A stretch of 64,000 nucleotides of DNA from an uncultured Acidobacteriota bacterium (GCA_963843275.1 CAWJJM010000004.1:502237-566236), one strand, 5' to 3'; shown: positions 1 through 64,000, counted from the stretch's first letter. Notes: generated by a model from the letters alone, not told the origin. Numbers and translations: made by a program.

Positions 1-498
1 CTGCAGTTGAAGGGCAACATCCTCCTGGAGATGGGGCGGTACGACGAGGCCGGACAGCAGTTCGGGCAATCGCTGGCGATGATCGACGGATCCGGCCTCT
101 CGCAGGCCATCAAGGACAACGCGCATCTCGGCGCGCACTTCGACCTCGCCCGCGTCGCCCTCGGCAAGAAGGACGCGGCGACCGCGAAGGCGGAGGCCGA
201 GCTCTTCCGCACCGGCGCCGAGGCTTCCGGAAATCCGGCGCAGGTCCGGCAGGCCCACGAGCTGGCGGGCATGATCGCACTGGCGGCCAAGGACTACGAC
301 GTGGCCCTCACCGAGCTGCAACAGGCCAGCCAGCAGAACCCGTACAACCTCTACCGCCAGTGCCAGGCCTACGCCGGCAAGGGCGACGCCGAGAAGGCGA
401 AGGAACTCTGCGCCGAGGCCGCGGGATTCAACTCGCTGCCGCAGATGAACTACGCCTACGTGCGGACCCGGGCCGGAGCCGGCGCCAGCGGCGCCTGA
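1..498 (+). CDS. TPR-repeat protein, C-terminal fragment (5' end outside window)
   Basis: Frame open from base 1; repeated helical TPR-like units (KGNILLEMGRYDEAGQQF; ELAGMIALAAKDYDVALTELQQA; NPYNLYRQCQAYAGKGDAEKA); strong GC3 codon bias. Confidence 0.8.
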   Translation: MQLKGNILLEMGRYDEAGQQFGQSLAMIDGSGLSQAIKDNAHLGAHFDLARVALGKKDAATAKAEAELFRTGAEASGNPAQVRQAHELAGMIALAAKDYDVALTELQQASQQNPYNLYRQCQAYAGKGDAEKAKELCAEAAGFNSLPQMNYAYVRTRAGAGASGA

Positions 499-535
499 TC
501 CGTCCAGGTCGCACCGGGGCGCGAACGAGAGCCGC

Positions 536-567
536 GGCTCCGCCGGACCCTCGGGCCCGGCGGAGCC
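536..567. terminator. GC-rich hairpin between convergent genes, possible bidirectional terminator
   Basis: Perfect 11-bp arms GGCTCCGCCGG (536-546) / CCGGCGGAGCC (557-567); no U-tract. Confidence 0.45.
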
Positions 568-579
568 CGCCTCCTCGCC

Positions 580-1113
580 CTACGGCGACCAGAGCTCCAG
601 CGTGACGTTGTAGTGGGCGAAGAGCCCGGCGGAGGTGACCGGGTCCTGGCCGGCGGTCTCCGCGAACTCGATCGAGATCCGGTCGCCGGCATTCACCGGC
701 ACCGCCGTGGTGGTGTCGGACAGGTTCGCGTCCCCCTCCGCTTGCGTGTGAGCCAGGGAGAGGGCGGTGTCGACCTGGTTGACCCGGACCGTCACCCGGA
801 CCACGGCGGCGGGGTTCTCGAGCGTGGTGGACGGCGCGACGAACAGGTTGCGCAGGGTCCCGGACCGCGGCAGCGCGTAGAGGACCGAGCTCTCCCGCGT
901 TTCCGGCTGGTTCTCCCGCTCGAACATCGCGTAGCGGGTCAGCCCCGCATCGCTGACGTTGGCCGACCCGGTCAGCAGCAGAACCGTGGTGCCGCCACCC
1001 GATCCCGGCGGCCCCGGCGGACCCGGCGGCGCCGCGGGTCCCCGGCAGCCAGCGAGGGCGAGAGCTGTGACGACGGCGGCGGCGCAGGCCGCGACGCGGT
1101 TTCTCCGGCGCAT
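580..1113 (-). CDS. Lipoprotein with short collagen-like (Gly-X-Y) stretch and a beta-rich C-terminal domain (BclA-C/C1q-like by inference)
   Basis: AAGGAG RBS 6 nt before ATG 1113; basic N-terminus MRRRNR, hydrophobic core, lipobox LAG-C; then GPAAPPGPPGPPGSGGG; C-terminal beta-strand pattern (PRSGTLRNLFV...VTVRVNQVDTALSL...VPVNAGDRISIEF). Confidence 0.75.
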   Translation of the reverse strand: MRRRNRVAACAAAVVTALALAGCRGPAAPPGPPGPPGSGGGTTVLLLTGSANVSDAGLTRYAMFERENQPETRESSVLYALPRSGTLRNLFVAPSTTLENPAAVVRVTVRVNQVDTALSLAHTQAEGDANLSDTTTAVPVNAGDRISIEFAETAGQDPVTSAGLFAHYNVTLELWSP

Positions 1114-1251
1114 CGGCATCTCCTTTTCCAGGGTGGGGTGGCCGCAGGATCGCCGCCGCCCCCACCCCGCCGCGGGCCCGTGCGAGCCTCTCCTCGAGGC
1201 TCTCCCTAGCCGGAAGCTGGCGGCGCCCGACCGAGCGGCGGCCACCCGCCG

Positions 1252-1752
1252 CTACGGTGCCACCGCCTCCAGCCGGTCGCAGCTCAGCCGGATCTCCTCG
1301 ACGGGCGGCGACTCGCCGTCGGCGCGCAGCTCCCACTTCGAGGGGAAGCAGTGGACGAGGTGCCAGCGGAAGCGTTCCGCGCAGGGGCCGCTGGGCTCGC
1401 CGCCGCACAGGACGAGGTCGGCGTCGGGGCGCTCGGTCGCCGTCGCCGGGTCGAGCAGCCAGTCGAACAGCTCGGCGCTGGCCGTGAAGCCGCGCTTGAG
1501 GACCAGGTCGCCGTACTTGAGGCGGCCAGGGAGCTTGCGGACCACGTCGGGATCGCCGCCCTCGCGATACTCGACGACCTCGATCTCCGCCCCGAGACCG
1601 TCGACGCCCCGGAACGCGCCCATCGTCGCGTCGCCGACGACGAGGACGAAGTGGTAGCTGTGGACGGGCCGGTCGGCCGGACGGTCCGCCCCGGCGAGGC
1701 CGGGGACCGCCAGCGCGACGGCCAGGGCGAGTAGGACGGGCATCGCTCGCAT
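1252..1752 (-). CDS. Phage T4 gp19 / eCIS Afp1-like tail-tube protein with N-terminal signal peptide
   Basis: Family motifs F..V....G.F..V.GL..E.EVVEYREGG....VRKLPGRLKYGDLVLKRG....ELFDW...RW.L..CFPSKW...VEEIRLSCDRL; N-terminal MRAMPVLLALAVALAVPGLAGA-D resembles a Sec signal peptide. Confidence 0.88.
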   Translation of the reverse strand: MRAMPVLLALAVALAVPGLAGADRPADRPVHSYHFVLVVGDATMGAFRGVDGLGAEIEVVEYREGGDPDVVRKLPGRLKYGDLVLKRGFTASAELFDWLLDPATATERPDADLVLCGGEPSGPCAERFRWHLVHCFPSKWELRADGESPPVEEIRLSCDRLEAVAP

Positions 1753-2068
1753 GGTGCCGCTCCCCTGGCACCCGGTCCCGCCCGCGGGGTCCACCCCTCC
1801 CCGGCACGGGCTCCGGCGCCGGTCGTGAACGCTGTGCTACGGCTCTTTCGCTCGATCGTAGCACCGCTCCGTCCGAGGCCCGGCTCCAGAGACCGGTGGC
1901 AGCATCGAGGGCGGTCAGCGGAGCCAGCACCGTGGCGCCCGACAGGCTGCGAGCAAGGGAAAACGGTCGAGGAGCGCGCGGCAGGGCCGCTGAGGCGTGC
2001 TTCAGTACGCCGCCGGCGGCCCGAGCGAGCAGCGACGCCGCAGATTGACCCGCATCCGCCCTCTCGCC

Positions 2069-3373
2069 CTAGTCGACCGGCTTCATCTCCACCCGGTGGT
2101 CGTCCGGGCGGGGCTCGAGGGTCTCGCCCTCGGTGCGGGCGACGAAGCTCGCCGCGGTCAGGTCGCCGGTGACGTTCACGGCGGTGCGCAGCATGTCGAG
2201 GATGCGGTCGACGCCGAGGATCAGGGCGATGCCGGCGGCCGCTTCGGCGCCGCCGATCCCCACCGAGTGCAGCACCAGGATGAGGATGATGATGCCGGCG
2301 CTGGGCACCCCCGCCGCGCCGATGCTGGCCAGGGTGGCGGTGAGCACGATGGTGAGCTGCTGGCCGAAGTGCATCGGCAGGCCGTAGATCTGGGCGATGA
2401 ACATCGTCGCCACCGCCTGGTAGAGGGCGGTGCCGTCCATGTTGACGGTGGCGCCCAGCGGCAGGACGAACGAGGCGATCGAGCGCGACACGCCGAGGCT
2501 CTCCTCGGCGGTCTCCATGGTCACCGGCAGGGTGGCGTTCGAGCTCGAGGTCGAGAAGGCCACCAGCGGCGCCCGGGCGATGCGCCGGAAGAAGGTGACC
2601 GGGCTCATGCGCACCAGGAAGCGCACGACGAGGGCGTAGGTGCCGAAGGCGTGCAGCGCCAGCCCGGCGACCACCGTCAGGGCGTAGAACAGCAGCGAGC
2701 GCAGCAGGTCGAGGCCGAAGCGGGCCACCACCGCGGAGATCAGCGCGAAGACGGCGTAGGGCGCCAGCTTCATGATCCAGTCGATCAGGACCATCACCGC
2801 GTCGTTGACGCCCTCGGCCACCCGCAGCACCGCGTCGCGGCGCTCCTTCGCGACCAGCGTGATGGCGGCGCCGAAGAGGATGGTGAAGACGATCAGCGGC
2901 AGCAGGTCCATCTTCGCCGCCGCCTCGATCGGGTTGCGCGGGATCATCCCCAGCAGGACGTCGACCACCGAGGGGCTCTGCGCGGCGAGCTCCATCTTCT
3001 GGCTCGCCTCGCCGGCGAAGGCGGCGGAGAGGGTGTCGCGGGTCGCCGGGTCGATCCGCGAGCCGGGGAGCACGAGGTTCGACAGCACCAGGCCGATGGT
3101 GACCGCGATGGCCGTCGTCGCCAGGTAGTAGACGACGGTCTTGCCGCCGATCCGCCCGAGCTTGCGCAGGTCGCCGAGCGAGGCGGTGCCGATCAGCAGG
3201 CTGGCGACGACGAGCGGCACCACCACCATCGTGATGAGCCGGATGAAGGCCGTGCCCACCGGCTCGAGGGCCGCCAGCACGGTGGCCAGCCAAGCGATGC
3301 CGGCGAGGTTCGCGACCAGCCCGAGGGCGACGCCCGCCACCAGGCCGATGAGGATCTTCGTGTGGAGTTGCAT
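2069..3373 (-). CDS. Dicarboxylate/amino acid:cation symporter (DAACS; GltP/GltT-like)
   Basis: Motifs AFSTSSSNATLP, LPLGATVNMDGTALY, GVDRILDMLRTAVNVTGD; multiple TM segments. Confidence 0.95.
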   Translation of the reverse strand: MQLHTKILIGLVAGVALGLVANLAGIAWLATVLAALEPVGTAFIRLITMVVVPLVVASLLIGTASLGDLRKLGRIGGKTVVYYLATTAIAVTIGLVLSNLVLPGSRIDPATRDTLSAAFAGEASQKMELAAQSPSVVDVLLGMIPRNPIEAAAKMDLLPLIVFTILFGAAITLVAKERRDAVLRVAEGVNDAVMVLIDWIMKLAPYAVFALISAVVARFGLDLLRSLLFYALTVVAGLALHAFGTYALVVRFLVRMSPVTFFRRIARAPLVAFSTSSSNATLPVTMETAEESLGVSRSIASFVLPLGATVNMDGTALYQAVATMFIAQIYGLPMHFGQQLTIVLTATLASIGAAGVPSAGIIILILVLHSVGIGGAEAAAGIALILGVDRILDMLRTAVNVTGDLTAASFVARTEGETLEPRPDDHRVEMKPVD

Positions 3374-3596
3374 CCTGGGCCTCGGGTTCTATCACAGGGC
3401 GGGACGGTCTCCGTGGCAGCGCTGCGGCCGATCCCGACCGTCCCGATCCGTGGCGGCCCCGGACGTGCCGCGAGCCACCCCGAACGCAGCGCCGCCCGGT
3501 CGGCTAAGATCACGACCTCTCCTCTTGAGAGCTGGGCTCGCGGCGCCGGGTCTCCCGGCGGCTCGCGGGCCATCGGATTCGCGGACCGGAACGAGG

Positions 3597-6319
3597 ATGG
3601 CCGGGAGCACCCTGATCGGAGACCGCGTCGGCCCCTACGAGATCACCGCCAAGCTCGGCGAGGGCGGCATGGGGGAGGTGTACCGGGCGCGCGACGACCG
3701 GCTGGGGCGCGAGGTGGCGATCAAGGTGCTGCCCGAGGCCTTCACCGAGGACGAGCAGCGCCTGGCGCGCTTCGAGCGCGAGGCGCAGCTGCTGGCCCAG
3801 CTCCACCACCCCCACATCGCCTCCGATCTACGGCCTCGAGGAGGCCGCCGGCAGCGCGGGCCCTGGTGATGGAGCTGGTCGAGGGGCCGACGCTGGCCGA
3901 GCGGCTGCCAGGGCGGCGCTCTGCCGATCGAGGAGGCCCTGCGCGTCGCGCGCCAGATCGCCGAGGCGCTCGAGGCGGCGCACGACAAGGGGATCATCCA
4001 CCGCGACCTCAAGCCCGCCAACGTCAAGGTCTCGGCCGACGGTACCGTCAAGGTGCTCGACTTCGGGCTCGCCAAGGCGATGGACCCGGCGTCGGCGTCG
4101 GGCCCGGAGTCCGCGGCGCGGCTCGCCGCCTCCCCGACGCTGACCCTGGGGGCCACCGCCCAGGGGCTGATCCTCGGCACCGCCGCCTACATGGCCCCGG
4201 AGCAGGCGCAAGGGGCTGGCGGTCGACAAGCGGGCCGACATCTGGGCCTTCGGGGTGGTGCTCTGGGAGATGCTGACCGGGCGGCGGCTCTTCGAGGGCG
4301 ACACGGTGCCGGAGACCCTGGCCGGGGTGCTCAAGTCCGACATCGACCTCGACGCCGCTGCCGGAGTCGACGCCGCCCGCCGTCCGCCGGCTGCTGCGCC
4401 GCTGCCTCGAGCGCAACCCGAAGAACCGCCTGCACGACATCGCCGACGCGCGGATCGTCCTCGAGGACGTCCTTTCGGGAGCCGATCGGGAAGCGACGAG
4501 CACCGACGCCGCAACGGGCACGGGCGTTCGTCGCCGCGCCTGGACCCGCTGGGCGGTCGCGGCGATCGTTCTCGTCGCGGTGGGCGCCGCCGGCTTCGTC
4601 GCCGGCCGGATGGCGTGGCGCTCCCTGGGCTCCGCCGCCGAGCCGCTGCACATGTCGATCCGGCTCGCTCCGAACCAGGAGTTCGGCGAGGCGGGCGGCA
4701 CGACGCTGGTCTTCTCCCCCGACGGAACCTCCCTGATCTTCGAGGGGCGGGAGAACGGCCGCCGCCTGTTGCTGCGGCGGCGGCTGGACAGCGGGGAGGT
4801 CGAGGCGATCCCCGGGACCGACGACGCCGAGTTTCCGTTCTTCTCCCCCGACGGACGTTGGATCGGGTTCAGCTCCGGCGGTTTCCTGCAGAAGGTGCCG
4901 GCGGACGGGGGGCGGCCCTTCCCGCTCGCCGAGGCGCGCGGCGCCGGGGGAGCGTGCTGGTTGCGCGACGGCACCATCGTCTACGCCCCGATCTACTCGG
5001 ACGGCCTCTTCCGCGTGGCGGCGGAGGGCGGCCGCAGCGAACGGCTGACGACGCCCGACCACGCCGACGGCGAGCTCGGGCACTGGTGGCCGACGCCGCT
5101 GCCCGGGGAGCGGAAGGTGCTGTTCACCGCCTTCCACACGCCGATGGACACCTCGCGCATCGGCGTGCTCGACCTCGGGACGCAGCGGATCGAGTGGATC
5201 GTCGACGGCGGCTTCTACGCCACCTACCTCCCCACCGGGCACCTGATCTACGCCAAGGGCAAGCGGCTCTACGCACTGCCGTTCGACCCCGAGCGAGCGC
5301 GGCCGACCGGCCGGCCGGTCGCCCTCGTCGACGACGTGATGACCTCGCAGTCGAGCGGTTTCGCGGAGTACGCGGTGTCCTCGCGCGGCGTTCTCGCCTA
5401 CGCCACCGAGACGCTGGCGAGCCCGCCGCAGCGACTCGTCTGGCTGGATCGGGAGGGACACGCCAGCGACGCCCTGGACGAGAGGCGGAAGTACCAGTCG
5501 GTCAGCCTGGCGCCGGACGGGCGCGCGGCGGCGCTCACGCTCCTCGGCGACAGCCGCGACCTGTGGACCTACTCGTTCGATCGCCGCACCCTGTCGCGGC
5601 TGACGACCGGCGCCGCGACCGAGTTCGGTCCCGCCTGGTCACGCGACGGCCGCGAGCTCTTCTACGTCGTCGACGTGCCGCCGTTCACCCTCTACCGCAT
5701 CGGCGTCGGCGCGCCCGACTCGGGCAAGCCGTTGTGGGAGGAGAGGGCGGAAGTCGACACGGTGCAGGCCACGCCGTCCGCAGACGGCCGGACCCTCGTG
5801 TTCTCGCGCGATGAGCAGGGGACCGGCCAGAACCTCTACCTGCGACCGATCGACGGCAGCGCACCGCCACGAGCGCTGCTCGCGACGCGCGCCACCGAGC
5901 AGTACCCGACCCTCTCCCCGGACGGGCGCTGGATGGCCTACGAGTCGAACGAGACCGGCCGGTTCGAGATCTACGCCGAGCCGCTGGACGGCTCTGGAAA
6001 CCGGGTCCAGGTCTCCTCCGACGGGGGCCGCGAGCCGCTCTGGGCGGCGAACGGCGACCTCTTCTTCCGCCACGACGACGAGATGCGGGTGGTGGCGACC
6101 CATGCCGGTGCGCGACTGGAGCTCGAACCGACGCGCATGCTCTTCCGCGCCGCCCTCGTCGCCAACGCCAACGAGAACATGCGCACCTACGACGTCACGG
6201 AGGACGGCTCCCGCATCCTCGCCATCGCCACCCCGGAGGAGAGCCGCCCGCGCCAGATCGAGGTCGTCACCGGATGGACGCGGCAACTCCCGGGCCTGGC
6301 ACCCGACGGCTCGCAGTGA
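3597..6319 (+). CDS. Hanks-type Ser/Thr kinase - TM - PD40/TolB-like beta-propeller; broken by about 5 single-base insertions (near 3825, 3853, 3908, 4209, 4358)
   Basis: [40 protein letters not shown] spread over frames; TM near 4550-4610; repeated FSPDG/WSRDG/LSPDG units in ORF 4580-6319. Confidence 0.9.
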
Positions 6320-7321
6320 CCGCGCGGGGCCGGGGCGGACCGCCGGCCGGCTCCGGGTCTCGGCAGGGTCACGCCCACGTGATCGGGGAACGGACCGGTC
6401 CCTGCAAGGGGACCGCGCGGTTAGGATGTCGCTCGGACCTCCCGTGAAACGAGCGCCGTCATGACGATGGAACCCGGCGTCCGCGTCGGCCCCTACGAGA
6501 TCACCGCCAAGCTCGGCGAGGGCGGCATGGGGGAGGTGTACCGGGCGCGCGACGACCGGCTCGGGCGCGAGGTGGCGATCAAGGTGCTGCCGCCGGCCTT
6601 CGCCGCCGACGAGCGAGCGCCTGGCCCGCTTCGAGCGCGAGGCGCGGCTGCTGGCCCAGCTCCAGCACCCCCACATCGCCTCGATCTACGGGCTCGAGGA
6701 GTCCGACGGCAGCGCGGGCCCTGGTCCTGGAGCTGGTCGAGGGGCCGACGCTGGCCGAGCGGCTCGCAGGGCGGCGCCCTGCCGATCGAGGAGGCCCTGA
6801 CCGTCGCGCGGCAGATCGCCGAGGCGCTCGAGGCGGCGCACGAGAAGGGCATCGTCCACCGCGACCTCAAGCCCGCCAACGTCAAGGTCACCGCCGACGG
6901 ACCGGTCAAGGTGCTCGACTTCGGGCTGGCCAAGGCGATGGACCCGGCGTCGGCGTCGGGCCCGGAGTCCGCGGCGCGGCTCGCCGCCTCCGCCGACGCT
7001 CACCCTGGCGGCCACCGCCCAGGGCCTGATCCTCGGCACGCGCCGCCTACATGGCGCCGGAGCAGGCGCAAGGGGCTGGCGGTCGACAAGCGGGCCGACA
7101 TCTGGGCCTTCGGGGTGGTCCTCTGCGAGATGCTGACCGGGCGGCGGCTCTTCGAGGGCGACTCGGTGCCCGACACCCTGGCCGGGGTGCTCAAGTCCGA
7201 CATCGACCTCGACGCCCTGCCGGAGTCGACGCCGCCCGCCATCCGCCGCCTGCTGCGCCGCTGCCTCGAGCGCAACCCGCGCAACCGCCTGCGCGACATC
7301 GGCGACGCACGGATCGTCCTC
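3624..7321 (+). repeat. Near-identical direct repeat of the kinase-domain DNA (about 3624-4460 and about 6482-7321)
   Basis: Long identical stretches, e.g. cgcgtcggcccctacgagatcaccgccaagctcggcgagggcggcatgggggaggtgtaccgggcgcgcgacgaccggct and atggacccggcgtcggcgtcgggcccggagtccgcggcgcggctcgccgcctcc. Confidence 0.9.
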
Positions 7322-9182
7322 TCCGAGGTGCTCGCCGGGACGGGGGCCGAGCCGGTGCGGCCCGCGGTCGTGACGAGCCGCCCGCGCCGTTCCGTGGCGA
7401 GGCTTCGTGGCCGCGATCGTCGTCGCGGCCGCTCTCGGCGCGCTGCTGGCGCTGGCACTCCGTCCCGCACCGCCACCCACCGATCCCGTGCGCGATCCGC
7501 CGGCTCACCTTCTCCGGCGACGACCAGCAGCCGTCGGCCTCCCCCGACGGCCGCTTCGTCGCCTTCGCCTCGACCCGCGACGGCACCTCGCGGATCTGGC
7601 TCAAGCAGATGGACGGGGGCGGCGAGCAGGCGCTGACCGGAGGGCCCGACGTCCGGCCGCGCTTCGCCCCCGACGGCAACTCCGTCGGCTTCCTGCGCCA
7701 GGTGGCGACGGATCGCTTCGATCTCTTCCGGACGGCGCTCGTCGGCGGCCAGCCGCGACGCATTGCTCTCCGACGTCAACGACTTCGACTGGTCGCCGGA
7801 CGGGCGCCGCGTGGCGTTCCTCCGCAGCAGCCGGAGGACCGAGAACGTCGACGTCACGACCCTGGGGATCTTCGATCCGGCGACGCGCCGCGAGCGCACG
7901 CGTCCTCGAGCTCGAGGGTTGGCTCCTGCTCGGCGTGCGTTGGCGGCCCGACGGCGGTCGGATCGCGGTGACGCGCGGCGGCCCGGTCGGCGCCGCGGGC
8001 GGCTGGGAGATCCTGCTGGTGGATCCGGACACCGGCGCCAGCGAGCACCTCGAGGCGGGCGAGCGGCTGGGGGTGATCTCGGCGAGCACCTGGGACCCGC
8101 GTGGCGAGGGGCTCTACTACGCGGCGTCGACCGACACCGTGGGCGACCTGACGGGTGGCCCCGGCGAGGTCCGCCACCTGAAGGTCGGCGGCGCCCCGAG
8201 GACGCTCTTCTGGGCGTCCGGCCTCTTCCCGTTCCGGGGCTCGGGCGCCATCTACTCGACGCTCTCGCTGCTCGGGCGGGACCGGCTCGTCTTCGACACC
8301 TGGGAGCAGAGCGAGTCGCTGCGCGAGGTCGACCTCGTTGACGGCACCGTCCACCAGCTCACCAGGAGCCTCGGCACCGACCGCCAGCCGGCCTACTCCC
8401 CCGACGGGCGCTACCTGATCTTCTCCTCCAACCGGACCGGCAACCTCGACCTGTGGCGGCTGGACCGCGCGTCGGGCGAGCTGCGCCAGCTCACCGACGA
8501 CCCCGCCCAGGACTGGGACCCCGGCTTCACCCCGGACGGCAGCCGCATCCTGTTCAGCTCCGGGCGCGGCGGCACGGGCCTCGAGATCTGGAGCGTCGCC
8601 CCCGACGGCAGCGATCCCCGCCAGATCACTCACGACGGCGTCGACGCCGAGAACCCCACCATGACCCCCGACGGGCGCTGGATCGTCTACACCTCGGGAA
8701 ACACGGCGCACCTGGGCCTGTTCCGCATCCACCCCGACGGCACCGAGCCGACCCGGTTGACCAGCGGCAACCACACCAACGGCGAGGTTTCGCCGGACGG
8801 GCGCTGGGCGCTGTTCGTCTCGTCGAACGATCTCGGTGCGCAGGTCCTCTTCGTCGAGGTCGCCACCGGGCGCCTGGGGAAGGCGTCGATCTCCCTGCTG
8901 TCGGGGGGCCGCGAGCCGAGCGTCACCTTCGGGCGCGGCCGCTGGATGGGCGGCGGCGGCGAGGTGGCCTACGTGGGGATGGACGAACGCGGCCGCACCG
9001 GGATCTTCGCGCAGCGCTTCGACCCCGACCGCGACACCTCCGCCACCCGGCGGAAGCTCGCGGGGTTCTTCGACGACGTCAAGACCGAGTCGTTCGGCGT
9101 CGCCCCCGACGACTCGGCGATCACCCTGGCCGTGACGCGCGAGACCCGTAGCCTGCTGCTCGCTGAGGGGCTCCCGCAGTAG
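6461..9182 (+). CDS. Second Ser/Thr kinase - TM - PD40 beta-propeller; broken by about 10 single-base insertions between ~6615 and ~7900
   Basis: Same kinase motifs; PD40 repeats (PAYSPDG, PGFTPDG, PTMTPDG, EVSPDG); pieces in ORFs 6461, 7051, 7407 and 7763 join into one reading frame with +1 shifts. Confidence 0.9.
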
Positions 9183-9271
9183 CCGTCGGTTTTCGGCGTA
9201 GCCTCGGACGATCGATCGACCCGATTGCGGCCGGGGCCGCCTGCGGCCCGCGGCGGAAAGGAGCGCTGGTC

Positions 9272-9568
9272 ATGTACGTGGTGCGCAACGTGTTCACGGC
9301 GAAGCCGGGCAAGGCGCGGGAGCTGGTGGCGAAGTTCCAGGCGGCGCGACCGCACCTCGAGGTGGAGGGGATCCACCACACGCGGATCCTCACCGACGCG
9401 GTGGCAGGGTTCTGGACGGTGGTGGTGGAGTCGGAGGTGGAGGACCTCGCGGCCTACATGGGCCAGGCGCGGGGCAGCGCGCGCGCGCCGGAGGCCGCCG
9501 AGGCGATGCGCGGCTACATGGACCTGGTCGCCGGCGGCCACCGGGAGGTGCTGGTCGTCGAGGAGTGA
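9272..9568 (+). CDS. Small dimeric alpha/beta-barrel protein (NIPSNAP-like)
   Basis: GGAG RBS; YVVRNVFTAKPGKARELVAKF...ILTDAVAGFWTVVVESEVEDLAAY pattern. Confidence 0.7.
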   Translation: MYVVRNVFTAKPGKARELVAKFQAARPHLEVEGIHHTRILTDAVAGFWTVVVESEVEDLAAYMGQARGSARAPEAAEAMRGYMDLVAGGHREVLVVEE

Positions 9569-9708
9569 GCGGAGACCGGCGCGGGCGCCGACCGCGCTCG
9601 GGCCCGGCCGGGCCGGGCGCCCGACGCCGGGAGACCGCCGACCCGCGCGCCGCCCACCCTGCAGCCGCCCCGGTGAACGCACGGCCCGGAAGCGCTAGCA
9701 TCCCTCCC

Positions 9709-10791
9709 ATGCCCGACGCACCGCCGGCCCTGCCGCTCCGCGAGCCGCCGCGGGGGAGCTGTGGGGGCCCGGGGCCCTCGAGCGCTCGGGGCTCGGGATG
9801 CTGCGCGCTTTCCTCGACCGCGAGCTGCCCGACCCGCCGATCTCCCGGCTCACCGGGCTCCGCCTGTCCGAGGTGGGCCTGGCGATGGCCGCCGCCGCGA
9901 TGCCGGCGAGCGGCTGGTGGCAGTCGGGGGCCGGGGTGTTCCTCGCCGGGACGATCGCCTTCGTCGCCGACCTGCCGCTGAGCTGCGCGGTGCTGACCAG
10001 CGCGCCGCCGGGGACCGTGGTCACCTCGTCGCACCTGTCGGTGAGCTTCCTGCGCCCGGCGACGCTGCGGAGCGACCGGTTCATCGGCCGCGGCCGGCTC
10101 ATCCACGGCACCCGCTCGCTGGGACTCGCCGAGGCCATCGTCGAGGACGGCCGCGGCCGCCTGCTCGGCCACGCCACCTCGCGCTGCGTGCTGATGCCGC
10201 TCGGCTCGCGGGTGCCGGAGCCCCTCCCGGCGGCCCCGGCCGCCGCGGCGGAGCTACCGGACCCCCACCTGCGGGAGGTCGAGGGCGACGTCGAAGGACA
10301 GGAGTTCTGGGACGCCACCCCCGGTCACGAGGTCGTCCGGCGGGTCGCCGCGGGCACCTTCCGGCCGCCGGTGTCGCTGCTCTTCGACTGGCGGGGAGTC
10401 GCGTCCGCCGAGGGGGAGATGACCATGGCGATGCCGCCCTCCCCCTGGGTGTGCAACGCCTTCGGGATCGTCTACGGAGGCGCCCTGGCGGCTTTCGCCG
10501 ACATCGCGATGACCCTGGCGGTCGGCAGCACGGTGCCGGCGGCCCACCGCCTACAGCCCGCTCGATCTCACCGTCCACTTCCTGCGCCCGGTGCCGGCGG
10601 GGGACGCGCCGCTCGAGGCCCGCGCCCGCGTCACCCACCGTGGCCGGACCATCGCGGTGACCACCTGCGACGTCGTCGACGCGACCGGCAAGCTCGTCGC
10701 CGAGGCCTCCGGCTCCACCCTGATCCTCCCGGGGCGCCCCTGGCAGCACCCCGTCCACGTGGCCGAGGAGATGGGGGCGGCGGAGGACTGA
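9709..10791 (+). CDS. Double hot-dog PaaI-like thioesterase; frameshifts at ~9755 (G run) and ~10549
   Basis: Two hot-dog units: TIAFVADLPLSCAV..LSVSFLRP..GRLIHGTRSLGLAEA; NAFGIVYGGALAAFAD..DLTVHFLRPV..ARVTHRGRTIAVTTCDV. Confidence 0.85.
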
Positions 10792-10909
10792 GGGGGCGCG
10801 GCAGGCGATGTCGGGCTCCGCGGCATGGCCCGGTGGCGGAGGCGGGCGGGATCGCCTGGTCCGCCGGGTCCGCGCACGCGGGAGGCCCGGGCGCGCGGCC
10901 ACGGCGCGC

Positions 10910-11050
10910 TCAATCGCGGCCGTAGTGGAGGTCCGCGTCGACGTCGTGGGCGGTGAGTCCGAAGCCGCCGGGCGTGGGGCGCGTCACCCGGGCTCCGAGG
11001 GCGCGGAGCAGGCGCCGGGCGAGACGCGCCAGGTGCCGCAGGGCCGTCAT
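10910..11050 (-). CDS. 46-aa small protein, translationally coupled to the upstream hydrolase
   Basis: ATGA overlap with the hydrolase stop; MTALRHLARLARRLLRALGARVTRPTPGGFGLTAHDVDADLHYGRD. Confidence 0.45.
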   Translation of the reverse strand: MTALRHLARLARRLLRALGARVTRPTPGGFGLTAHDVDADLHYGRD

Positions 11051-11946
11051 CGTCCCACCCCCGCGGACGCCGCCGGCAGGGCGGGCGCGGTCGCGAAGTC
11101 CACGACCTCGGCGACGACCTCCGGGTCGTCCAGCAGCGCGTAGTGGCCGAGGCCCCGGGTGCGTCGCAGGCGCGCGTCCGGGAGGCTGCGGGCCAGGGCC
11201 GCCGCCTCGGCGGCCGGGATCATCCGGTCGTCCCGGTCGTGGATCACGAGCACCTCGGCCGCGATCCGGGGCGCCAGGGCGGCGCCCTCGATCTGCTCCC
11301 AGGCGAAGCCGATCCGCCGGGACAGCAGGCCGGCCATCCGCTCGACCACCCCGGGGCTGAAGCCGGTCATCTGCGCGTAGCGCTGCCGCAGGCCGGCCAT
11401 GTCGGTGGCCGGCGCCAGGGTCGCCAGACGTTCCGGACGGATGCCGTGACGGTCGATCGCCACCAGCGACGCCGCGGTGCCGAAGGAGTGGGCAACGACG
11501 GCGGTGGCGCCGACCTCGCGCACCGCGGCCGCGACCACTTCGGCGAGCTCGAGGAGGTTCGTCGAGCGGCCGGCCGAGCGGCCGTGGGCCGGCAGGTCGA
11601 GGGCCACGGCCCGCCAGCCCCGTTGGGCGAGGCCGCGGCCGACCGCGGCGAGCTGCAGGCCGTTGCCGCCCCAGCCGTGGACGAGCAGGGCCGTCGGCCC
11701 CGCCTCGCCCCACTGCCACGCCGCCAGGCTCCGCCCGGCGGCGTCGAGGCGGATCGAACGCGCCCCGGCGGCGAGGTGCGTGCCGGCGGCCGGACCGGTG
11801 CGGAGGGGGCGGACGAACAGGCGCACCGCGAGGCGGGCCGCCAGCGGCGGAGCCAGCCGGCTCAGGACGGCGAGCGCGCGATGGATCGAGCCATGAAGCG
11901 CACGACCGATCGTGCTTTTTACTCGAGAAGCTCGTGGCTTGGACAT
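11047..11946 (-). CDS. Alpha/beta-fold hydrolase
   Basis: AGGAG RBS; LLVHGWGG, VVAHSFG nucleophile elbow, VIHDRDD, GLGH catalytic His. Confidence 0.9.
   Translation of the reverse strand: MSKPRASRVKSTIGRALHGSIHRALAVLSRLAPPLAARLAVRLFVRPLRTGPAAGTHLAAGARSIRLDAAGRSLAAWQWGEAGPTALLVHGWGGNGLQLAAVGRGLAQRGWRAVALDLPAHGRSAGRSTNLLELAEVVAAAVREVGATAVVAHSFGTAASLVAIDRHGIRPERLATLAPATDMAGLRQRYAQMTGFSPGVVERMAGLLSRRIGFAWEQIEGAALAPRIAAEVLVIHDRDDRMIPAAEAAALARSLPDARLRRTRGLGHYALLDDPEVVAEVVDFATAPALPAASAGVGR
11900..11915. promoter_or_regulatory. Putative TetR operator inside the hydrolase CDS (codons ~11-16)
   Basis: GCACGA-CCGA-TCGTGC inverted repeat; 13 of its first 14 nt match the palindrome in the tetR promoter. 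Confidence 0.7.
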
Positions 11947-11967
11947 GGAGGTCTCCTCTCCGTGGGT

Positions 11968-12564
11968 TCAGTGGACGGGGCGGGCGCGCTCGAGCAGGCG
12001 CTCGAACGCGGCGCGGGCACGGTCGGCGGCGGCGGCGTCGCCGAGGAGCCGCAGGTAGAAGTGGAAGGCGAGGAAGGTGCCGTACATCTCGTAGGCGAGC
12101 TGGTCGCAGTCGAGGTCGGCGCGGAAGTGGCCCTCCTCGACCCCGAGCCGGGCGGCGCGCGACAGCAGCCCGATCAGCTCGCGGAGCACGCCGGCGACGG
12201 CGTCGCGCACCGGACCCGGCCGGTCGTCGTACTCGGCGGCCGCGCCGACGAAGGGACAGCCGCCGGTCGTCGAGCTCCCGGCCTCCCAGGCGAGCCATCG
12301 CCGCACCAGCTCCCGCAGGCGCGGCTCGCCGCGCGGCAGGCGCAGCGCCGGCAGGAAGACGTCCGCGACGAAGGTCTCCCGCGCCGTCTCGAGGATCTGC
12401 AGCTGCAGGTCCTCCTTCGAGGCGAAGTGCGCGAACAGGCCGCTCTTCGACATCTCCGTCTCGGCGGCGAGCTGGCCGAGCGACAGGCCCTCGAGGCCGA
12501 CCGTGCTGGCCAGCTCCATGGCGCGCTGCAGGATGCGCTGCCGGGTCTCCTCGCCCTTCGACAT
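11968..12564 (-). CDS. TetR/AcrR family transcriptional regulator
   Basis: MSKGEETRQRIL...GLEGLSLGQLAAETEMSKSGLFAHFASKEDL HTH; GGCPF C-domain. Confidence 0.95.
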   Translation of the reverse strand: MSKGEETRQRILQRAMELASTVGLEGLSLGQLAAETEMSKSGLFAHFASKEDLQLQILETARETFVADVFLPALRLPRGEPRLRELVRRWLAWEAGSSTTGGCPFVGAAAEYDDRPGPVRDAVAGVLRELIGLLSRAARLGVEEGHFRADLDCDQLAYEMYGTFLAFHFYLRLLGDAAAADRARAAFERLLERARPVH

Positions 12565-12571
12565 GCGGAGG

Positions 12572-12600
12572 AAAATAGCACGACCGGTCGTTTCCGTCAA
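12572..12600 (-). promoter_or_regulatory. Sigma70-type leaderless promoter of tetR with operator in the spacer
   Basis: TTGACG-17 nt-TATTTT, 7 nt before ATG; spacer holds perfect palindrome ACGACCGGTCGT (12580-12591). Confidence 0.8.
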
Positions 12601-12635
12601 GCGGCCGGGCCCGGCGCGGTGCCGCGGCCGCGGGC

Positions 12636-13724
12636 TCAGCGGCCGGGAACGCCGCCGAGCAGGTGGAGGGCCGCGGTCTTGATCACCGCGACCGCCGGGT
12701 CCCCGGGCGCCAGGCCGAGCTCCGCCGCCGCCGCCGGGGTGATGCGCGCGCGCAGCGCGGTGTCGGCGACGTCCAGGGTCACCAGGACCTCGTGGCCGAG
12801 GGCGTCGACCGCCCGGACGGTGCAGGGCAGCGCGTTGCGCGCCGAGAGGCCCGCGGGCGCGTGGTGGCAGAGCAGGATCTCGTCGGCGAAGACGCCGACG
12901 TCGAGCAGCGTGCCGGTTGCGGCGCCGCAGTAGGGGGCGGCCAGGGCCAGCCCGGCACCCAGGCCGAGCAGGGTGACGCCCCCCGCCTCGTCGTCGCCCA
13001 CCACCGCCAGGCGCAGCAGGTTGTCGACCCCCACCAGGCTGGCGACGCCGAGGGCGCGCGGACGCTGCAGCACCTCCACCGGGGGCCCCTGGGCGACGAC
13101 CCTGCCGCCGTCGAGCACGGCGCAGTCGTCCGCCAGGGCGAGCAGCTCGGGGGCGCGGTGGGTGACGAAGACCATCGGCACCGCGAGCTCGCGCTTGACC
13201 CCGAGCAGCAGCGCCAGGACGTCGCGGGAGAGCTCCGCGTCCAGCGCGCTCGTCGGCTCGTCGAGCAGCAGCAGGCGCGGGTCGGCGAGCAGGGCGCGTC
13301 CCAGGGCGACCCGCTGCCGCTCGCCGCCGGAGAGGTCGGCGGTGCCGCGCTCGAGCAGCGGCGCCAGGCGCAGGACGTCGACCACCCGCCGGCCTTCCGG
13401 ACCGGCGAGACGCGCCGCGGCACCGGGCGCGAACGCCAGGTTGGCGCGGACCCCGAGATGGGGGAAGAGCAGCGGATCCTGCGGCACCAGGGCGAGACCG
13501 CGCCGCTCCGGGGGCGTCCAGGCGCCGCCGGGCAGGGCGCACAGCTCGCGCCCGCGCACCACCACCCGCCCCCGCTGCGGCCGCAGGAGCCCGCCGATGG
13601 CGTGGAGCAGCGTCGTCTTGCCGCTGCCGGAGGCGCCGAAGACGCCGAGGACCGGACCGGGGCTCGCCAGCTCGACGTCGAGGGTGAAGCCGCGGAAACG
13701 GTGCTCGAGCCGGACGGCGAGCAT
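12636..13724 (-). CDS. modC: Molybdate ABC transporter ATP-binding protein with TOBE domains
   Basis: GASGSGKT Walker A, LSGGERQ signature, LLLDEP, C-terminal TOBE; stop/start overlap with modB. Confidence 0.92.
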   Translation of the reverse strand: MLAVRLEHRFRGFTLDVELASPGPVLGVFGASGSGKTTLLHAIGGLLRPQRGRVVVRGRELCALPGGAWTPPERRGLALVPQDPLLFPHLGVRANLAFAPGAAARLAGPEGRRVVDVLRLAPLLERGTADLSGGERQRVALGRALLADPRLLLLDEPTSALDAELSRDVLALLLGVKRELAVPMVFVTHRAPELLALADDCAVLDGGRVVAQGPPVEVLQRPRALGVASLVGVDNLLRLAVVGDDEAGGVTLLGLGAGLALAAPYCGAATGTLLDVGVFADEILLCHHAPAGLSARNALPCTVRAVDALGHEVLVTLDVADTALRARITPAAAAELGLAPGDPAVAVIKTAALHLLGGVPGR

Positions 13725-14401
13725 CAGGCGCTCCGCCGCCGGGCGGCGAGCCGGAAGGAGGCGAGCAGCGCGGCGAGCGCGAGCACCACGCTCACCACCA
13801 CCAGCCGCGTCGCGGCCGCCTCGCCGCCGCGGACGTTGAGGAGCGTGTAGACCGCCACCGGGACGGTGCGCGTCTCCCCCGCGATGTTGCCGGCCAGCAC
13901 GATGGTGGCGCCGAACTCGCCGAGCGCGCGGGCGAACGACAGCACGGCGCCGGCGCTCACCCCGGGCAGCGCCAACGGCAGGGTGACGCGGAGGAAGGTC
14001 GCCAGGGGTCCCCGGCCGAGGCTGCGGGAGACCTGCTCGAGCCGCCGGTCGGTGGCGGCGATCGACAGCCGGACGGCCTCCACCAGCAGCGGGAAGCCCA
14101 CCACGGCGGCGGCGATCACGCAGGCGGTGGTGGTGTAGGCGATCTGCCCCCCGGTCAGCGCGTGCCAGGCACGCCCCAGCGGCCGGCCGCGCCCCAGGGC
14201 GTCGAGCAGCAGGTAGCCGGTGACCACCGGCGGCAGCACCAGCGGCAGCATCACGAGCCCCTGGACCAGCGGCCGCAGCGGGTGGCGCCAGCGGGCGAGC
14301 AGCCAGCCGAGCAGGATCCCGGGCACCAGGCTCGCCCCCACCGCCAGCGCGGCGACGCGCAGCGAGAGCAGGACGACCTCGAGCTCGGGCCCGCTCGGCA
14401 C
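13724..14401 (-). CDS. modB: Molybdate ABC transporter permease
   Basis: LPLVLPPVVTGYLL; FARALGEFGATIVLAGNIAGETRT. Confidence 0.95.
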   Translation of the reverse strand: MPSGPELEVVLLSLRVAALAVGASLVPGILLGWLLARWRHPLRPLVQGLVMLPLVLPPVVTGYLLLDALGRGRPLGRAWHALTGGQIAYTTTACVIAAAVVGFPLLVEAVRLSIAATDRRLEQVSRSLGRGPLATFLRVTLPLALPGVSAGAVLSFARALGEFGATIVLAGNIAGETRTVPVAVYTLLNVRGGEAAATRLVVVSVVLALAALLASFRLAARRRSA

Positions 14402-14404
14402 GGC

Positions 14405-15241
14405 TCAGGGCACCGCGAAGCCGGCGCGCTCGAGCACCGCCCGCGCCGGCCCGCTCCGCAGGTCGTCGAGGAACCGCCGCGCCGCGACGGGGTGCGGCGC
14501 GGCGCGCAGCACGGCCGCCTGGATCTCGATCGGCGGATGGGTGGCGGGGTCGAAGGCGAACAGCACCTCGACGTCGGCGACGGTCGCGTCGGTGGCGTAG
14601 ACGAAGCCGGCGTCGAGCGCCCGCCGTTCCACCGCGTGGAGGACGGCGCGGACGTCCTCCTGGCCGACCAGGTGGGGGGTGAAGGCCGCGAGAAGCCCCA
14701 GACGTTCCAGGGCGGCGCGGGCGTACTCCCCGGCGGGAACGCCCGGGTCGGCAACGGCGACGCGGCCGTCCGGACCGAGGGCGGCGAGCAGCGCCGCGGG
14801 GCCGCTCACTCCGCGCGCCGCCAGCGGGCTCCGGGGCGGCGCCACGGCGACCAGCCGGTTGTGCGCCACGACGACCGGCGCGCCGTCGAGAGCGCCGGAC
14901 CGGCGCAGGAAGTCGATCCAGTCCGGACTGGCGGAGAGGAAGACGTCGGCCGGCGCGCCGTCGCGGATCTGCCGCGCCAGCACGCTCGAGGCGCCGAAGC
15001 TGGGCTCGACCCGCGCGCCGGCGAACCCTCGGCCCAGCTCCTGCACCACCTCGGTCAGGCTCGCCGCGGCGAAGACCCGGAGCGGCTCCGGCCCGACCCG
15101 CCGGCCGCAGGCGCCCGCCCCGGCGGACGCGGCGGCGACCAGCAGCAGGACCGCCGGGATACCGCGGCCGCGCTCGCGGTCCGGGCCCCGGCGGCCGGGT
15201 CCGCGAGCCCGCAGGTCCCGCCACCGCCCGCCCGCTTCCAT
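14405..15241 (-). CDS. modA: Molybdate ABC transporter substrate-binding protein (start uncertain)
   Basis: VFAAASL, SFGASSVLARQI..GAPADVFLSA, DPGVPAGEYA, GFVYATDA. Confidence 0.92.
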   Translation of the reverse strand: MEAGGRWRDLRARGPGRRGPDRERGRGIPAVLLLVAAASAGAGACGRRVGPEPLRVFAAASLTEVVQELGRGFAGARVEPSFGASSVLARQIRDGAPADVFLSASPDWIDFLRRSGALDGAPVVVAHNRLVAVAPPRSPLAARGVSGPAALLAALGPDGRVAVADPGVPAGEYARAALERLGLLAAFTPHLVGQEDVRAVLHAVERRALDAGFVYATDATVADVEVLFAFDPATHPPIEIQAAVLRAAPHPVAARRFLDDLRSGPARAVLERAGFAVP

Positions 15242-15363
15242 GGTGCCGGCGACGCTAGCACGTCGGGCGCGGGGCGCCCACGAGCGGCCCCGGGAGCCGG
15301 GCGCTGCACCGCTGCCGGACCCCCCGGGCCGCGGCCCGTCGCCGGGAGGGCGGGATCAGGCGG

Positions 15364-16266
15364 TCACGGGCGGATGAACGTGCCGCTGCGCAGCTCGTCG
15401 TAGGCGCGCTGGAGCTCGGCCTCGGTGTTCATCACGATCGGGCCGTACCAGGCCACCGGCTCCTCGATCGGCCGGCCGGAGACGAGCAGGAAACGGATCC
15501 CCTCCTCGCCGGCCCGGACCACGATCTCGTCGCCGCGGTCGAACAGCACCAGCGAGCGGTTGCCGGACTCGCGGTCGCCCGCCGGGTCGACGGCGCCGGT
15601 GATCTCGTTGGCCACTCCGCGCGGCCGCGAGGCGTCGCGGAAGGTGCCGGAGCCGGCGAAGACGTAGGCGAAGGCGTGGTGGGCGCGGTCGACCGGCAGC
15701 CGCCGGCGGACTCCCGGCGGCACCGAGACGTCGAGGTAGCGCGGCGCCGCGGCGACGCCGTCCACCGGGCCCCGCTGGCCCCAGAAGTCGCCGCACACCA
15801 CGCGCACCCGGGTGCCGTCGTCCTCGGTGACCTCGGGGATGTCCCGCGACTCGATGTCCTGGTAGCGCGGCTCGGTCATCTTCAGCGCGGCGGGCAGGTT
15901 CGACCAGAGCTGGAAGCCGTGCATGCGGCCGTCCGGGTCGCCCTGCGGCATCTCCTGGTGCAGGATGCCCCGGCCCGCGGTCATCCACTGCACGTCGCCG
16001 GCGCCCATCCGCCCCCGGTTGCCCAGGCTGTCGCCGTGCTCCACCGAGCCGGCGAGCACGTAGGTGATGGTCTCGATGCCGCGGTGGGGGTGCCAGGGGA
16101 AGCCGGCCAGGTAGTCGGCCGGGTTCTCGTTGCGGAAGTCGTCGAACAGCAGGAAGGGGTCGGTCTCGCCGGTGTCGCCGAAGCCGAAGGCACGGCGCAG
16201 CTTGACGCCGGCCCCCTCCAGGGTCGGTCGGGCCTCGACGATCCGTCGCACGTCGCGGATGGACAC
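15364..16266 (-). CDS. Pirin family protein
   Basis: [51 protein letters not shown]; AAAGGAG RBS before GTG 16266. Confidence 0.95.
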
Positions 16267-16533
16267 GCTCGCTCTCCTTTCCGATCGGGGCGGTCTGCCC
16301 AAGCAGGACGGCCCCTTCCGGTCAACGGCGCCGCCCGCCCCCCCATTCCGCCCCCCACCGGCGACGGCCCGGCAGCGCCCGGGACCGAGGCCGGCGGTCC
16401 ACCCCCCGCCCCCCGACGGAGGAACCCTCGGTCCCTCCGTCCGTATCAGACTCGAACCTGGCTTCTCCGGCGCCGCGCGCCGTGCCGCAGGGCCGCCGGT
16501 CCGCCGCCACCTCGACGAGCGAGGAGCGCCGCC

Positions 16534-17001
16534 ATGCCGAGCTTCCCCCTCACCGTCAACGGCCGTCGCCACCGTCTGGAGGCGGACTCCGGGATGCCCC
16601 TGCTCTGGGCCCTGCGCGACCGCCTGGGGCTGACCGGCACCAAGTACGGCTGCGGCGTGGGCCTGTGCGGCGCCTGCACGGTGCTCGACGGCGGTGCCGC
16701 CGTCCGCTCCTGCCAGGTCACCCTGGCCGAGGCGGCAGGGAGGTCGTACACCACGATCGAGGGGCTCTCCACGGCCGGCGACCACCCCTGCCAGCGCGCC
16801 TGGATCGCGGAGGACGTCGCCCAGTGCGGCTACTGCCAGCCGGGCATGATCCTCGAGGCGGTGGCGCTGCTCGCCCGCCACCCGGCGCCGAGCGACGCCC
16901 AGATCGACGGCGCCTTCGCCGACCACGTCTGCCGCTGCGGCACCTACACGCGGCTGCGCGCCGCCGTCCACCGCGCCGCCCGGGCGGGAGGCGGCCGATG
17001 A
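16534..17001 (+). CDS. (2Fe-2S)-binding small subunit, IorA/CoxS-like
   Basis: [30 protein letters not shown]. Confidence 0.95.
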
Positions 17002-19226
17002 GGGCCACCCGCCGCGACTTCCTCCGCCTCGGCGCGACGGCGGCCGGGCTGACCCTGACCTGCGACCTCGGGGATCTGCTCGCCGCGGAGGCGCCGCCGG
17101 CGGCCTTCTCCCCCAACGCCTACCTCGAGGTGGCGACGGACGGCACGGTGACCCTCTGGGTGACGCGGCTCGAGATGGGTCAGGGGGTGCGGACGCTGCT
17201 GCCGATGATCCTCGCCGAGGAGCTCGACGCCGACTGGGCGCGGGTGCGGATCGAGCAGGCCTCGACCGGCGGCCGCTACGCCGACGTCCGCCTCCACACC
17301 AGCGGCAGCGGCAGCAGCTCGGCCGCCTACCGGACGCTGCGCGGCGCCGCGGCGGCCGCCCGCTGGATGCTGCTCGGCGCCGCGGCCGCGGCCTGGGAGG
17401 TCGACCCGGCGACCTGCCGCACCGAGCCGGGCGCGGTGCTGCACCCGCCGAGCGGCCGGCGGCGCGGCTACGGCGAGCTGGCGGCCGCCGCCGCCCGCCG
17501 GCCGGTGCCCGACGATCCGCCGCTCAAGGACCCGTCGACCTGGCGCATCCTCGGCCATCCCACCCGGCGCGTCGACGGGCCCGCCATCGTCACCGGCTCC
17601 GCCGGCTACGGCCTCGACGTCCGCGTCCCCGGCATGCTGGTCGCCTCGATCGAGCGGGCGCCGGCGGTGAGCGCCACCCTCGGCGCCTTCGACGGCGCCG
17701 CGGCGTTGCGGGTGCCGGGGGTGCGCCGGGTCCTGCCGGTGGACGTCGGGATCCACCCGGGGGTGGCGGTGGTCGGCGACGACACCTGGGCGGCGCTCCG
17801 CGGGCGGGCGGCCCTGACCGTCGAGTGGAAGCCGGGGCCGGCGGCGGACTTCGACTCGGAGCGCTACCTGGCCGGCCTCCCCGCCGCCTGCGAAGCGGCC
17901 TCCTTCCCGGTGCGGCACGAGGGCGACGCGGCGGCGGCGCTGGCGACCGCGGCGCGGCGCCACGAAGCGACCTACCTCTACCCGTTCCAGGCCCACGCCC
18001 CACTCGAACCGATGAACTGCACCGCCGACGTCCGCGAGAGCGCGGCGGAGATCTGGGCGCCGACCCAGACCGACGTCCGCACCCTCGCCCAGGTCGCCCG
18101 CGTCACGGGTCTCCCGGAGTCGGCGATCACGCTCCACCCGACGCTGATGGGCGGGGGCTTCGGCCGCCGGCTGTTCGCCGACTACGCCGCCGAGGCCGCG
18201 GCGCTGTCGCAGGCGGTGGGCCGCCCGGTGCAGGTGGTGTGGACGCGGCAGGACGACATGCGCTGCGGCTACTTCCAGCCCGCCACCGCCCAACGCTTCA
18301 CCGCCGGCCTCGACGCCGACGGCGCACCGGTCGCGCTCGTGCACCGCACCAGCGCCTCGGACCTGACCATCTACGACCTCCACGAGGGCCGGAACATCTG
18401 GACCGGACCGCCGAAACCGCCCCGCCCGCCCGACGGCTACGCCGAGGACCAGAGCCCCTGGGGCGCCTACGACAACCCCTATCGGCTCCCCCACCTGCGG
18501 GTCGACTGCGCCGACGTCACCAGCCCGGTTCCCACCGGTCCCTGGCGCGCGGTCGAGTACCCCTCGACGGTCTTCGGGCGCGAGTCCTTCCTCGACGAGC
18601 TGGCCCACCTCGCCGGGCGAGACCCGATCGACTACCGCCTGGCCCTGCTCCCGGACGAGGTCGCCACCGTCGGCCCCTTCCCCATCGACCGCGGCCGTCT
18701 CGCCGCCGTCCTCCGGCGCGTCCGCGAGCGTTCCGGGTGGACGACGCCGCTCCCCCGCGCGGGAACGGCGGACCGCCGGCGCGGCCGCGGCGTCGCCGCC
18801 AACGTCTACCACGCCGGCAGCTACCTGGCGATGGTGGCCGAGGTCTCGGTCGCGCCGGACCGCTCGGAGCTGCGCGTCGACCGCATCACCGCGGTGGTCG
18901 ACTGCGGGCGGCCGCTCAACCCCCTCGGCATCGCCGGCCAGACCGAGAGCGGCATCGCCTGGGGTCTCTCCGCGACGCTGCTGGGAAAGGTCGACTTCGT
19001 CGCCGGCACCGCCCGACAGACCAACTACGGCGACTTCGCGGTGCTGCGCCTCGACGCCATGCCCGAGCTCGACGTCGAGATCGTCCCCAGCGAGGCGCGG
19101 CCCGGCGGCTTCGGCGAGCACGCCGTGCCGCCGGTGGCGCCCGCGGTCGCCAACGCCCTGTTCGCCGCCACCGGCGTCCGCCTGCGCCGGCTGCCGCTGA
19201 CGGCCCGGGCGCTGGGCGCCGGCTAG
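16998..19226 (+). CDS. Molybdopterin oxidoreductase large subunit, IorB-like, Tat signal
   Basis: TRRDFLRLG twin-Arg; [39 protein letters not shown]; ATGA overlap with the small subunit. Confidence 0.93.
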
Positions 19227-19292
19227 AGGCCCCGGGAACTCCTCCTCTCCGACCACGCCGGCCGCCTTCGCACCAGGTCGCGCAGGAAAGGG

Positions 19293-19313
19293 GGTCGCCG
19301 AGGCGCGGCGACC
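19293..19313. terminator. Hairpin between convergent iorB-like gene and regulator
   Basis: GGTCGCCG-aggcg-CGGCGACC 8-bp stem. Confidence 0.35.
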
Positions 19314-19332
19314 GCGCCGCCGCGGCGGCTCC

Positions 19333-21120
19333 CTAGGTCCGCCGGGGGCCGTCCCCGTCCCCGGCGACGAGCGACCGGCGCAGCTTGCGGCAGTCCTCGG
19401 CGAGCAGCGGCACCCCCGCCGCCGCGAAGACGCCCTCCGCCGCGGAGATCTCGAGCTCGGCGGCGTCGCCGTCCCCTTCGGCCGCCAGGGCGGCGGCGAG
19501 GCGTAGGCGCACCGCGGCCATCTGGCAGGGCGCGGGGACCTCCGACCAGGCGCGCAGAGCGTCCCGGAAGGCGGCCACGGCCTCGCCGCAGCGCCCCCGC
19601 GCCAGCGCCAGCTCGCCGCGGGCGCGGGCCACCACGGCCGCGGCGCCGTGGGTGGACCACAGCTCGGGGTGCCGGTCGAGCTCTTCCATCGCCTCGCCGG
19701 CGATCTCGATCTCGCCGGCCGCGGCGGCCACCCAGACGAGGTGGGCCAGGAGCAGGCCCCGGCGCTGGCGGCCGGTCCAGCTGGTGTCGTCGACGGCACG
19801 CTGCAGGCCGCGGACCGCGGAGTCCGCGCGGCCACGGGCGACCTGCAGCAGGGCGTACCCGGGGTTCGGGTCCCAGCCCAGGCCGTGGGCCCGCCGGAAG
19901 GCCTCCTCGGCGCCGTCGAGGTCGGCCCGGGCGAGCCGGATCTCCCCCAGGACCCGCCAAGCGTCGCCTTCGGCGTACGGCAGGCCGCGCGCGATCAGCT
20001 CGCGCGCCTGCTCCGCTTCGCGCTCGGCCTCGTCGAGCTCGCCCTGGAGGGAGAGCACCTCGGCGCGGTGGAGCTGGCACAGCCCGGGGTATCCGGAGAC
20101 GGGGTGGGCGGAGCTCCAGCGGGTGAACTGGCCCGACCACTCCGCCGCGCGCCGCCAGTCGCCCCGGTTCAGGCAGCTCCAGATCAGGCCGCAGAAGACC
20201 ACCCCGCCCTCCCACGAGCCGACGTCCCCGGACAGCACCGCCGCGGCCGCCTCGTCGATCCGGGCCAGGCCCGCCTCGACCTCGCCGAGGGTGGTCATCG
20301 CGATGCCGGTGTAGAGCAGGCCCAGCGCCTCGAGGTCGGGGTCGTCCAGCCGCCGCGCGATCTGCAGCGCCTCCTCGGCATTCGCGTGCGCCTTCTCGTT
20401 GTCCTTGCCGAACAGCGCGTACCGCGCCGTGAGCCAGCGCTCCAGACCGTGCTCGCGGCAGGGTGCGAGGCCCTCGAGGAAACGGCGGGCCCGGCGGAGC
20501 CAGCCGCCGGCGACCGCCAGCTCGCGGCTCTCGAGCTGGAGGCTCACCACCCGGAGCGCCGCCCGGGCCGCGCCGAGCGCGTCGCCGGCGGCCGCGTGGG
20601 CGGCCACGGCGCGCTGCAGCGGCAGGACCGCCGGGCGCGGCTCCCCCCGGTACTCCGCCGCCTGGCCCCAGCGCTCCAGGTCGGCGGCGGTGAGCGCGCC
20701 GGCCGCGTCCGCCACCTGGGAGGCCGCCACCACGGCGTCCCAGTCCTCCCGCGCGAACGCGGCCCGCGCCCGCAGCACCGCCGCGTCCTCCTCCCCGGGG
20801 ATCTCCGACTCCCCCTCCTCGACGGCAGCGCAGAAGCGGTACCCCTGGCGCGGATAGGTGCGGATGGCGTCGGGGGCGTTCTCGCGGAGCGCGGACCGGG
20901 CCAGGCTCACCGCCCGTTGCACCGCGCCGTCGGCGATGAAGGCGCCCTCCCACACGGCCTCGATCAGCTCGTCCTTGGAGACCACCTTCTCCCGCTGGCG
21001 GATCAGGTAGACGAGCAGGTCGAACACCCGCGGCTGGAGCAAGAGCTCCCGTTCGCGCTGGCGCAGCCGCCGCCGCGCCTCGTCGAGCTCGTAGCCGGCG
21101 AACCGGAAGACCGGGGACAC
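19333..21120 (-). CDS. Transcriptional regulator: N-terminal OmpR/CadC-type winged helix plus TPR-like sensor domain
   Basis: FRFAGYELDEARRRL...LQPRVFDLLVYLIRQREKVVSKDELIEAVW...AIRTYPRQGYRF; helical repeats downstream; GTG 21120 preceded by TAAGCT -10 box. Confidence 0.88.
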   Translation of the reverse strand: MSPVFRFAGYELDEARRRLRQRERELLLQPRVFDLLVYLIRQREKVVSKDELIEAVWEGAFIADGAVQRAVSLARSALRENAPDAIRTYPRQGYRFCAAVEEGESEIPGEEDAAVLRARAAFAREDWDAVVAASQVADAAGALTAADLERWGQAAEYRGEPRPAVLPLQRAVAAHAAAGDALGAARAALRVVSLQLESRELAVAGGWLRRARRFLEGLAPCREHGLERWLTARYALFGKDNEKAHANAEEALQIARRLDDPDLEALGLLYTGIAMTTLGEVEAGLARIDEAAAAVLSGDVGSWEGGVVFCGLIWSCLNRGDWRRAAEWSGQFTRWSSAHPVSGYPGLCQLHRAEVLSLQGELDEAEREAEQARELIARGLPYAEGDAWRVLGEIRLARADLDGAEEAFRRAHGLGWDPNPGYALLQVARGRADSAVRGLQRAVDDTSWTGRQRRGLLLAHLVWVAAAAGEIEIAGEAMEELDRHPELWSTHGAAAVVARARGELALARGRCGEAVAAFRDALRAWSEVPAPCQMAAVRLRLAAALAAEGDGDAAELEISAAEGVFAAAGVPLLAEDCRKLRRSLVAGDGDGPRRT

Positions 21121-21133
21121 TCCACGGAGCTTA

Positions 21134-21170
21134 TCCGCAACGGGTAAGGAAGCGGTCAGACCGCGATCAG
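21134..21170 (+). promoter_or_regulatory. 11-bp-period direct repeats, candidate wHTH binding site
   Basis: TCCG (21134), TAAG (21145), TCAG (21156), TCAG (21167) spaced exactly 11 nt in the divergent intergenic region. Confidence 0.45.
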
Positions 21171-21265
21171 GACGCGCCCCGCCGGCGCCCCCTACGCTGC
21201 CTCCCATCGAAACGCGGGCGGCCGACGCCGCTCGTTCCGAACGACGAAGTGAAAGGAGAACGACC

Positions 21266-21556
21266 ATGAAGACCTACGTGATCCTGCGGCGCGAGGGATG
21301 GGGCGACGCCGGCGAGCTCGAGAAGGCGGCCGGCGTGTCGAGCCGCGTCGGGCTCGAGGAGATGCCCGACCAGGTGCGGTGGATCCGCTCCTACGTGGTG
21401 CGGGAGCAGGACAGCAGGCTGGGGACGGTCTGCGTCTACCAGGGGGTCGACGAGGAGTCGATCCGCGAGCACGCCCGGCGGGCCGGACTGCCCGCAGACG
21501 AGGTGATCGAGGTGGCCGACACGGTGGTCCTCGCCGAGGATCCGGCGGCCGCCTGA
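21266..21556 (+). CDS. DUF4242-family protein
   Basis: AAGGAG RBS; VRWIRSYVV...TVCVYQG.DEESIREHARRAGLPADEVIEV. Confidence 0.85.
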   Translation: MKTYVILRREGWGDAGELEKAAGVSSRVGLEEMPDQVRWIRSYVVREQDSRLGTVCVYQGVDEESIREHARRAGLPADEVIEVADTVVLAEDPAAA

Positions 21557-21588
21557 GCACGGAACACGACCCAGAGGAGAACGAGACC

Positions 21589-21984
21589 ATGAAGAACCAG
21601 ATCGAGGCCCACGAGACGTCCGTCCCGCGCCGCCGCTGGATCCGGCTCGCGCTCGCCACCTTCGCCGGCCTGGCGGTCGCCACGCTGCTGCTGCCCTACG
21701 CGCTGCACGCCGACCACCCGGCCGCCGGCACCCACCTCTATCTCGACGTCCACCGGCTCGGCGCCGGCAACGTCACCGCCGCGGCCGTCGCCGAGGCCCA
21801 CGAGAAGGACCTCGCGATCGAAGGCGAGCTCGGCGTCGACTACCAGAAGTACTGGGTCGACGAGGCGTCCGGCCGGGTGTTCTGCCTGGTCCGTGCGCCC
21901 AGCGCCGAGGCGGCGGCCGAGGTGCACCGCCGCGCCCACGGCCTGGTCGCCGACGAGATCCATGAGGTCCAGGCGGGGCAGTGA
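21589..21984 (+). CDS. DUF4242/SCO4226-like (nickel-binding family) protein with N-terminal export or TM segment
   Basis: GAGGAG RBS; PRRRWIRLALATFAGLAVATLLLPYALHA leader; YLDVH, VAEAHEKDL, YWVDEASGRVFCLVRAPSAEAAAEVHRRAHGLVADEIHEV. Confidence 0.85.
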   Translation: MKNQIEAHETSVPRRRWIRLALATFAGLAVATLLLPYALHADHPAAGTHLYLDVHRLGAGNVTAAAVAEAHEKDLAIEGELGVDYQKYWVDEASGRVFCLVRAPSAEAAAEVHRRAHGLVADEIHEVQAGQ

Positions 21985-22080
21985 GCCGTGGCGCTTCGGG
22001 GCCCGGGGCGTCACCGAGGCGCCCCGGGCCTCGTTCTATCCTCGGCCCTGGAAACCACCTTCGAGACAAAGGAGGCGAGG

Positions 22081-22599
22081 ATGCCGCGCCAGCTCCGACC
22101 GCTCACCCTGTTGCCCCTGCTCCTCCTGCCGCTCACCGGCCTCGCCGCCTGCGCCAGGGACGACGCCGCGCCCAGCGGGTCCGCGCAGCCCTCCGCCGCC
22201 GCGCCCGCGGATGCGGCGCCGCTGCCGGCGCCGGCCGCCGAGGCGTCCGATCCCTGCAGCCTGCTGACCGCCGAGAAAATCCGGGAGGCGACCGGGGTCG
22301 CCCCGGCGGCCGGGCAGGCGGGCTCCGGTGTGTGCACCTGGGCCGCGGCGGACGGCTCGAACCCGCGCCTCGCCAACCTGGTCCTGCAGCACGGAGCCGT
22401 GACACGCCGGCAGTGGTTGAGCGGCGGCGGCTCCGAGAGGGACATCGTCCCCGGAGTCGGCGACGTCGCGGTCCGCGTCGGGTCGCAGCTCCAGGCCTAC
22501 CGTGGGGGCTGGCTGGTCGGGGTCACGGTGAAGGGCGTCGACCGCCGCGGGGCCGCCGTCGAGCTGGCCCGCGCCGCCCCGGCCCGGCTCGGCGGCTGA
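22081..22599 (+). CDS. Lipoprotein (DUF3558-like, by inference)
   Basis: AAGGAGG RBS; lipobox LAA-C; Pro/Ala linker; DPCSLLT..I..A.G...VCTW...VPGVGDVA. Confidence 0.7.
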   Translation: MPRQLRPLTLLPLLLLPLTGLAACARDDAAPSGSAQPSAAAPADAAPLPAPAAEASDPCSLLTAEKIREATGVAPAAGQAGSGVCTWAAADGSNPRLANLVLQHGAVTRRQWLSGGGSERDIVPGVGDVAVRVGSQLQAYRGGWLVGVTVKGVDRRGAAVELARAAPARLGG

Positions 22600-22751
22600 C
22601 GCCGCTCGGCAGGAGGGCGCAGAGCTCGGGTCGCCCGTCCGCGGCGATCCGCGCGGCTCGCATCGACCGCCCGGCGTCGCGGCCTTCGCGATCCACCTTC
22701 CGCGACCGCCCTCCTCCTCTCGGGGGAGCAGGGCCGTATCATCGCGGCTCG

Positions 22752-24293
22752 ATGATGCCGCGACGTCTCCGGCCGGGCCGCACCCGGGCCGCCCTCCTCC
22801 TGGCGCCGCTCCTCGCCGCGGCGCTGCTGCCGGGCGGAGCCGCCCGCGCCGCGACGCAGCTCGTCCGCGGTCCCTACCTGCAGCGCGCCGCCGCCGATCG
22901 CATCGTCGTCCGCTGGCGCACCGACGTCGTCACCGGCGGGATCGTGCGCTTCGGGCCGGCGCCGGACCAGCTCGACCAGAGCCAGGACGAGATCGGCGCC
23001 GGGACGGAGCACCAGGTCGAGCTCGGCGGGCTGGCGTCCGACACGCGCTACTTCTACTCCGTCGGCACCGGGGACGAGACCCTGGCGGGAGGCGACGCGG
23101 GGCACAGCTTCCGCACCGCGCCGCCCGCCGGCGAGAGCCACGCGACGCGGATCTGGGTGCTCGGCGACTCGGGCACCGGGGGCGCCGGCGCGCGGGCGGT
23201 GCGCGACGGCTTTTTGGCCTTCTCTGACGGCCGCCTCCCCGACCTCTGGCTGATGCTCGGCGACAACGCCTACGTCGACGGCACCGACGCCGAGTACCAG
23301 CAGGCGGTCTTCGACGTCTACCCGGCGGTGCTGATGGGCGCCGCACTGTGGCCGACGTTCGGCAACCACGACGCCCACAGCGCCGACTCCGCCACCGAGA
23401 GCGGGCCGTACTTCGACGTCTTCACCCTGCCCCGCGACGGCGAGGCCGGCGGCCTGCCGTCGGGCACCGAGGCCTACTACTCGTTCGATCGGGCCAACGT
23501 CCACCTCGTCTGCATCGACTCGGCCGAGGGCGACCTCGCCCCGGACGGTCCGATGCTCACCTGGCTCGCCGCCGACCTCGCCGCCGCCCGGGGCGACTGG
23601 ATCGTCGCCTACTGGCACCATCCGCCCTACAGCAAGGGGTCGCACGACTCCGACGCCTCGGCCGACCTCACCGCGATCCGTGAGAGCCTGCTGCCGATCC
23701 TCGAAGACTACGGTGCCGACCTCGTCCTCGCCGGCCACAGCCACTCCTACGAGCGGTCGATCCTCCTCGACGGGCACTACGGCACCTCGGACACCTACGA
23801 TCCCGCCCAGCACGCACTCGACGCCGGCGACGGCCGCAGCTTCTCCGACGGCCCGTACGTCAAGCCCGCCGGGACCTCGAGCCACACGGGCACCGTCTAC
23901 ACCGTGGCCGGCAGCGCCGCCCGCGTCGGCGGCGGCACCCTCGACCACCCGGTGATGGAAGTCTCCCTCGCCACCCTCGGCTCCCTGGTCCTCGACGTCC
24001 AGGGCAAGGTCCTGGAGGGGCGCTTCGTCGACACCGGCGGCCACGTCCTCGACACCTTCACCCTCGCCAAGTGCCCCGATCCGGACCTGGTGGTGAGCGA
24101 GGTGACGGTCGACGGGGTGCGGGAGGAGGAGCGGTGCGACGCCATCGCGGCGGGGCCCGGCGTGGTGGTCGAGGCCGGCGGTCGGCTGGTGCTGCGGGCG
24201 GGGAGGCGGGTGGTGCTGCGGGACGGGTTCTCGGTGGCGGCGGCCGGGAGGTTGGACGTCGTGGTGGATCCGGGGTTGGCGGACCCGGATTGA
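22752..24293 (+). CDS. Secreted purple-acid-phosphatase-like metallophosphoesterase with Fn3-like N-domain and an extra C-terminal module
   Basis: Signal peptide; RGPYLQ; GDSG, GDNAY, GNHD, WHHPPY, GHSHSYER motifs. Confidence 0.9.
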   Translation: MMPRRLRPGRTRAALLLAPLLAAALLPGGAARAATQLVRGPYLQRAAADRIVVRWRTDVVTGGIVRFGPAPDQLDQSQDEIGAGTEHQVELGGLASDTRYFYSVGTGDETLAGGDAGHSFRTAPPAGESHATRIWVLGDSGTGGAGARAVRDGFLAFSDGRLPDLWLMLGDNAYVDGTDAEYQQAVFDVYPAVLMGAALWPTFGNHDAHSADSATESGPYFDVFTLPRDGEAGGLPSGTEAYYSFDRANVHLVCIDSAEGDLAPDGPMLTWLAADLAAARGDWIVAYWHHPPYSKGSHDSDASADLTAIRESLLPILEDYGADLVLAGHSHSYERSILLDGHYGTSDTYDPAQHALDAGDGRSFSDGPYVKPAGTSSHTGTVYTVAGSAARVGGGTLDHPVMEVSLATLGSLVLDVQGKVLEGRFVDTGGHVLDTFTLAKCPDPDLVVSEVTVDGVREEERCDAIAAGPGVVVEAGGRLVLRAGRRVVLRDGFSVAAAGRLDVVVDPGLADPD

Positions 24294-24533
24294 CGCTTCG
24301 CGTCGAGGGCGCCGTCCCCTCCCCCGGATCTCCGGGATCGGCGACCTGCGGGGCGACGTCACCAGCGAGCCGGCGCGCCGGAGGCTCCCGCCCGACACCG
24401 CCCGCGCCGCCGGTCCTGCCTCGCCCGGCCGGCCACCGTGCCACCCGCCGCGGGCGGCCCTTCCCCGGCGTCTTCGCCCCGGCTGCGTATCATGTCGGGG
24501 CGCCGCCCGTTCGCCAGGAGAGGAGGGTTCGCC

Positions 24534-25034
24534 GTGTCGGAACGACCGTCGATTCCCGTCGCCGTCGCCGTCGCCTTGACCCTCGCGGTCAGCTCGACCG
24601 CCGCGGGGCCGGAGGCGCAGCGCGTGCTCGAGGTCCAGGGCAGCTACGAGCCCTCCGGCCCGCCCCACCCGGAGCGTCGTCCGGTGGGCGATCTCTGCGT
24701 CGTCGACCTGGAACAGTCCTATCGGGTCGACGGGAGCCTGAGCGGAACGATGACCGTCGACTACCGGATCTTCGTCGCCGGACCGTGCGGATCTCCTCCG
24801 GGCACCTTCGACGAGCACTGGATCGCGATCGGACGCTACGACCTGGAGTGCCCCGGGGGAACCGGACCTGCCACCGGCGACCTCGTCGACGTCGCCGAGG
24901 TCTCCGCCGGCGGCCACGTCGCCGGGAAGATCACCCTGGCGGGCGACCTTCGAGGCTCTCTTCGGATCGACGGCAACTTCCGCGAGGGCTCGATCCACTA
25001 CGCCGGCTCCATCGCACCGCCCGCGAAGGACTGA
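24534..25034 (+). CDS. Secreted hypothetical beta-strand-rich protein
   Basis: AGGAGG RBS before GTG; signal peptide (VAVAVALTLAVSSTAA); alternating beta pattern; 3 Cys. Confidence 0.6.
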   Translation: MSERPSIPVAVAVALTLAVSSTAAGPEAQRVLEVQGSYEPSGPPHPERRPVGDLCVVDLEQSYRVDGSLSGTMTVDYRIFVAGPCGSPPGTFDEHWIAIGRYDLECPGGTGPATGDLVDVAEVSAGGHVAGKITLAGDLRGSLRIDGNFREGSIHYAGSIAPPAKD

Positions 25035-25095
25035 CCGGCGGGTGCCGGCCCGCGGCCCCGCCCCGGGGCCGCCGGTCGCGCTAGCATCGCCGTCG

Positions 25096-26037
25096 GTGCC
25101 CGAAGCCGCCCCGCCCCCCGCCGCCGTCCGCTGCGCCGGCCTCGTCAAGCGCTACCGCGACGTGGTGGCGGTGGACGGCCTCGACCTCGAGGTCGCCGCC
25201 GGTGAGTGCTTCGGCCTGCTGGGGCCCAACGGCGCCGGCAAGACCACCACCGTCGAGATCCTCGAGGGGCTGCTGCCCGCCGACGCCGGCACGGTGGAGG
25301 TGCTGGGACGGGCGTGGGGCGGCGGCGACGACCGGGCGCTGCGCGAGCGGCTCGGCATCCAGCTCCAGGAGACGCGGCTGCCCGACAAGCTCACCGTCCG
25401 CGAGGTGGTGCGCATCTTCCGCAGCTTCCACCACGCCGGCCGGCCGGTGGACGCGACCCTGGCCACGGTCGAGCTGGAAGCCAAGGCCGAAACACGGGTG
25501 GAGCGGCTGTCGGGCGGTCAGCGGCAACGCCTGGCGCTGGCCTGCGCCCTGGTCGGGGACCCCGAGGTCCTGTTCCTCGACGAGCCCACCACCGGCCTCG
25601 ACCCGCAGGCGCGGCTCAAGCTCTGGGAGCTGGTCGAGGGCTTCACCGCGGGCGGCGGCACGGTGGTTCTGACCACCCACTACATGGAGGAGGCGGCCCG
25701 GCTGTGCGACCGGGTGGCGATCCTCGACCAGGGCCGGCGCATCGCGCTGGGCACCCCCGCCCAGCTCGTGGCGTCGCTCGGCGCCGACCAGATCGTCGAG
25801 TTCCGCACCGCCGGTCCGGTGAGCGAGGAGCGGCTCCGCACCCTGCCCGGCGTCCGCCACGTGACGCTGCGCGATGGCGCCTGCACCCTCGCCGTGGGGC
25901 GGGTCGAGGAGTCGCTGCCGGCGTTGCTCGAGGAGCTCGGCCGGCAGGGCCTCGCGCTCGCGGCCCTGGCCACCCACGCGGCGACCCTCGAGGACGTCTT
26001 CGTCGAGCTGACCGGACGGGGCCTGCGCGATGACTGA
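25096..26037 (+). CDS. ABC-2 type transporter ATP-binding protein
   Basis: GPNGAGKTT, LSGGQRQ, LFLDEPTTGLD, TTHYMEEA. Confidence 0.95.
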   Translation: MPEAAPPPAAVRCAGLVKRYRDVVAVDGLDLEVAAGECFGLLGPNGAGKTTTVEILEGLLPADAGTVEVLGRAWGGGDDRALRERLGIQLQETRLPDKLTVREVVRIFRSFHHAGRPVDATLATVELEAKAETRVERLSGGQRQRLALACALVGDPEVLFLDEPTTGLDPQARLKLWELVEGFTAGGGTVVLTTHYMEEAARLCDRVAILDQGRRIALGTPAQLVASLGADQIVEFRTAGPVSEERLRTLPGVRHVTLRDGACTLAVGRVEESLPALLEELGRQGLALAALATHAATLEDVFVELTGRGLRDD

Positions 26038-27103
26038 GACCCGCTGGCCGCTGGCCGAGCTGACCCGCGCCCGGCTGCTCGAGTTCGTCCGCGAGCCGGG
26101 CGCCCTGTTCTGGGTCTTCGGCTTCCCCGTGCTGCTCGCCGTGGCGCTGGGGGTGGCCTTCCGCAACCGGCCGCCCGAGGCGCCGCGGGTGGCGGTGGTC
26201 GCGGCGGCCGAGGACGGCGCCTGGCTGCGCGACACCCTGGCGGCCGCGGGGGGCCTCGACCCGGTGGCCCTGTCGCGCGCCGCGGCCGAGGCGGCGGTGC
26301 GCCGAGGCGACGCCGAGATGGCGGTGCGGCTCGAGGCGGCGCCGCCGGCCGACGGCGCCGCCGGCCGCCCCGTGCTCCACCTGCTCTACGACCCCGACCG
26401 CCCCGGCGTCCGCGCCACCGCCCTGGCGGTCTCCGACGCCGTCGAGCGGGCGCTGGGACGCGAGGACCTCGCGACCGTGCGCCGCCGCGAGGTCGCCGAG
26501 CGCGGGGGACGCTACATCGACTTCCTGCTCCCCGGCCTGATCGGGCTCAACCTGATGGGCAGCAGCATGTGGGGCGTCGGCTTCGCCATCGTCCAGTCGC
26601 GGGTGCGCAAGCTGCTCAAGCGCTTCGCCGCCAGCCCCATGCGGCGCTCCGACTACCTGCTGTCGGTGATGCTGTCGCGCCTCGTCTTCCTGGCCGCCGA
26701 GCTGGCCTTCCTGCTCGCCGCCGGCCGGCTGCTGTTCGGGGTGACGGTGCAGGGCTCCTGGGTGGCGCTTCTCGCCGTCGCCCTGCTCGGCGCCTTCTCC
26801 TTCACCGGGCTGGCGCTGCTGGTGGCGGCGCGGCCCACCTCGGCGGAGGCGGCGTCGGGGTGGATGAACTTCGTCATGCTCCCGATGTGGGTCGTCTCCG
26901 GGAGCTTCTTCTCCTCCAGCCGCTTCCCCGTCTGGCTGCAGCCGGCGATCCGCGCCCTGCCGCTGACCGCGCTCAACGACGCCCTGCGCGCGGTGATGAA
27001 CCGCGGCGAGCCGCTGGCCCTCCACGGGCTGGAGCTGGCGGTGCTCGCCGCCTGGGGCCTCGTCGCCTTCGCCGTCGCGCTGCGCATCTTCCGCTGGCAG
27101 TGA
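26030..27103 (+). CDS. ABC-2 type transporter permease
   Basis: FWVFGFP, RYIDFLLPGLIG, LKRFAASPM, LPLTALNDALRAV; overlaps the ATPase stop. Confidence 0.92.
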   Translation: MTETRWPLAELTRARLLEFVREPGALFWVFGFPVLLAVALGVAFRNRPPEAPRVAVVAAAEDGAWLRDTLAAAGGLDPVALSRAAAEAAVRRGDAEMAVRLEAAPPADGAAGRPVLHLLYDPDRPGVRATALAVSDAVERALGREDLATVRRREVAERGGRYIDFLLPGLIGLNLMGSSMWGVGFAIVQSRVRKLLKRFAASPMRRSDYLLSVMLSRLVFLAAELAFLLAAGRLLFGVTVQGSWVALLAVALLGAFSFTGLALLVAARPTSAEAASGWMNFVMLPMWVVSGSFFSSSRFPVWLQPAIRALPLTALNDALRAVMNRGEPLALHGLELAVLAAWGLVAFAVALRIFRWQ

Positions 27104-27148
27104 GGGCGCGCCGCCCCGGCGCGCTAGCATGGCCCGCGAGGAGGGGTC

Positions 27149-27775
27149 ATGACCGGATCGACCGAGGATCTCTCGACCTTCGTCCGCGACGCCCTGGCGC
27201 GGGACATCCCTCGCGAGCGCATCGCCACCGCGCTGCGCGCGGCCGGTTGGCCGCAGGACAAGGTGGACGAGGCCCTCGCGGCCTACGCCGAGGTCGACTT
27301 TCCGCTCCCCGTGCCACGGCCCCGACCCTACCTGTCGGCCCGCGAGGCGTTCCTCTACCTGCTCCTGTTCACCGCGCTGTTCCTCTCCGCCTTCCACTTC
27401 GGGGCGCTGCTGTTCGAGCTCATCGAGAAGGCCGTGCCCGACCCGGCGGGGCCGTCGTTCTCGGCGACGACCCTGCGCTGGAGCGTCTCCTACTTGCTGG
27501 TCGCCTTCCCCCTCTACCTGCTGCTGACCGTGCACCAGGAGCGCGAGCTGCGGCGCGATCCGGGGAAGCGGGCGTCGAAGGTCCGCAAGTGGCTCACCTA
27601 TCTCACGCTGTTCGTGGCGGCCGGCTTCCTGGTGGGCGACCTCGTGGCCCTGCTCTTCCACCTGCTCGAAGGCGAGCTCAGTCTCCGCTTCGGGCTCAAG
27701 GTCGCGGTGGTGGCGGCGATCGCGGGGACGGCCTTCGGCTACTACCTGGCCGACCTGCGCCGGGAGGAGCGGTGA
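27149..27775 (+). CDS. DUF5671-like membrane protein
   Basis: FVRDALAR...I..AL..AGW..D.V..AL...; PVPRPRPYLSAREAFLYLLLF; VRKWLTYLTLFVA; 4 TM segments. Confidence 0.8.
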   Translation: MTGSTEDLSTFVRDALARDIPRERIATALRAAGWPQDKVDEALAAYAEVDFPLPVPRPRPYLSAREAFLYLLLFTALFLSAFHFGALLFELIEKAVPDPAGPSFSATTLRWSVSYLLVAFPLYLLLTVHQERELRRDPGKRASKVRKWLTYLTLFVAAGFLVGDLVALLFHLLEGELSLRFGLKVAVVAAIAGTAFGYYLADLRREER

Positions 27776-28212
27776 TCGGCCGCCCGACCGGGCGGGCCCT
27801 GCTGCTCGGGACGGTGGTCACCCTGGTCGCCGCCGCCGTGGGGACGGCGCTGCTGCTCGTCGACTCGCCCGCCCGGGAGCGCCAGCACCGCCTCGACGAG
27901 CGGCGCGTCGAGGACCTGCAGACGATCGCCGCGGCGGTCGACGCCTACTGGAGCCGCGAGGGCGAGCTGCCGCCGGACCTCGACGCGCTCGCCGGCTGGC
28001 AGGGGCTCGAGGCGCCGCCGCGCGACCCGGCCACCGACTCGCCCTTCCGCTACCGGCCCGGGGGCGGTGGCGCCTACGAGCTGTGCGCCACCTTCGTCAC
28101 CGACTCCCCCGGCACCCCTTCGCGTTGGCCACGCCGCGAGCCGGCCGGTTTCTGGCACCACCCGGCCGGCGACCACTGCTTCGCGCTGACCGCCCGGAAG
28201 CTCGCGGACTGA
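27772..28212 (+). CDS. Single-TM protein with pseudopilin (GspG)-like globular domain
   Basis: GTGA overlap with the upstream gene; TM then RLDERRVEDLQTIAAAVDAY...GELPPDLDAL...PRDPATDSPFRY...YELCATF. Confidence 0.7.
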   Translation: MIGRPTGRALLLGTVVTLVAAAVGTALLLVDSPARERQHRLDERRVEDLQTIAAAVDAYWSREGELPPDLDALAGWQGLEAPPRDPATDSPFRYRPGGGGAYELCATFVTDSPGTPSRWPRREPAGFWHHPAGDHCFALTARKLAD

Positions 28213-28241
28213 GCGGCGCCGCCGCGGAACGCCGCCCCCCC

Positions 28242-28273
28242 TTGACCCCCGAACCGGTTCCGGGGTTTATCCT
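28242..28273 (+). promoter_or_regulatory. MerR-type promoter with long spacer and dyad operator
   Basis: TTGACC-20 nt-TATCCT; spacer dyad CCCCG-AACCGGTT-CCGGGG; ATG 6 nt after the -10 box. Confidence 0.8.
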
Positions 28274-28279
28274 CCGCCG

Positions 28280-28759
28280 ATGGACGACGCACCCGGGACC
28301 CTGAGCTCCGGGGAGCTGGCCCGAAGCTGCGGGATCAGCACCGACACCCTGCGCCACTACGAGCGCAAGGGCGTGCTGCCGGAGCCGGAGCGACGCGCCA
28401 ACGGGTACCGCCGGTACCCCGCCTCGGCGTTGCGGCGCGTGCAGTGGATCCGGGCCGCCCTCGGCCTCGGGTTCACCCTCGACGAGCTCGCCGCCGCCGT
28501 CGACGAGCGCGACGCCGGGGGTGTCCCGTGCCGGCGGGTGCGCGACCTCGCCGCCGCCAAGCTGGCGACCGCCGAAGAGCGGCTCGCCGAGCTCGAGCGG
28601 CGGGTCACCCTGCTGCGCCGGGTGCTGGCCGGTTGGGACGACCGGCTGTCGGCGACACCGCCCGGCGGTCGCGCCCGGCTCCTCGACGCCCTCGTGGCGG
28701 AGACCCCCGACGAGCTTCCGGGCGATCCCCGCCCCCGCTTCACGAACCACGACCCCTGA
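28280..28759 (+). CDS. MerR family transcriptional regulator
   Basis: LSSGELARSCGISTDTLRHYERKGVLPEPERRANGYRRY...LGLGFTLDEL. Confidence 0.95.
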   Translation: MDDAPGTLSSGELARSCGISTDTLRHYERKGVLPEPERRANGYRRYPASALRRVQWIRAALGLGFTLDELAAAVDERDAGGVPCRRVRDLAAAKLATAEERLAELERRVTLLRRVLAGWDDRLSATPPGGRARLLDALVAETPDELPGDPRPRFTNHDP

Positions 28760-28775
28760 CCGGAGGACCCGAACG

Positions 28776-29441
28776 ATGCACCGATCCCCCCGCACCCCCT
28801 GGATCTCGGCCCTGGCGATCCTCGCCGCCGCCGCGCTGCCCGCCGCGGCGCAGGAGCACGCCGACTGCCCCTTCCACGAGGCGATGGCCGGCGCCCACGA
28901 GAAGCCGCCGGCCGAGGCGCCGGCGGCGGCCGACACCACCTCGCCCTACGCCGCCTTCGAGCCGCGCGAGATCGCCGCCCTCGGCGCCGACGAGACCCGG
29001 CAGCTCCTCGCCGGCGAGGGCATGGGGATGGCGCTGCCGGCCGAGCTGCACGGCTTTCCCGGCCCCCGGCACGTCCTCGACCTCGCCGACCAGCTCGGCC
29101 TCTCCGCCGCCCAGCGGCAGGAGATCGAGGCGGCGTACGACGGCATGCACCAGCGGGCGGTGGCCCTGGGCGAGGAGATCATCGCCGGGGAACGGGAGCT
29201 CGACCGCCGCTTCTCCGACGGCTCGATCGCTCCGGCGGACCTCGCGGCCCGCACCACCGAGCTGGGGCGCCTGCGCGGCGAGCTGCGCGCCGTCCACCTC
29301 ACCGCCCACCTCGAGGCCGCCGAGGTGCTGAGCCCCGAGCAACGCCACCGCTACGTCGAGCTGCGCGGCTACGAGATGGGCGGCGCCCCCGGGGCGCATC
29401 AGCACCAGCACACCGGGCACCCCGGCGCCGGGCGACGATGA
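28776..29441 (+). CDS. Periplasmic Spy/CpxP-like (LTXXQ-type) His/Met-rich protein
   Basis: GGAGG RBS; signal peptide AAA-Q; EHADCPFHEAM; GMGMALPAELHGFPGPRHVL; LGLSAAQ and VLSPEQ motifs; HQHQHTGH tail. Confidence 0.8.
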   Translation: MHRSPRTPWISALAILAAAALPAAAQEHADCPFHEAMAGAHEKPPAEAPAAADTTSPYAAFEPREIAALGADETRQLLAGEGMGMALPAELHGFPGPRHVLDLADQLGLSAAQRQEIEAAYDGMHQRAVALGEEIIAGERELDRRFSDGSIAPADLAARTTELGRLRGELRAVHLTAHLEAAEVLSPEQRHRYVELRGYEMGGAPGAHQHQHTGHPGAGRR

Positions 29442-30385
29442 GGCCGGGGCGTCGGCCGCGCTCCCGGGGGACCGCCGCGGCGCTGGCGCTCGGCGGCCTG
29501 CTGGCGGCGGCGACCGCCGCCGCCGCGACCGCTCCGCCCGCCGCGGCCGCCGAGGACGCCGGGAGCGGGACCCGCTGCGACCCGGGCGGCCTGGCACCGC
29601 TGCTCACCCCCGGCCGCATCCTCCTGCTGGGCGAGATCCACGGCACCCGCGAGGGGCCCGCGCTGGTCGCCGCGGTGGCCTGCGCAGCCCTCCGCCGGGG
29701 GCTCCCGGTGACGGTGGCCCTGGAGGTGCCGCGCGAGGAGGAGGAGCGGATCGCGCGCTTCCTGGGCTCGGACGGCGCGGCGGATGCGCGCTCCGACCTG
29801 CTGGCGGGCGACTTCTGGCGGCGCGCCTACCAGGACGGCCGGTCGAGCGCCGCCATGCTCTCCCTCCTCGCCCGCCTGCGCGAGCTGCGCCCCCCCCGTG
29901 GCGCACCCGGCCGGCTCGAGGTGACGACGCTCGACGAGGCGCGGCGGTTCGCCAGCGGCCAGGAGCGCGACGACCACCTGGCCTCCCGGCTGGTGGCCGC
30001 GGTCGAGGCGGCCGGCGCCGGCGGGCTGGTCGTCGCCTTGACCGGCAACGTCCACAGCCGGACCACGACCGGCGTCCCCTGGGACCCCGCCTACCGCCCG
30101 GCCGGCACCGCGGTGGGGGCGCGGTGGCCGGAGCGCACGCTGCCGATCCTGCTGGTCAATCCTCCGGGGACCGCGTGGACGTGCACGGGCTCGACGGCGG
30201 CGAGCTGCGGCGAGCGGCCGCTGGGCGGGGGTGGCGACGCCGGCGACGCCGGCCGCGTGGAGCTCTTCGCCGCGCCGGAGGACGGGCACCGCGGCATCTT
30301 CCATCTCGCCGCCCTCACCGCCTCGCCGCCGGCGGTCGGGGAGCCGGCCGCGACGGCCGGCGAGCCGCCCCCCGCGCCGGGCTGA
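29438..30385 (+). CDS. Secreted EreA/ChaN/TIKI-superfamily protein
   Basis: Signal peptide; ILLLGEIHGT, VALEVP, ERDDHLA, ALTGNVHS. Confidence 0.65.
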   Translation: MRPGRRPRSRGTAAALALGGLLAAATAAAATAPPAAAAEDAGSGTRCDPGGLAPLLTPGRILLLGEIHGTREGPALVAAVACAALRRGLPVTVALEVPREEEERIARFLGSDGAADARSDLLAGDFWRRAYQDGRSSAAMLSLLARLRELRPPRGAPGRLEVTTLDEARRFASGQERDDHLASRLVAAVEAAGAGGLVVALTGNVHSRTTTGVPWDPAYRPAGTAVGARWPERTLPILLVNPPGTAWTCTGSTAASCGERPLGGGGDAGDAGRVELFAAPEDGHRGIFHLAALTASPPAVGEPAATAGEPPPAPG

Positions 30386-30561
30386 CGGACCGGACGCGCC
30401 CCGGCGGCTGCGACGGGACGGCGCCCGCCTGCTGGCGGCGGACGAACCCGGGCCGGCGCGCGCCATGGCGGCCTACTACGTGGGCCAGGTCCTGCGCGGC
30501 GACCCGGAGCGGCGGGCCGCCCTGTGCGCCGGCTGAGCCTGCCGACGCGGCGCGCGGGCGC

Positions 30562-31506
30562 TCAGGGGACGGCGCGTGCCGCCGCGCGCAGACCGGGCAG
30601 CAACCGCTCCACCAGGGCCGGATCGCCGCTCTCGCCGACGGTGAAGTAGAGGGCGAAGAGGAAGGCGACCGTGTCGTGGCGCTTGGCCAGGCCGCGCCGG
30701 CTCGAGAACGCCTCCGACCAGTCGGCCAGCGGGGCGGGCGCCGTGGCCGCGGCCAGCCAGGCCGTCCACTCCTCGGGGGAGTGGAGGCCGCGCGAGGCGA
30801 CGGCGCGCACCGTCCGCGCCAGCCGCTCGCTCTCGCCGGCGACGTAGAACACCTCTCCGTCCGGCGCCACCTGCGCGGCGACGGCGGCGAGGATGCGGTC
30901 CAGCCCCGGCCGGGCCACGGCCGGATTCAGGGCGAGCTGCAGCAGCAGGTCGGCGCCGTGGGCGACGCCGTGGCGCCAACCGTCGGCGTCGTCGAAGTCG
31001 CGATGGTCGCGCACCCCGGCCAGGTAGCCGGTGGCGGCGAAGAGCAGTCGCTGGCGCTCGGCGGCCGAGAGGAAGGGCTCGAGGCGATCGGTCCGCGCCA
31101 CCTCGGCCAGGGCCAGCGCCGCGAACGGCTGGCGGAAACCGGGCTCCGCGGGGCCGTCCGGCGGCGCCTCGAGGACCGGCAGCAGGCGGCCGAGCAGCTC
31201 CTGGCGAGCGGGCGGCGAGAGCCCCGGCCCCCGCATCCATCCGGCCAGGGCCTCGAAGGCCACGCCGTCGCGTAGCCACGGGTCGGCCGCAGCGAGGCAC
31301 GGCACCAGCGCCAGCGCCAGGGCGTCACGCTCCGCTGGCGCCGGCAGCTCGAAGCCCGAGGCCACGAGACGCTCCAGCCGCGCCCGGCTCCAACCGGCCG
31401 GCGGGCAGCCGCTCTCGGCCGCCGCCGGCGCCGCGCCGGCGCCGGCGCCCAACGCGGCGACCAGGACCACCGACGCCGCCCGCCTCCGCCCTCTGTTTCG
31501 TTCCAC
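30562..31506 (-). CDS. DUF2785-like secreted protein
   Basis: Signal peptide; DPWLRDGVAF, FAALALAEVARTD, GWRHGVAHGADLL, GESERLA. Confidence 0.8.
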   Translation of the reverse strand: MERNRGRRRAASVVLVAALGAGAGAAPAAAESGCPPAGWSRARLERLVASGFELPAPAERDALALALVPCLAAADPWLRDGVAFEALAGWMRGPGLSPPARQELLGRLLPVLEAPPDGPAEPGFRQPFAALALAEVARTDRLEPFLSAAERQRLLFAATGYLAGVRDHRDFDDADGWRHGVAHGADLLLQLALNPAVARPGLDRILAAVAAQVAPDGEVFYVAGESERLARTVRAVASRGLHSPEEWTAWLAAATAPAPLADWSEAFSSRRGLAKRHDTVAFLFALYFTVGESGDPALVERLLPGLRAAARAVP

Positions 31507-31609
31507 GGTCTGAGGCCTCCTCCGGTTCGCTGCTCCGAGCGGTGGTACGGAGCCGGGGGCGCCCGGGTTCGGGTGCCGGCCCTCGCCCGACGGTGCGCCG
31601 GCGCCCGCC

Positions 31610-32314
31610 TCAGCGACCGGCGGCGAACAGCCAGCCGCCCCAACCGACCAGGGCCGCCACGATCAGACCGTAGGTGAGCGCGTTCGCCGACCAGCTCCAG
31701 CGCCGCAGGGCGGCCTCCTCGAGCCGTGGCGCCACCCGCCGGCCGACCCGCACCTCGACCCACACCGAGACCAGGAAGAACGGCACGCAGAGCCAGGCGG
31801 CCGCCCACGGGATCCACCACGGGGCCGACTCGACGGTGGGGGGTAGCCAAGGCGCCTGGAAGGCGCCCACCAGCAGCCGCAGCGCCGCTCCCGGCTCCGC
31901 CCGGTCGCCTCCGAGGCCGAGAACCAGCAGGCCGCCGAGCAGCTCGATGAGCAGGGCGGCCAACCAGGTGAGGGGCACCCCGAGCAGGGTCGTGACCAGG
32001 TTGCCCCAGCCGGACACCTTCCAGGCCTCGCGCCAGCCGCCGAGGAGACGACGCCCGACCGCCGCCTCGAGGAGGATGACGGCCGGCAGCGCCGCCCAGC
32101 TCCCGGGCCACACCAGCAACAACATCGGCAGACCGGCGTCGGCCCGGGCCGGCGCGGCCACCACGACCGCCGCCAGGGCGGCGACCGCCCAGCGACCGCG
32201 GCGCGGGCCGCGGCGGCGCCTGGCTCGGCGGGGGAGCGCCTCGACGGTGCGGAGCATGGCGGGTCGCGGCGGCGCCGCGGGAACCTCCTCTCGGTGCGGA
32301 TCGGTGCGCACCAC
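31610..32314 (-). CDS. Hypothetical membrane protein (start uncertain, alternative 32257)
   Basis: ADAGLPMLL..W; NLVTTLLGVPLTW; FFLVSVWVE; ANALTY; several TM segments. Confidence 0.7.
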   Translation of the reverse strand: MVRTDPHREEVPAAPPRPAMLRTVEALPRRARRRRGPRRGRWAVAALAAVVVAAPARADAGLPMLLLVWPGSWAALPAVILLEAAVGRRLLGGWREAWKVSGWGNLVTTLLGVPLTWLAALLIELLGGLLVLGLGGDRAEPGAALRLLVGAFQAPWLPPTVESAPWWIPWAAAWLCVPFFLVSVWVEVRVGRRVAPRLEEAALRRWSWSANALTYGLIVAALVGWGGWLFAAGR

Positions 32315-32478
32315 GATCTCACACGCCGAGGACGGGGCGGAGCACTCGAGGAGACGGAGAAGCTCCGCTGCGGCCGGTCGCGGCAGCGGAGGGGCGCCGG
32401 GAGGCTCGAGAACCCACGGCGCGCTCCTCCCCGGCTTGGCGCCGCCGGTGGATGGCGCGGTGACCGGCCGCCCGAAGC

Positions 32479-32754
32479 TCAGAAACCGATCGCCAGGCCC
32501 TTGTAGACCAGCAGGACCACCACGGTCAGCACGGAGACCGCGAGCGACCAGCCGGGGCGCCGGAGGAAGACGAGGAGGACCGCGACGAGGGTGAGCGCGG
32601 CGGCGATCAGCGCGCCCACCACCCAGGCCTCCGACCGCGCCATCGTGAACGCTGCGCCCTCGGCGGCGTGCAGGCGGAGGATCTCCGCGAGGCCGCGGAT
32701 CAGGGCCAGGAACTGGACCACGATCCCCACCTGGGCCCAGCGCTCCCGGGTCAT
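32479..32754 (-). CDS. Small 3-TM membrane protein
   Basis: ATGA overlap with the hydrolase stop; MTRERWAQVGIVVQFLALIRGLAE...; hydrophobic. Confidence 0.7.
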   Translation of the reverse strand: MTRERWAQVGIVVQFLALIRGLAEILRLHAAEGAAFTMARSEAWVVGALIAAALTLVAVLLVFLRRPGWSLAVSVLTVVVLLVYKGLAIGF

Positions 32755-33485
32755 CCGGACCCCCGCCGTCCGCCCGACCCGTCCGCGACCAGCAGCGCGG
32801 CGAGCTCCTCCGGCCGCTCCAGCATCACCCCGTGGCCGGCGTCGATCTCCACGACCTCGCCCCCCAGCTTGCGCGCCCAGCGGCGGGCCAACGGCGGCGG
32901 AAAGGTGAGATCGCGCCGGCAGACCACGTAGCGCCGGCGCATCGGCAGGGTGCGGGCGGACACCGCGGCGGGCTCGAGGTAGACGGCGAACGGCTGCGGC
33001 GTCAGGCGGGCGAAGCAGCCTCGCGCCTCCCCCTCCGGCAGACCGCCGAAGAAGCGGCGGCGTGCCTCGCGCCAGGGGATGCTCAGGGTGCCGTCGCCGC
33101 TGGCGGCGGCGCGGGCGTGGTAGGCGGGACGCCGCGCGGCCGGCACGAGGTCGATGGCGCGCTCGCCGCGCTCGAGGACCAGGGCGGCCAGGAACACCAC
33201 CTTTCGCACCCGCGCCGCCTGACGGAGCGCGATCTGCGGCAGCAGGATGCCGGCGATCGAGTGGCCCACCAACACCAGCTCGCCGAGGCCGCGGGCGGCG
33301 ACGAAACGGTCGACGGCGTCGAGGCAGGAAGACACCGTGACGCTCCGCCGGGGGGTCGGATCGTCGCCCGCTCCCGGCAGGTCGAGGGCGTGCCCGCGGT
33401 GCCCGCGGGCGGCGAGGGCGGGGAGCAGCCGCTCCCAGCACCAGGCTCCGTGCGAGCCTCCGTGGACGAGGAGGAAGTCCGTCAA
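32751..33485 (-). CDS. Alpha/beta hydrolase (methylesterase/SABP2-like), TTG start
   Basis: FLLVHGGSHGAWCW, LDLPG, LVGHSIAG, YVVCRRD, IDAGH. Confidence 0.9.
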   Translation of the reverse strand: MTDFLLVHGGSHGAWCWERLLPALAARGHRGHALDLPGAGDDPTPRRSVTVSSCLDAVDRFVAARGLGELVLVGHSIAGILLPQIALRQAARVRKVVFLAALVLERGERAIDLVPAARRPAYHARAAASGDGTLSIPWREARRRFFGGLPEGEARGCFARLTPQPFAVYLEPAAVSARTLPMRRRYVVCRRDLTFPPPLARRWARKLGGEVVEIDAGHGVMLERPEELAALLVADGSGGRRGSG

Positions 33486-33594
33486 GGCATCGGCGATCTT
33501 GTCAGAAGCCCTCGCGATAGGCTCGGCGCTCACGACGCGGAGAGGAGGGCGGAGGCCGCGGGACGGGATCCACGCCGCCCGCGGGCCGGCGCGC

Positions 33595-34215
33595 ATGCGC
33601 AAGGAGCGTCTGGAGGCCTTCAGCGACGGGGTGATCGCCATCCTGATCACCATCATGGTGCTCGAGCTGCGGGCGCCGCACGGCGCCGGCCTGCGCGTGC
33701 TGCGGCCGCTGCTGCCGTCGCTCGCCACCTACCTGGTGAGCTTCGTCTACCTCGGGATCTACTGGGCGAACCACCACCACCTGCTGCAGGCCGCGCGGCA
33801 CGTCGACGGCCGGGTCCTGTGGGCGAACCTGCACCTGCTCTTCTGGCTCTCCCTGGTGCCGTTCGCCACCGGCTGGATGGCCGACAGCGGCTTCGCCCCC
33901 GTCCCCGTCGCGGCCTACGGGGTCGTCCTGCTGCTCGCCGCGGTGGCCTGGCTGATCCTCCAGGCGTCGCTGATCTCGCTGGAGGGCCCGGAGGGCGAGA
34001 TCGCCGCCGCGCTGGGCCGGGACGTCAAGGGAAAGCTGTCGTTCGTCCTCTACCTGGTGGCGATCGTGGCCGCGTTCTTCGCCCGCTGGGTCGCCGAGGC
34101 GATCTACGTCGGGGTCGCCCTGATGTGGCTGGTGCCCGACCGGCGGATCGAGTCGCGGCTGGCGCCGCGTGCGGCGGGCGCGGCGGCGGAGACGAAGAAG
34201 AGCCCCGGCACCTGA
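33595..34215 (+). CDS. TMEM175 (DUF1211) family potassium channel-like protein
   Basis: RLEAFSDGVIAILITIMVLE; IYWANHHH; VLWANLHLLFWLSLVPF. Confidence 0.92.
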   Translation: MRKERLEAFSDGVIAILITIMVLELRAPHGAGLRVLRPLLPSLATYLVSFVYLGIYWANHHHLLQAARHVDGRVLWANLHLLFWLSLVPFATGWMADSGFAPVPVAAYGVVLLLAAVAWLILQASLISLEGPEGEIAAALGRDVKGKLSFVLYLVAIVAAFFARWVAEAIYVGVALMWLVPDRRIESRLAPRAAGAAAETKKSPGT

Positions 34216-34230
34216 CCGGGGCCGACCCGC

Positions 34231-34869
34231 TCACCGCGCCCGCAGCCAGCGGTCGATCGCCTCGATCCCCGCGCCCAGGTTCCCGGCGGCGGTGTGGCCG
34301 CTCGCCCGGCGCGGCTTCCAGGAGTGGTCGCCGTCGGGGAGCCAGGCGAACTCGACGGCGGGGGACAGGTCGTAGCCGGCGACCTCGTCGCGGCCGCCGA
34401 AGGGATCGCGCTCGCCCTGGACGAACAGCGCCGGCGTGGCCAGCGACCGCAGGTGGGAGGTGCGCAGGCGCTCCGGCCGGCCCACCGGATGGAAGGGGTA
34501 GCCGAGGCAGACCAGTCCGGCGACCCCGAGCCCGTCCGCCACCCGGCTGGCGATCCGCCCGCCCATCGACTTGCCGCCGATCACCAGCCGGGACGGCTCG
34601 CCCAGGGCCCGCACCGCCTCGCACCACGCCGCCTCCAGCACCGCCGGGGGGTCCGGCCGCCGGCGCCGCCCGTCCTCGCGCCGGCGCCGCATGTAGGGCA
34701 GCTCGAAGCGCACCACCCGGTGCCCCGCGGCCCCGAGACCGGCCGCCACCGCGGCGAGGAACGGCGCGTCGGCCGGGCTGCCGGCACCGTGCGTCAGGAC
34801 GACCGTGCGCGGCGCGGACTCCGGACCGTCGCAGAAGAAGCGCAACGGCGGCGGGTCGGGGGTGGGCAC
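34231..34869 (-). CDS. Alpha/beta-family hydrolase (KANL3/Tex30-like)
   Basis: LTHGAGSP, RFELPYM, IGGKSMGGR, CLGYPFHP, QGERDPFG, DGDHS. Confidence 0.9.
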   Translation of the reverse strand: MPTPDPPPLRFFCDGPESAPRTVVLTHGAGSPADAPFLAAVAAGLGAAGHRVVRFELPYMRRRREDGRRRRPDPPAVLEAAWCEAVRALGEPSRLVIGGKSMGGRIASRVADGLGVAGLVCLGYPFHPVGRPERLRTSHLRSLATPALFVQGERDPFGGRDEVAGYDLSPAVEFAWLPDGDHSWKPRRASGHTAAGNLGAGIEAIDRWLRAR

Positions 34870-35054
34870 GCGCGCAGGATAGCGCGCGGCCGCGCCTCCG
34901 GCCGTGGGCCAGGGTCGCGCCACCCGTGGCGGCGGCGTTCCCCGATGCCGGCGGCGCCGCGGCGGCCGGCCTCCCTCGGCGCCGGACCGGGCCGGCCTGA
35001 AGCCGGCGCTGCTATCCTCTTCTCCGTCCGTCCACAGCGTGCGAGGAGGCCGCG

Positions 35055-35423
35055 ATGAGGATCGCCCCCGGCAGGATCGTGCCACTCGGCTACGGGAAGT
35101 ACGTGCGCTCGGAGCGCATCGCCGGCCTCGAGCCCATCGAGGACGGGCGCGGTCCCGGCCGCCGGACGCGGGTGTGGGTCGAAGGGGTGAGCGAGCCGTT
35201 CGTCGCCTCCCGCTCCGAGACGGCGATCCTCAGCGACCTCGTCGAGGGCGCCGAGAACGCCGGGCAGTCCGACGCCCAGCGCCGCCTGCTGGTCGACCTG
35301 CTCGAGACCCTCGACGGCCTCGACCCCGTGCTGCGCCGGATCGTCCGCGACCAGGCGCGCTGGGACCTCGACCGCCTGGAGGCGCGGATCCGCGCGGTGC
35401 TGGGCCTCGACGCCGGCGACTGA
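35055..35423 (+). CDS. Conserved hypothetical protein, RemA/DUF370-like N-domain by inference
   Basis: GAGGAGG RBS; IVPLGYGKYVRSERIAGLEPI...RRTRVWVEG....VASRSETAIL; C-terminal helical hairpin. Confidence 0.75.
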   Translation: MRIAPGRIVPLGYGKYVRSERIAGLEPIEDGRGPGRRTRVWVEGVSEPFVASRSETAILSDLVEGAENAGQSDAQRRLLVDLLETLDGLDPVLRRIVRDQARWDLDRLEARIRAVLGLDAGD

Positions 35424-35505
35424 CGCCGCGGCACCGGACCCGCGGGTCGTGGCGCGACGGGGGGGGGGGGCGCGGCGGCGCGGTCTGCCCCGCCCGTGCG
35501 CCGGC

Positions 35506-36384
35506 TCAACCGAAGCGGCCGGTGATGTAGTCCTCGGTCTGCTTCTTCGCGGGCCTGGTGAACATCGAGGCGGTGTCGCCCGACTCCACGACCTCGCCGA
35601 GGTAGAGCAGCGTCGTGTGGTCGGCGACCCGCGCCGCCTGCTGCAGGTTGTGGGTGACGATCACGATCGTGTAGTCGGCCTTGAGCTCGTGGATCAGCTC
35701 CTCGATGCGGGCGGTGGAGATCGGGTCGAGCGCCGAGGTCGGCTCGTCGAGCAGCAGCACCTCGGGCTTGAGGGCGATCGCCCGGGCGATGCACAGGCGC
35801 TGCTGCTGGCCGCCGGAGAGCGAGTGGCCGGAGCGGTCGAGCTTGTCGGCCACCTCGTCCCACAGCGCCGCCTTGCGCAGCGCCCACTCCACCCGCTCGG
35901 CGAGGGCGCCGGCGCGGAGCCGCTCGTAGAGCCGGACCCCGAACGCGATGTTGTCGAAGACCGACATCGGAAACGGCGTCGGCGCCTGGAAGACCATCCC
36001 GACCTTGCGGCGCAGCAGGTTGAGGTCCACCTTCGGCCCCAGCACGTTCTCGCCGTCGAGCAGGATCTCGCCGCGGGCGCGCTGCTTCGGGTAGAGCTCG
36101 TAGATGCGGTTGAAGGTCCGCAGCAGGGTCGACTTGCCGCAGCCCGAGGGCCCGATCAGCGCGCTGACCCGGCGCTCGGGCACCACCAGGTCGAGGCCCT
36201 TCAGCGCGTGGTTGCGGTCGTACCAGAAGTCCAGCCGCCGCGCCTCGAGCTTGACCGGCAGCTCGGCGGCGGCGGCGGCCCGGGCGAGGTGCGCGGTGTC
36301 GACCTGGATCCGTGGCGTCGTCGGCGCGGCCGGGGCCGGCCCGGGAACGTCGTGCTCCTCGTCCCGCTGCAGCGGCACGATCAC
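35506..36384 (-). CDS. pstB: Phosphate ABC transporter ATP-binding protein
   Basis: [63 protein letters not shown]. Confidence 0.97.
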
Positions 36385-37226
36385 CGCGCCCCCCGCTGGC
36401 GGAAGACCACGCGCGCCAGGACGTTCAACCCCAGGATGGCGAGGGTGATCAGCAGCGAGCCGGCCCAGGCGAGCTGCTGCCAGTCGTCGTAGGGGCTCAT
36501 GGCGAACTGGAAGATCACCACCGGCAGGTTGGCGAGGGGCGCGTTCATGTCGAGGCTCCAGAACTGGTTGTTGAGCGCCGTGAACAGCAGGGGCGCGGTC
36601 TCGCCCGCGATCCGCGCCACCGCCAGGAGCACGCCGGTCAGCAGGCCGGCGCGGGCCGCCCGCCAGGTCACCCGCACGGTGACCTTCCAGCGCGGCGCGC
36701 CGAGAGCCGCCGCCGCCTCCCGGAGCCGCGACGGCACCAGGCGCAGCATGTCCTCCGTGGTGCGGACGATGACCGGGACGGCGATGATGCCGAGCGCCGC
36801 GGCGCCCGCCCAGCCGGAGAAGTGGCCCATGCGGACGACCATCAGCTCGTAGACGAAGAGCCCGATGAGGATCGACGGAGCGCTCAGCAGGATGTCGTTG
36901 ACGAAGCGGATGGTGGCGGCCAGCGGGGCCGCCGTCCTCCCGTACTCGGCGAGCCAGGTCCCGGCGAGGATGCCGAGCGGCGTCGCCACCAGCATCGCGA
37001 TCCCCGTCATCAGAAGGCTGCCGGCGATGGCGTTGGCGAGCCCCCCGTCGCTGCCCGGCGGCGGCGTGCTCTCGGCGAGGAGCCGGAGGTCGAGGCCGGC
37101 CAGGCCGCGGCGGAACAGCGTCGCGAGGATCCACACCAGGAAGGCGAGACCCACCGCCATCGTCGCGACCGAGAGCGTCAGGGCGACGACGTTGACCAGC
37201 CGCCGGCGGGTGTAGATGTCGATCAC
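36381..37226 (-). CDS. pstA: Phosphate ABC transporter permease
   Basis: [34 protein letters not shown]. Confidence 0.97.
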
Positions 37227-37245
37227 GGCGCCGTCCCCGCCCGCC

Positions 37246-38253
37246 TCACCGCGCCGGCCCCCGGTGCCGCTCGAGCCGCATCAGCATCAGGCGCGACAGC
37301 GCCAGCACCACGAAGGTGATGGCAAACAGCACCAGCCCGAGGGCGATCAGCGACGAGGTGTAGAGCGACCCGACCGCCTCGTTGAACTCGTTGGCCAGGC
37401 TCGAGGCGATGGTGTTGCCGGGCATGAACAAGGAGGCGTCGATGCGGTGGGCGTTGCCGATGACGAAGGTGACCGCCATCGTCTCGCCCAGCGCCCGGCC
37501 GAGGCCCAGCATCACCCCCCCGAAGACGCCGGCCCGCGTGGAGGGTAGGACGATCTTCCACACCACCTCCCAGGTGGTGGCGCCCAGGGCGAAGGTCGAC
37601 TCCTCGAGCATCGGGGGCACGGTGCGGAAGACGTCGCGCATCACCGCCGAGATGAAGGGGATGACCATGATGGCCAGGATCAGGCCGGCGGTGAACATCC
37701 CGATGCCCATCGGCGGGCCCTGGAACAGGCGGCCGACCAGCGGCCAGCCTCCCAGATGCTCCGTGACCCAGGGCTGCACGTGGAGCGAGAGCAGCGGGGC
37801 GAGCACGAACAGGCCCCACATCCCATAGATGATGCTGGGGATGGCGGCCAGGAGCTCGATGGCGGTCGACAGCGGCCGCTCCAGCCAGCGCGGGCTCAGC
37901 TTGGTGACGAACAGGGCGATGCCGAAGGAGATCGGGATGCCCAGGAGCAGCGCGATCGCCGAGGTCACCAGCGTCCCGAAGACCGCCACCAGCGCCCCGA
38001 ACTGCTCGGTCACGGGGTTCCACTCCCGGCTGACGAGGAAGCCCGGGCCGAAGGCGCGCCACGCGGGCAGGCTGCCGTGCACCAGCGACAGCAGGATCGC
38101 CACGAGCAGGGCGAAGACCGCCAGCGCGAACAGCAGCGTCGTGTTCCGGAACAGCGTGTCGCCGAGCTTGCGCGGGCTGTCGCGGCCGGCGACGATCGAC
38201 GTCGGCGGCGGCGCGCCCGGGGCGGCGACGGCGCTGGGAGTCTCGGGGCTCAT
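37246..38253 (-). CDS. pstC: Phosphate ABC transporter permease
   Basis: [42 protein letters not shown]. Confidence 0.97.
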
Positions 38254-38317
38254 CGGCGCGACGCACGGCGGGGCGGCGCTCCGGGCGCCCGCCCCGCCGG
38301 CGTGGGGATCCGTCCCG

Positions 38318-39394
38318 CTATCGGCTCGCCATCCCGGTCCAGACGGCCTTGCCGTCGCCGCCCTTGATCTGGCTCTTCCAGGTGCTCTCCACCAGCTCGA
38401 CGACGCTGTCCGGCATCGGCACGTAGTCCAGGCTCTCCGCCATCGCGCCGCCCTCGTGGTAGGCCCAGTCGAAGAAGTCGAGCACCGCCCGCGAGGCGGC
38501 GGGGTCGGCGGCCTGCTTGTACATCAGGATGAAGCTCGCCCCGGTGATCGGCCAGCTCTTCTCGCCCGGCTGGTCGGTGAGCAGCAGGTAGAAGCCGGGC
38601 GCGGCCTTCCAGTCCGCGCCGGCGGCGGCCGCCTGGAACGACGCGCTGCTCGGCGCGACGTACTTGCCGGCGCGGTTGGCGAGCAGCGTGTGGGCGAGCT
38701 TGTTCTGCAGGGCGTAGGCGTACTCCACGTAGCCGATGGCGCCCGGGATGCGCTGGGCGTAGGAGGCCACCCCCTCGTTGCCCTTGCCGCCGACGCCGGC
38801 CGGCCAGGACACCGAGGCGTCCTCGCCCACCTGGGACTTCCACGCCGGGCTCACCTGCGACAGGTAGTGGGTGAAGATGAAGGTGGTGCCCGAGCCGTCG
38901 GAGCGGTGGACCACGGTGATCGCCTGGCCGGGCAGCTTCACCCCGCGGTTGAGCTTGGCGATCGCCGGGTCGTTCCACTTCGAGATCTTGCCCAGGTAGA
39001 TGTCGGCGAGCACCGGGCCGGTGAGCTTGAGGTCGCCGGGGCCGACGCCGGGGAGGTTCACCACCGGCACCACGCCGCCCATGATCATCGGGAACTGCAT
39101 CAGGCCGTACTTGTCGAGCTCCTCGGGCTGCAGCGGCTTGTCGGAGGCGCCGAAGTCGACGGTCTTGGCCTCGATCTGCTTGATGCCGCCCCCCGAGCCG
39201 ATCGACTGGTAGTTCAGGCCCACACCCGTCCTGGTCTTGTAGGCGTCGGCCCACTTGGCGTAGATCGGGTAGGGGAAGGTGGCACCGGCACCGGAGATGT
39301 CGGCGGCCCGGGCCACGGTGGGGGCCGCCATCAGGACGGCGCACAGCAGCCCACCGAGGACGATCGCGATCCGGCCGGTTCGAGAACGCAGCAT
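38318..39394 (-). CDS. pstS: Phosphate ABC transporter substrate-binding protein
   Basis: AGAGGAG RBS; signal peptide; GAGATFPYP, YQSIGSGGG, DFGASD, RSDGSGTT, GGKGNEG. Confidence 0.97.
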   Translation of the reverse strand: MLRSRTGRIAIVLGGLLCAVLMAAPTVARAADISGAGATFPYPIYAKWADAYKTRTGVGLNYQSIGSGGGIKQIEAKTVDFGASDKPLQPEELDKYGLMQFPMIMGGVVPVVNLPGVGPGDLKLTGPVLADIYLGKISKWNDPAIAKLNRGVKLPGQAITVVHRSDGSGTTFIFTHYLSQVSPAWKSQVGEDASVSWPAGVGGKGNEGVASYAQRIPGAIGYVEYAYALQNKLAHTLLANRAGKYVAPSSASFQAAAAGADWKAAPGFYLLLTDQPGEKSWPITGASFILMYKQAADPAASRAVLDFFDWAYHEGGAMAESLDYVPMPDSVVELVESTWKSQIKGGDGKAVWTGMASR

Positions 39395-39475
39395 CTGGGT
39401 CTCCTCTTGCAAGATGGTCAGGGGGTCGGGGACGCCGCCTCCACGCGGCGGTTCCCCTCCACTCTCGCGCCCTGC

Positions 39476-39526
39476 GGTGACGGCCGTGCGACGACGCGGT
39501 GAGCATGCGGTCACCGCGTCGTCACC
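39476..39526. promoter_or_regulatory. Putative PHO boxes in both orientations forming a 13-bp perfect inverted repeat
   Basis: Minus strand GCTCACC/CGTCGCA/CGTCACC at 11-nt period toward pstS; plus strand GGTCACC (39509) / CGTCACC (39520); arms 39490-39502 and 39511-39523. Confidence 0.65.
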
Positions 39527-39727
39527 CGCCCGGCCCGCGGCGCCCCGCCCGCCCGGCCGCCGGCGGCACGCCGGGAGGAGAGGCCACGCCGCCGACCGGT
39601 GGCGGAATCGACGCAGGAGGGAGGTCGAAATGCACTGGACGACGAGACGACGGAAGGCCGCGGCGAAGGCCTCCGGCCCGCGGCCGGCGACCCCCCGCCC
39701 CGCACCCGTCGGGGCCCGGGGTTCCCG

Positions 39728-40165
39728 GTGACCGCGGCCGCCCGCTGGCGGGCCGCCGCGCCCCGGCTGCGCAGCCTGCTCCGCATCGTCGCGGCCCTGA
39801 TGTTCTTCCAGGCCGGCACGGTGAAGCTCTTCGCCTGGCCGATCGGGGTGCCACCCGACGGCGGCACCGTGCCCTTGCTCACCCAGGCCGGGATCGGCGG
39901 CCTGCTCGAGGTGATCGGCGGTGCCCTGCTGCTGGTCGGCTGGCTCACCCGCCCGGTGGCCTTCGTCCTGGCGGGGGAGATGGCGGTCGCCTACTTCCAG
40001 TTCCACGCTCCCCAGGGTTTCTGGCCGGTGGTCAACGGCGGCCAGCCCGCGGTGCTGTTCTGCTTCCTGTGGCTGTGGCTCTCCGCCGCCGGTCCCGGTC
40101 CGTGGAGCGTCGACGCGGCGTTGCGACGCCAGCGCGCCGGCACCGGCACTCCTCCCCCGGTCTGA
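39728..40165 (+). CDS. DoxX family membrane protein
   Basis: SLLRIVAALMFFQAGTVKLF, LEVIGG.LLLVGWLTRPVAFVLAGEMAVAYF, GPGPWSVD. Confidence 0.92.
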   Translation: MTAAARWRAAAPRLRSLLRIVAALMFFQAGTVKLFAWPIGVPPDGGTVPLLTQAGIGGLLEVIGGALLLVGWLTRPVAFVLAGEMAVAYFQFHAPQGFWPVVNGGQPAVLFCFLWLWLSAAGPGPWSVDAALRRQRAGTGTPPPV

Positions 40166-40338
40166 CCCGCGAGGAAGGGGCCGCGCCCCCCTGCCGGCAC
40201 CGTCCCTGGCGCGGCCGATCCACCCGATCGACGCCCCGATCGCCCCGGGCCGGTGCGCGCCTTGCTTGATCTCTTCCTGTCGCCCCCGGCGGGGCGGCGC
40301 CCCGCAGTACCGACGATGAATCACTCCAGGAGGAACGC

Positions 40339-41223
40339 ATGACCACCCTCACCACGCTCGCCCCCGACGCCACCGCCAGCGGCACCTTCTCCATCGCCGA
40401 CGACCTCCCCGTCCACCGCCTGGGCTTCGGCTCGATGCGCCTCACCGGCGACGGGGTCTGGGGACCGCCGGACGACCGCGAAGCGGCGCTGCGGGGTGCT
40501 GCGGCGGGCCGTCGAGCTCGGCGTCGACCTCATCGACACCGCCGACTCCTACGGCCCCGAGGTGGCGGAGAGGCTGATCGCCGAGGCGCTCCACCCCTAC
40601 CCGGAGGGCCTGGTGATCGCCACCAAGGCCGGCCTGGAGCGCTCCGGGCCGGGGAAATGGTCGCCAAACGGCCGCCCCGAGCACCTGCGCGCCGCCTGCG
40701 ACGGGAGCCTGCGCCGCCTCCGGGTCGAGCGGATCGACCTCTACCAGCTCCACCGCATCGACCCCGACGTGCCGGCCGAGGACCAGTTCGGCACCCTGGT
40801 GGAGCTGCGCGACGCGGGAAGATCCGCCACATCGGGCTCTCCGAGGTCGGCGTCGACGACATCCGGCGGGCCGGCGAGCACTTCCGGGTGGCCACGGTGC
40901 AGAACCACTACAACCTCGCCGACCGCGGCTGGGAGGAGGTGGTCGACCACTGCGCCGCCGAGGGGATCGGGTTCCTGCCCTGGTTCCCGCTGGCGACCGG
41001 GGACCTGGCCGGCGACGACGAGCGGGCGGTCCGCGAGGTGGCGGAGAGACACGACGCCACGCCGGCGCAGGTGGCCCTCGCCTGGCTGCTCGGCCGCTCG
41101 CCGACGGTCCTGCCCATCCCCGGCACCTCGAGCGTCGAGCACCTCGAGGAGAACCTCGGAGCCGCCGGGCTCGAGCTCGACGACGACGACCTCGCGCGGC
41201 TGAACGGGGTGAGGAGCGACTGA
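40339..41223 (+). CDS. Aldo/keto reductase; compensating +1 (~40495) and -1 (~40818) indels in G runs
   Basis: AGGAGG RBS; [51 protein letters not shown]. Confidence 0.92.
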
Positions 41224-41263
41224 GCGACCCCGACATCGCGGCACGCGGGCGGCCGCGGCGAGG

Positions 41264-42151
41264 TCAGCCGGGCCCGCCGAGCGCCTCCACCCCCAGCGCC
41301 TCCATCAGGCGCACCGCATCCCGCGGCGCGTGGGCCTCGCCGTCGTTGTCGAAGTAGACGTAGACCGGGCGGGACCTGCGCCGCGGCGGCACCCGGCCGG
41401 TGATCCGCTCGGGATCGGAGGGCTCCCCGCCCCCCGCCCAGTCCCGGATGCGCCGCGCCCAGCGCCGGCGCGCGCCGGCGTCGTAGGCGCTGGCGTAGGT
41501 GCGCGGCGCCCCGTGCAGGCGAAGGTAGACGAACCCGGCGGTCAGCTCCTCGGTGTAGGGCCAGTCGCCGCTGTGCGAGAAGGCCAGCGCCACCCCCCGC
41601 TCGCGACACCAGCGGACCACCCGCGCGTCGAAGAAGGCCGGGTGCCGGAGCTCCAGCGCGTGGCGCAGCCGGCGGTTCTCGTGCACCACCATCGAGGCGC
41701 GCCCGCTGACCCTGCGGTCGTGCCGCTTCGCCAGCCGCGACGCCGCCGCGGTGTCGGCGGGCAGCAGGTCGAGGAAGTCGCGCAGCCGCTCGAGGGGCCA
41801 CCGCATGGCCGGGAGCTGCCACAGCACCGGGCCGAGCGCGCCCTCCAGGCGCAGCGGTCCGGAGGCGAAGAAGTTCGCCAGCGGGGTCTTCACGTCGAGC
41901 AGCTTCTTGGCGTGGGTGATGAACCGGCTCCCCTTGAGCGCGAAGACGAAGCCCTCGGGAGCCGCCTCCCGGTAGCCGGCGTAGCTGGCCGGCTTGAGCA
42001 GCGAGTAGAAGGAGCCGTTGATCTCGATCGAGCTCACCCGGCGGGTCAGGTAGGCGAGCTCCTCCCGCCGGGGCAGCCGCGCGGGGAAGAAGGCGCCGTC
42101 CCGCCAGTGGTCGTAGCTCCAGCCGGAGACCCCGACGTAGACCTTCTCCAT
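41264..42151 (-). CDS. DUF72 (YecE-like) protein
   Basis: VGVSGWSY, IEINGSFY, KGSRFITH, LGPVLWQLP, HALELRH, YLRLHG, VYFDND. Confidence 0.95.
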   Translation of the reverse strand: MEKVYVGVSGWSYDHWRDGAFFPARLPRREELAYLTRRVSSIEINGSFYSLLKPASYAGYREAAPEGFVFALKGSRFITHAKKLLDVKTPLANFFASGPLRLEGALGPVLWQLPAMRWPLERLRDFLDLLPADTAAASRLAKRHDRRVSGRASMVVHENRRLRHALELRHPAFFDARVVRWCRERGVALAFSHSGDWPYTEELTAGFVYLRLHGAPRTYASAYDAGARRRWARRIRDWAGGGEPSDPERITGRVPPRRRSRPVYVYFDNDGEAHAPRDAVRLMEALGVEALGGPG

Positions 42152-42235
42152 GCGCGAGGAAGGCCAAGCAAGAGATGCACCGGCCCGCCGGTCCGGCAGC
42201 GCCCGGGCGTCGCTCCCGCCCGGCCGCGGACGTCG

Positions 42236-44374
42236 TCAGCCGGCCGGCGCCGCCGCCTTCGTCTCCGGCGCCGACCCGAAGGCCGCCCGCACCCGCTCGG
42301 GGGTCATCGGCAGGCGGCGCAGGCGGAGCCCGGTGGCGTCGAAGACCGCGTTCGCCAGCACCGCCCCCATGGGCACGATCGCCGGCTCGCCGCCGCCCTG
42401 GGGCGCCAGCGCGTCGTCGGCGACCAGCACCACCTCGATCGCCGGCAGGCGCCGGAAGGTGGGCAGCTCGTAGGTGCCGAAGCCGTGGTCGAGGATCTCA
42501 CCGCCGCGGAAGCGCAGCTCCTCGCTGAGCGCGTAGCCGAGCCCCTGGGTCACGCAGCCCTCGGCCTGCTGCGTGGCTCCGAGCGGGTTGACCACCACGC
42601 CCATGTCCTGGGCGCACACCACCCGGCGGACGGCGATCTCGCCGCTGTCGCGGTCGACCTCGACCGCCGCGCACAGGGCCACGTAGGTTCCGGCGTCGAC
42701 GCCGCAGGCGATCCCCTGCCCGCGGCCCGACGGAGCCGGGCCGGCCCGCCAGCCGAAGGCCTCGGCGGCGGTCTGCAGCACCCGGCGCATGCGCGGGTCG
42801 CCGTCCAGGTTGCGGAGCCGGAAGGCGAGCGGGTCGACGCCCAGCGCCGCCGCGGCGGTGTCGACGTGCGACTCGCGGGCGAAGACGTTGGTCCCGGCCC
42901 CCGGCGCCCGCCAGGGACCGACCGCGAACGGGTGCATCCCCGCCCCCGCCCCGCGCCAGGTTCCGCAGGTGCGCAGGCGCACGTGGGGAGCGTCGTAGAA
43001 GAGCTCGGCGCCACGGTCGCCGGCGGCCCACACCTGCGTGTCCCACAGGGCCAGCCGCCCCTCGGAGTCCACCCCGGCGGTGACGTCGACCACCGCCGCC
43101 GGGTCGAAGGTGTCGTAGAAGAGCTCTTCCTGGCGCGTCCACGCCACCTGCACCGGCCGCCCGGTGCGGCGCGCCAACCGCGCCGCCTCGAGCGCCTGGC
43201 CGTTGGCGTTCTTGCCGCCGAAGGCGCCCCCGACGTACGGCGTGATCACCCGCACGTCGTCCGCGGCCAGGCCGAGCTCGGAAGCGAGCTGGTCGCGCAG
43301 CGGGAACGGCGTCTGGGTCGAGGCCCACACGGTCAACCGCCCCCCCGCCAGCTCCGCCAGCGCGGCGTGCGGCTCGATCGGGGCGTGGGCCACGTAGCCG
43401 GTCCGGTACGTGGCGGCGAACGTGTTCTCCGCGGAGGCGCGCGCCGCCTCCAGGTCGCCCCGCTGCTGGCTGACCTCCGGGGGCGGCGCCGCCGCGCGCA
43501 GGTGGCGGTCGACGGTCTCGGTGTCGAAGGCGGGCTCCGGACGGCTCCAGTCCGCGACCACCCGGCGCAGCGCCTCCTCGGCGCGCTCGGGGTCGGCGTG
43601 CAGCACCGCGACCAGATCCGGGTCGGCGACCACCGTGACCCCCGGAAGGGCCGCCGCGGCGGTGGTGTCGACGCGGCGCAGCTCGGCGCCGTGGACGGGC
43701 GGCCGCAGCAGGCGGGCGTGGAGCATGCCCGGGCGGCGCACGTCGGCCGCGTAGACCGCCCGGCCGGTGACCTTCTCCGGGCCGTCGAAGCGCCGCGGCG
43801 AGGTCCCCATGACGCGCATCTCGCCGGCTGCCCGCAGGACCGCCTCGGGGCCGACCCACCGGGCGATCCGCTGGCCGTCTGCGAGCTCGCCGTAGGTCAC
43901 CCGCTGCTCCGGCCGGCCGGCGACCGAAACCTGGCCGTCTCGCACCACGAGACGCTCGCTCGGCACCCCCAGGCGGGCCGCCGCCAGCCCCACCAGGACC
44001 GCGCGCGCCTCGGCGGCCGCGGCGCGCAGCACCGGGCCGAACATGCGGGTGGTCAGCGAGCCGAAGGTCCCCATGTCCCAGGGGCAGCGGTCGGTGTCGC
44101 CCAGCACCATGGTGATGGCGTCGAGCGCCACGCCGAGATCCTCGGCCACCATCTGCGCCTGGGAGGTCATCACTCCCTGGCCCATCTCGATCTTGCCGGT
44201 GAACACGGTGACGTGACCGTCCGCGTCGATGCGGAGGTAGGCGTTGAGATCCTCCGGGTAGCGCCGGACGCCCTGCGGCCAGACCGCCTCCGGCCCCAGC
44301 GTGACGCACACCACCACACCGCCGCCGACCAGCTCGAGGAACCGCCGCCGCGTCAGACCGCCGGAGCCGCTCAC
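42236..44374 (-). CDS. Second molybdopterin oxidoreductase large subunit (IorB-like), Tat signal
   Basis: LTRRRFLELVGGG; TGKIEMGQG, TFGSLTT, HAPIEPHA, GGAFGGK, GGGEPAIVP. Confidence 0.93.
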   Translation of the reverse strand: MSGSGGLTRRRFLELVGGGVVVCVTLGPEAVWPQGVRRYPEDLNAYLRIDADGHVTVFTGKIEMGQGVMTSQAQMVAEDLGVALDAITMVLGDTDRCPWDMGTFGSLTTRMFGPVLRAAAAEARAVLVGLAAARLGVPSERLVVRDGQVSVAGRPEQRVTYGELADGQRIARWVGPEAVLRAAGEMRVMGTSPRRFDGPEKVTGRAVYAADVRRPGMLHARLLRPPVHGAELRRVDTTAAAALPGVTVVADPDLVAVLHADPERAEEALRRVVADWSRPEPAFDTETVDRHLRAAAPPPEVSQQRGDLEAARASAENTFAATYRTGYVAHAPIEPHAALAELAGGRLTVWASTQTPFPLRDQLASELGLAADDVRVITPYVGGAFGGKNANGQALEAARLARRTGRPVQVAWTRQEELFYDTFDPAAVVDVTAGVDSEGRLALWDTQVWAAGDRGAELFYDAPHVRLRTCGTWRGAGAGMHPFAVGPWRAPGAGTNVFARESHVDTAAAALGVDPLAFRLRNLDGDPRMRRVLQTAAEAFGWRAGPAPSGRGQGIACGVDAGTYVALCAAVEVDRDSGEIAVRRVVCAQDMGVVVNPLGATQQAEGCVTQGLGYALSEELRFRGGEILDHGFGTYELPTFRRLPAIEVVLVADDALAPQGGGEPAIVPMGAVLANAVFDATGLRLRRLPMTPERVRAAFGSAPETKAAAPAG

Positions 44375-44850
44375 GGCCGGCCCCCCGTCTCCCGCGCCGC
44401 CTGCTCGACGGCGGCCACGATCCGCTGGTGGGCCCCGCAGCGGCACAGGTTGCCCTCGAGCGCCGCGAGGATCTCGGCGCGCGAGGGAGCGGGGTTCTGC
44501 GCCAGGAGCCCCGCCGCCCGCATCAGCATGCCGGGGGTGCAGTAGCCGCACTGGTAGGCGGCGTGGTCGAGGAAGGCGCGCTGCAGCGGGTGCAGCGCCT
44601 CGGGGCCGGCCAGCCCCTCCACGGTGACCACCCGGCGCCCCGCCACCTCCGCGAGGGGGGTGATGCACGAGCGTACCGCGCGGCCGTCGACCAACACGGT
44701 GCAGGCGCCGCAGTCACCCGCGCCGCAGCCGTACTTGGTCCCGGTCAGCGCCAGGTCCCCCCGCAGCACCCAGAGCAGGCTCCGGTCACCGGCGCTCTCC
44801 AGGCTCACCGGGTTGCCGTTGAGACGGAACTGGATGGACTCGCCCACCAT
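44371..44850 (-). CDS. Second (2Fe-2S)-binding small subunit
   Basis: GTKYGCGAGDCGACTV, QCGYCTPG, NLCRCG; GTGA overlap with the large subunit. Confidence 0.95.
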   Translation of the reverse strand: MVGESIQFRLNGNPVSLESAGDRSLLWVLRGDLALTGTKYGCGAGDCGACTVLVDGRAVRSCITPLAEVAGRRVVTVEGLAGPEALHPLQRAFLDHAAYQCGYCTPGMLMRAAGLLAQNPAPSRAEILAALEGNLCRCGAHQRIVAAVEQAARETGGRP

Positions 44851-44997
44851 CGCCCTCCCGGCCGGAGCGGCGGCCCCGTCCGGCGTGTCGTCCGCGCTAC
44901 CGTCCACGTCTACCAGGGATCGCGACGGCGCGCGCCACGCGACGAGACGGTGTGGGCCCACCCGCGGGGCGGGGCATGGCGGGAGGATTCGGCTGGA

Positions 44998-45897
44998 TCA
45001 GCGGGCCGCGAGGGCCGCGACGACCAGGGCCAGCCCGCTGACCGTGATCCCGAGGGCGCAGCCCCACCCGAGGCACAGGGCGGCCAGGCTGGCGAGGGTG
45101 CGCGGCACGCCGCCGCCGTAGACCCGGCGCAGGGCGGCGAACAGGTAGACCCCCAGTGCCGCGAGGAGCAGGGCGCCGGGCACCACCGTGCCCAGCAGGT
45201 CGCGCGCCGCCACGGCCACCAGCAGGACCAGGAATCCGGCCGCGTGCAGGTGGAGGGAGAAGATCAGGTGCTCGGCGTAGAGCCGCCGCCGGTCCGCGTA
45301 GAGCGCCGCCAGCAGCAGGGCGAGAAACGGCGCCAGGAGGAATAGCGCCGTCGGCAGGTGGCGGGTGAAGGCCTCGCTGAACGCCTCCGGCCTGGCCTCG
45401 ACGGTGCGCACCGCGGCCCCCAGGGCGCGATCGACGAGGCCCCCGGCGCCCTCGTCCGCGCCCCCCGGCTCCGCCGGGTCGAACCAGAAGGCGATCGGGG
45501 CCCGCACCTCGTCGCGCGGCACCTCCCCGGTGCGGTGCACCTCGACCAGCGGCAGGTCGAGCAACGCCACCGCCAGGAAGGTCAGGAAACTGGTCGCCAG
45601 GTAGAGGCGCAGCGGCGACACGTAGCGCACCCGCCGCCCGGCCAGGTACTCCACGGTCAACCGGCCCGGCCGCAGGAGCAGCAGGCGGAGGGTGCGCAGC
45701 AGGCGCGAGTCGAGGCCCGCCAGCTCGGCGAGGTGGGAACGGACGAAGCGGCCGAAGGGCTGGACGGGGCCGGCCACCGCCTGTCCGCAACGGGAGCACC
45801 AGGCGCCGGTCAGCGGCGCGCCGCAATTGCCGCACGGCGCCCGGGGGGCGGAGGATCCCGGGCCTCCGGCCGGCCGCGTCGCCTCGAGCTTCGCCAC
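44998..45897 (-). CDS. DUF3667 domain membrane protein
   Basis: CGNCGAPLTGAWCSRCGQ zinc-ribbon; LDSRLLRTL..LL.RPG.LT.EYLAGRR.RYVSPLRLY; YAEHLIFSLH. Confidence 0.92.
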   Translation of the reverse strand: MAKLEATRPAGGPGSSAPRAPCGNCGAPLTGAWCSRCGQAVAGPVQPFGRFVRSHLAELAGLDSRLLRTLRLLLLRPGRLTVEYLAGRRVRYVSPLRLYLATSFLTFLAVALLDLPLVEVHRTGEVPRDEVRAPIAFWFDPAEPGGADEGAGGLVDRALGAAVRTVEARPEAFSEAFTRHLPTALFLLAPFLALLLAALYADRRRLYAEHLIFSLHLHAAGFLVLLVAVAARDLLGTVVPGALLLAALGVYLFAALRRVYGGGVPRTLASLAALCLGWGCALGITVSGLALVVAALAAR

Positions 45898-45968
45898 CGG
45901 GCGAGTGTAGCCGAGCCCCCGTGCCGGTCGGCTGCAGAGCGGGCGACGCGCGCGGTAGTGTCGCGCCG

Positions 45969-48239
45969 ATGAACCGGCCCCGTCCTCTCCGCGCCGCCGG
46001 CGCCCTCGCGCTCGTGGCGCTGGCCGGCTGCGCCCGCCCGGCGCGCGACCTCCGCCCCGTCCTCGATCTCGCCGCCGAGCTGCCGGGGGCCGCGGTGGAG
46101 CGCGAGGTGCGGGAGATCGATTTCGGCAGCCCGGCCGCGGCGCCGCACCTGCTCGACGGCTGGTCCTGGCGCGAGCGGGAAGCGGGAACTCCGGCCACCA
46201 CCTGGGTGTGGGGCGTCGGCAGCGCCTCGCGGCTGCGCCTCTTCCTGGTCGAGCCGCGCGATCTCCGGCTGGAGCTGCGCGGCCGGGCCGCCCGGCTGCC
46301 CGACGGCCCGCAGGTGGTCACCGTCCGCGCCGGCGGCCGGGAGGTGGGCCGGGTGTCGTTCGAAGCCGACGGCTGGAGCGAGCGGCGTCTCGCGGTGCCC
46401 GCCGCGCGCCTGCGGGCGGGCTGGAACACCTTCGAGCTGGGCTACCGGCGCGCCCTGGCGCCGCGTCGCGGCGGCCGCTCGCGCGACCGCCGCGAGCTGG
46501 CGATGGCCTGGGACCGGCTGCGGCTCGGGCCGGCGGTGGCGGCCGGACCCGGACCGGCGGCGCTGCCGGCGCGGACCCGGGGCGGGCGCCCCGCCGCCGC
46601 CGTCCTGCGGCTGCCGCCCGGCTCGGCGGTGGCCTACGCCCGACCGATCCCGACCGGCGCGGCCTTCGCGCTGGCCGGCCTGCGCGGCGCCGGGCGCCTG
46701 GCCGTCGACTTCCAGTGGGAGGGCGGCGCGGCCGTCGAGATCGCCCGCCTCGAGGAGGACCGCGGCGGCAGCCTCGTCGCCCTGCCCGCGGTCCCGGGCG
46801 GACGGCGGGCGGCCCTCGGCCGCCTCACGCTGCGCGCCCTGCCGCGGCGTTGGGACCGCGCCCCCGCCGGATCCGCGCTCGAGCTGTCGGCGCCGCGCAT
46901 CCTGGCGCCGCCGGCCGCGACCCCGCCGCCGGAGCCCGCGGCCACGGCGCCACGACGGGAGGCCCCGGCGCCGCGGCCCAACGTCCTCGTCTACCTGGTC
47001 GACACCCTGCGCGCCGACCGGGTCGGCGTCTACGGCTCCGACCGTGGGCTGACCCCCGAGGTCGACCGCTTCGCCCGCGGTGCGGTGGTGTTCGGCAACG
47101 CGGTGACCCAGGCGCCGTGGACCCGCCCCGCGGTGGCCAGCGTGCTGACCGGCCTGCCGCCCCTGCGCCACGGCGTCACCACCCTGGAGTCGCGGTTGGC
47201 CGACGCCGCCGTCACCCTGCCGGAGATCCTCCGTGACCTGCCGGGCGGCGGCTACCGGACCGCCGCCTGGAGCACCAACTGGCACGTCATCCGGCAGACC
47301 GGCCTCGCCCAGGGCTTCGACGACTTCTTCTTCTTCCCCGAGGGACCGCCGGCGGACGTGGTCGGCGCCAGCGTCGTCGCCTGGCTCGACCGCTGGCTCG
47401 CCGCCGGCGCGGAGGGTGACCGCCGCCCGTTCTTCCTCTACGTCCACGTCCTCGACCCGCACGCCCCCTACCTGCCCCCGGACGACCTGCGGCGGCGCTT
47501 CGCCGCGGGCGTGGCGCACCCGGAGGCCGGCAGCCGCGAGTTCATCCGCCGCGTCTACGCGGCGCAGGGCGCCGAGCGCGCGCGGCTCGCCGCCGACCTG
47601 CCGCCGCTCTACGACGCCGAGGTGGCCCACGCCGACCGCTGCTTCGGCGAGCTGCTCGCGGCGCTCGCCGCGCGCGGGCTGCGCGACGACACGCTGGTCG
47701 TCTTCCTCTCCGACCACGGCGAGGAGTTCGACGAGCACGGCGATCTCGGGCACGGCAACAACCTCCACGCGGAGAGCCTGCGCATCCCGCTGGTGATCGA
47801 CCGCCCGGGCGACGCGCCCGGGCGCGACGACGGCCTCGCCCTGCCGATGGACGTGCCGGCCACCGTCCTCGCAGCGCTCGGCGTCGCCCACGAGGGCATG
47901 GCGGGGGTGGACCTCTTCGCCGGCGCCGGCCGCGCCGGGCGCGCCGGCTTCGCCCACCTCGACTACGACGGCCGGGTGGCCGCCAGCGTGGTGCAGGCGG
48001 GCTGGAAGCTGATCGTGCCCTGGAGCGCCGCCGCGGGCCGCTTCCCGGCGCTCTACGACCTGCGGCACGACCCCGGCGAGCGGCACGACCTCGCCGCCGC
48101 CGACCCGGTCCGCGCCGCCTGGCTGCGGGGGCTCGTGCGCCGCCACCGGCGAGCGGCCGCGGCCGCCGGCGACCGCGGCGAGCGGCTGCGGATGGACCCC
48201 GAGCTGCGCCGCGGGCTCGAGGCGCTCGGCTACCTGTGA
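45969..48239 (+). CDS. Lipoprotein of the alkaline-phosphatase/sulfatase superfamily with Thr in place of FGly
   Basis: Lipobox LAG-C; VDTLRAD, APWTRPAVASVLTG, DPHAPY, SDHGEEF.EHG, LYDL..DPGE. Confidence 0.85.
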   Translation: MNRPRPLRAAGALALVALAGCARPARDLRPVLDLAAELPGAAVEREVREIDFGSPAAAPHLLDGWSWREREAGTPATTWVWGVGSASRLRLFLVEPRDLRLELRGRAARLPDGPQVVTVRAGGREVGRVSFEADGWSERRLAVPAARLRAGWNTFELGYRRALAPRRGGRSRDRRELAMAWDRLRLGPAVAAGPGPAALPARTRGGRPAAAVLRLPPGSAVAYARPIPTGAAFALAGLRGAGRLAVDFQWEGGAAVEIARLEEDRGGSLVALPAVPGGRRAALGRLTLRALPRRWDRAPAGSALELSAPRILAPPAATPPPEPAATAPRREAPAPRPNVLVYLVDTLRADRVGVYGSDRGLTPEVDRFARGAVVFGNAVTQAPWTRPAVASVLTGLPPLRHGVTTLESRLADAAVTLPEILRDLPGGGYRTAAWSTNWHVIRQTGLAQGFDDFFFFPEGPPADVVGASVVAWLDRWLAAGAEGDRRPFFLYVHVLDPHAPYLPPDDLRRRFAAGVAHPEAGSREFIRRVYAAQGAERARLAADLPPLYDAEVAHADRCFGELLAALAARGLRDDTLVVFLSDHGEEFDEHGDLGHGNNLHAESLRIPLVIDRPGDAPGRDDGLALPMDVPATVLAALGVAHEGMAGVDLFAGAGRAGRAGFAHLDYDGRVAASVVQAGWKLIVPWSAAAGRFPALYDLRHDPGERHDLAAADPVRAAWLRGLVRRHRRAAAAAGDRGERLRMDPELRRGLEALGYL

Positions 48240-49798
48240 CGGCGCCGGCCGCCGTCCGCCGCACCGCCCCGCGCCGGCGCCTGCCGGCCTGGCTCGGCCC
48301 CGTTCTCCTGGTGGCCGCGGTGTGGGGAGGAGCGCGCGCCGTCTGGTGGCTGGGCTACGCCAACGGCGACGACCTCGTCTACGCGGCCTACGCCTGGTCC
48401 TTCGACCGCCTGCCCGCGGACCACCGCGAGTTCCGGGTGCTGCCCGAGTTGGCGATCCGCGCCGCCCAGGCGGCCCTCGGCCCGACCGAGCTCGCCGCCG
48501 CGCTCCCCAGCCTGCTCGCCTCGGCGACGCTGCTCGCGGCGGTCGCCTGGCTGCTCGGCTGGCCGCGCCGCCACGACGCGGTCACCACCGCTGCGCTGGT
48601 GGTCGCCGCCACCGTCCCCCTCGAGGTGGTGATGGCCAGCTACCCGGGAGCGACGCCGGTCGCCGCCGGCCTGGCGGCGCTCGGCACCGCGGGCGCCCTG
48701 CGCGGCGGCCGGCGCGGCCGCATCGCCGGGGCGGCCCTGTTGGGCCTCGCCTTCGCCTGCCACGAGATCACCGTCTTCTGGATCGCCGCGTTGGTCGTCG
48801 CCCTGCTGCTCACCGACCGCCCGCGGCTGCGCGCCCTCGCCGTGCCGCTGGCGGTGGCGGTGGTCCTGCCGGTCGCCGTCGAGGCCACGGTCTACGGCGC
48901 CCTCGCCGGCCGGCCGCTGCTGCGCTGGGCCGCCGCGGCCCGCGAGACCGCGCGCACCGATCCGCTCGCGGAGTTCGGCGGCAGCTGGGTCCGCTTCCTC
49001 CTCTGGCCGCTGCGTCTGCTGGTGGTCTCCAAGCAGCTCGGTCTCGACCTGCTCGCGGTCGGCGCGCTCGGCGCCGCCGCCTGGCGCCGGCTCGCCGTCC
49101 ACCAGCGGGCCCTGCTGTTGACCCTGGCCGCCGACTGGCTCTGGCTCGGCTACGGCACCCAGGTGCCGTGGGCCTACCGGCCGCGCAGCCACACCTTCCA
49201 CTACTTCATCGTCTTCGCCCTGCCGATCGGTGCCCTGCTGGTGCCGGCCGCGCACCGCCTGCTCGGCCGACGGCGGGCCCTGGCGGTGGCCGCGCTGGCG
49301 GTGGCCACCCACCTCGCCTGCCTCGCCGCGGGAGGCCGCTGGGGGCGCAACGTGGAGGTCTCCCAGGCGCTCCTGGGCTACGCCGCCGCGCACCCCGGCG
49401 AGCGCTTCGTGACCGACGCCGCGACCTGGGACGAGATGACCGCCCTCGGCGGCTTCCGGCCGCCGCCCAACGTGGTCCCGGTGCCCGCACCCGCCGTCCT
49501 CGCCGGGCTGCTCGTCGACCGCGGCCGGCCCGCCGCCGCGTGGTGGCGCCCGCCGGCGCTGCGGATCGACGCCCTGCTGGTCAACCACGAGCGCCGCGAA
49601 CGGCCGCCCGACCCGGCCTTCGTCGCCTTCGCCGCGCGGGTGCGCCGCGGCCCGACCCTGTGGCGCCGCCCGCCGCGTCTCAAGCCCGCGCTGGCGCCGC
49701 TGGTGCCCCTGTTGGGCCGCCACGAGGTGATGCTCCTCGACGCCGGCGGCGAGGTCGTGGCTCTGCCGGACCGCCCGCGGTTGGCCGCCCCGCGCTAG
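48236..49798 (+). CDS. GT-C fold (ArnT/PMT-like) polytopic glycosyltransferase
   Basis: GTGA overlap; TM1 followed by NGDDLVY acidic loop; many TM segments. Confidence 0.7.
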   Translation: MTAPAAVRRTAPRRRLPAWLGPVLLVAAVWGGARAVWWLGYANGDDLVYAAYAWSFDRLPADHREFRVLPELAIRAAQAALGPTELAAALPSLLASATLLAAVAWLLGWPRRHDAVTTAALVVAATVPLEVVMASYPGATPVAAGLAALGTAGALRGGRRGRIAGAALLGLAFACHEITVFWIAALVVALLLTDRPRLRALAVPLAVAVVLPVAVEATVYGALAGRPLLRWAAAARETARTDPLAEFGGSWVRFLLWPLRLLVVSKQLGLDLLAVGALGAAAWRRLAVHQRALLLTLAADWLWLGYGTQVPWAYRPRSHTFHYFIVFALPIGALLVPAAHRLLGRRRALAVAALAVATHLACLAAGGRWGRNVEVSQALLGYAAAHPGERFVTDAATWDEMTALGGFRPPPNVVPVPAPAVLAGLLVDRGRPAAAWWRPPALRIDALLVNHERRERPPDPAFVAFAARVRRGPTLWRRPPRLKPALAPLVPLLGRHEVMLLDAGGEVVALPDRPRLAAPR

Positions 49799-49836
49799 GA
49801 TCCGACCGCTCGACCGCGAAGAGAAGGGAGGATCCG

Positions 49837-50484
49837 GTGCACGGCGAGCAGGAGACCTCGCGGCTGCCGCGCAGCGTGTGGGCGGTCGCCCACCTCGGCT
49901 TCCTCGTCGCCGCGGCGGCGTTGCTGCTCCGTCCGGCGGCAGGGGTCCCGCCGGCGCGGGCCGCGCTGCTCATCGCCTTCGGCGGAGTGATGTGGCTGCG
50001 CATGGCGGTGACCGCCTTCGTGTTCCTGCGCCGCCGCTTCGGCTGGAGCGAGATGGCGGGCACGGCGGCGGCGACCTTCCTCTACCAGGTGGGCTTCGCC
50101 TGGCTGGCCGCCCGCCGCGCGGCGCCGCTGGACGGCTGGGACGCTCTGGCGGTGGCGCTGTTCGCCCTCGGCAGCGCCATGAACTCCGGCGCCGAGTGGC
50201 AGCGCCGGCGCTTCAAGGCGCGGCCGGAGAACCGCGGCCGGCTCTACACCGGCGGGTTGTGGCGCCGGGTCCGCCACGTCAACTACCTGGGGGACGTGGT
50301 GTGGGTCAGTGGCTGGGCTCTGGCCACCCACCATCCCTGGGCGATGCTGGTCCCGCCCCTCCTGCTGGCGATGTTCGCGTTCGCCATGGTGCCCGACCTC
50401 GAGCGGTATCTGGAGCGGCGCTACGGAGCCGACTTCCGCGCCTGGCGGCAGCGTTCCTGGGCATTGGTGCCGGGCCTGTGGTGA
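49837..50484 (+). CDS. DUF1295 / steroid-5-alpha-reductase-like membrane protein
   Basis: GGAGG RBS; AEWQRRRFK..PENRGRLYTGGLW..VRHVNYLGD; LERYLERRYG. Confidence 0.9.
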   Translation: MHGEQETSRLPRSVWAVAHLGFLVAAAALLLRPAAGVPPARAALLIAFGGVMWLRMAVTAFVFLRRRFGWSEMAGTAAATFLYQVGFAWLAARRAAPLDGWDALAVALFALGSAMNSGAEWQRRRFKARPENRGRLYTGGLWRRVRHVNYLGDVVWVSGWALATHHPWAMLVPPLLLAMFAFAMVPDLERYLERRYGADFRAWRQRSWALVPGLW

Positions 50485-50545
50485 CCTCCGCCGCAGCCCG
50501 CTCCCGGCGTGGCGCCCGCCGCGACCGGGCGCTCGGCCGGGCCGG

Positions 50546-52882
50546 CTAGAGCCCGATCCGCTCGAGCAGGGTGCCGAACCGGGGGTCGGAGCGCAGGCTG
50601 TCGAAGGCGGGCTCGACGCCGAGCGACACGAGCCAGTCGAAGCGCTCCTCGCAGGCCCGGTCGAGGTCGGCGAAGGCGGCGTCGGTCTCCCCCAGCCCGG
50701 CGTGCAGCAGCGCCGTCCAGTAGGCCGGCACGTGGCGCCGCTCGCGCAGGGCGTCGACGGCGGCGAGCTGACCCCGGGCCTCCGCGGCGCGCCCTGCCAC
50801 CGCCTGGGCGTGGCCGAGGGAGGCGAGCGACTCCGGGTCGTCGCCGAGCAGCGCCACCGCCGCCCGGAAGGCGGCGACGGCGTCGTCGACGCGCCCGGCG
50901 GCGAGGCAGGCGCGGCCCAGCCACTGGTGGGCGACCGCGAAGTCCGACGCCAGGTCGAGGGTCCTCTCGAGCTGCTCGATCGCCGGCTCCCAGCGGCGGG
51001 CGAAGTAGTGGACGGTGCCGAGGTTGGCGTTGATGATCAGCGACAGCGGATCGAGCTCGAGTGCCCGCCGCATCTCGGCGAGCGCCTCGTCGAAACGGCC
51101 GGTCTGACCGAGGATGAAGCCGAACCAGTGGTGGGCGCTGGGATAGCCGGGGTTGAGCTCCGCGGCGCGGCGGAACTCGCGCTCCGAGCCCTCCCAGTCC
51201 CACTCGTAGTAGGCGCGCCCGAGTCCCAGCGAGGCGTGCGCCTCGGCCAGCGTGGGGTCGAGCTCGAGGGCGCGGCGCGCCGCCGCGATCGCCCGCGGCA
51301 TCACCTCGCGGGGCGGCGCCAGGCCGTAACGCTCGACCAGCGTGAGGGTGTCGGCCAGGCCGGTGTAGGCCAGGGCGTAGCGCGGGTCCTCGGCGCTGGC
51401 GCGGTCGAAGTGCTGGCGCGCCTTGGCGAAGCCGCCGGCCGTGCGCTTCTCGAGGAAGTAGCGCCCCTTGAGGTAGTGCTGGTAGGCGGTGGTCTTGTCG
51501 GTGTGGCGGCGGTTCAGGCGGCGTTGTTGCTCCCCCGTCAGGCGGCCGCGCAGGCTGCCGAAGATCCGCCGGGCGATGTCCTCCTGCACGGTGAACAGGT
51601 CGGCGAGCTCCTGGTTGTAGTGCTCCCCCCAGAGCTGGGCGTCGGCGCGGACGTCGACCAGCTCGACGCCGATCTGCAGCCGCTCGCCGAGGGCGAGAAC
51701 CCGGCCGGTGACCACCGCGCGCACCCCCAGCTCGTCGGCGATCGCGCGCGGATCGTCACGCCCCTTGTAGCGGAAGACGGTGCTGCGCGGGACGACGCGG
51801 AGCTCGGCGAGCTGGGCGAGGTTGTTGATGATGCTCTCGGTGATGCCGTCGCTGAGGTACTCGGTGGCCGGGTCGGCGGTCGCGTTGACCAGGGGGAGGA
51901 CGGCCAGCGAGTCGATGCCCCCCTCGCCGCGGCCCTCCGCCGTCCGGCGCCGGCGCTCGGTGCGGCGGTCCGGGGGGGCGGGACGCGCGGTCGCCCCGGT
52001 GCCGGCCGACCTCCCCGCGCTCTCCAGGGCGGCCTCGCGGGCCAGGCCGCGCAGGTCGGCGAGGAGACCCTTGAGGGTCTGGTAGCGCTCGTCGCGGTCC
52101 TTGCGCAGCGCCTTGCCGACGATCCAGGCGAGCTGCTCCGGGAGCTCCCCGGCACGCCCCGCGAGCGCCGGCGGCTCGCGGGTGAGGATGGCCGACAGCG
52201 TCTCCGCCGTGCTGCGCGCCGCGAAGGGGTGGCGGCCGCTCGCCATCTCGTAGAGCACCACCCCGAAGCTGAAGATGTCGCTGCGCTCGTCGAGCGCCTC
52301 GCCGCGGGCCTGCTCCGGGGACATGTAGGCGACGGTCCCCAGCAGCGCCCCCGGCCGGCTCAGCAGGCTCAGCGTCTCCGCCTCGCCGTCCGCCGCCGAC
52401 GCCGCCGACGCCGCCGGCACCACCTTGGCGAGCCCGAAGTCGAGGACTTTCGCCTGGCCGCGCGGGGTGATCAGGATGTTCTGCGGCTTGACGTCCCGGT
52501 GGACGATCTGGTGGGCGTGCGCCTCCGCCAGCGCGTCGGCCACCTGGACGCCCAGGGAGAGGACCTCGGGCAGCTCCAGGGCGGCGCGCCGCAGGCGGTC
52601 GGCCAGCGTCTCGCCCTCCAGGTAGGGCATGACGATGAAGTCGCGGTCGCCGTCGCTGCCGACCTCGTAGATGGCGCAGATGTTGGGGTGGTCGAGGCAG
52701 GCCGCCGCCCGCGCCTCGCGCAGGAAGCGTCGGCGCGCCGCCGCGTCGGAGGCCCAGCGCTCCGCCAGCAGCTTGACCGCCACCTTGCGCCCCAGTCGGG
52801 TGTCCTCGGCGAGGAGCACCTCGCCCATGCCTCCGGCACCGAGCCGGGAGAGCACCCGGTAGTGCGACAGCGTCTCGGGCAT
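50546..52882 (-). CDS. Cytoplasmic Ser/Thr kinase - TolB-like domain - TPR protein
   Basis: GAGGMGEV, VAVK, HRDVKPQN, DFG; SLAVLPLVN...EYLSDGITESII; TPR repeats. Confidence 0.93.
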   Translation of the reverse strand: MPETLSHYRVLSRLGAGGMGEVLLAEDTRLGRKVAVKLLAERWASDAAARRRFLREARAAACLDHPNICAIYEVGSDGDRDFIVMPYLEGETLADRLRRAALELPEVLSLGVQVADALAEAHAHQIVHRDVKPQNILITPRGQAKVLDFGLAKVVPAASAASAADGEAETLSLLSRPGALLGTVAYMSPEQARGEALDERSDIFSFGVVLYEMASGRHPFAARSTAETLSAILTREPPALAGRAGELPEQLAWIVGKALRKDRDERYQTLKGLLADLRGLAREAALESAGRSAGTGATARPAPPDRRTERRRRTAEGRGEGGIDSLAVLPLVNATADPATEYLSDGITESIINNLAQLAELRVVPRSTVFRYKGRDDPRAIADELGVRAVVTGRVLALGERLQIGVELVDVRADAQLWGEHYNQELADLFTVQEDIARRIFGSLRGRLTGEQQRRLNRRHTDKTTAYQHYLKGRYFLEKRTAGGFAKARQHFDRASAEDPRYALAYTGLADTLTLVERYGLAPPREVMPRAIAAARRALELDPTLAEAHASLGLGRAYYEWDWEGSEREFRRAAELNPGYPSAHHWFGFILGQTGRFDEALAEMRRALELDPLSLIINANLGTVHYFARRWEPAIEQLERTLDLASDFAVAHQWLGRACLAAGRVDDAVAAFRAAVALLGDDPESLASLGHAQAVAGRAAEARGQLAAVDALRERRHVPAYWTALLHAGLGETDAAFADLDRACEERFDWLVSLGVEPAFDSLRSDPRFGTLLERIGL

Positions 52883-52895
52883 TTTCGAGCCCAGT

Positions 52896-54323
52896 CTATC
52901 GATCCAGTCGGCGGCGGGCGGAGCGGGCGGCGTGATACCCGCACATGCCGTGCACGGCGCCGCCCGGCGGGGTCGACGCCGAGCACAGGAAGACGCCGGC
53001 GAGCGGGGTGGCGTAGGGGTCGAGCCGGGGCACCGGCCGGAAGAAGAACTGGCGCAGGTCCTGGACCCCGCCGTTGATGTCGCCGCCCACCAGGTTGGCG
53101 TCGTGGGCCTCGAGCTGCCGGGTGTCGAAGGTGTGCCGCGCCAGGACCACCTCGCGGAATCCGGGAGCGAAACGTTCCACCTGGGCCTCCACCGCGGCCG
53201 CCCGGTCGGCGGTCGAGCCGTTGGGGACGTGGCAGTAGGCCCAGGCGGTGTGGCGGCCGGCCGGCGCCCGGGACGGATCGAAGAGCGAGGGCTGGGTGAG
53301 GAGGACGAAGGGCTCGTCGTCCGGAGCTCCGTTCCAGGCCGCCGCCGCCGAGGCGGCGATGGCCGCGCTGCCCGGTGCGAGGTGGACCGTGCCCGCGCGG
53401 CGGCACGCCGGCGCCGTCCAGGGGATCGGCTCGCGCAGCGCCCAGTCCACCTTGAAGACCCCGGGGCCGTACCGGAAGGCGGCGAGCTGGCGCCGGTAGC
53501 GGTCGGGCAGCCGCTCCCCGGCGACCGCCAGCACCTGCCGCGGGGTCAGGTCGAGCAGCACCGCCGGGGCCGCCGCGAAGGGCTCGAGCGAGCGCACCTC
53601 CGAGCCGGTGTGGATCGTGCCGCCGTGCCGGCGCAGCAGCGCGGCCAGGGCGTCGGCGATCGCCTGCGAGCCACCGCGCGGCAGCGGCCAGCCGGCGGCG
53701 TGCCCCGCCAGCGCCAGGACGATCCCGAAGGCCGCCGACGGTGCCTTCTCCATCGGCAGCAGGGTGTGCGCGGCGATCCCCAGGAAGAAGGCGCGCGCCC
53801 GCTCCGACCGGAACAGCCGCCGGCTCAGGCGGTCCGCCGAGCGCAGCCCGTAGAGGCCCAGCCGCGCCATCCGCAACGGGCGGCGCGGCAGGCGGAGCGG
53901 AGGCGCCAGGACGTCCTCGAAGAGCGGCTCCCCAGCGCGCAGGAACGGCGCCATCAGGCGGCGGTAGGCGGCGCCGTCGGCCGCCCCGAGACCGTCGGCC
54001 GTGGCGGCGAGCGAGCGCTCCAGCGTGACCGCCGTGCCGTCGTCGAACGGATGCGCCATCAGTACCGGCGGCTGGATCCACTCCAGGCCGTGCTCGCCCA
54101 GCGGCAGGCGGCGGAAGAAGGGCGACGCGGCACCCATCGGGTGCACCGCCGAGCACACGTCGTGGCGGAAGCCCGGGAGGGTCAGCTCCTCGGTGCGGGT
54201 GCCGCCGCCGATCGCGTCGGCCGCCTCGTGGACCTCGACCGGGTGGCCCGCCCGGGCCAGCGCCAGCGCGGCCGCCAGCCCGTTGGGCCCGGCGCCGACG
54301 ACCACGACCGGCCCGGCGCTCAC
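52896..54323 (-). CDS. FAD-dependent oxidoreductase, phytoene-dehydrogenase-like (COG1233)
   Basis: VVGAGPNGLAAA, GGGTRT.E.TLPGF.HDVCSAVHP, GGSQAIADAL, STPPGGAVHGMCG. Confidence 0.92.
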   Translation of the reverse strand: MSAGPVVVVGAGPNGLAAALALARAGHPVEVHEAADAIGGGTRTEELTLPGFRHDVCSAVHPMGAASPFFRRLPLGEHGLEWIQPPVLMAHPFDDGTAVTLERSLAATADGLGAADGAAYRRLMAPFLRAGEPLFEDVLAPPLRLPRRPLRMARLGLYGLRSADRLSRRLFRSERARAFFLGIAAHTLLPMEKAPSAAFGIVLALAGHAAGWPLPRGGSQAIADALAALLRRHGGTIHTGSEVRSLEPFAAAPAVLLDLTPRQVLAVAGERLPDRYRRQLAAFRYGPGVFKVDWALREPIPWTAPACRRAGTVHLAPGSAAIAASAAAAWNGAPDDEPFVLLTQPSLFDPSRAPAGRHTAWAYCHVPNGSTADRAAAVEAQVERFAPGFREVVLARHTFDTRQLEAHDANLVGGDINGGVQDLRQFFFRPVPRLDPYATPLAGVFLCSASTPPGGAVHGMCGYHAARSARRRLDR

Positions 54324-54462
54324 TCGGCGGCTCCCGTCGGCGCCCCGGGCGCGCGGGGCGGTGCGACCCGCCGGGGGCCGGCCCCCGGCCCGGGGCGCCG
54401 CGACGGCGCCGGCAGGGCGGCTGGCGTGCCGCGGCGCTGCACGACGACCGCCGCGGCCCGGC

Positions 54463-55200
54463 TCAGAAGCGGAAGCCCACGGTGAGCGCCACCACCGGGT
54501 AGAAGGTGGCATCGGCGAGCTCCGCCTCGAGGTCGCGCTCCTCGGCGGCGCGCAGCGCGTCGAAGGTGTCGCCCGCCAGCAGGTCGAGCGGCAGCGGCCC
54601 GTCGTAGTCGAGCGCCACCGCGGGCCTGCCGTGGTAGGCGGCGCCGAGGTCGAAGGAGACGTAGAGACCACGGCCGCCGGGCCCGCCGCCCCAGCCGATG
54701 CCCGCGTAGGGCGCCACGCGGTCCACCGTCGCCCGCGCCCGCACGCGGCCGAGCTCGAGGCCCTGCGGCACGGGGTAGCCGTGCTCGACGAGAATCTCGC
54801 GCAGCGGTGCCGTGGCGGTGAGCCGGTCGTCGTTGATCAGCGCCCCGGCGGAGAGCCGGAAGGCGCCGCCCCCGGGGTGGAGGTCGGCCACCGCCAGCAG
54901 CGCGGCGAGCTCGAGGTCGCCCTCGTAGTGGACGCGGCGCGAGTGGACCGAGGCGCCCACCGAGCCGGCGGTGGCGGCGGCGCGGAGGGCCAGCCGGCCG
55001 CCGAGGGCGATGGCGGCCTCCGCGCCCGCTCCGGTGGTGCCGACCCGCGCCCCCAGCGCCAGGTGGCCCGGCTGCGCCCCGGCCCCGGCGGCCACCAGGG
55101 TCAGGGCCAGGGCGGCGGCGGCCGTCCACCCGGCGCCGCGCGCCCCGCGGGCACCGCCCGCCCCCGCTCGTCGCCTCCACCGCGCTCGTCCGTTCCGCAC
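54463..55200 (-). CDS. Outer-membrane beta-barrel-like protein
   Basis: Signal peptide; ARVGTTGAGAE, PYAGIGWG, FDLGAAYHG; C-terminal ..TVGFRF (terminal Phe); TAGGCT -10 box 6 nt before GTG. Confidence 0.75.
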   Translation of the reverse strand: MRNGRARWRRRAGAGGARGARGAGWTAAAALALTLVAAGAGAQPGHLALGARVGTTGAGAEAAIALGGRLALRAAATAGSVGASVHSRRVHYEGDLELAALLAVADLHPGGGAFRLSAGALINDDRLTATAPLREILVEHGYPVPQGLELGRVRARATVDRVAPYAGIGWGGGPGGRGLYVSFDLGAAYHGRPAVALDYDGPLPLDLLAGDTFDALRAAEERDLEAELADATFYPVVALTVGFRF

Positions 55201-55419
55201 GACGCGAGCCTAGTACACCTGAGCGGACGGCCCGGCCCCGCCCCGGCCCGCGGGGGGCGCACCCACCCGGCGAGGTGATGCACGTCCGCGGCTGCCGACG
55301 CTATCGTGGTTCGGCAAGCGTCTGTCGTTGGCGGTCGGCCATCTCGTCCACCGCCACCGCCCTCCCGGCCGACCGCCGTGGCGCCGGGGGCTGGTGGCCA
55401 GGGCGAGAGGTTCATACCC

Positions 55420-56728
<1,309 letters not shown>

Positions 56729-56815
56729 CGCTGACGGCGACGTCACCGCTCGGGTGTCACGGGCCGGCGGCCGGTGGGTCGCCGGCCCGTTCCGTCTCCG
56801 CCGGGGGCCGCCGCG

Positions 56816-59047
56816 TCAGCGGACGGTCATCGCCCGCAGCCGCGCCTGGGCGCGCGGCGCCACCCGGGGGCCGTCGTCGTCGAACAGGCGGGCCGGGGAG
56901 GCCGCGGCGCGGTCGAAGGCGGCGCGCGCCTCGTCGCGGTAGGCGGTGGGATCGGTGGCGAGCAGGGCGAGGCCGAGCCAGTAGTCCACGGTGCCGCGAC
57001 CCAGCCCGGACCGCTCCGGCACCTGGATGCCCCGCAGCGTCCGGACGGCGCCGATCCAGTCGGCCAGGCCGAGCTGCGCCGCGGCGCGGTTGAGGTCCAC
57101 CACCCAGGCGGGGCTGGCGGCGTCGCCCGACGCCGTCGCCAGCGACCACCAGGACGAGGCGGCCGGCAGGAACAGGCCGGAGCTCGCCGGGTCGATGATC
57201 CGCGGGCTGGTGCCCAGCTGGACGGTCACCTGGTGGCGCGCGCCCGCCCGTTCGTAGGTCAGCGGCAAGGGCGCCCCGGGGCCGGCGGCGGCGAGCGCCG
57301 CGGCCGGGTCGGCGGAGCCGCCGGCGGAGACCACCACGTCCCCGGGTCGCAGGCCCGCCTTCGCCGCCGGGCCGCCCTCGGTCACCCGCAGCACCACCGG
57401 ACCCGCCTCCGACTCCGTCGGCAGCAGGTCGGCGCCCAGCCAGGCGGTGGTCAGCGCCGGCGGCTCGGCGAAGCGGCCCGCCGCCTCGCGGAACGAGGTG
57501 GGATCGGCCAGGCGCAGGCGCAGGACGTCCGCCCGCGGCGGCCCCGGTGCCGCCGGGAACACCCAGAGGTCGGCGGCGGCCGCGTAGAGGTCGTCGGAGA
57601 GCACCGCCAGCCCGTAGGCGGAGCAGGCCAGGGCGCGGTCGGCGCCGCGCTGCATCCCCGCCCAGTCGATCGCCGCGGCCGCGGTGCCCCCGGGCGCCGC
57701 ACCGCGCAGCGTCTGCGCCCGCAGCGAGAAGGGCGCCAGCACCGCGGCCCCGTCTTCCTCGCGATCGAGGAACAGCCAGCTCCCGCGGGTCGAGAAGGCC
57801 ACCGGGAGGCCGGAGCGCACCCGCTCCGCGGCGTCGGCGTCGCCCCCCAGGACACCCACCAGGCACAGGCTCGGCACCAGCTCCACCGGCACCTCCAGCA
57901 CCTGGCGGTCGGCGAGGTCGACGGCGGTCTCGAAGCCGCCCAGGGTGCCGGCGCTGACGGCGATGCGGTGACCACCGACCGCCAGGTCGAGCCGCGGCCG
58001 GCCGGAGGCGTCGCGCGGCGGCGTCCGCGTCTCGCCGTCGACGCGCACCTCGGCGCGCGGCGGCAGGCCCACCAGCACGACCGCGCCGCCGGTGGCCTGC
58101 AACGTGATCGGACCCACCCGGTAGTCGCTGAGGTCGGTGATCCGCAGGTTGCCCTGGTGGCTCCGGAAGCCCTGGCGGCGCAGCTCGAAGGTGTGGTCGC
58201 CGGAGGCCAGCCCTTCGACGAAGAGCAGGGCCGGACCGGCCGCCGCCGCGGGCTCGCCAGGGGCGGCGGTCGACGGCAGGGCGGTCACCCCGTAGGAACG
58301 GCCGTCGACGACCACCTCGGCTCCCGGCTGGGCGGTGGTCACGCGCAGGGTGGCGCTGGTCCGCTCCAGCGCCAGGGTGCGCCGCTCGTCGGCGCCGGCG
58401 GCGAGCTCCACGTCGACCTCGGCGGGGGCGTAGCCGGGGCGGCGGGCGGCCAGGTGGTAGCTGCCGGCCGGCAACCGCACGGGCTCGCCGGCGGCGAGGC
58501 GGGGCGCCGGGGCGCCGTCGAGCGACAGCTCGGCGTCGGACGGGTCGAGCTGGACCGACAGGGTCCCCACGACCTCGGCCTGCACCGTCCGGAACAGCTC
58601 GGCGAGCTTCGGCGAGATCAGGCTGAGATCGGGCTCGTAGCCCGGGTCCACCGCCAGCGTCTCCCGCAGGTCGCTCCGCGCCGCCTCGAGCTCGCCGAGG
58701 TTGAAGCGCACCTCGGCGCGGCTGGCGAGGCTGCGCACCAGGAGCTGGCGGCGCTCGTCGGCGGCCTCGCTGGCCGGCTCGCCCAGCATGTCGATGAGCT
58801 GGGTGAAGAGCTCCTCCGACTCCGGCTGGTCGGCCGAGTGGAAGACGGCCAGGGCGCGGTCGAACAACGAGCGCAGCTCGTCGATCCCGTGGCTGGGAAG
58901 GGTCTCGACGGTGATCGCCTCCTCGGCGGGCGGCGGCTGCTGCGCCACCGCGGGCGCCGCGGCCAGCAGGCCGAGGCCGGCGAGCAGGGCCGGCAGGGCG
59001 AAGAGCAGAACGCGGCGGGTCGACGGCGGCGGGGTTCGACGGCGCAT
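56816..59047 (-). CDS. Secreted TPR - PEGA - PDZ domain protein
   Basis: Signal peptide AVA-Q; TPR-like helices; PEGA units (AELSLDG, AEVVVDG, AEVRVDG); PDZ (VLRVTEGGPAAKAGLRPGDVVV). Confidence 0.75.
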   Translation of the reverse strand: MRRRTPPPSTRRVLLFALPALLAGLGLLAAAPAVAQQPPPAEEAITVETLPSHGIDELRSLFDRALAVFHSADQPESEELFTQLIDMLGEPASEAADERRQLLVRSLASRAEVRFNLGELEAARSDLRETLAVDPGYEPDLSLISPKLAELFRTVQAEVVGTLSVQLDPSDAELSLDGAPAPRLAAGEPVRLPAGSYHLAARRPGYAPAEVDVELAAGADERRTLALERTSATLRVTTAQPGAEVVVDGRSYGVTALPSTAAPGEPAAAAGPALLFVEGLASGDHTFELRRQGFRSHQGNLRITDLSDYRVGPITLQATGGAVVLVGLPPRAEVRVDGETRTPPRDASGRPRLDLAVGGHRIAVSAGTLGGFETAVDLADRQVLEVPVELVPSLCLVGVLGGDADAAERVRSGLPVAFSTRGSWLFLDREEDGAAVLAPFSLRAQTLRGAAPGGTAAAAIDWAGMQRGADRALACSAYGLAVLSDDLYAAAADLWVFPAAPGPPRADVLRLRLADPTSFREAAGRFAEPPALTTAWLGADLLPTESEAGPVVLRVTEGGPAAKAGLRPGDVVVSAGGSADPAAALAAAGPGAPLPLTYERAGARHQVTVQLGTSPRIIDPASSGLFLPAASSWWSLATASGDAASPAWVVDLNRAAAQLGLADWIGAVRTLRGIQVPERSGLGRGTVDYWLGLALLATDPTAYRDEARAAFDRAAASPARLFDDDGPRVAPRAQARLRAMTVR

Positions 59048-59052
59048 GGGGC

Positions 59053-60558
59053 TCACTCCAGCACCACCACACCCGACAGGTGCGGGTCGGCGATGTACAG
59101 GTGGCCGGAACCGTCCACCGCCAGGTCCTGGGGGTCGTCGAGACGCACCCCTCCCGGCAGGTCCGGGCCCACGGTCAGCAACGGCTTGCCGGCGGAGTCG
59201 AACACCCGGATCCGCCCGGAGCGCTCGAGCACGAAGACGTCGCCCAGGCGGTCGACGTCGATCGCCTGGGGGCGGTCGAGGCCGGTCGCCACCTCCTGGC
59301 CGCCGTCCTCCCCCGGCGCGAAGCGCAGCACCCGGCCGCGCTTGCCGTCGAGGACGTAGACGCCCAGACCGGGGGCGGCGGCGACGTCCTGCGGCTCGCC
59401 CTCCGGGGCGGTCAGGAGCGAGTGGGCGTCGCGCAGATCGCGATCGAAGGCGGCGGCACGCAGCGGCTTGAACAGCACCAGGAAGGTCTCGTTGCCGATG
59501 GCGGCGCCGGCGTCGATCCGCTTGACCACCCCCGGCACGCCGCCGGGGGTCCGGCGGCTGCCGTCCGCCACCGCCACCACGCCGTCCTCCGACGGCACGC
59601 GAGCGGCCCCGTCGACGCCCCAGAAGGGGCGGCCCATCTTGGGCAGCCGGCGACGCCCCGTCGGCGCCCCGTCGGCCCACGTCACCACCTCGTCCGGCCC
59701 CGCGTCGACCACCGCCAGCGCGCCGTCGTCGCGGGCGGCGACGGCGACCGGCCGCTTCAGCGCCAGCCCGGGCAGCAGCGCGGCCTTCTGCCAGGCCGCC
59801 GCGCCGGCGGCGGCGCGCAGGCGCAGGCGGTCGATCAGCGAGCCGCGCCGGCGCAGCGCCGCCAGGGACCCGGCGGCGTCCTTCGGATAGCGGTCGGCGG
59901 CCGCCAGCGCCCCGGAGAGGACGTCCGCCGCGGCCTCCCAGTCGCCGCGCCCGAGCATCAGGTCGGCCAGCGCGAGGCTGGCGCGCGCCTGCCAGCGCGA
60001 GGGCGGATTCAGGTCGACGGCCTCCAGGAACAGCGCCGCCGCCCGGTCCGGCTCGCCGAGCCGGACACCCATCTCGCCGGCGCGCACCACCGCCTCGGTG
60101 CCCCAGTCCGGCTCGCCGCCCGCCGCCCGCGCCAGGTCGCGCACCGCCAGCAGCTCGTCGCGGGCACGGTTGAGGCCGGCGTCGTCCGTCGCCTGCCGGG
60201 CGTAGGCCTCGCCGCGCACCAGGCGCGCCGGGCCCACCTCGGGGGCCGTCGGCCGCATCGAGATCAGGCTCTCGGCCGCCGCGGCGGCGGCCTCGGCGTC
60301 GCCGGCCGCCAGGCGCGCCCGCGCCAGGCCGAGCAGGGCGGGCGCCACCGCCGCCGCGTCGCCGCCGGAGACGATCGCCTGGTAGCGGTCGGCGGCGGCC
60401 TGGGGGTCGGAGTCCACCAGGGCCGCCGCCTCCTCGAGGGAGCGCAGGGTCGACGGGGTCTGCGCTGCGGCGCGGAGCGCCGGCGCCAGGACGAGGAGCG
60501 CCAGGAGGGCGCCCGCGGTGCGGAGACGTGCCATGGAGGACCTCGGAGGACGGCTCAT
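59053..60558 (-). CDS. Secreted TPR (BamD/YfiO-like helices) plus NHL beta-propeller protein
   Basis: Signal peptide; TPR helices; NHL repeats (RPVAVAARDDG, EPQDVAAAPGLGVYVLD, RPQAIDVDRLGDVFVLE, DPQDLAVDGSGHLYIAD). Confidence 0.8.
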   Translation of the reverse strand: MSRPPRSSMARLRTAGALLALLVLAPALRAAAQTPSTLRSLEEAAALVDSDPQAAADRYQAIVSGGDAAAVAPALLGLARARLAAGDAEAAAAAAESLISMRPTAPEVGPARLVRGEAYARQATDDAGLNRARDELLAVRDLARAAGGEPDWGTEAVVRAGEMGVRLGEPDRAAALFLEAVDLNPPSRWQARASLALADLMLGRGDWEAAADVLSGALAAADRYPKDAAGSLAALRRRGSLIDRLRLRAAAGAAAWQKAALLPGLALKRPVAVAARDDGALAVVDAGPDEVVTWADGAPTGRRRLPKMGRPFWGVDGAARVPSEDGVVAVADGSRRTPGGVPGVVKRIDAGAAIGNETFLVLFKPLRAAAFDRDLRDAHSLLTAPEGEPQDVAAAPGLGVYVLDGKRGRVLRFAPGEDGGQEVATGLDRPQAIDVDRLGDVFVLERSGRIRVFDSAGKPLLTVGPDLPGGVRLDDPQDLAVDGSGHLYIADPHLSGVVVLE

Positions 60559-62534
60559 CAAGACGGTGCGGCGGCGAAGATGCGCCCGGTCGACGGCCCC
60601 ACGTCCTCGGTGCGGCGGGCGCTCTTGCCCAGACTCTCCCACAGGAACTCGATCTCGTGCCGGCCGTACGCCAGCTCGACCCCCACCGGCACGAAGCCGA
60701 CGTCGCGGCCGTCGACCTTGACGCGGCAGTTGCCCGGGGTCGCCCCCACGGTCACCTTGCGGGTGGCGGGGAGGCTGATCTCCGCGTTGCCGCCGGGAGC
60801 CACCTCCACCGTGCGGGTGTCGGAGTAGAAGACCTGCGGCGCGCTGACCGTCACCCGGTGCGAGCCGGCCGGGACCTCGATGCGGTCGCCGCTGCGGCGC
60901 TGGCCGTCCACCTCGACGGTGACCGGATAGGCGGCGCGCACCACCAGGTGACCCGGCGGCGGCAGCTCGGGCAGGTCCACCTCGTAGGCGCCGCCCTGGT
61001 GCACCGCGTCCGGCAGGTCCTCCCAGCGCACCTTGCGCGACACCGGGCGGTGCCCGTCGAGGGCCAGCGCCAGGGCGTACTGGCGGCCGGGCTCCAGGGC
61101 GACCTCGACCGGCGTCACCCCCTCGACCGCCGAGCCGTCCAGGGTCACCCGCGCCCCCGGCGGCGTCGTCGCCACCGTCACCCGCTTCGGCGGCGGCTTC
61201 AGCTCCGGCGCCCAGCGGGCGCTGGCGGTGGCGCCGATCACCACCTGGGTGCTGGCCACCGTCTCGCCCTCCTGGCGCAGCTCGAGGCGGACCACCTTGC
61301 CCTCGGCCCCGCGCACCGGGACGAAGGCGGGGGTGGTCAGGTGCTGGTCCTCGCCGTCGAGGAAGATCGCGGCGCCCGGCGGCTGCGACACCACCTCGAT
61401 CGTGCTGGCGGCCTCGGCGGGGGCGCCGACCTCCGCGGCGGGCACGCCGTCGGCCGCGGTCGCGGCGCCGCCGCGCTGCCACACGAACCAACCGGCGGCA
61501 CCCGCCGCGGCCAGCACCACCACCAGGGTGAGCGGCAGCACCCAGCCGCGGCGCGGCGGCTGGGCGACGGTGGCGCCGTAGCCGGTCTCCACCTCGTCCG
61601 GGTTCATCTCGACCCGCTCGAACAGCGCGGTCTGGGCGTTGCGGTCGACGGCGGGCGGCGCCGGCGCCGCCGAGGGCAGCCCCAGGGCGCCGGCCAGCGC
61701 CTCGGCGAGATCGGTGCAGCTCGGGTAGCGCTCCTCGGGGTTCTTCGCCATCGCCCGCAGCAGCACCGCGTCGACCGCCTCCGGGAGGCTGCCGTTGAGC
61801 TGGCGCGGCGGCACCGGGGCCTTGTGGATGATCCGATACATCATGGTGGTGGGGTTGTCACCGCTGAAGGGCTGCTCCCCGGTGAGGACCTGGTAGAGCA
61901 CCACCGCCATCGAGAACTGGTCCGACGCGCCGGTGAGCCGGTCGCCGGTGATCTGCTCCGGCGACATGTAGGCGGGCGTCCCCACGACGGCACCGACGGT
62001 GGTCGCCTGGGTGGTGCTGAGCTTGGCGATGCCGAAGTCGCTCAGCTTCGGCGTGCCCTCGGCGTCGAGCAGGATGTTCGCCGGCTTGATGTCGCGGTGC
62101 ACGATGTCGCGGGAGTGCGCGTAGTCGAGCGCACCGCCCAGGGCGCGGCCGAGCTCGGCGACCTCCTTCGGGGTGAGGTGGCGCCCCGCCTCGAGCACGT
62201 CCTCGAGCGTCTCGCCCGGCACGAACTCCATCGCGATGAAGGCGCTGTCGCGGTCCTGCCCGACGTCGTAGACCGTGACGATATGGGGATGCGACAGGCT
62301 GCCGGCGGACTTGAACTCGCGCTCGAAGCGCTCCTGGCGCAGCTTGAGGTCGGCCTCGCTGAGGCCGGCGAACGAGCGGATGACCTTGATCGCGACCGGC
62401 CGGCCGATCACCGGGTCCTCCCCCAGGTAGACGACGCCCATGGCGCCCTGCCCGAGCACACGCCGCACCTGGTAGCGGCCCAGCCTCTGGGGGTGCTCGC
62501 CCTGCTCCCTGACGTCCTCTCTTACGTCCCGCAA
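60558..62534 (-). CDS. Ser/Thr kinase - TM - PEGA domains (start uncertain)
   Basis: GQGAMGVVY, VAIK, HRDIKPAN, SDFG, GTPAYMSPEQ; TM WVLPLTLVVVLAAAGAAGWFVW; PEGA (SQPPGAAIFLDG, TTPPGARVTLDG, ATPGNCRVKVDG). Confidence 0.92.
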   Translation of the reverse strand: MRDVREDVREQGEHPQRLGRYQVRRVLGQGAMGVVYLGEDPVIGRPVAIKVIRSFAGLSEADLKLRQERFEREFKSAGSLSHPHIVTVYDVGQDRDSAFIAMEFVPGETLEDVLEAGRHLTPKEVAELGRALGGALDYAHSRDIVHRDIKPANILLDAEGTPKLSDFGIAKLSTTQATTVGAVVGTPAYMSPEQITGDRLTGASDQFSMAVVLYQVLTGEQPFSGDNPTTMMYRIIHKAPVPPRQLNGSLPEAVDAVLLRAMAKNPEERYPSCTDLAEALAGALGLPSAAPAPPAVDRNAQTALFERVEMNPDEVETGYGATVAQPPRRGWVLPLTLVVVLAAAGAAGWFVWQRGGAATAADGVPAAEVGAPAEAASTIEVVSQPPGAAIFLDGEDQHLTTPAFVPVRGAEGKVVRLELRQEGETVASTQVVIGATASARWAPELKPPPKRVTVATTPPGARVTLDGSAVEGVTPVEVALEPGRQYALALALDGHRPVSRKVRWEDLPDAVHQGGAYEVDLPELPPPGHLVVRAAYPVTVEVDGQRRSGDRIEVPAGSHRVTVSAPQVFYSDTRTVEVAPGGNAEISLPATRKVTVGATPGNCRVKVDGRDVGFVPVGVELAYGRHEIEFLWESLGKSARRTEDVGPSTGRIFAAAPS

Positions 62535-62705
62535 GCGATCCTCACCGGCGGCCGCGACGGGCCGCGTCCACGAAAGAAGTCATGTTCCCCGGCAGGCGAT
62601 GATAGCCAAGGATACCAGCACACCGGAAGCGCCGCACCCCGAGGTGAAGCGCGACCTCATATACTGCGGCCCGCAGCCCCGCGCGAGGGGCGGGAGCCGA
62701 CCACC

Positions 62706-63140
62706 ATGACCAGAACGTTCAACTCCGAGTTCGCGCAGGTCCTCGACAGCCTCCTGCGGCGCGAGGACGAGGAGCGCCGCCACGCCCTCGCCGAGGAGGA
62801 GCGCTGGAAGGCCGCCGTCCAGGAGTTCCGGCAGGTGGCCGCCGACTGCATCCGCCCGGTCCTGCACGACGTGCAGCAGCCGCTGCGCGCCCGCGGCATG
62901 CACACCTACATCGGTGACAACACGCGCTTCGGGATGAGCTGCTGGCTCGACTTCGAGCGCGAGGGGGAGCCGGCCCGCGGCCTCTCCTTCCGGCTCGACG
63001 CCGACCGCAAGGTGGTCGAGGCGATCTACCAGCGCCCCATGGGCAGCTCGAAGCTCGGCGAGCGCCCGCTCGCCGACATCGACCGCGACTGGGTGCAGGA
63101 GACGCTGCTCACCTTCATCCGGCAGGTCTACTCCTACTGA
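62706..63140 (+). CDS. Hypothetical protein (N-terminal coiled coil plus small alpha/beta domain)
   Basis: Normal amino-acid composition and GC3 bias; TATACT -10 box at 62661-62666. Confidence 0.8.
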   Translation: MTRTFNSEFAQVLDSLLRREDEERRHALAEEERWKAAVQEFRQVAADCIRPVLHDVQQPLRARGMHTYIGDNTRFGMSCWLDFEREGEPARGLSFRLDADRKVVEAIYQRPMGSSKLGERPLADIDRDWVQETLLTFIRQVYSY

Positions 63141-63592
63141 GATCGGCGCGGCTCCGCCCCCTCCCCGGGGTCGACGGGCCGCCGACGACCCCGCAACCGG
63201 GCCAGCACCCGCCGGGGATCGACCGCCGGGTGGACGCGGCGCGGACCCGGCAGCTGCAGGTAGAGGATGGCCCCGACCGCCAGGGCCCCCAGCGCCGGCG
63301 AGTGGATGCGCGCCGCCCGCAGGATCTCGCAGGAGAGGAACACGTAGACCGAGAAGCGGGCGCGCTCGTGACGGCGTAGCAGGAGAAACCCGACCAGCGG
63401 CGCGATCGCCAGGTAGACGAAGCCGTCCCACACCCGGTGGCTGCCGAAGTTCAACCAGCGCCGGCCGAGCGCCAGCGCCACCAGGTGGATCGCCGGGCTC
63501 GCCAACAGCGCGGCGGTCAACAGCCACAGGCCGAGCGGCCGCCCGGCGGGCGCGCGGGCGGCCGTCCCGCCCTCCTGCCGGGGGACGTCCAC
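63134..63592 (-). CDS. Hypothetical membrane protein
   Basis: 3-4 hydrophobic segments; TACACT -10 box 6 nt before GTG 63592. Confidence 0.7.
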   Translation of the reverse strand: MDVPRQEGGTAARAPAGRPLGLWLLTAALLASPAIHLVALALGRRWLNFGSHRVWDGFVYLAIAPLVGFLLLRRHERARFSVYVFLSCEILRAARIHSPALGALAVGAILYLQLPGPRRVHPAVDPRRVLARLRGRRRPVDPGEGAEPRRSQ

Positions 63593-63656
63593 CGCGGCAG
63601 TGTACGCCACGCCCCGCGGCCGGCCAGCCGTTAGACTCGTCCCGGGAGGAGGGAGC

Positions 63657-64000
63657 ATGCGGATCGCGATCGTGGGGGCCGGCGGCGTCGGGGGCTACTT
63701 CGGCGGCCGGCTGGCCCGGGCGGGCGAGGACGTCGTCTTCATCGCCCGCGGCGCGCACCTCGAGGCCCTGCGCACGTCCGGCCTCACCGTGGAGAGCGTC
63801 GCCGGGGACTTCGCGGTGCGCCCGGTCGAAGCGACCGACGACCCGGCCGCCGTCGGCCCCGTCGACGCCGTCGTGGTCGCGGTCAAGACCTGGCAGCTCG
63901 CCGCGGCCGCGGCGGCGATGTCGCCGCTGGTCGGTCCGCGAGACCACCGTGCTGCCGCTGCTCAACGGCATCGACGCGCCCGACGTGCTCGCCGCGGCGG
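63657..64000 (+). CDS. panE: 2-dehydropantoate 2-reductase, 5' part (runs off the window); +1 indel at ~63939
   Basis: Read directly from DNA: MRIAIVGAGGVGGYFGGRLARAGEDVVFIARGAHLEAL...VVVAVKTWQ...PLLNGID; GGAGG RBS. Confidence 0.93.
   Translation, partial: MRIAIVGAGGVGGYFGGRLARAGEDVVFIARGAHLEALRTSGLTVESVAGDFAVRPVEATDDPAAVGPVDAVVVAVKTWQLAAAAAAMSPLVGPRDHRAAAAQRHRRARRARRG

What the first reader, a model, noticed from the sequence alone, without database searches (positions are those of the whole stretch)
1252..1752. Orphan contractile-injection-system tail-tube protein with a Sec signal peptide and added cysteines
Seen: a full-length gp19/Afp1-type tube sequence (EYREGG..VRKLPGRLKYGDLVLKRG, ELFDW, FPSKW) preceded by MRAMPVLLALAVALAVPGLAGA-D. 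It has four Cys, two of them flanking a turn (LVLC-GGEPSGP-CAERF). No sheath, baseplate, spike or other tail gene is in the 64 kb. Known: eCIS and phage tubes assemble in the cytoplasm, have no signal peptide, and sit beside a sheath gene. Inference: a domesticated tube exported to the periplasm or surface, possibly disulfide-stabilised, polymerising as a sheath-less filament or conduit. This is the best candidate for an undescribed system here.
Basis: partly seen in the sequence, partly recalled or inferred. Interest (0 to 1): 0.88.

Follow-up and report, generated by a model that had tools for sequence, protein, structure and literature searches.

The report
Exported solitary phage-tail tube protein
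A lone gene encodes the inner-tube building block of phage-tail-like injection machines, but with an export signal and with no other machine part in the genome; it belongs to a large group of such exported tube proteins, found in many phyla, for which I found no published description and whose role is unknown.

Summary
Window 1752..1252 (minus strand) encodes a 166-aa protein. Residues 32-161 are a complete PF06841/TIGR02241 tail-tube domain, preceded by a classical Sec-type signal (MR / AMPVLLALAVALAV / PGLAGA|D). Every start codon that keeps the domain intact also includes the hydrophobic segment.

The AlphaFold model is confident for the domain. It matches the inner tubes of AlgoCIS, Anabaena CIS, PVC and Afp.

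The 80%-complete genome has no other tube, sheath, baseplate-J or other CIS core gene. In related genomes, 26 of 29 that carry a tube also carry a sheath, usually about 1 kb away.

About half of the nearest 50%-identity cluster representatives carry signal-like N-termini: mostly SPase-I type, a few lipobox, a few Tat type. The trait clusters on a domain-only tree. Nine such genes in named genomes of seven lineages are solitary, and 7 of those 9 genomes lack a sheath. None of 80 tube ORFs on viral contigs has a signal.

The cysteines are not a family trait. C116/C124 are private to this protein, and C135(+C158) recurs in part of the clade. The downstream lipoprotein is not a conserved partner.

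Export and a role independent of any injection machine are well supported in silico. Ring or filament formation and the biological function remain inferred.

The parts
1252..1752 (-). ORF P0001, 166 aa plus stop: precursor of the exported tail-tube-family protein
   Evidence: Translation. PF06841 and TIGR02241 both score above their cut-offs. GC3 is 0.95, like neighbouring genes. The ORF is a single frame that aligns to the tube HMM over positions 7-144 of 145.
1687..1752 (-). Predicted Sec/SPase-I signal peptide, residues 1-22 (MRAMPVLLALAVALAVPGLAGA), with predicted cleavage before Asp23
   Evidence: n-, h- and c-regions and the A-x-A motif were read from the sequence. AF2 pLDDT is below 56 for residues 1-30. 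Hydrophobicity maximum is 3.08. 21 of 22 members of its tree clade carry such an N-terminus. SignalP was not available.
1760..1765 (-). Shine-Dalgarno-like GGGGAG, 7 nt upstream of the ATG at 1752
   Evidence: Read from the sequence.
1270..1659 (-). PF06841 tail-tube domain, residues 32-161, including the family's most conserved hairpin motif EVVEYREGGDPDVVRKLPGRLKYGDLVLKRG
   Evidence: The motif columns are shared by signal-bearing and signal-less relatives.
1381..1407 (-). C116-GGEPSGP-C124: a four-residue-longer hairpin turn flanked by two Cys; a possible disulfide staple, private to this protein
   Evidence: A VKOR-type disulfide-forming enzyme is present in the genome.
1348..1350 (-). Cys135 codon, at a position that is Cys in 26 of 78 signal-bearing relatives and 7 of 162 signal-less ones
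1279..1281 (-). Cys158 codon; it co-occurs with the Cys135 column in 6 signal-bearing relatives
   Evidence: and alignment A2 (P0166 and P0060 share both Cys).
1114..1251 (-). GC-rich, strongly structured intergenic spacer after the tube stop codon; possibly a terminator without a U-tract
   Evidence: Fold of 1105-1265: -98.5 kcal/mol, z -2.4. No consensus terminator was found.
580..1113 (-). P0002, the downstream same-strand gene: a lipoprotein (LALAGC lipobox) with short collagen-like GPP triplets and a ~130-aa all-beta domain. It is a neighbour, not a conserved partner.
   Evidence: It has its own AAGGAG ribosome-binding site (sequence). 11 homologues at 58-82% identity, none beside a tube gene.

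Best explanation
P0001 is a stand-alone homologue of the inner-tube protein of contractile injection systems (Cis1/Afp1/Pvc1 type) that has been re-used outside the cytoplasm.

Proposed sequence of events:
- It is translated with a Sec-type signal peptide and exported across the inner membrane of this probably acidobacterial diderm.
- Signal peptidase I cuts it after AGA22. The mature product is 144 residues, 15.9 kDa, pI 4.9, the same length and charge as a normal tube subunit.
- It acts without sheath, baseplate or spike.

It keeps the complete tube fold and the most conserved hairpin and core motifs of ring-forming tube proteins. Relatives include signal-bearing tandem two-domain versions. 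The most likely molecular behaviour is therefore self-association into Hcp-like hexameric rings, perhaps short stacks, in the periplasm or at the cell surface. In this protein the assembly may be stiffened by one or two disulfides.

Status of each step:
- Shown: domain identity, fold, intact frame, signal-like N-terminus conserved at clade level, solitary context, and absence of CIS genes.
- Inferred: actual export and cleavage, disulfides, oligomerisation, and the biological role (structural or binding ring, rather than injection).
For: Domain and fold:
- PF06841 and TIGR02241 score above their cut-offs.
- PDB sequence hits are to AlgoCIS, Anabaena, PVC and Afp tubes.
- The AF2 domain has pLDDT 85-96. 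Foldseek top hits are 7aeb, 7b5h, 9qgl, 6j0b and 6rao, with TM 0.72-0.74.

Signal:
- Tripartite sequence with an AGA|D site, and no alternative start.
- About 73 of the 148 nearest 50%-cluster representatives carry such N-termini.
- On a domain-only tree the trait changes 24 times, against 66 in shuffles (minimum 57). The window protein lies in a clade with 21 of 22 signal-bearing members, and in a second tree 44 of 47.
- Other members use lipobox or Tat-type (SRRxLL) signals, so export is reached by several routes.

Selection: dN/dS of the domain is 0.18-0.25 in the nearest signal-bearing trio.

Orphan status:
- One tube, no sheath and no Baseplate_J in the genome.
- No BLAST hit specific to a CIS core gene for nine CIS core clusters; the only hit is a short 51-residue match for cluster 3 (45 bits, E 3e-6).
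- Positive control: 26 of 29 related genomes with a tube also have a sheath, usually within 1 kb.
- Signal-bearing genes in nine named genomes (Chloroflexota, Acidobacteriota, Pseudomonadota, a 'Deltaproteobacteria' MAG, Peregrinibacteria) are all solitary. 7 of those 9 genomes lack a sheath.
- 0 of 80 tube ORFs on 68 viral contigs carry a signal.

Ring-forming potential:
- Core motif columns are shared with canonical tubes.
- Mature length and charge equal those of canonical tubes.
- Signal-bearing tandem two-domain relatives exist.

Disulfide feasibility: a VKOR homologue is present.
Against: - No experimental or SignalP-type confirmation of export or cleavage. The 20-residue hydrophobic stretch could stay as a membrane anchor.
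- The genome is only about 80% complete, so a CIS locus on a missing piece cannot be strictly excluded.
- Canonical tube proteins normally need a baseplate or initiator to polymerise. Nothing here shows that rings or filaments form, and no multimer prediction was possible.
- The canonical N-terminal R-x-DPY motif is weaker in the signal-bearing group.
- The window protein has no orthologue above 43% identity in 5.8 billion proteins, nor in 60 related genomes. Its own conservation therefore cannot be measured; selection was measured only in a sister subclade.
- No conserved neighbour, defence-system hit or fusion partner points to a function.
Confidence: 0.78

Rival explanations
1. The hydrophobic N-terminus is an uncleaved signal anchor. 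The tube domain is then tethered to the outer face of the inner membrane rather than released.
For: The hydrophobic stretch plus c-region is about 20 residues, long enough to span a membrane. Earlier scan notes describe membrane-anchored relatives in other genomes (unchecked). Some relatives have lipoboxes, which means they are tethered.
Against: Pro at -6, small residues at -3 and -1, and an acidic +1 residue are typical of SPase I cleavage. The h-region core is only 14 residues. Most relatives show similar A-x-A motifs.
Confidence: 0.12
2. The exported tube protein is a decoy or defence factor. A periplasmic or surface tube subunit would cap or jam the tube of incoming contractile phage tails, tailocins or CIS.
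For: It is a tube-fold protein located where foreign tubes arrive. The phyletic pattern is patchy and HGT-like: there is no orthologue in 60 relatives and the protein is a singleton in the database.
Against: No PADLOC match. The neighbours are housekeeping, kinase or transport genes, not defence islands. None is encoded on viral contigs. There is no direct evidence.
Confidence: 0.07
3. It is the ordinary cytoplasmic tube of an eCIS or prophage whose other genes lie in the unassembled 20% of the genome, and the signal is a gene-calling artefact.
For: MAG completeness is 80%. Related genomes often have CIS.
Against: No start codon gives an intact domain without the signal. In relatives the tube lies within about 1 kb of the sheath, whereas here the flanks are a symporter and a lipoprotein on a 735-kb contig. 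All tubes in related genomes lack signals. 7 of 9 other signal-tube genomes lack a sheath.
Confidence: 0.02
4. It is a decaying remnant with no function.
For: Singleton sequence, with an unusual loop insertion and a 3-residue deletion.
Against: The frame is intact, the HMM match is full length, the fold prediction is confident, and codon usage is typical of the genome (GC3 0.95). The sister subclade is under purifying selection.
Confidence: 0.03

Closest known systems
Inner-tube proteins of extracellular and thylakoid-anchored contractile injection systems (Cis1 type: Algoriphagus AlgoCIS 7adz/7aeb, Anabaena All3324 7b5h, Photorhabdus Pvc1 6j0b/9qgl, Serratia Afp1 6rao)
   Same: Same Pfam and TIGRFAM family, same fold (TM 0.72-0.74), same length and acidic charge once the signal is removed, and the same conserved EYREGG..VRKLPG..KY..LKRG hairpin and core motifs.
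   Different: It has an N-terminal export signal. There is no adjacent sheath and no baseplate, spike or cap genes in the genome. It scores far below the NCBIfam CIS1 and CIS5 equivalog cut-offs. It has a 4-residue longer Cys-flanked hairpin turn and a 3-residue deletion after the FPSKW strand.
T6SS Hcp (TssD)
   Same: Same superfold. Hcp forms hexameric rings on its own and also serves as a chaperone or carrier (own knowledge), which is the behaviour proposed here.
   Different: There is only a weak structural match (TMq 0.45-0.49) and no sequence match. Hcp leaves the cell through the T6SS, not via Sec, and has no signal peptide.
Sheath-less cytoplasmic 'small partner + tube' gene pairs seen here in Actinomycetota, Acidobacteriota and Chloroflexota MAGs (no published name found)
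   Same: These are also tube genes without sheath or baseplate, and they are among the closest signal-less relatives (38-41% identity).
   Different: They lack a signal peptide and always carry a conserved ~125-aa upstream gene, which is absent from this genome.
Phage myovirus tail tube proteins (T4 gp19; PHROG 4542)
   Same: Same fold family.
   Different: Only a weak match (PHROG 26.6 bits; Foldseek T4 gp19 E about 6e-5). None of the signal-bearing genes lies on a viral contig.

Membership tests
PF06841 / TIGR02241 (gp19-Afp1-type tail tube family) | HMM score above the curated cut-off over the full domain | tested here: met
   PF06841 scores 82.8 bits against 28.2, HMM positions 2-133 of 134. 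TIGR02241 scores 76.8 against 62.4.
PF06841 / TIGR02241 (gp19-Afp1-type tail tube family) | Tube-protein beta-sandwich fold with an extended hairpin | tested here: met
   The AF2 domain has pLDDT 85-96. The top 21 Foldseek PDB hits are all CIS or myophage tube proteins.
NCBIfam CIS1_fam / CIS5_fam equivalogs (functional eCIS tube / tube adaptor) | Score above the equivalog cut-off | tested here: not met
   CIS5 scores 59.9 bits against a cut-off of 260. CIS1 scores 22.2 against 220.
Extracellular contractile injection system (eCIS/CIS) component | Sheath gene adjacent to, or in the same genome as, the tube gene | tested here: not met
   No PF04984 hit in the genome and no BLAST hit to the sheath cluster. 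Control: 26 of 29 relatives with a tube have a sheath. Caveat: 80% completeness.
Extracellular contractile injection system (eCIS/CIS) component | Baseplate, spike and gp25-like genes in the locus | tested here: not met
   No PF04865 hit. Clusters 3-9 and 12 from full CIS loci give no specific hit in the genome.
Extracellular contractile injection system (eCIS/CIS) component | Cytoplasmic assembly, meaning no export signal on the tube subunit | tested here: not met
   A signal-like N-terminus is present and unavoidable. All 80 viral tube ORFs and all tubes in relatives lack one.
Sec-dependent secretory protein (SPase I substrate) | Tripartite signal: positive n-region, hydrophobic h-region, c-region with small residues at -3 and -1 | tested here: met
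   Seen by inspection and a hydrophobicity scan, and conserved across the clade. No SignalP-type predictor was available.
Sec-dependent secretory protein (SPase I substrate) | Actual translocation and cleavage | not testable with these tools
   Needs reporter fusions, fractionation or mass spectrometry.
T6SS Hcp | Sequence membership of the Hcp family, and T6SS genes in the genome | tested here: inconclusive
   Pfam lists only PF06841 for P0001. Structural similarity to Hcp is weak. T6SS genes were not searched for specifically.
Known anti-phage defence systems (PADLOC) | Match to a PADLOC model | tested here: not met
   No hit for P0001 or P0002.

The most novel reading that the evidence does not exclude
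Sec-, Tat- and lipoprotein-exported homologues of the contractile-tail inner tube form a widespread class of extracytoplasmic proteins. They would assemble, without sheath or baseplate, into rings or tubules in the periplasm or on the cell surface. That would be a sheath-independent nanotube, conduit or scaffold derived from phage tails. The window protein would be a disulfide-stapled member of this class.
Probability: 0.3. Interest if true: 0.85.

Novelty: new variant of a known kind. Interest (0 to 1): 0.62.

Why it matters
Tube proteins of phage tails, tailocins, eCIS and T6SS are all thought to be made and assembled in the cytoplasm on a baseplate and inside a sheath. A large, multi-phylum set of tube proteins that carry Sec, lipoprotein or Tat export signals and occur without any other machine part would be a further domestication of a phage-tail module. 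It would also raise a testable question: what does a tube subunit do alone outside the membrane?

Practically, these genes are currently annotated 'phage tail protein'. That label can inflate prophage and eCIS counts in MAGs.

This window adds one clean example on a 735-kb contig, with genome-wide negative controls and lineage-matched positive controls. It also shows that the cysteines are not a family-wide trait.

Tried and rejected
1. Downstream lipoprotein P0002 as a system partner: rejected. Its 11 homologues (58-82% identity) sit in varied contexts without any tube gene. No homologue occurs in other signal-tube loci. Its AF2 model was too poor (pLDDT 53.7) to justify a fold search.

2. 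Link to the tail-fibre-tip (Collar) cassette noted elsewhere in this genome: rejected. Only 2 of 10 signal-tube genomes have PF07484.

3. Phage origin or phage-encoded superinfection exclusion: 0 of 80 tube ORFs on viral contigs carry a signal.

4. Defence-system membership: no PADLOC hit.

5. Frameshift artefact creating the Cys loop: rejected.

6. Informative domain fusions: the multi-domain relatives are only tandem tube domains, with one AAA fusion.

7. Conserved neighbours across signal-tube loci: none. The neighbours are often secreted or surface proteins (subtilase with Ig/cadherin domains, TSP3-repeat protein, PEP-CTERM protein, LRR lipoprotein, Cu/Zn SOD), but they are not homologous between loci.

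8. Single versus multiple origin of the signal: unresolved. The trait is strongly clustered, but the AU test does not reject one clade (p 0.21).

9. The locus scan with the 70-sequence alignment failed because the alignment was too diverse. It was repeated with 12 sequences.

11. Literature: four full-text searches found no description of exported tube proteins. The library is limited to open-access papers and bioRxiv.

Full report
**1. What is in the sequence**

- Pfam PF06841 (Phage_T4_gp19) matches residues 32-161, covering HMM positions 2-133 of 134, at E 2.6e-23.
- TIGR02241 scores 76.8 bits, above its cut-off of 62.4.
- The NCBIfam equivalog models for functional eCIS tube (CIS1) and tube adaptor (CIS5) score only 22 and 60 bits, against cut-offs of 220 and 260.
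- GC3 is 0.95, like the neighbouring genes.
- The frame aligns end to end with an HMM I built from 139 canonical tubes, and no alternative frame matches. The unusual loop is therefore not a frameshift artefact.

**2. The N-terminus**

The sequence MRAMPVLLALAVALAVPGLAGA|DRPADRP has one Arg in the n-region, a 14-residue hydrophobic core, a Pro at -6, Ala at -3 and -1, and Asp at +1.
- A GGGGAG motif lies 7 nt upstream of the ATG.
- Between Met4 and Met44, which is already inside the first sheet, there is no ATG, GTG or TTG. Every start that yields an intact domain, including the upstream GTG at 1794, includes the hydrophobic segment.
- AlphaFold gives pLDDT below 56 for residues 1-30 and 85-96 for the domain.
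- After the predicted cleavage the mature protein has 144 residues, 15.9 kDa and pI 4.9. Its N-terminus is co-linear with the N-terminus of canonical tubes (139-148 aa, median pI 5.15).
- SignalP was not available, so cleavage is inferred.

**3. Fold and closest solved relatives**

phmmer against the PDB finds AlgoCIS chains (7aeb_Y at 1e-12, 7adz at 3e-11), Streptomyces CIS 9gtp, Anabaena All3324 (7b5h), Pvc1 (6j0b) and Afp1 (6rao). Foldseek with the model gives the same set, at probability 1.0 and target-normalised TM 0.72-0.74. T4 gp19 and Hcp follow far behind. PHROGs gives only a weak tail-tube match. The protein is therefore a CIS-type, not a phage-type, tube.

**4. Orphan status**

The window lies on a 735-kb contig of a 4.65-Mb, 12-contig MAG with 74% GC and 80% estimated completeness.
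- The genome has one PF06841 hit, no PF04984 sheath and no Baseplate_J.
- As an independent check I clustered the ORFs of 71 tube loci from other genomes. I took nine recurrent CIS core clusters (sheath, VgrG-like, gp25-like, baseplate-J-like and others) and BLASTed them against the six-frame translation of the genome. There were no specific hits: only one short 51-residue match for cluster 3, and the generic AAA ATPase cluster also matched.
- Positive control: among 60 genomes of the same family or order, 29 have a tube hit. 26 of those also have a sheath, typically about 1 kb from the tube. All tubes in those relatives lack a signal.
- The flanks here are a DAACS-type symporter upstream and a lipoprotein downstream.

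**5. The protein is not alone: a clade of exported tubes**

An exhaustive phmmer search of 1.84 billion cluster representatives gives 2,834 hits. Of the best 148, about 73 carry an N-terminal hydrophobic extension before the domain. The query's own signal biases the ranking somewhat.
- Most look like SPase I substrates. A few have lipoboxes, and several have clear Tat motifs (SRRxLL followed by a Gly/Ala-rich h-region, for example P0158, P0214, P0233 and P0243). Export by three different routes argues that location outside the cytoplasm is what is selected.
- On a domain-only tree of 240 proteins the trait needs 24 changes, against 66 (minimum 57) for shuffled labels. The window protein sits in a clade with 21 of 22 signal-bearing members (SH-aLRT 86).
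- In a second tree that includes tubes of known context, the window protein lies in a 47-member clade with 44 signal-bearing members. Further signal-bearing clades are interleaved with eCIS tubes. An AU test does not reject a single clade of all signal-bearing tubes (p 0.21), so the number of origins is open.
- In the nearest subclade (P0003, P0006 and P0007) the domain has dN/dS 0.18-0.25. The signal region changes faster but stays hydrophobic.

**6. Context elsewhere**

A scan of one genome per species found signal-bearing copies in the following lineages:
- Dehalococcoidia
- two other Chloroflexota
- an Acidobacteriota MAG
- Polarisedimenticolia
- a 'Deltaproteobacteria' MAG
- Ectothiorhodospiraceae
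- another gammaproteobacterium
- a Peregrinibacteria (CPR) MAG

Each is a single gene with no second tube or CIS gene within 10 kb. 7 of the 9 genomes have no sheath, and 6 of 9 have no Baseplate_J.

The neighbours are unrelated between loci but are often secreted or envelope proteins: an S8 subtilase with Ig/cadherin domains, a TSP3-repeat giant, a PEP-CTERM protein, an LRR lipoprotein, a PMT-type glycosyltransferase and a periplasmic Cu/Zn SOD. None of 80 tube ORFs on 68 viral contigs has a signal. There is no PADLOC match.

**7. The window copy is a singleton**

- Its best match in 5.8 billion proteins is 40-43% identical, and none of 60 relatives has an orthologue.
- By contrast the downstream lipoprotein P0002 has 11 homologues at 58-82% identity, one of them named from an Acidobacteriota MAG. 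None of these is next to a tube gene, so the two genes are not a conserved pair.
- P0002 has its own AAGGAG ribosome-binding site. The 138-nt spacer between the genes is highly structured.

**8. Cysteines**

The Cys residues are at 116, 124, 135 and 158.
- C116 and C124 flank a turn that is four residues longer than usual, between strands 111-117 and 125-133. This pair is private to this protein.
- The column of C135 is Cys in 26 of 78 signal-bearing proteins and 7 of 162 signal-less ones. All six signal-bearing proteins with Cys at the C158 column also have C135. That is consistent with a strand-to-strand disulfide in a subset of the clade.
- However, 32 of 78 signal-bearing proteins have no domain Cys, and another covarying Cys pair (columns 115/137) is common in cytoplasmic tubes.
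- Disulfide stabilisation is therefore plausible for this protein, and a VKOR homologue is present in the genome (no DsbB). It does not define the group.

**9. How it most likely works**

Supported by sequence evidence, though not shown experimentally: the protein is exported, is independent of any injection machine, and keeps the tube fold.

Inferred: after export it oligomerises into Hcp-like hexameric rings or short stacks. Three observations support this:
- The core and hairpin motifs that are invariant in ring-forming tubes are equally conserved in the signal-bearing group.
- Mature size and charge match canonical tubes.
- Signal-bearing tandem two-domain versions exist. In other tube families such duplications give pseudo-hexameric trimers (own knowledge).

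Against this, canonical tubes normally need an initiator, and the N-terminal R-x-DPY motif is relaxed in the group. The biological role (scaffold, binding ring, conduit or decoy) is unknown.

**10. Known or new**

Four full-text searches found no description of exported tube proteins. Earlier notes of this scan report the same class in several other genomes. These are unchecked leads. My searches reproduced their main claims independently:
- signal-bearing, solitary genes in many phyla;
- some Tat-type or lipidated members;
- tandem forms;
- a separate sheath-less signal-free branch.

I file this as a new variant of a known kind: a known fold and family in an undescribed cellular location and context.

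**Limits**

The genome is an 80%-complete MAG. Signal prediction was heuristic. No multimer modelling was possible. The trees rest on about 140 columns.

Noticed in passing
window 580-1113 (-): P0002 belongs to a small, apparently Acidobacteriota-restricted family of lipoproteins. Each has a lipobox (L-x-G-C), then 3-6 collagen-like G-P-P triplets, then a conserved ~130-aa all-beta domain with no Pfam match. The AF2 model has low confidence (pLDDT 54).
   Followed up: partly
window ~3560-9182 (+): Two tandem Ser/Thr-kinase genes with TolB-like beta-propeller C-termini. Their kinase motifs are spread over more than one reading frame (frame switch near 4205; scrambled stretch in 6461-7636). They are either pseudogenes or indel errors of the assembly. 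About 32 kinase-domain loci exist in the genome. An Acidobacteriota signal-tube locus (L035) is also flanked by such kinases.
   Followed up: partly
window 1834-1864 (upstream of the tube gene, minus strand): A perfect 8-bp inverted repeat, GTGCTACG-N15-CGTAGCAC, in the 316-bp region between the symporter stop and the tube start. It could be an operator or an RNA hairpin. No sigma-70-like promoter was found by the consensus scan.
   Followed up: no
loci L013:9604-9975, L019:9630-9995, L020:9555-9974, L034:5253-5681 and 23 others: A second kind of sheath-less tube module. In 27 loci (Gaiellaceae and other Actinomycetota, Terriglobia, Pyrinomonadaceae, Chloroflexia, Limisphaerales) a signal-less tube gene is directly preceded by a conserved ~125-aa gene with no Pfam family (motif PDVIVD..F..GLLF..V.NIG..PA ... 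HDLEIYR). 17 of the 21 well-flanked tube loci that lack any CIS core gene have it.
   Followed up: partly
protein P0123 (5355 aa, metagenomic representative): A giant protein with a signal-like N-terminus and an Hcp-like 'YMKLGDIKGES' start. It carries 5-6 PF06841 tube domains around residues 3900-4500.
   Followed up: no
proteins P0158, P0214, P0233, P0243: Tube-domain proteins with classical twin-arginine (SRRxLL plus Gly/Ala-rich) signal peptides. This implies export of the folded tube domain by Tat in some lineages.
   Followed up: partly
proteins P0122, P0163, P0171, P0206, P0231, P0245: Signal-bearing proteins with two complete tandem PF06841 domains and no other Pfam domain.
   Followed up: partly
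genome contig C4:477593-477973 (-), about 25 kb upstream of the window: A VKOR-family domain inside a 424-aa ORF, probably a VKOR-thioredoxin fusion. No DsbB is present in the genome.
   Followed up: no
window 1114-1251: The tube-lipoprotein spacer folds into three strong GC hairpins, the first starting at the tube stop codon (z -2.4). There is no U-tract.
   Followed up: partly
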